From assembly GCA_951406725.2 (NCBI GenBank), contig OX597818.1, positions 71,362,001 through 71,426,000 on the forward strand: a stretch of DNA of 64,000 nt, given 5' to 3'. Source of the DNA: Octopus vulgaris (Eukaryota). Positions 1 to 64,000 of this stretch are shown one piece after another (position 1 is the first letter of the stretch; the number at the start of each line of letters is the position of its first letter). Position numbers and translations under genes: made by a program. The notes under the pieces were generated by a model, which did not search any database, was not told where the DNA came from, and saw only the letters and a list, made by a program, of their open reading frames with translations.

Positions 1-536
1 GTGTGTGTGTGTGTGTGTGTGTGTGGTTTTGAAAGAAGGAGAGTGAGAGAGCGAGACAGACAAACAGACAAACATTGACTGTCATGTCTCAATTCACACT
101 CATCAACCTTTCTTTTAAGTAATCCAGTCCCCTACCTGATAGCCTTAGTTATACTTTGTAACTAGCAAAATTCCATCTTCTGCTACCCTCAAAGCCATGG
201 CCTCTCCACCATAAAGAAGGTAACCTATCTTCGACATTGGTCATATAAACACAGCCATTACTGTGTAGAGGAGAGGTGACCTCCTGAAGAGAGGAAATAT
301 TCCTTAATAATAATGATACAGGTGACATGATAAATGATAACCTTTATGGTGCTGGTGTCATGATAAATACATCCAGTCCATTCTATGAAGAATTCTTCAA
401 AAGAACAGATATCATATATGCTCTGGCGTTCTGTGGAAATGCCATAACAATGTTGAATCTCAGAACACTAGAGAATGGATACAATGAATTAAGGTCCTTA
501 GGGAGTTTTCCCTGCATTTAAGCATTGTATGTACAA

Positions 537-598
<62 letters not shown>

Positions 599-685
599 GT
601 AGATGGCAACGGCTAAATGTATGTATGTGTGCGTGTGTGTGTAAAGCTATCTCTCTCTCTGTCTCTCTCTCTGTCTCTCTCTCTG

Positions 686-770
<85 letters not shown>

Positions 771-1013
771 GATAGATCACTGGCCACTTCTCATTCTTTA
801 TTTTCTCTCCTTATTTCTTTCTGTGTTCCTTTGTGTGGAAGAGCGTAGGCTCGAAACGTTAAAGTCTTTTTTTGTCTACACTACTTGTCTTCGTCTTTTT
901 TTGTGAATTCTCCCTATATATATATATATATATGATATATATATATAATATATGTATAATATATGATATATATATATATATATATAAAATACATTATATA
1001 TATATATAATATA

Positions 1014-1064
<51 letters not shown>

Positions 1065-1104
1065 TGATATATATATATATATATGATATATATATATATA
1101 TATA

Positions 1105-1143
<39 letters not shown>

Positions 1144-1637
1144 GGTGGTGCATCACCATGGCCGCAGCTCTGAGCTGAAACTTAATATATATATATATAT
1201 ATATACAAATCATGCAAAGGCATTCACATCTATCCATCATTATTGTTAACCGTTGCAGAATTCAAGCAACTCCCTACTACCCATATAAATAAAGGGCACT
1301 TGAAATGTGGGACTATTTTTTCAAACAGTTGATGAATATCTGTGTATTGTAGAAATGTCTACTTTGGTGTGAGAAACCAGTGACCTCTCCACCAACTGGA
1401 ATTTTCCATCCGACAAACAGTTTGAACAGTTTATCAACTATAATGTGTTGGTGCACATACTCAATCGTGACACCAGTTCGTTCTTCTCTTTCGTCACATT
1501 CATCATCAAAACATATTCTTTTTTTAATTCATCATCATCATATTTTTCCATGCTGGCAGACGTTACACTCTTTGACAGGAACTGGCAAGCTGAGGAGCTA
1601 TCGAGGCTCCATGTCTGTTTCCGTATGCTTTCTATGA

Positions 1638-1865
1638 CTCAGTCCTTTGTCATCTGCTCTGTGCGGCCCAATGTCTAATGGTCCTTTCTCACCACTTAAT
1701 CACACGTCTTCCTGTGTCCACCCCTTCCGCACTTTCCTTCCACAATCAAAGATCTGCACTTCTTGATGCAGCTGTCTTCATCCATATGCATTACATAATA
1801 ATACCATCGCAGTCTTCTCTCTCGCACACAGCATCCGATGCCTTATATATCGAGTTTTTCTTTCA
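1638..1865 (-). mobile_element. RTE-clade LINE 3' fragment
   Basis: Minus-strand translation VRERRLRWYYYVMHMDEDSCIKKCRSLIVEGKCGRGGHRKT..VVRKD, typical RTE C-terminus, with stops. Confidence 0.75.
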
Positions 1866-2497
1866 AATCCACTTAATTATGGAAACATTATTGATCTGTT
1901 TAGATATGTCTGTGTGTTTTTGATTTAGTTGTTATGCTTGAGGGCCTTGTTATGTTGTTGATATTCTCTTTTCTGGTATAACTTACATTATTTGGGTTGT
2001 TATATTTATATATACAATACTCTTCCGTAAGTATTTCTCTTGCTATGGCCATTTGGCTCTATCAAGCCAGTTTTAGAGATAGGTTCTTGTTGGTTTGTTG
2101 TCTTTCATTATTGTGACATTTCTTTCCTTATATTTTGTATATTTGACTTGATGTTATAATAACTTTATACTGTGTTTTAATTGAATAGTTTGTGACATTT
2201 GTGATTGGTAAGTAAATATTTACTCATTAAATATCATTGTTAAGCAATAACGTTCACCACTAATGTGTTTTGTTCAACATAATGATCATAATATTTGTGT
2301 TAATGTAGAACGTAAAGTAAAAACAAATGATAATGAAAAGTGGACTCAACTAAGAGATGATGTAAGAAATCAATGCTGTGTGAATAGTTTAATCACTGGG
2401 GAAACAAACTGCGTAAATGTAGTTGTGTAATTTGGGGCATCTTTAGTATATGTTTGTGTAATCTTTAACTCATCATTTTATATTTCATCAATTGTAG

Positions 2498-2676
2498 TAC
2501 TGCAAAGATCTGAAACTGGGAAACAAAGAAAGGTACTCTGGTGTGGTGGTTGCTAGTTACCTAGCACACCATGGGACCAACATTTACTGTAAAAACAAAA
2601 GTGGCAGAACACCATTGGACCTAATAAAAAAGAAAAATTTAAAAAAAACGTTAAATATGTTATTCCCACCAACGCC
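2498..2676 (+). CDS. Internal exon of ankyrin/RING (MIB2-like) gene; last ankyrin-like repeat
   Basis: ttgtag acceptor, CC|gtaagt donor; open frame YCKDLKLGNKERYSGVVVASYLAHHGTNIYCKNKSGRTPLDLIKKKNLKKTLNMLFPPTP with ankyrin-type 'L..HG.NI..KNKSGRTPLDL'; phase 0 to phase 2. Confidence 0.85.
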
Positions 2677-3135
2677 GTAAGTATTCACTGGCAATGACAA
2701 GATAAACCATTACATTTTCTATTTTGTATATAACCGTGTTTATATGTTTATATTATATTAATTCGACTGATACATTATACTGTCTTAGTGGCTTAATGAA
2801 AGGTTAGACAACAACAGTAAGAAGAACAATAAACAATATGCAGATGTTAAGATAATTAAAAGAAAGGACACTATTTTGATTACATTCAAATGATTGGTTG
2901 TGTTGACTTTTATACCTCTCTTAAAATCCCAACACACCTCTCTCAGTTCCCTATTTTAAAGATTTGGGACCAATGAGAAAATGTAGAAGTAAATAGTGAA
3001 GTGATGGAATTTATCTGTCTACCAACAGATTTTTCCTCTGTCTTCTCTGTCCCAGCCAGTCATGTCCATGTGAGCTATCCTGAGAAAATCAACTACAAAC
3101 ATATACTATAACATATACTATAATATATATTATAA

Positions 3136-3211
<76 letters not shown>

Positions 3212-3294
3212 CAAGATTCAGTTGAATTAAGTTCTTAAGTTGAAGCACCAAGTCAGTCCGTTATAATCCGCACGGATCGAAGTAAGGTGAATAA

Positions 3295-3630
3295 AGTCAA
3301 AATATGCAGCAGGATATCAAGTAGTGATGCAGTACGACCATTTCAAGCGAGTCCATTGACTTGAAAAATGCAATTATTACATCAATTTAAACGCAGTGCT
3401 ATTTTCAGCTGCACAAAATAAATAGAATTTTTTAACAAGAAGCCTACATTAATGTTATATTAAAACATCATGTTTATGTGTCCATTTATTAAAAAACTCC
3501 ATTTAGTTTGTGCAGCTGAAGATATAATTGCATTCAGACTGATGTAATGATTGCTTTGTTCAATTAAATGGAGTCGATTGAAACGGACGTACTGCATTAC
3601 TACTTGTTATCCTGTTGCTTATTTTGATTA
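3295..3630. mobile_element. Inverted pair of Penelope-like end fragments (further copy at about 4568-4710)
   Basis: 3295-3420 is a diverged reverse complement of 3505-3630; flanked by (TA)n/(CA)n; contains hammerhead core. Confidence 0.6.
3511..3596 (+). ncRNA. Type I hammerhead ribozyme motif (long helix II region)
   Basis: tgcag-CTGAAGA-[~60 nt]-GAAA-cggacg-TA-ctgca; helix I tgcag/ctgca; GUA cleavage triplet; helix II pairing not verified. Confidence 0.6.
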
Positions 3631-3640
3631 CACACACACA

Positions 3641-3705
<65 letters not shown>

Positions 3706-3707
3706 GT

Positions 3708-4188
3708 ATCAAAGATATGTATCACATTATAGCAGGTTTGAGGAAAAACCGAGTTTCATTGGGAAAGTAAATCCTCACAGGCGTATATGACATTGCGAGA
3801 CTCCAAAACAAATCGTTCATACCGTTTTTTCATTCGATAAAGAATGAATGAAAAAAATGGTATGGACGATTTGTTTTGGAGTCACGCAATGCCATATACG
3901 CCTGTGAGGATTTACTTTCCCAATAAAACTCGGTTTTTTCTCAAACTTTTTCTCAAATCTGCTATAATGTGATACATGTCTTTGGTGTGGTAATTTTACA
4001 CGGCTGAAGAAGGCTTTTGATCTACCTGTTATATCAATTATGCATTGATATATGTTGTTCAATAAAGCCCGAAACATATCTACCGCAAAATCCTTTGCGT
4101 CCTGTTTTTCTTTTGATACATATATCCTATCACCTATACGACTAGCTGGCATATACAGGTGCTTACTTTTATCAAGTATTCACCCTGA

Positions 4189-4226
<38 letters not shown>

Positions 4227-4230
4227 GTAA
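3708..4230 (+). mobile_element. Penelope-like end fragment with 5' inverted arm (3708-3985 foldback) and hammerhead at 4001-4085
   Basis: ~125-bp inverted arms; cgg-CTGAAGA-aggcttt...aaagccc-GAAA-catatc-TA-ccg; (TA)n on both sides. Confidence 0.65.
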
Positions 4231-4254
4231 AGAAATCATTCGGTCATGAATGAT

Positions 4255-4552
4255 CATCGGATAGCATCCAGGATGTTAGATGTTACTCTCCGAGGCACGA
4301 GGCCGGGTAATTTTTTTTATGGAAGACCAACAGTGGCCTATGTATGCCACACTCCATTCTCCACGCCACCAATGTCATCTAAGAGAAAGGCAAGGGCCGA
4401 TACAGCTTGACACCAGTGGCATAATAACTCACTTCTAAAGCCTATTGAACTGGAAAAACATGGAAATATTGTGTCTTGCTCAAGCACAAAATCGAACTCC
4501 CTACCTCATGAGTGTGAGGCTGAGGTTCTAACCACTGAGCCATGCATCTTCA
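4255..4552 (-). mobile_element. tRNA-derived SINE (family D), diverged
   Basis: Reverse complement of the head/body seen at 46716-46954 (gcatggctcagtggttag... cttgagcaagacac). Confidence 0.65.
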
Positions 4553-5004
4553 TATATATATATATATAATCAAATTAAGCAACAGGATATCAAGTCGTGA
4601 TACAATACGACCGTTTCAAGCGCCTCCATTCTATTGAACAATGCAATCAATACATCAATTTAAATGCAGTGCCATCTTTAGCTGTAGAAATAAATGAATA
4701 GAATTTTAACCATTCGGACACATTACTGTAATGTTTCTAAACTATTTTAACAGAGTAAGAAGATGGAAGAAATTAATGTTATCGATATTGTAGCTAAGAA
4801 AAAACTACACTTCCAAGAATCGCATGAAGCCTATTGGGGTGATAGTGTTGTAAAGGATTGTAATTCATTTGTATTTTATCTCTTTATCAACTACTAAATC
4901 TAAGACCAGAAGACAGTGTCCTGTTTTGAATAAAGGACAAGGATGAGTTGACAGCTCATGGCTAGGTATGGTCATAAATGTTGTATGTATTCCTTTTCCT
5001 CCAG

Positions 5005-5040
5005 GCAGAAAGAAGACATTAGTAGTCAATTCGATATAAA
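5005..5040 (+). CDS. 36-bp linker micro-exon of the ankyrin/RING gene
   Basis: Strong acceptor ttccttttcctccag, donor AA|gtaagt; phase 2-2, reads (P)QKEDISSQFDI(K) in frame with both neighbours. Confidence 0.75.
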
Positions 5041-6009
5041 GTAAGTGTCCATAAAAATAGGCTTAGTAGTGTAAGACTTTAAATCATGATGTTGATTACC
5101 AGTTAAAGGGGTAAGGCGCAAAGAAACCAAAGATGTTAATGCAGACGAAATTTTATTATGTGTGATTGTTTATAAACAATATTGCTATGTTGTATAAAAA
5201 TATAATTAAGATTGTCAAAAATGGTATCAATACCGAAATAGGTAAAATGTGTGTCTTTATTTATTATAAACATTAAAAATGAAAGATTACCGGAGACTAA
5301 ACAGTACGCCTATGCCTCAGTAGAAGGTAAATCTGCAAAATCTAGGTTTTGGTACAATCAATTTAGGCAGATGAAATTTTGGGGAGAAATACATTTGAAG
5401 TGGACAATTTGTCAAAACATGTTTGTAGATCAATGATTTCTTTAGATACACCAATAACAATTACATCATGTGTGGCAGAATCAGTGGTTTATTTCTCAAT
5501 GTCCCTGGATTTAGCTATAACTAGGGGTAGATTTTTACCTGATGTTTTCTTATATGGTCCCTTAATGTAGGATTATGTAAGGAACTTTGCTTTTAATATC
5601 CGTCACAACAAATGTCCAGAATTTTTCTGTGGATGGCCAGATTTTGTTCGACTGCAATGATGGGGAAAGACACACAGGCCAGCAACCGATGGGATCAAAC
5701 AACCATAATGCATCTTTGATTGGCCTGAAGTTAATGGTGCATAGAAACATTGCATTTATTGCAGTCAACTCATCTGTTTTTAAAATGTTCTACAGTTTTG
5801 TACATATACATTGTATTGTATTCTCAAAGCATTCTTCTATTTTAGAACAGTAACTTGTTTTGTTATACGGATCTCGTATATATGAAGCTATAGCAAAGGT
5901 AGCCCGTCTCTCCATCCATAAAATTCAAAGCCAGTTGTCTAAATATAGAGGACTTGTGAAACAGATTAGATACAATAAAGTGTTTTATATATACATATAT
6001 TAATGGTTG

Positions 6010-6828
6010 TACATGATCTTATCAATAAGTATCCAGACTGTTGCCATAGTAACAAAGCTAAAGCACACAGAGTAAAGTTGCTCGGCACAGATTGACATTT
6101 ATCTCTATTGTGCATGCACGCTAAGTTTTGACTTTCTAGAGCAATTCCACTGTTTACAGCAGTGCTTGGAAGGAAGGTGTGTAGCGTGTGATCGTTAGAT
6201 TGACCATGATATAGAGAGTTGAGCAGAGAAGCTGCATCAAATTTTGTCAAAAGTTTGACGATTCCTGCCCAGAGGGCCATAGAAAGTTTTCAATAAGTTT
6301 TTATCGTCCCTGACACAATCAAGGACATCTTATGCAACTGAAACCCGTGTGTCCTTTTGGTCCACTGAAAGCAGTTTTGGTACAAATTTGGCAGACAGGC
6401 GTCTCATACCCAAATCTTCAGTGGTAATGGCCCGAACCGTAACTAACCTGCACATCCTCTGATAATTCAAGGATGGTGATTCGACGGTTTACCCTCACAA
6501 CTGTACGCCCATCAGCAATGTTTTTTCTCAGTTCTGCTCGTTGCAGATCTTCCAGAATGTTCGCCAATATCGACATTTTCGGCCATACTTAAAATGTCTG
6601 AACCACTCTTACATGTGTGTCGCTCATACACTCCTCTCCATACACTTTCTGCAACTTTACGTAGGCTTTCAAGCACTGCTGTAAACAGCGGATATGAGCT
6701 AGAACATAAAAAATTAGTGCGCATGTACAGCACAGGTTGAGATCAATCTTTGCCAAGCGGCTTCACTCTGCGTATTTTTGCTTCGTTACTATAGCAACAA
6801 TCCTGATACTTATTGATCAGACCTCGTA
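6010..6828 (-). mobile_element. Internally deleted mariner element with ~85-bp TIRs
   Basis: 6010-6096 and 6741-6828 are diverged inverted repeats ending in TA; minus strand encodes KLQKVYGEECMS..EWF..FK / SGRSATSRTEK / TTEDLGMRRLSAKFVPKLLSVDQK (mariner HTH region and WVPxxL-like motif). Confidence 0.85.
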
Positions 6829-7168
6829 TATAGGCACAAAATTGTGTACATATATAGTTTTGTTCAGCAGAAATGGAGTCTAGAAGTGAAGTGGTTTTGG
6901 AATATATGTGGTGTACTGCTTTTGTAATATATCAGAGTCAAGACGTATATTTAACAATACCTGTATAAATATATACGTGTGTGTGTCTGCGTAGCACTTA
7001 TACACACATAAATCTGTCCGAACGTGGTTGCTTAAAATAGAAATTGTCAGACACTCATGGAGGTCACTGCAGAGTTTCATAATATTTTGTGCTGTAAATA
7101 TGTATACCATGTAAAAATTGATATACATGAATGTTATTGATGAAATGTGTTTATATTTTGTTCCATAG

Positions 7169-7311
7169 ATGTCGCTGCTGTCATGAGAACTTGGCCACCG
7201 TGAGACTGCAACCATGTGGAGATCTTGTTCTCTGCGAGAATTGTTCTTCTGAAATGACATTTAAGAGTTGCCCCGTGTGTCGAGAATACACCCTCAGCAA
7301 AAGTGAATTTG
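7169..7311 (+). CDS. RING finger exon (zf-C3HC4_3/MIB/IAP-type spacing)
   Basis: ttgttccatag acceptor, G|gtaaga donor; CRCCHENLATVRLQPCGDLVLCENCSSEMTFKSCPVCREYTLSKSEF = Cx2C-x11-CxD-x3-Cx2C-x8-CPxC. Confidence 0.9.
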
Positions 7312-7589
7312 GTAAGATAATCTTTGGGACTCTGTTTGTTGTCTTGTTGACCTTATTGTGTGGAATAATGTGCTTCAAGCTTTCGTGTAGACCCAGGTAT
7401 GTCATAATGGGACAGACTTATGATAGGTGCTCCTGAGGTCTTTTCTTTGTGACAGTATATATATCACTACATCCACTAAATATTGCCTTTACCTAATTTT
7501 AAGATGTCACACTTCAAGATATCTATCATGATATGCTGTTTAGGTACGTACCCTGAAAGTCTCTTTAGGTACGTACCCTGAATTATAAG

Positions 7590-7920
7590 AAATTAACAAG
7601 ATTAAAAATCAAATCTCTAAGATTATAAGTATAATGATCATTAACGTTGATTAAATATTAAATTTAGTATTGAACGGTGAACATCTGTTTACATTTTAAG
7701 GATAGGAATTAAATATGAGTTCCCTGTGTGACTTGATCTCACAAATCCTTGTTTGCAACTATATATAATATACACTTATTACATTGTTTGAACAACATTT
7801 ACCATCCATATAGTCATTCTTTTTCTCACTCTTGTTAGATTTTAGATGATATTAATGCTAAAAGAGGCACAGTTTTCTGAGTGTTTCACCCTTTGGTCTT
7901 GATTGTTGCGTTCAAATTAT
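7590..7920 (+). repeat. ~330-bp intronic segment duplicated at about 9225-9590
   Basis: Near-identical direct copies (attaaaaatcaaatctctaaga...ttgattgttgcrttcaaatt). Confidence 0.9.
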
Positions 7921-8293
7921 TTAATGAAAGATAGTCATTGTTATTTGACCAGGAAATGAATTAATCATTAGTATTTGGCAGTGGACTTGGTTATATCTTT
8001 CTTCGTTTGCTCATGGAACTACCATAATATTAGCTGTGCTAAGACACAATCATATTCATAGTAATGAAGGTTATATGTGGAGGGGATACACATAAAGGAC
8101 ATGTCTTTATGGGCTCCGTTTCACTTAATTAGAGAGGAATATTGATTAGTGAATTCTAGTGATGAGAGGACTGTGCCATGCCATAGATTTGGCACAGTTA
8201 TAAGAAAAGAAAGACAAAGCTAAGAGAAAACTGTTATCAAGTTTTAATTAAATGAGATAATTGCAACATTGTTAGGATATTTAATGTGTTTTT

Positions 8294-8360
<67 letters not shown>

Positions 8361-8577
8361 GGATTTAGGAATGTTAGTCTTTTTTATTGTGGACATATTG
8401 AGCTATTACATGGGACCACTGTAGAAAGTACAGAAATATTGACCAAAACCATAATGGTCAACAGTTGACCAGTAACGACAGGAATTGAATGACTCACAAT
8501 AACAAGATAGAGTTTAATAAAAATAAAGATAACGAAAGTTTATTATTAAATGTAAAACTTGGAAATATTTATTTCAG

Positions 8578-8655
8578 GGGCTCCAAAGTTTGAGGACAGG
8601 TGTGTACAAACAGAGGCTACATGTCAGGAATTAGGGGCTGCATCTCAGGCAATAG
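8578..8655 (+). CDS. Repeat exon 1 (78 bp, phase 1-1), LC8-type motif DRCVQTE
   Basis: tatttatttcag acceptor, G|gtgagt donor; (G)APKFEDRCVQTEATCQELGAASQAI in frame after the RING exon. Confidence 0.8.
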
Positions 8656-8906
8656 GTGAGTATAAAATAATAGTTCCCAATTGATTTCTGTAAGGTTTTC
8701 TTCCCCCGAGTATATTGTGCTTGAAAGAATAACTGAAAACAGCTTTCATTCCTATTTTCCAATTGAACGATTATCTGTATAATAATTGAATTAAAGATAT
8801 CGATTTACTGTGAGTTTATGAAATACCCATTGAGGTTAATGCTGTTGGTAATAATGTTCAAATTGGAAGACACAATAGAGTTAATTTTGTCATTTGGTCA
8901 CAGAAC

Positions 8907-9120
8907 TCATCATCATCATCATCATCATCATCATCGTTTAACGTCCGTTTTTATAGTAGCATGGGTTGGACGATTTCACTGGCAAGGCAGTAGGTTGCGC
9001 CAGGCTCCACTGTGATCTGGCAAAGTTTCCACATATGTATGCCATTCCTAATGCCAACCACTCCGAGAGTGTGGTGGGTGCTTTTTACGTGCCACCGACA
9101 CAGGAGCCAGTTGAGCTTGG
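8907..9120 (-). mobile_element. SINE fragment with (CAT)n tail
   Basis: (cat)n-cgtttaacgtccgtttt...gcatgggttggacg tail and tgcc.ttcctaatgccaaccac body; related tail at 1528-1637. Confidence 0.6.
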
Positions 9121-9599
9121 GGCTGGCATTGACCACGTTCGGATGGTGCTTTTTACTTTCCCCCGGCACAGGGAACCAGTCAGGCGGAACTTGCAATAAA
9201 CCACTGAATAACATTGGTATAAATTAAAGAAATTAAAAATCAAATCTCTAAGAGTATAAGTATAATGATCATTAACGTTGATTAAATATTAAATTTAGCA
9301 TTGAACGGTGAACATCTGTTTGCATTTAAACAAAATATTGGTGTTGACATAAAATATAAAGATAGGAATAAAACATGAGTTCCCTGTGTGACTTGATCTC
9401 ACAAATCCTTGTTTGTAACTATATATAATATACACTTATTATATTGTTTGAACAACATTTACCATCCATATAGTCATTCTTTTTCTCACTCTTGTTAGAT
9501 TTTAGATGATATTAATGCTAAAAGAGGCACAGTTTTCTGAGTGTTTCTCCCTATGTTTATAGTTCTGACTTGATTGTTGCATTCAAATTTGACTACTCC

Positions 9600-9850
9600 C
9601 ACAGGTTTAACGTCTTGTTCCCTTCTACTTGGATCTCCTGGCACTTCTTTATCTAACTTTTATCTTCCATACTCCTCCCATATCTCTACATCTCCTCTCT
9701 TGTGCACTAAATCTTCTAAACCCTAGTTTTGCATCCAGCTCATCTCTGCTCCGGGGCTTCAGCACATTAATATTACACTTCTTCTGAAGTATGCTCACTT
9801 CATTTCTTAACAGTTTTCATACATCCTCTATACTCTGTGAAACATTCCAC
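9600..9850 (-). mobile_element. RTE LINE C-terminal fragment
   Basis: Minus strand ..KLLRNEVSIL..CNINV..DELDAKLG..QERR..IKKCQEIQVEG, same region as the 1638-1865 fragment. Confidence 0.55.
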
Positions 9851-9864
9851 TTTACAAATACACA

Positions 9865-10470
9865 TCAGGGTTCACCAACGATCAGTCCTCAGCCCGCTCT
9901 TATTCATTATAGTCCTCCAGGCAATAACAAGCAAATTCCAAGACAGGCTGCCCCTGGGAGCTCCTCTGTGCTGATGACCTTGGTCTAATAGTCGAGTCAA
10001 TGCCAGAACTGGAGACAAAGTTTAGGGTGTGGAAGCAAGGTCTAGAATCGAAGGGCCTTAGGGTTAATATAGCCAAAACCAAAGGCCTGGTAAGTAGGAA
10101 GTTTGAAAATCACAACCCCTTTCAGGTAGACGACCCTGCTCTATCTGTAGAAATGGAAAGGGTAGAAACTCCACACGATGTACCCAGTGTAAGCTATGGA
10201 CGCATAATAAGTGCAGCAATATCAAAGGAAGGTTAACCAGGAAAATAGATTTTGTAAGTGGCAGATGCTCTGGGGCAATAAACACTGTAGATGTACAGAA
10301 AACAGATTACATCACATGTCAGGGGAAGAAACTAATAGTTAATAGCTTCTGCTACCTAGGTGACCAAGTCTGTAGTTGGGATGGTTGCTCTAAGCGTGTA
10401 GCGACTAGAGTAAGAATAGCTGGGTAAAGTTCAGAGAGATGCCGCCTCTGCTGGCAACTAAAGTCCTTCT
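9865..10470 (+). pseudogene. RTE LINE reverse-transcriptase fragment
   Basis: VHQRSVLSPLLFIIVLQAIT / GCPWELLCADDLGLIVESMPELETKFRVWKQGLESKGLRVNIAKTK / FCYLGD: RT domains 4-7 (YADD-like CADD), frameshifted. Confidence 0.9.
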
Positions 10471-10829
10471 TTAAGGTAATAAGTTGTGAACTGAGTAGGT
10501 TTCGGCTACTAATTCTAGCAGATCTCTCTACTACATGGAAATCCCTTTCTTAGTTTGTCTCCCTTGTTGTTAGAGATTAACTGCGGAAATAACGATACAC
10601 TTTGAAATTTCATTTGTTGATGTTGTTGTAAGTCCCATCATCTCCCTAGACACTTCTTCTGCTGTATAGACAAGATTAAAATCATGTGAAATTCTTCCAA
10701 AAATGAAATGTGTAATTCCATTTTGTAAAGCTTGCTTAAAAACATATTTTGCTTTCAAGTAGAACCATCTTGTAGACACAATTGTCAATAAATATATTGT
10801 TTCCATTTCTCGCAGCCAATTTTTTTACA

Positions 10830-13260
10830 TTAGGAGTATTCCATATGAATTCAAACAAAATTTAAAAGGAAGAGACTTTTCACTTGACAGACTCAGATAG
10901 GTTTTGGTAATACCTCTATATGCATAAGGAACACATGTATAATTTTAGTGTTCAACCACAAAGGGTTTCAATGATATGCCCTACAAAACATTGGGGGCCA
11001 CACCCCTCGTGGAGCGCGAATGTCAATTTATACGATTTTGGTGCTGAACGCTTTTAAAACTATTCATATTTGTCTGAAATTGGCTACAGCGTGTAATCTG
11101 CAATCAGATCGGCCAGAATCTGCTATCAGAATTCCTCTATTATCTTCCTCCATATTAACGGTAATGGCCTTTCAAATAAGAACATTTTCATGGGCAGAAA
11201 GTTTTTAAAATATCAATATTCAAGGGACCCCCATTGGGACATGATGTAATACAAGAAAACATGTGGTGTGTTTTTTCGCTTTGAGGATTGATCTGTCCAT
11301 GGTAAGCATACTGATAATGCTCAAGACATAATATAACATTTAGAGGCTCTTGAAAATGGCTCAGGGTGAAAAAATAACATTGTTGACAATTTTCGATTCC
11401 TACACTTCACCATGTGAACAATTAAACAAGGGAATGTAACTTGGACTCCAGGAATGCATTTATCCAAACTTTATTCGTTCAAACATTCAATTTATTTTCT
11501 CATCTCCTCCTCGGTTGTTCATTCACTTTCCAAATGATATGGAAAATAATTGGATCAAGTCCGATGGTGCGCAAATGGTGCCCTCTAATAGCCTCATGCA
11601 TACACACACCTTCATTATTTGTAATGAATTTCATACCCCCTAGTGACATTCACCTGCACACTTTTGGTGTGTATGCGCAATAGTCCTCTAAATCCAAAAT
11701 ATTGACACCCATCAATACAGAAATGTATGGTAAGCATTTTGTATTCACTTTTACTCCGTATTTTGGCGACATTGAATATAAATTTCGAAGAGGCACCAAT
11801 GCGCATTATTAACCTTTGTGCCAGTAATTTGGTCACGGAAATAATTTACTGGAACCTTTGATTTAAGTGATCATATGGTGCAGAAATCACAGTAACTGAG
11901 CAAAGAAGAGGCTATTTTGGCTCATCCTGACCCAAGGAAAGGTACGTCCCGGGACGTCAGAATCGGAGGAATATTCACGTATTTGTCCAGCTAAAAAGGA
12001 AATTGTTACTGTAATTGAGAACGGATTAAAAGCCCAACGACTAAAATAGCCATTGCTTGTGAATCTTCAGAAGTTTTGTGTGGAATACAAGGAAAACGCT
12101 GGATATAATAAGGTAGATTTTTGTAAGTTTATGAATTGCAACTGAAATGAACGGATAATACAATTGTATGAGTCGGAGGAATATTCGCTTCTTTGTGACT
12201 TGCAACCAAAATGCTGTGTTCAAGTTACTACCCCAGGCACGCATTCAGTATGTGTCTGTGAGAATCACCAACATGCAAAACGTATCGACGCTGCCATTCC
12301 TGGTAGTCACGACTACACAGACTTGCTTGGCAAAATGGTCTCTTCCGTGAGCAATCGAGATTGTATGTTGCTCCTATGTGAGTCCTGTCCTTTTGAACAA
12401 CGTTTATTAGACGTATTTTAATCACTTGGAGGTTTAGTAACGCACAAACAGTTGGCACATGTGTACTGGCCAGCTCCTTTATGACTAACTTCCCCCCAGT
12501 GAATGCCTTCATTCAAACCGCTGAAAGTGTGTTTGAATCTCTACAACAACTTCGTTTCATAGTAGAGGCCCGATCTTATTTCCTTAATCATCAAAAAGAT
12601 GACCTGACATCAAGTGAAGCAATAGTATTGTTGGACTTCACAGAATAAAATTATAACTTTGTAGTACAGGACGCCCTGCAAGGGTTTCATCAGAACAAAT
12701 CCGAGGCAAATATTAATCCATTCGCGATCTCTTATAAGACTGGTTCAAACCCACAATGCACTTCAATCTGTGTCATATCTTCTTTTTTGAAACGTGACAA
12801 CCCCATAGTGCATGCTTTTATTACGAGGGTGATATCGCATATAATGACAGAACTTCCATTCATAAACCATCTCCTGTACTTCAGTGACGGTGCAGCCGAC
12901 CAATACAAGAACTAGAGACACCAAACAGATCTCTGTCATCATCAGAATGATCAAGGACTTGCAGCAGAGTGGCATTTTTCTCCATGTCATGTGCGAAAAA
13001 GTTTACAAGGAGCCACAGAAAGACATTTTCTCACGGATTACGAGGTGTGTAGCTGAGTATGTGCAAGCATTCCAGGAATAATGTTCTTTTACGTCTGAAA
13101 TGAAAACAGTAGCGCAGTGAAATTAATTGGCACAAGATCCCATCACTGCTTCATTCTTTCTTCAAGATCTGATCTTCTAATGAAAAGAATATCAGCCGAT
13201 GACAATTTCACTCTTTTAGGTGAGGAGCAGCCAGCATCTGATTAAAATATTTCAAAGTTA
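10830..13260 (+). mobile_element. Decayed DNA transposon, transposase probably Sola2-like
   Basis: LQPKCCV..GTHSVCVCENHQ..NRDCMLLLCESCP (12190-12390), AIVLLDFTE..NYNFVVQDALQGFH (12620-12690), YFSDGAADQYKN (12877-12912), GLAAEWHF; many stops and frameshifts; outer limits approximate. Confidence 0.7.
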
Positions 13261-13775
13261 CAATCCTGAAAATATGTTGGATACATGAATGAAAATGTTT
13301 AACAAGGAGATCAAGTGAGCAGGTTTATACTACGTGAAGTGCCTGTCATGTGTTTATGGTAAGATCATTGATGACCAAACTGGTTGCCATCAGAATTAAG
13401 CAAAAATGAGAATAATGTTGGATAGAGAAGGGCAGAAGTGAGGGCACAATTTCACGTCATATGTTTAGTGCAGATATAAGAAAGGAAAGACAAACCTAAT
13501 CAAAGATTGGTGTTATCAAGTGTTAATTAAATGAAATAATGACACAGTTGTTAGATTATGTAGAATGTCTTAAGAGATAAAAGAAATTTTGGAAGGCAGT
13601 GTAAATATTAAACTATTACATGGTAATCCTGTTCAAACTATAAACATTCTAACCAAACCCATTGTCTTCAACAGTTGATCATCGATCACAGGAATCCCTG
13701 ATATAAAATATAGATTATCAATAAATATAAAGAAATTTTTCTATAATGTTTGAAACTTGGAAATATTTATTTCAG

Positions 13776-13826
13776 AGAATCGAACGTTCAAAGACAAAGA
13801 AACACAGACACAGGAAGAACCTGTTG
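13776..13826 (+). CDS. Repeat exon 2 (51 bp, phase 1-1), LC8-type motif DKETQT
   Basis: Same splice flanks as repeat exon 1 (acttggaaatatttatttcag / gtgagtataaaataa); (E)NRTFKDKETQTQEEPV. Confidence 0.8.
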
Positions 13827-14171
13827 GTGAGTATAAAATAACAGCACTTAATTGATTTCTGTAAAGTATATCCTCTGCTTATTTTGATATCAGAATGATA
13901 AAGAGCAGCTTCCATTCTTACCTTTCAATGGGAAGTTTTAGCTGTAAACTAATCATATTAAACATATCGATACTATTGACATTTAATAAAGTATCCAATC
14001 AGGTTAGCACGGTTGGTGAAATGGATAAATTAGAAGCGAAATAGATTTCAGGTTCTCTTTTGGAACAGCCAAATATTAAATGTTGTGGTTTAACAGGTGA
14101 AGTAATGACAAAGGTTTTGTTTGTTTTATATTTTTAAAATGTTTACTGACAAGTTATTGTTGTTATTTTAG

Positions 14172-14206
14172 CTGATGTCGCTCATAATCCGGCAGACTTA
14201 CAATGA
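14172..14206 (+). CDS. Candidate terminal coding exon
   Basis: ttgttgttattttag acceptor, phase 1, (A)DVAHNPADLQ*; AATAAA at 14248-14253. Confidence 0.5.
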
Positions 14207-16341
14207 AATGCGTTCCAAATATGAACACCCTGTCGTTTTTCACGGATAATAAATCTATCATTGCATCCAGTAAACATTGTTTTTATTCAAGTGGAAGACG
14301 TTGGTTTGCTGCTCAGAAAACCGTTGTCTCTTTCCCTTTCTTCAAACTTCATAAAGGCTCTATGATACCATACAATCAAATACATTCAAAGAGACATCGG
14401 GCGGGTTGAAAGAAGAAAGGATAGTGAACACTTTAAATTGCAGATCCTTAAGAACCCTTCGTACAGTACTAACATTCCTGCTCATGTTTGGTTTGAAATG
14501 TCCAATGAAACCAGTAATCAAATATTTCAGCTTTGCGAAGAAACAAGTATAAAGCTTAGTGAAGAAGGCAAGAACGGAGATTGCAACGGGAGGTGATTGT
14601 GTACCATAGAACGTGTACAAATGTTGTGCCCAGTTGTTATAAGCATTAATTAGTATTTAGGGAGTTGTGGGATAAAGATGAACTGATTGATGAATGGTGC
14701 AAGACAAAAGGATTTTATTCATCAAAGTAAGTTAATGCAGAACTAAGTGGCCAATTGAAGCCAATTTCAATCTTGAATGGCAAGATTTAATAGGCTGTAC
14801 TTGCTAAGAGATCAGCTACATGTCAGCAAAATAATGGTTATATGACAGAAAATATCCAGAAGACTAGAATCCGGAGAATGTCTGTGTGTGTAGAACATGC
14901 ATTTTAAATCTGGGATGCCATATAAAAAGCAAAGAAGAATAAAAGAGATTCGGATGTAGTATGGCTTGATCTGGCTAATGCTTATTGTTCTGTACCACAC
15001 ATATTGTTGATGGAAACAAGGAATTTCTTTAATAAATGGGAGGAGATTAAGGATCTGATGAGGAGATGCTATAACAGTTTCAAAATGTGTTTCATAGGAT
15101 AAAATTTCACAAAAGACTGCCAGGTTCTGGATCTGGAATAGCTGTAGGTTGCACAATATCAGTTGGTTGGTGATCTTTATAGTTTTGCTACTTAGATTAA
15201 CAGAATGTCCAGAAGAAATTGCTCAACGGAAAGATATTCATGGCTTACATAACAATACTAACAAGAGACTAAAAGGATATGCAAATAGTTCTGGTTAGTA
15301 GACTCAATAGAGTTAGTACTTAGTCAAGAATGTGGTTTCAAACAAATAAGTAATGCAGTCTATAATTTGTGAGAGGTCAGCTGGAGCAAGGGAAGTTACG
15401 AACGGCAGGAGAACTCATACCAAAAGTTAAAGACAAACCAAAAGTTAAAGATGGTGGTACGTTATCTTGTTGACTGATACATACTGGGGTAGTGAGACCA
15501 TGGCAAAGCTGAAGATGGACAGAAAACAACTGATAATTCAAAACTACTAAAAAAATGCAAAATTTCATGTTTCCAGTTCGATTTTGTTTATATATTCTTC
15601 AGAATAAATTGTTAATTCTCAATTTGGATATAACCCCTTTGTAATAATGTGTACATGAACAGTTATTTTGTAGTTAAGTAGGTTTTGTACAAATGTACAG
15701 TGTTCCAGGATACCTGTTATCGCTTACCTCTCCACCTGTGTAGAACTAATCATTGCTCACCTGAAAAAAAGTCGCTTATTAAGGAGGATGATTGACATTT
15801 CCTTAATCAGATTATATTCTGATGAAGTGTGATGTGGGCAGTTAAAATTAAAGATAGCCAACAGTGACCTTTAAAAAAGAGAGCGGGTTTATGTTTATCC
15901 GACCTGAAACAATGTGTCATGGTCCGACTTTTGAGGACCAATTTGGTTGTCATGGAATTAAGTAGAAAGCTAGAAGAATGTTGATTAGTGAAGTCTAGAG
16001 ATGAGAGGACAATCATGTCATAGATAAGATTAAATATAAGAAAGAGATTAGCAGTGTTAACAAGTGATTATTAAATGAGATAAGTGCAATGTTGTTAGAT
16101 TATGTAGGATGTCTTAATAGAGAGAGGAGATTGAGGAAGGTCAGTCTATTTAGTTGTAGACTTATATATTGGGCTATTACACGGTCCCTTGGTAGAGAGT
16201 ATAAAAATGCTGACCAAAGCCATAATACTCACCAGTTGACCATTGATTACATGAATATCTCACAATAATAAAATACAGAATTATTAATAAAGAATAATAA
16301 GTTTTACTATGAAGTGTAAAACTTGGAAATGTTTATTTCAG

Positions 16342-16392
16342 TGCGTCCAAAGTTTAAAGGGAAAGCATCCCAGAGAGTGGCAGAGCCAGTTG
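16342..16392 (+). CDS. Repeat exon 3 (51 bp, phase 1-1), degenerate motif GKASQR
   Basis: acttggaaatgtttatttcag / gtgagtataaaataa flanks; (V)RPKFKGKASQRVAEPV; lies just before the N gap. Confidence 0.65.
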
Positions 16393-16411
16393 GTGAGTAT
16401 AAAATAACTGT

Positions 16412-16511
16412 NNNNNNNNNNNNNNNNNNNNNNNNNNNNNNNNNNNNNNNNNNNNNNNNNNNNNNNNNNNNNNNNNNNNNNNNNNNNNNNNNNNNNNNNN
16501 NNNNNNNNNNN
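16412..16511. other. Assembly gap (100 N)
   Basis: Exactly 100 Ns; sequence composition changes abruptly across it. Confidence 1.
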
Positions 16512-17019
16512 GTGTTGCGATGATGGCGGGGTGGTAGTGGTGTGGGCATGGCGATGGTGGTGGTGGTGCAGATGGGGGTAGTTGTAGTGGTCACTGCAGT
16601 GATGGTAAGCTGTTGACCGCCATAATCGTAATGATGGTGGCGGTGGCGATGCTGATGGTGGTGCTGGAGGTGGTTACCAGAGCTGCGATGATGATGATGA
16701 TGATCATCATCATCATCATTATCAACATGCAAGTCTTGTTCATGCTGTTGCTGTTGTCACCGTCCTTTATATTTCTACACAGATCTTTATTATTTCTTAG
16801 GCATACAGCAATCTCTCTCTCTCTTTCTCTCTCTCTCTCACACACATCAAGATATACACACACACACACATAGATGCATAGACACAGGCATAATGACATA
16901 AACACACACACACACATGCGCACAGATATTTACTCATACATACACACACCTACACGAACGGATACGCATACATACAACAACAAATGTGCATATGTGTGTA
17001 GAAGGTGCGTTTGTGTAGG

Positions 17020-17024
17020 TGTCT

Positions 17025-17123
<99 letters not shown>

Positions 17124-17364
17124 CAGATAGATGCTATTCAGAGTCATTCTAATTAACACCTTATTACTGAAGTTGTAACTTAATACGTCTGTCAATGTTT
17201 CGGCCTGTCTGTCTTTCTATCCGTCCATCTGTCTATCTAACTGTGTATCTATCTATCTATCTATTTATTGCTCTCTCTCTCTCTCCCTCCTTGTATATAT
17301 ATATATATATATATATATACATACACATACATACATACATACATATATATATATATACATACAC

Positions 17365-17403
<39 letters not shown>

Positions 17404-17501
17404 GATATATATACATACACATACATACATACATATATATACATACATACATATATATCTATGTATCTACGTATCTATATCTGTAGACATGTGTGCATAT
17501 A

Positions 17502-17548
<47 letters not shown>

Positions 17549-17682
17549 GGGGGGAGAGAGAGAAAGACGGACAGACAGACAGAAGTAGGGAGATATATAT
17601 AAATATAATAAAAATTCGATAGACAGATACATACACAAATACATACATACATGCACAAACATACATACATATACGTGCCTAC

Positions 17683-17713
<31 letters not shown>

Positions 17714-18192
17714 CACACATACATCCATGCATACATACACAAACATATATACATACATATACATGCATACATATATATGTAGACACATACATACATTCAT
17801 ACATACACATACATACTTACACTCTGACCTACATACATACATACACGGACAGATATATACACATACGACCATGTTCAATATTATTTTGTCCGTGTGTCGT
17901 CCACCCCACCCACATGACATTACTAACGCCACCACCGCCCTCTCACTTCTTAACTCTAACTTCATTTTACGAGTCTGATGAATAAATAATAAATGGAAAT
18001 AGTTACGGGTGGATTCACCGTAAGGCATGGTTGATAAAGTAGTAAGTTGGACGGGTGGCAGAGTGACCGAATGGATCGGAAGACGGGTGGCCGAAGTGTC
18101 ATATAAAGGTATTGTATTTTGTATGTATATATATTTGCGTGTGTGTGTGTGTATACACAATTCGTGTACATTTATATGTATCGACGTATACA

Positions 18193-18238
<46 letters not shown>

Positions 18239-18287
18239 TATATATATACACACATACACTCTTACATACGACTCTGCCAAAGGACAG

Positions 18288-18326
<39 letters not shown>

Positions 18327-18552
18327 TACGCACACATATATAATAAAAATTCCACACACAGATAGATAGATAGATAGATAGATAGATACATACATATATA
18401 CATACGTACATACATACATACATACGTACATACATACGTACATACATACATACATACATACATACATACATACATACATACATACATACATACATGCACA
18501 TACATACATACATACATACATACGTACGTACATACATACATACATACATACA

Positions 18553-18585
<33 letters not shown>

Positions 18586-18862
18586 GTATACATACATACA
18601 TACATACATACATACATACATACATACATACATACATACGTACATACATACATACATACATACATACATACATACATACATACATGCATGCATACATACA
18701 CACATACATTACATACAATCATACATACGTACGTACATACGTACATACATACATACATACATACATACATACATACATACATACATACATACATACATAC
18801 ATACATACACACACACATACATACATACATACATACATACATACATACATACATACATACAT
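17020..18862. repeat. Compound microsatellite field (GACA, GATA, TA, TACA)
   Basis: Direct inspection; long (TACA)n at about 18385-18862. Confidence 0.95.
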
Positions 18863-19197
18863 AACAAATCGACCCCGAGTCTTTTCTTTTAACTCGGCTT
18901 ACAAAGACCAAGTCCTTGAGTCGAAGCGATCGACCCAAGGACTTGCTCGGTCTCTTGCTGAACCGCTAATTTACGGCGATGTAAACACACCAACACCGGT
19001 TGCCGGCGATTTGACGTCTAAGTTTCGCATATTAGGTGTCCACATTAATGGTCATTCCTCTATACTTTGTATGTAACAATTTTTAATCTTCGGATTTTTT
19101 TAGATATGCTGAGCCACTGGTTTTAATTGATTAATATCAATTTCTACCCTTATTATTTAATTTCATATTTTCATATATGAGAGTGTATGGGTATATG

Positions 19198-19422
19198 TAC
19201 ACAGAGAAGAGACCTTTGATTGGACACCTTACATGCTAGAAAGGGCAGCCAAACCCAAACCACGAAAAAAAAAAGTAATTCCAATGAGCATCAAAACAAA
19301 TATAATTTATAGTTAAGCCCAAGCTCGAGTTTCTTGTATTAATGAAAATTCTTTCGTGGTTTGAGTTTGGCTGCCCGTTCTAGCATGTAAGGTGTCGTGT
19401 GAAAGGTCACCTCCCTCTGTAT
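19198..19422. repeat. Inverted repeat / MITE-like element
   Basis: ~70-bp arms gacaccttacatgctagaaagggcagccaaacccaaaccacgaaa / tttcgtggtttgagtttggctgcccgttctagcatgtaaggtgtc with ~80-bp spacer. Confidence 0.75.
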
Positions 19423-19604
19423 AAATACTTATATAATCATATATATATATGCATGTATGTATGTGTATAAATTAGATTTATATACATTCAAATTTATATA
19501 CATATATTATCTATCTGTCTATCTAATTATCTGTGTGTGGAATTTTTATTGTATATATATATATATATGTATGTGTCTGCTCTTTGGCAGAGCCGTATGT
19601 AAGA

Positions 19605-19671
<67 letters not shown>

Positions 19672-19736
19672 TATTGTGAAATTTGATTTAGTAATACTAA
19701 ATTGAATTTTTTCCTGTAAGTTTGGAATAATATTCC

Positions 19737-19798
<62 letters not shown>

Positions 19799-19964
19799 AG
19801 GCTTTAGTAGGAGACACGTGCCCAAGGGGCCACGCAGTGGGACTGAACCATGTGGTCGGGAAGCAAGCTACTTACCACACAGCCACTCCTGCGCATTCAC
19901 ACACACACACACACGCTTATATACACACATATATATTATAGTAAATATGTGTGTGTGTGTGTGA

Positions 19965-20283
19965 AGATGCGTGGCTTAGTGGTTAGGGGCATTCGACTCA
20001 TGATTGTAAGGTTGTAAGTTCAATTCCCAGCGACGCGTTGTGTCCTTGAGCAAGACCCTTTATTTCACGTTGCTTCAGTCCACTCAGCTGGCAAAAATGA
20101 GTAGTACCTGTATTTCAAATGGCCAGCCTTGTCACACACTGTGTCACGCTGAATCTCCCCGAGAATTAGGTTAAGGGTACAGGTTTGTGGAATGCTCAGC
20201 CACTTGCATGTTAAGTTCACGAGTAGGCTGTTCCGTTGATTGTATCAGCTGGGACCCTCGTCGTCACAACCGACGGAATACTC
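19965..20283 (+). mobile_element. tRNA-derived SINE (family D head, tail shared with family B)
   Basis: A box tggcttagtgg, B box gttcaattccc, gtgtccttgagcaag core, tail equal to 43360-43538. Confidence 0.8.
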
Positions 20284-20415
20284 CTACTATAATATACACA
20301 AGTAGAAGTATATGCATATACTTGTACATGTATGTATAGATCTATACGCATATTTATATATGTGTACACATATATATGTCTACAAGTATATATGTGTGTG
20401 ATAGTGTGTATGTAC

Positions 20416-20481
<66 letters not shown>

Positions 20482-20526
20482 AATCTTAGAGCGAGTTATA
20501 AACAGTAGCTGCAACACATCGTGGCG

Positions 20527-20862
20527 TATATTTGCCATTTAAATATGGCTAACCCCTAAGGGTGGATGCTACTGCAGTTTGTAGCCCCAGGAGGACACCT
20601 CCTGGAAAAGGGATAAGTATTTGTGAAGGGAACCTACTTTTCATCGACAACTGTGATTGTCACACGCCGATGACGGGTCAATACCCAGAAATTCGAGTCC
20701 GTGTGTATAATAAGTTGAAGACGGGAAGGATGGCTTCCCTTTGCAAATACTGATAGGGCACAAAAGTGTGTCTATAGCCTGCTGGAGGAGGTGTCCTCCT
20801 GGGGCTACAAACTACAGTAGCATCCACCCTTAGGGGTTAGCCATATTTAAATGGCAAATATA
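20527..20862 (+). mobile_element. Penelope-like fragment with ~77-bp inverted termini enclosing a hammerhead motif (20661-20705)
   Basis: Arms 20527-20603 / 20786-20862; cacacg-CCGATGA-cgggtcaataccca-GAAA-ttcgag-TC-cgtgtg. Confidence 0.7.
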
Positions 20863-20867
20863 TTTGG

Positions 20868-20914
<47 letters not shown>

Positions 20915-21273
20915 CATATATACATATATATATATACATATATACATATATATATATACATATATACATATATATATATACATATATATATACATATATA
21001 TATATACATATATACATATATATATATACATATATACATATATATATATACATATATATATATACATATATATATATATACATATATATATACATATATA
21101 TATATACATATATATATACATATATATATATATACATACATATATATATATACATATATATATATATACATACATATATATATATACATATACATATATA
21201 TATACATATATATACATATATATATATACATATATATATATACATATATATATATACATATATATATATATAC

Positions 21274-21336
<63 letters not shown>

Positions 21337-21495
21337 CATATGTATATATACATATATATATTTATATATATATACATATAAATATTTATACATATATATA
21401 TATATACATATATATATACATATATATATTTATACATATATATATACATATAAATATTTATACATATATATATATATATATACATATATATATTT

Positions 21496-21531
<36 letters not shown>

Positions 21532-21631
21532 TTATACATATATATATATTTATATATATATACTTATACATATATATATATTTATACATATATATATTTA
21601 TACATATATATATATACACATATATATATAC

Positions 21632-21728
<97 letters not shown>

Positions 21729-21801
21729 CATATATATATACATATATATATATATACATATATACATATATACATATATATATACATACATACATACATA
21801 C

Positions 21802-21850
<49 letters not shown>
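20868..21850. repeat. (TA)n/(TACA) microsatellite, ~1 kb
   Basis: Direct inspection. Confidence 0.98.
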
Positions 21851-21853
<3 letters not shown>

Positions 21854-22240
21854 TAGGATAATCCGGGTATTTATCTGCTGAGTATTGCACATTAGCAAGC
21901 ATTGGAAGACGAGATCATTGTGAACGTACGTCTATTCCAGAAACTGGTGAATTGTCACTATAGGATTATTGCGACAATTGTCAACCATAGAATTATTTAT
22001 ATTATCATAAATTCCAATCGTAAGTCTGCATATCTACCAACAAAAGATGAAGGGAAGAGACGAGGAATGTGCATATATATATATATGTGTATATGCGTGT
22101 CTGTACATATGGATAGATATATACATACATGCATAAAATATTCATTCATATCTATAAACGCATAGACACCGACAAAAATTTCGGGTGTGATTATACCATC
22201 CTACGCTTGTCGAAATATATAACGATTATCATATATATAT

Positions 22241-22664
22241 TCTCTCTTTACTCTTTACTTGTTTCAGTCATTTGACTGTGGCCATGCTGGAGCACCGCCT
22301 TTTAGTCGAGCAAATCTACCACAGGACTTATTCTTTGTAAGCCCAGTACTTATTCTATCGGTCTCTTTTGCCGAACCGCTAAGTAACGGGGACGTAAACA
22401 CACCAGCATCGGTTGTCAAGCAATGCTAGGGGGACAAACACAAACACACAAACACACACACACATACACATACACACATGTATATATATATAAATATATA
22501 CGACAGGCTTCTTTTCAGTTTCCGTCTACCAAATCCGCTCACAAGGCATTGGTCGGCCCGGGGCTATAGCAGAAGACACTTGCCCAAGATGCCACGCAGT
22601 GGACTGAACCCGGAACCATGTGGTTGGTTAGCAAGCTACTTACCACACAGCCACTCCTGCGTCT
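22241..22664 (-). mobile_element. Full-length SINE family A flanked by a ~103-bp direct duplication
   Basis: Reverse complement of the 24161 copy; 22130-22232 equals 22670-22772. Confidence 0.9.
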
Positions 22665-22770
22665 ATACGTGCATAAAATATTCATTCATATCTATAAACG
22701 CATAGACACCGACAAAAATTTCGGGTGTGATTATACCATCCTACGCTTGTCGAAATATATAACGATTATC

Positions 22771-22821
<51 letters not shown>

Positions 22822-23126
22822 ATATGATGGATATGTTTAGATTTCATTGTATTTAAATATACATAGAGTCAAATATATATATATACGTGCATACAGATAG
22901 ATATTTATGTATATATATACAGAAGTGATAAAATCTTCATTTTCTCTTTTTTATTTGGAATTTTTACACACACACACACACACACACACATACACACACA
23001 CACACACACACGATATTTTTGATACGTCATATGCAGTGGATAATATTAACCCAACAAAAAGCTATATCGGAAAGAGATAACACATAAAAGATTTCGGCAT
23101 CCAACGATATTTCATACATGTATGTA

Positions 23127-23160
<34 letters not shown>

Positions 23161-23185
23161 ATTACAAATTTGGGATATTTGTGTG

Positions 23186-23263
<78 letters not shown>

Positions 23264-23309
23264 CATACATACATACATACATACATACATACATACATAC
23301 ATACATACA

Positions 23310-23343
<34 letters not shown>

Positions 23344-23445
23344 CATAAATACATGCATGCATATATAAATACATACATACACACCTACCTGCATACATAC
23401 ACACCTACTTACCTACCTACATACATGCGCACACATACATACACC

Positions 23446-24155
23446 TGATGCACAAAAGGGATAGAGATGCAGGTAAAGCCGTAAAGTGTAACGACAGATG
23501 CAGACTTTGTGGAGTTCACACTGAAGATATCACCCACATCATAAGCAGTTGTTCGAAAATGTCCTCACGGTATTATCTACCGATGAGACATGGCGTTGTA
23601 GCTAGGACATTCTATAATGAAATCCGTCGGAAGGATAATCCCGAGGACAAAGAAATAAGAACCAGCAATATGGCAGAAGCCATAGCTACTAGTAATAAAA
23701 AGGAATACTGGTGGAATGTACCAGTGAAGACCTCAATGAAAGTTAAGCACAACAGACCTGATATAATGATTTGGGATAGAGAAGAGAAACTGTGCACAGT
23801 TGTGGAAATTAGCTGCCCAGCGGATGTTAACATAAAGCTGAAGATCAGTGAAAAAGAGAACACCGATGCTGGACTATTGAGAAATCTGAAGTTACTCTAT
23901 CCAGATTACAAGTTCAGGTTTATACCTGTAATTATTGGGGCCCTGGGATCACCCTGCCTAATTACCAATCTTGATAAATTAGGCTTCTCAAAACCAGAAA
24001 GGAGAAAGCTAATTCGAAGACTACAGATCCAATCCTTCACTGGAACTGTAAAAATTTGTAAAACTTCCCAGAAGTTTATCATTCAAATATATATGAGCAT
24101 GTCTAGGTATGCAACGATACGCATGAGAAGACATACATAAAGCATACACATCTGC
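23446..24155 (+). mobile_element. 5'-truncated R4/Dong/NeSL-type LINE: CCHC knuckle plus restriction-like endonuclease
   Basis: ORF 23448-24140: CRLCGVHTEDITHIISSC, RH, NRPDIMIWD..VVEISCP, EKEN, IPVIIGALG. Confidence 0.92.
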
Positions 24156-24160
24156 ACAAA

Positions 24161-24572
24161 GGCGCAGGAGTGGCTGTGTGGTAAGTAGCTTGCTAACCAA
24201 CCACATGGTTCCGGGTTCAGTTCCACTGCGTGGCATCTTGGGCAAGTGTCTTCTGCTATAGCCCCGGGCCGACCAATGCCTTGTGAGTGGATTTGGTAGA
24301 CGGAAACTGAAAGAAGCCTGTCGTATATATGTATATATATATATATATGTGTGTGTTTGTGTGTCTGTGTTTGTCCCCCTAGCATCGCTTGACAACCGAT
24401 GCTGGTGTGTTTACGTCCCCGTCACTTAGCGGTTCGGCAAAAAAGAGACCGATAGAATAAGTACTGGGCTTACAAAGAATAAGTCCCGGGGTCGAGTTGC
24501 TCGATTAAAGGCGGTGCTCCAGCATGGCCGCAGTCAAATGACTGAAACAAGTAAAAGAGAAAAGAGAAAGAG
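24161..24572 (+). mobile_element. Full-length tRNA-derived SINE family A
   Basis: ggcgcaggagtggctgtgtggtaag (A box), ggttcagttcc (B box), cttgggcaagt CORE-like block, internal (TA)(TG), gaaacaagtaaaagag tail. Confidence 0.9.
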
Positions 24573-24806
24573 ATACATACATACATACATACAGTTATTG
24601 ATACAAACTGTTTTTTCTTTCGTTTTGCATGAATTTCATACAGATCCCTAAACAGTTACACACATAGATACAAAAAAAAAATACCTCGTTGTTGATGTTG
24701 ACATTCCAATGAAAAAGCTAAATATGTTGTATAGATATTTGTTATTCTAAATTCAATTTATTCTTCAATTGGGAAATCAATGCTGAATTTATAATACAAA
24801 TAATAA

Positions 24807-24837
<31 letters not shown>

Positions 24838-24856
24838 AATGATAATAATAATAATG

Positions 24857-24945
<89 letters not shown>

Positions 24946-24980
24946 AAGAAGAAGAAGAAGAAGAAGAAGAAGAAGAAGAA

Positions 24981-25249
24981 ACAATTCCTATCATAGTAGG
25001 TGCATTAGGCATGATAAAAAAATATTCAGACAAATACATAACAAAAACACCAGGACTTACAAACACATATAACATACAGAAAATTGCACTACTAGGCACT
25101 GCACACATCCTACGCAGAACACTTTCCATACAATAACCATCAGAGCATCACAACAAATCACAGCACATACCCAAGGCACACAGAGCTGCGCTCGGTAGTG
25201 AAGTGAAAGCACGCTATAAAAATAAAACTACTGAATAATAATAATAATG

Positions 25250-25297
<48 letters not shown>
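24981..25297 (+). mobile_element. R4/Dong-like LINE 3' end inside a (TAA)n/(GAA)n tract
   Basis: IPIIVGALGMIKKYSDKYITKTPGLTNTYNIQKIALLGTAHILRRTLSIQ* then UTR and (AAT)n; Dong-type elements are known to target (TAA)n. Confidence 0.85.
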
Positions 25298-25480
25298 TTG
25301 TGAAAACAACATACATCCAAGAATTTATTTATTAATCTTTAAATACATATTTTACCTGTGAATTTGCGTGTGTAATCTGGGAATGCATACAATGAGCTTC
25401 TCTGCCCTAGGTGTACGGAAAACACCCGGTGAGAAACGGAAGAAAATTTGAAGAAAGAAGGAAAAAACATAATAATAATA

Positions 25481-25520
<40 letters not shown>

Positions 25521-26094
25521 TGATGATGATGATGATGATGATGATAATAAAACGAAAATACAAAATATACCATTTTTATGAAGGGAGATGAATTTTATCA
25601 CATATGTTGAAGGAATTTACGTAAGAACTTCTGAGTAAAACAATATAATTTGTTTTCTGGTTTGGAGCATAGACAAATAAGTCTTGCAAACTACCACCCT
25701 GGGACAACCAATTAAGTGCAAGTCAGTAGATTCCAAAGTCTGACTTTGAGCTTTATTAAAAGACATTGCGAAGCAAAGTCGTGCGGGGAACCGTGTTCGT
25801 TTAGACTAAAATGGCATATCTGTTGGTTTGATTAGAATTATTAAAATGCAAACCTCTTCCCCGGCAGCACATACAGGGATGAAGGTAGATTCTGTCACAT
25901 TAGGTGATAATGTCTTCTCAATCAACCGTGGCCCATTGCATAATTTAGGAGGATCTAAATTGGTTAGACGCATTATTAGGACCGAAGAGGCGCGGGAAAC
26001 CGTGTTCGTTTAAACTCAAATGGCATGTAGCCGGAAGCCAGAGTAGAAGACACTTACCCAAAGTGTCGCGCAGTGAGACCGAACCCGGAAATGT

Positions 26095-26340
26095 TCCTTC
26101 TCGAGCCATGCTAGCCTCATAAGGGCCGGTTTCCCGTTTTCAGTGGCGTAGAAATTCCCCACCTGGACGGGATGCCGATCTGTCGCAGTGTTACTCATTT
26201 TTACCAGCTGAGTGGACTGGAGCAATGTGAAATGAAGTGTTTTGCTCAAGAACACAATGCGTCGCCCGGTGCAGGAATCGAAACCACAATCTTACGATCA
26301 TGATGCTGACACCCTAACCACTAAGCCACGCGCCTCCACA
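26095..26340 (-). mobile_element. SINE family D
   Basis: Reverse complement head tggaggcgcgtggcttagtggttaggg...gttcttgagcaaaacact. Confidence 0.75.
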
Positions 26341-26367
26341 AACACTCACGCATGCATATATATATGG

Positions 26368-64000: not shown

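Follow-up and report, generated by a model that had tools for sequence, protein, structure and literature searches.

Comparison of exons and introns gives good support to the view that three mini-exons in the Octopus vulgaris DNA analysed here, a stretch of 64,000 nucleotides termed the window (contig OX597818.1, positions 71,362,001 to 71,426,000), each arose by duplication and divergence from the 72-nt exon that opens a Death domain. This origin is a new result that the initial annotation of the locus had missed. With moderate confidence, we propose that these duplicated exons encode a predicted-disordered linker in which K-x-[VT]-Q-T motifs are likely binding sites for the LC8 dimer, which would pair two chains.

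Mini-exons and duplicated units

The mini-exons and the repeated units that surround them are as follows.

8578..8655, + strand: mini-exon A, 78 nt, phase 1-1, D-R-C-V-Q-T-E; loose LC8 motif matched
13776..13826, + strand: mini-exon B, 51 nt, phase 1-1, D-K-E-T-Q-T-Q; closest to the K-x-T-Q-T class
16342..16392, + strand: mini-exon C, 51 nt, phase 1-1, G-K-A-S-Q-R-V; LC8 anchor broken
8133..8897, + strand: duplicated unit 1, mini-exon A with its intron flanks, homologous to units 2 and 3
13298..14063, + strand: duplicated unit 2, homologous to the other units
15870..16408, + strand: duplicated unit 3, homologous to the other units and cut by an assembly gap

All three exons display AG/GT ends, phase 1-1 and the flanks and peptides quoted for them in the initial annotation, and their lengths are all divisible by 3, in agreement with its description of in-frame cassettes. 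Tandem exon duplication, also proposed there, is borne out by blocks of 460-570 bp around A, B and C that share 65-68% identity (E 5e-43 to 4e-70) and by a common flank pattern, which has 150 genomic matches, compared with 0 when the pattern is reversed as a control. A TQT-type motif had been ascribed to all three, and this holds for A (VQT) and B (TQT) but not for C, whose SQR lacks a working anchor under the rules given in PMC6607443; S-Q-T is present in 8 of 15 copies of the C type among the copies listed. Measured against the LC8 consensus [D/S]-K-x-[T/V/I]-Q-[T/V]-[D/E] (PMC3078936), A and B match the loose form and fail the strict form at one position each, while C fails. The loose form, K/R-x-[TVI]-Q-[TV], is met in 0.2-0.4% of base-shuffled versions of each window exon.

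Origin from the first Death exon

The flank pattern picks up mini-exons and first Death exons alike, and unit 1 also shares homology with the sequence on either side of Death exon 1 in paralogous genes. Alignment of introns only, window units against Death-exon flanks, gave 63-74% identity over ~340-450 bp (E down to 1e-61). Within the exons, A, B and C agree with their closest Death exon 1 at 25, 24 and 27 of 41 nt, respectively, compared with ~14.5-15 for shuffled sequences. The register of mini-exon and Death exon 1 is exact, their splice flanks are shared and the 72-nt length is retained by four mini-exons. Three single-base changes would suffice to convert L-L/H-R into V-Q-T. The flanks weakly reject the view that every mini-exon goes back to a single origin (AU p 0.041, 31 versus 13 rows, 2 long rows left out), an outcome that gene conversion could also produce.

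Architecture of the ankyrin-RING-linker-Death family

Relatives of the window's gene comprise ankyrin repeats, a RING, a linker and a Death domain, and every RING-plus-Death match was named Octopus among the matches listed (the best 120 of 459 in one search); an atlas search came back blank, which is no evidence of absence. The mini-exons had been described as a protein tail; in the relatives they instead lie between the RING and the Death domain. The Death family PF00531 scores above cut-off in database models P0041 and P0039, below it in P0029, P0037, P0013 and P0005, and gives no match in P0012 and P0006. In the structure of P0041 predicted by AlphaFold2 with 32 rows, residues 205-264 present pLDDT values <50 and no secondary structure, forming a low-pLDDT linker that separates a folded RING from a domain of six helices with pLDDT ~90. 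The mini-exons are thus predicted to encode a disordered RING-to-Death linker. Single-sequence AlphaFold prediction of P0041 yielded a pLDDT of 46.

The RING of the window retains seven Cys, while its His zinc ligand is replaced by Asp and an Arg follows the last Cys pair; the His-to-Asp change is a trait of the window's subfamily (16 of 101 parsed RINGs). An ending with two successive RINGs was found in two O. bimaculoides relatives only, P0065 and P0080, among 64 parsed proteins. The fold search was dominated by ankyrin, and a Death domain was absent among the matches listed.

The family carries MIB2-like names in databases, and the initial annotation took the gene for a MIB2-like ligase. 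Ankyrin repeats followed by a zf-C3HC4_3 RING are indeed common to Mind bomb 1/2 (MIB1, MIB2) and the octopus proteins, and the MIB1 ankyrin structure (8v0e) gave one long match (profile 21-212, E 5e-38) and, in the fold search, ranked third. However, no MIB/HERC2 or ZZ Pfam family, the components of the N-terminal MIB/HERC2-ZZ-MIB/HERC2 region with which Mind bomb proteins bind substrate, was detected in scans of 9 family proteins or in precomputed lists, and the family is therefore not Mind bomb proper. Whereas Mind bomb proteins end in two or three RINGs with a coiled coil ahead of the last, the octopus family has one RING, a linker and a Death domain, and its predicted model displays neither coiled coil nor RING3, the elements through which MIB1 dimerises according to bioRxiv 10.1101/2024.03.01.582834. 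A search of the openly accessible literature found neither the family nor the Death-exon origin described.

Splicing and the state of the window's gene copy

The remaining features of the locus are listed below.

2498..2676, + strand: final exon of the ankyrin region, phase 0-2, preceded by exons upstream of the window
5005..5040, + strand: 36-nt exon, phase 2-2, joining the ankyrin region to the RING; in database model P0002
7169..7311, + strand: RING exon, Pfam zf-C3HC4_3, 37.8 bits (cut-off 27)
7668..7699, + strand: possible alternative last exon, on the basis of database model P0002
14172..14206, + strand: proposed terminal exon, probably intronic, unsupported
16412..16511, no strand: assembly gap of 100 N, starting 19 nt past mini-exon C

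Spliced reads had been called for to confirm the mini-exons, and these were found at family level: the joint from RING to exon A appears as GT-AG in 3 of 4 runs, and a joint linking exon C with Death exon 1 in 2 of 4. The runs are RNA-like by guess, none of those that contain the stretch being recorded as RNA, and, at 85% likeness, they are evidence for the family that is not assignable to the window copy. Joints 13826>16342 and 13826>14172 were both lacking among the 15 of 24 joints listed. Database isoform models differ by entire mini-exons.

The start codon lies ~20.4 kb upstream of the window in an ankyrin-type start exon, as in paralogues, and an in-frame TAA occurs ~14.2 kb before the window in an upstream ankyrin exon, which is the second coding exon and not symmetric. 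A paralogue at 94-95% identity runs on through exon C into two Death exons, both absent from the next 107 kb after the gap. Given the upstream stop and the missing Death exons, the window's gene copy is likely a pseudogene, a non-functional segmental duplicate. That it is instead an intact, expressed gene with a motif-bearing tail and a stop in 14172-14206, as initially annotated, appears very improbable. An AG is present at 14170-14171 with an in-frame stop 10 codons on, and the upstream stop might be allelic or due to an erroneous base; but that stop falls in an exon that is not symmetric, the paralogue at 94-95% identity extends via exon C to Death exons, the joint to 14172 was not seen among those listed, and one contig passes the site unspliced. 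Of 26 distinct copies of this site, including that of the window, 16 lack the AG.

LC8-like motifs and constraint across the family

An LC8 protein is encoded in the genome and shares 83 of its 89 residues with DYNLL2. It is plausible that the mini-exons provide LC8-binding sites. Among 82 distinct copies, 6 match the strict consensus, 41 the loose form and 47 carry Q-T, after exclusion of two spurious L111 matches, five copies with a 36-nt deletion, one false-donor match and two out-of-register Death exons. In 64 parsed proteins, whose copies are not independent, 56 loose motifs fall in 2,550 linker residues versus 2 in 22,274 others; each protein model holds 0 to 3, and 29 of the 64 hold none. 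Lineages without the motif include at least 8 copies on C30 and three A-K-M-M sequences, many C29 copies display K in place of Q and 5 further C29 sequences have the motif deleted, while VQT is present in 4 of 5 diverged mini-exons of the O. bimaculoides model P0131. Peptides that contain the anchor are often non-binders, 31 of 53 synthesised having failed in PMC6607443.

The expectation that the Q-T core is kept more than its flanks was upheld between mini-exon types and failed over all copies. In 20 diverged types, omega was 0.59 at consensus positions -4, -3, -1, 0, +1 and +2 versus 1.05 elsewhere (median p 0.003, range 0.0004-0.016), and for Q-T alone 0.38 versus 0.89 (p 0.016). At position -2, which LC8 clients leave free to vary, omega was 0.98, and codon +2 was under no constraint (1.37). 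The same positions in 13 Death-exon types gave 0.85 versus 1.19 (p 0.18). Across all 82 copies, Q-T presented an omega of 0.71 versus 0.73 for the rest (p 0.92), and K/R at -3, inherited from the Death exon, was the most constrained position (omega 0.13, p 4e-5); parsimony on 59 first-sample copies likewise found K at -3 alone significant (Q p 0.17, T p 0.48). These omega values were obtained with a codon model of our own and a flank tree whose branches were capped, a test that gene conversion can distort (scale 1.8, all copies). An earlier fit to 19 types gave 0.52 versus 1.12 (p 4e-4) and weakened once C29 lineages were added.

The contrast between the two samples bears on a reading that we regard as rather unlikely, in which the copies of the Death exon act as a spacer that is tolerated, the conserved D/E-K core combines a purine-rich splicing enhancer that so small an exon requires with inheritance from the Death helix, and the resemblance of Q-T to LC8 motifs is a by-product of a single early mutation that duplication spread. 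The unconstrained Q-T and constrained K at -3 over 82 copies are consistent with it, as are silent AAA/AAG changes at -3 and the commonest loss, CAG to AAG (19 of 82), all of which keep purines, and the existence of lineages without the motif and genes without the linker. Yet the least-changed columns between types are 0, -3, -1, +1 and -4, all but one of the six consensus positions specified in advance; the Q codon toggles between CAA and CAG (25 and 35 copies); and the Death exon, although small too, is unconstrained at -4/-3 (omega 0.95 vs 1.09). Selection of the linker motif for another partner or modification, with the lysine at -3 as a ubiquitin acceptor near the RING or S/T-Q as kinase sites, seems less probable still. 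K/R at -3 tops the constraint both among types and among all copies, and some copies contain TQ or SQ; against this, most types have V rather than S/T before Q, many further linker lysines are free to vary, and type A tolerates R at -3 (15 copies), which fits LC8 and not ubiquitination.

Proposed mechanism and comparison with known systems

In the LC8 reading that we prefer, the symmetric, phase-1 Death exon 1 was duplicated repeatedly to yield the RING-to-Death linker, whose K-x-[VT]-Q-T motifs probably bind the LC8 dimer. Pairing of two chains would bring RING and Death domains together, and by analogy ubiquitin-ligase activity might depend on the dimer. The number of mini-exons, together with skipping, could tune avidity or linker stiffness, and the proteins may act in death-domain signalling, innate immune or cell-death. 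More tentatively, the system may be a splice-tunable LC8 zipper born from Death helix 1 by some three point changes, possibly repeated, with exon gain, loss and skipping setting the dimerisation of RING and Death domains for each paralogue or isoform.

Activity of cIAP/XIAP is dimer-dependent, and these proteins are tied to death-domain signalling. Among solved structures, the RINGs of cIAP1/2 and XIAP come closest to that of the window (E 1e-4 to 4e-3), although the octopus proteins lack BIR domains, place the RING internally and have Asp for the His ligand.

Nup159 is a multivalent LC8 client, and the octopus linker resembles such clients (ASCIZ, KANK1, Nup159 and 53BP1) in presenting multiple motifs along a predicted-disordered segment. 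It differs in that each motif resides in one symmetric exon, itself descended from a folded-domain helix, that motif count varies between paralogues and isoform models, and that its LC8 binding is putative. With a period of 17 residues, the octopus motifs are spaced by ~7-9 residues, close to the linker length of 6-9 residues for which PMC10046861 reports homogeneous duplexes, and weak sites can cooperate in KANK1 (10.1101/2025.07.16.665182). Symmetric exons copied with their intron flanks also recall tandem duplicated alternative exons (PMC9741552); in contrast, the octopus copies are added in series with loss of the parent fold and are not swapped for the parent.

If correct, this reading would represent a traceable birth of a linear motif out of a folded domain's exon. 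With the ancestral sequence gone, the origins of short linear motifs usually have to be inferred. Here the parent, Death exon 1, survives alongside dozens of its descendants, and their introns can still be aligned; the steps from helix to motif can therefore be read, as can the shift in constrained positions between parent and descendants. Should LC8 not bind, the well-documented reuse of a domain exon as a variable-length linker would stand. Octopuses also appear to possess a large, fast-evolving RING-Death family, mislabelled as Mind bomb in databases, which is a candidate contributor to innate immune or cell-death signalling in cephalopods.

Mini-exons and domain architecture

The three mini-exons of the window, termed A, B and C, lie where the initial annotation had placed them. 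They measure 78, 51 and 51 nt, have AG/GT ends and are in phase 1-1; the peptides they encode are those originally quoted.

Features of the window's copy
2498-2676: ankyrin exon, upstream of the mini-exons
5005-5040: 36-nt exon, upstream of the mini-exons
7169-7311: RING exon (Pfam zf-C3HC4_3)
7668-7699: possible last exon, inside the first copy (7590-7918) of an intronic duplication
8578-8655 (+): mini-exon A, motif D-R-C-V-Q-T-E
13776-13826 (+): mini-exon B, motif D-K-E-T-Q-T-Q
16342-16392 (+): mini-exon C, motif G-K-A-S-Q-R-V

Across the whole window both flank motifs occur together only at these three exons, and the units surrounding them display the proposed homology (65-68% identity across 460-570 bp). 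The intronic duplication pairs 7590-7918 with 9221-9589 (85% identical). Open stretches at 9928-10424, 23349-24137 and 50726-51010 resemble what we take to be LINE and mariner-type transposon remains. The TQT-type motif claimed for all three exons is seen in A (as VQT) and B but not in C. Counting from the anchor Q as 0, the position rules of PMC6607443 accept the anchor of A and B, which have large and polar residues at -3 and -4, respectively, whereas the charged +1 residue of C is classed there as a non-binding anchor.

In the O. vulgaris genome the RING exon region and the exon B unit have at least 41 and at least 42 matches, respectively, mostly on contigs C29 and C31. Database relatives carry Octopus names, are labelled "MIB2-like" and run ankyrin-RING-linker-Death; one protein model (P0013) contains exon A, then B, then C, followed by a Death domain. 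Pfam Death scores above cut-off in models P0041 and P0039, and AlphaFold2 (32-row alignment, P0041) predicts a folded RING, an unstructured segment at 205-264 and then six helices. Given the domain order of the relatives, the mini-exons encode a linker between RING and Death domain rather than the tail originally described. The family's ankyrin part matches that of MIB1, although the family proteins showed neither a MIB/HERC2 nor a ZZ domain and are therefore not Mind bomb proteins. The family RING is closest to those of cIAP and XIAP.

Several peculiarities of the family were observed. Asp replaces a His ligand in the subfamily of the window's RING (7169-7311; 16/101 parsed family RINGs). The O. 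bimaculoides relatives P0065 and P0080 end ankyrin-RING-RING, without a Death domain, possibly the ancestral MIB2-like state. At locus L129 (C31:772001-782000), a single long exon holds an array of almost identical ankyrin repeats and lies upstream of a RING-Death gene of the family. Frameshifts or stops in Death exons and mini-exons of several paralogous loci (L049:7180, L057:4964, L086:1519, L125, L056:1250, L018:1677) suggest that many members of the family are pseudogenes.

Origin of the mini-exons from a Death-domain exon

A pattern built from the splice flanks only matched 150 places (control 0), among them mini-exons as well as the Death domain's 72-nt first exon; four mini-exons retain that length. 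Even without the splice-proximal bases, alignments between the window's introns and those of Death exons reach ~450 bp in length at 63-74% identity (E to 1e-61). Exons A, B and C share 25, 24 and 27 gapless matches, respectively, with the best Death exon in the first 41 nt, against ~15 in shuffles. In this register Death E-K-D-L-L-R-V or E-K-H-L-H-R-V stands opposite mini-exon D-K-E-V-Q-T-V, and a single base change in each of the prevailing Death codons at positions -1 (CTT), 0 (CTG or CAT) and +1 (AGA) would give codons for V, Q and T, respectively. The mini-exons thus almost certainly derive from the Death exon. Given the antiquity of the Death fold, the first exon of this domain is taken to be the parent and the mini-exons its duplicates. 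In the flank tree the two classes are intermixed and a single origin is weakly rejected (AU p 0.041), which would fit repeated origin as well as gene conversion.

Abundance and constraint of the motif

The loose LC8 motif (K/R-x-[TVI]-Q-[TV]) occurs 56 times in 2,550 linker residues and twice in 22,274 other residues (64 parsed proteins of 126, whose copies are not independent), and is absent in 29 of these 64 proteins. Because of this non-independence, constraint was assessed with a tree from introns alone and a home-made codon model (branch lengths limited to 0.25) on the first 13 codons. Fitting one random copy per type in 10 draws, 20 mini-exon types gave an omega of 0.59 at six LC8-consensus positions, defined from PMC3078936, versus 1.05 elsewhere (median p 0.003), and of 0.38 versus 0.89 for Q-T alone (p 0.016); a smaller first sample gave a stronger result. 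Columns -3 and 0 were slowest (0.33), then +1, -1 and -4, while -2 and +2 reached 0.98 and 1.37. In 13 Death-exon types the same six positions gave 0.85 versus 1.19 (p 0.18), with positions 0/+1 fast (1.89). Constraint thus appears to have shifted after duplication toward an LC8-like pattern, the LC8 positions being slow in mini-exon but not in Death-exon types. Positions 0/+1 of Death exon 1 are surface positions of Death helix 1, and their omega of ~1.9-2.3 between types hints at diversifying selection.

The expected conservation of the Q-T core beyond its flanks holds between types but not over all 82 distinct copies in the fetched loci (0.71 vs 0.73), where the signal is carried by K-3 (0.13). 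Of these copies, 60 have the Q, 47 have Q-T, 41 fit the loose motif and 6 the strict motif ([D/S]-K-x-[T/V/I]-Q-[T/V]-[D/E]); Q-T was counted by eye in 33/42 exact-pattern 51-nt exons. A purine-rich splicing enhancer could explain both K-3 and the Q-to-K changes. The pattern fits birth-and-death, old types retaining the motif and young copies shedding it freely. In an O. bimaculoides model, four of the five diverged mini-exons retain V-Q-T. In a C29 lineage built of 166-bp repeats, V-Q-T occurs alongside V-Q-A, V-K-T and five deletion forms (15 nt lost). That lineage (L135, L140, L144, L122; C29, 21-29.6 Mb), with several tandem units per gene, is the most dynamic seen. Loci L114-L117 (C30:19.16-19.20 Mb) contain 54-nt mini-exons, at least eight in number and ~2.8 kb apart, that lack an LC8-like anchor.

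Splicing and state of the window's copy

In contigs of sequencing runs guessed to be RNA, a GT-AG junction links the RING exon to exon A (X1, X2, X6; X7 has variant forms). A exons are also joined to one another and, in one instance, an A-type exon to B, and exon C is joined to Death exon 1 (X3, X10) or to another C (X1). Matched at 85% likeness, these contigs speak for the family rather than for the window's copy. Single-locus isoform models (annotations, not validated transcripts) differ by whole mini-exons (375/358/349/332 and 563/545/528 aa), so motif number changes in frame.

The window's copy is itself probably a pseudogene or truncated duplicate. Its start exon lies ~20.4 kb upstream of the window, and the next coding exon, whose two ends are in different phases, contains an in-frame TAA at a position that is Glu in paralogues. 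Database model P0001 maps to this copy, matches its RING exon without differences and omits the mini-exons. Between 2 and 16.4 kb the window shares 90-95% identity with a locus on C31, where a further exon C and two Death exons come next. A 100-N gap begins 19 nt past the window's exon C, and the missing Death exons may reflect an assembly break; no Death exon was found within 107 kb downstream of the gap, and a matching one occurs at only two places, both on C31, among 40 scored of 70 candidates.

Putative role of LC8

Octopus LC8 should read the usual motifs in its groove, judging from its identity to DYNLL2 at 83/89 residues. According to PMC3078936, LC8 dimers keep two chains parallel and bivalency sharply increases affinity; weak sites can cooperate, as described for KANK1 in 10.1101/2025.07.16.665182. 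MIB1 dimerises through a coiled coil next to RING3, according to bioRxiv 10.1101/2024.03.01.582834. LC8 bound to the linker would pair two chains, replacing a MIB1-like dimerisation element, and would fix the RING-to-Death-domain spacing. Binding of the best motifs in context is somewhat favoured, while tuning of activity in vivo by exon count is a more doubtful proposal.

Linkers with several LC8 sites have precedents, as has tandem exon duplication; no account of this octopus family, nor of an LC8 motif born from a duplicated domain exon, was found in the open literature. The origin is well documented and makes the birth of the motif testable with peptides, but LC8 binding is a proposal and the window's copy is probably dead.
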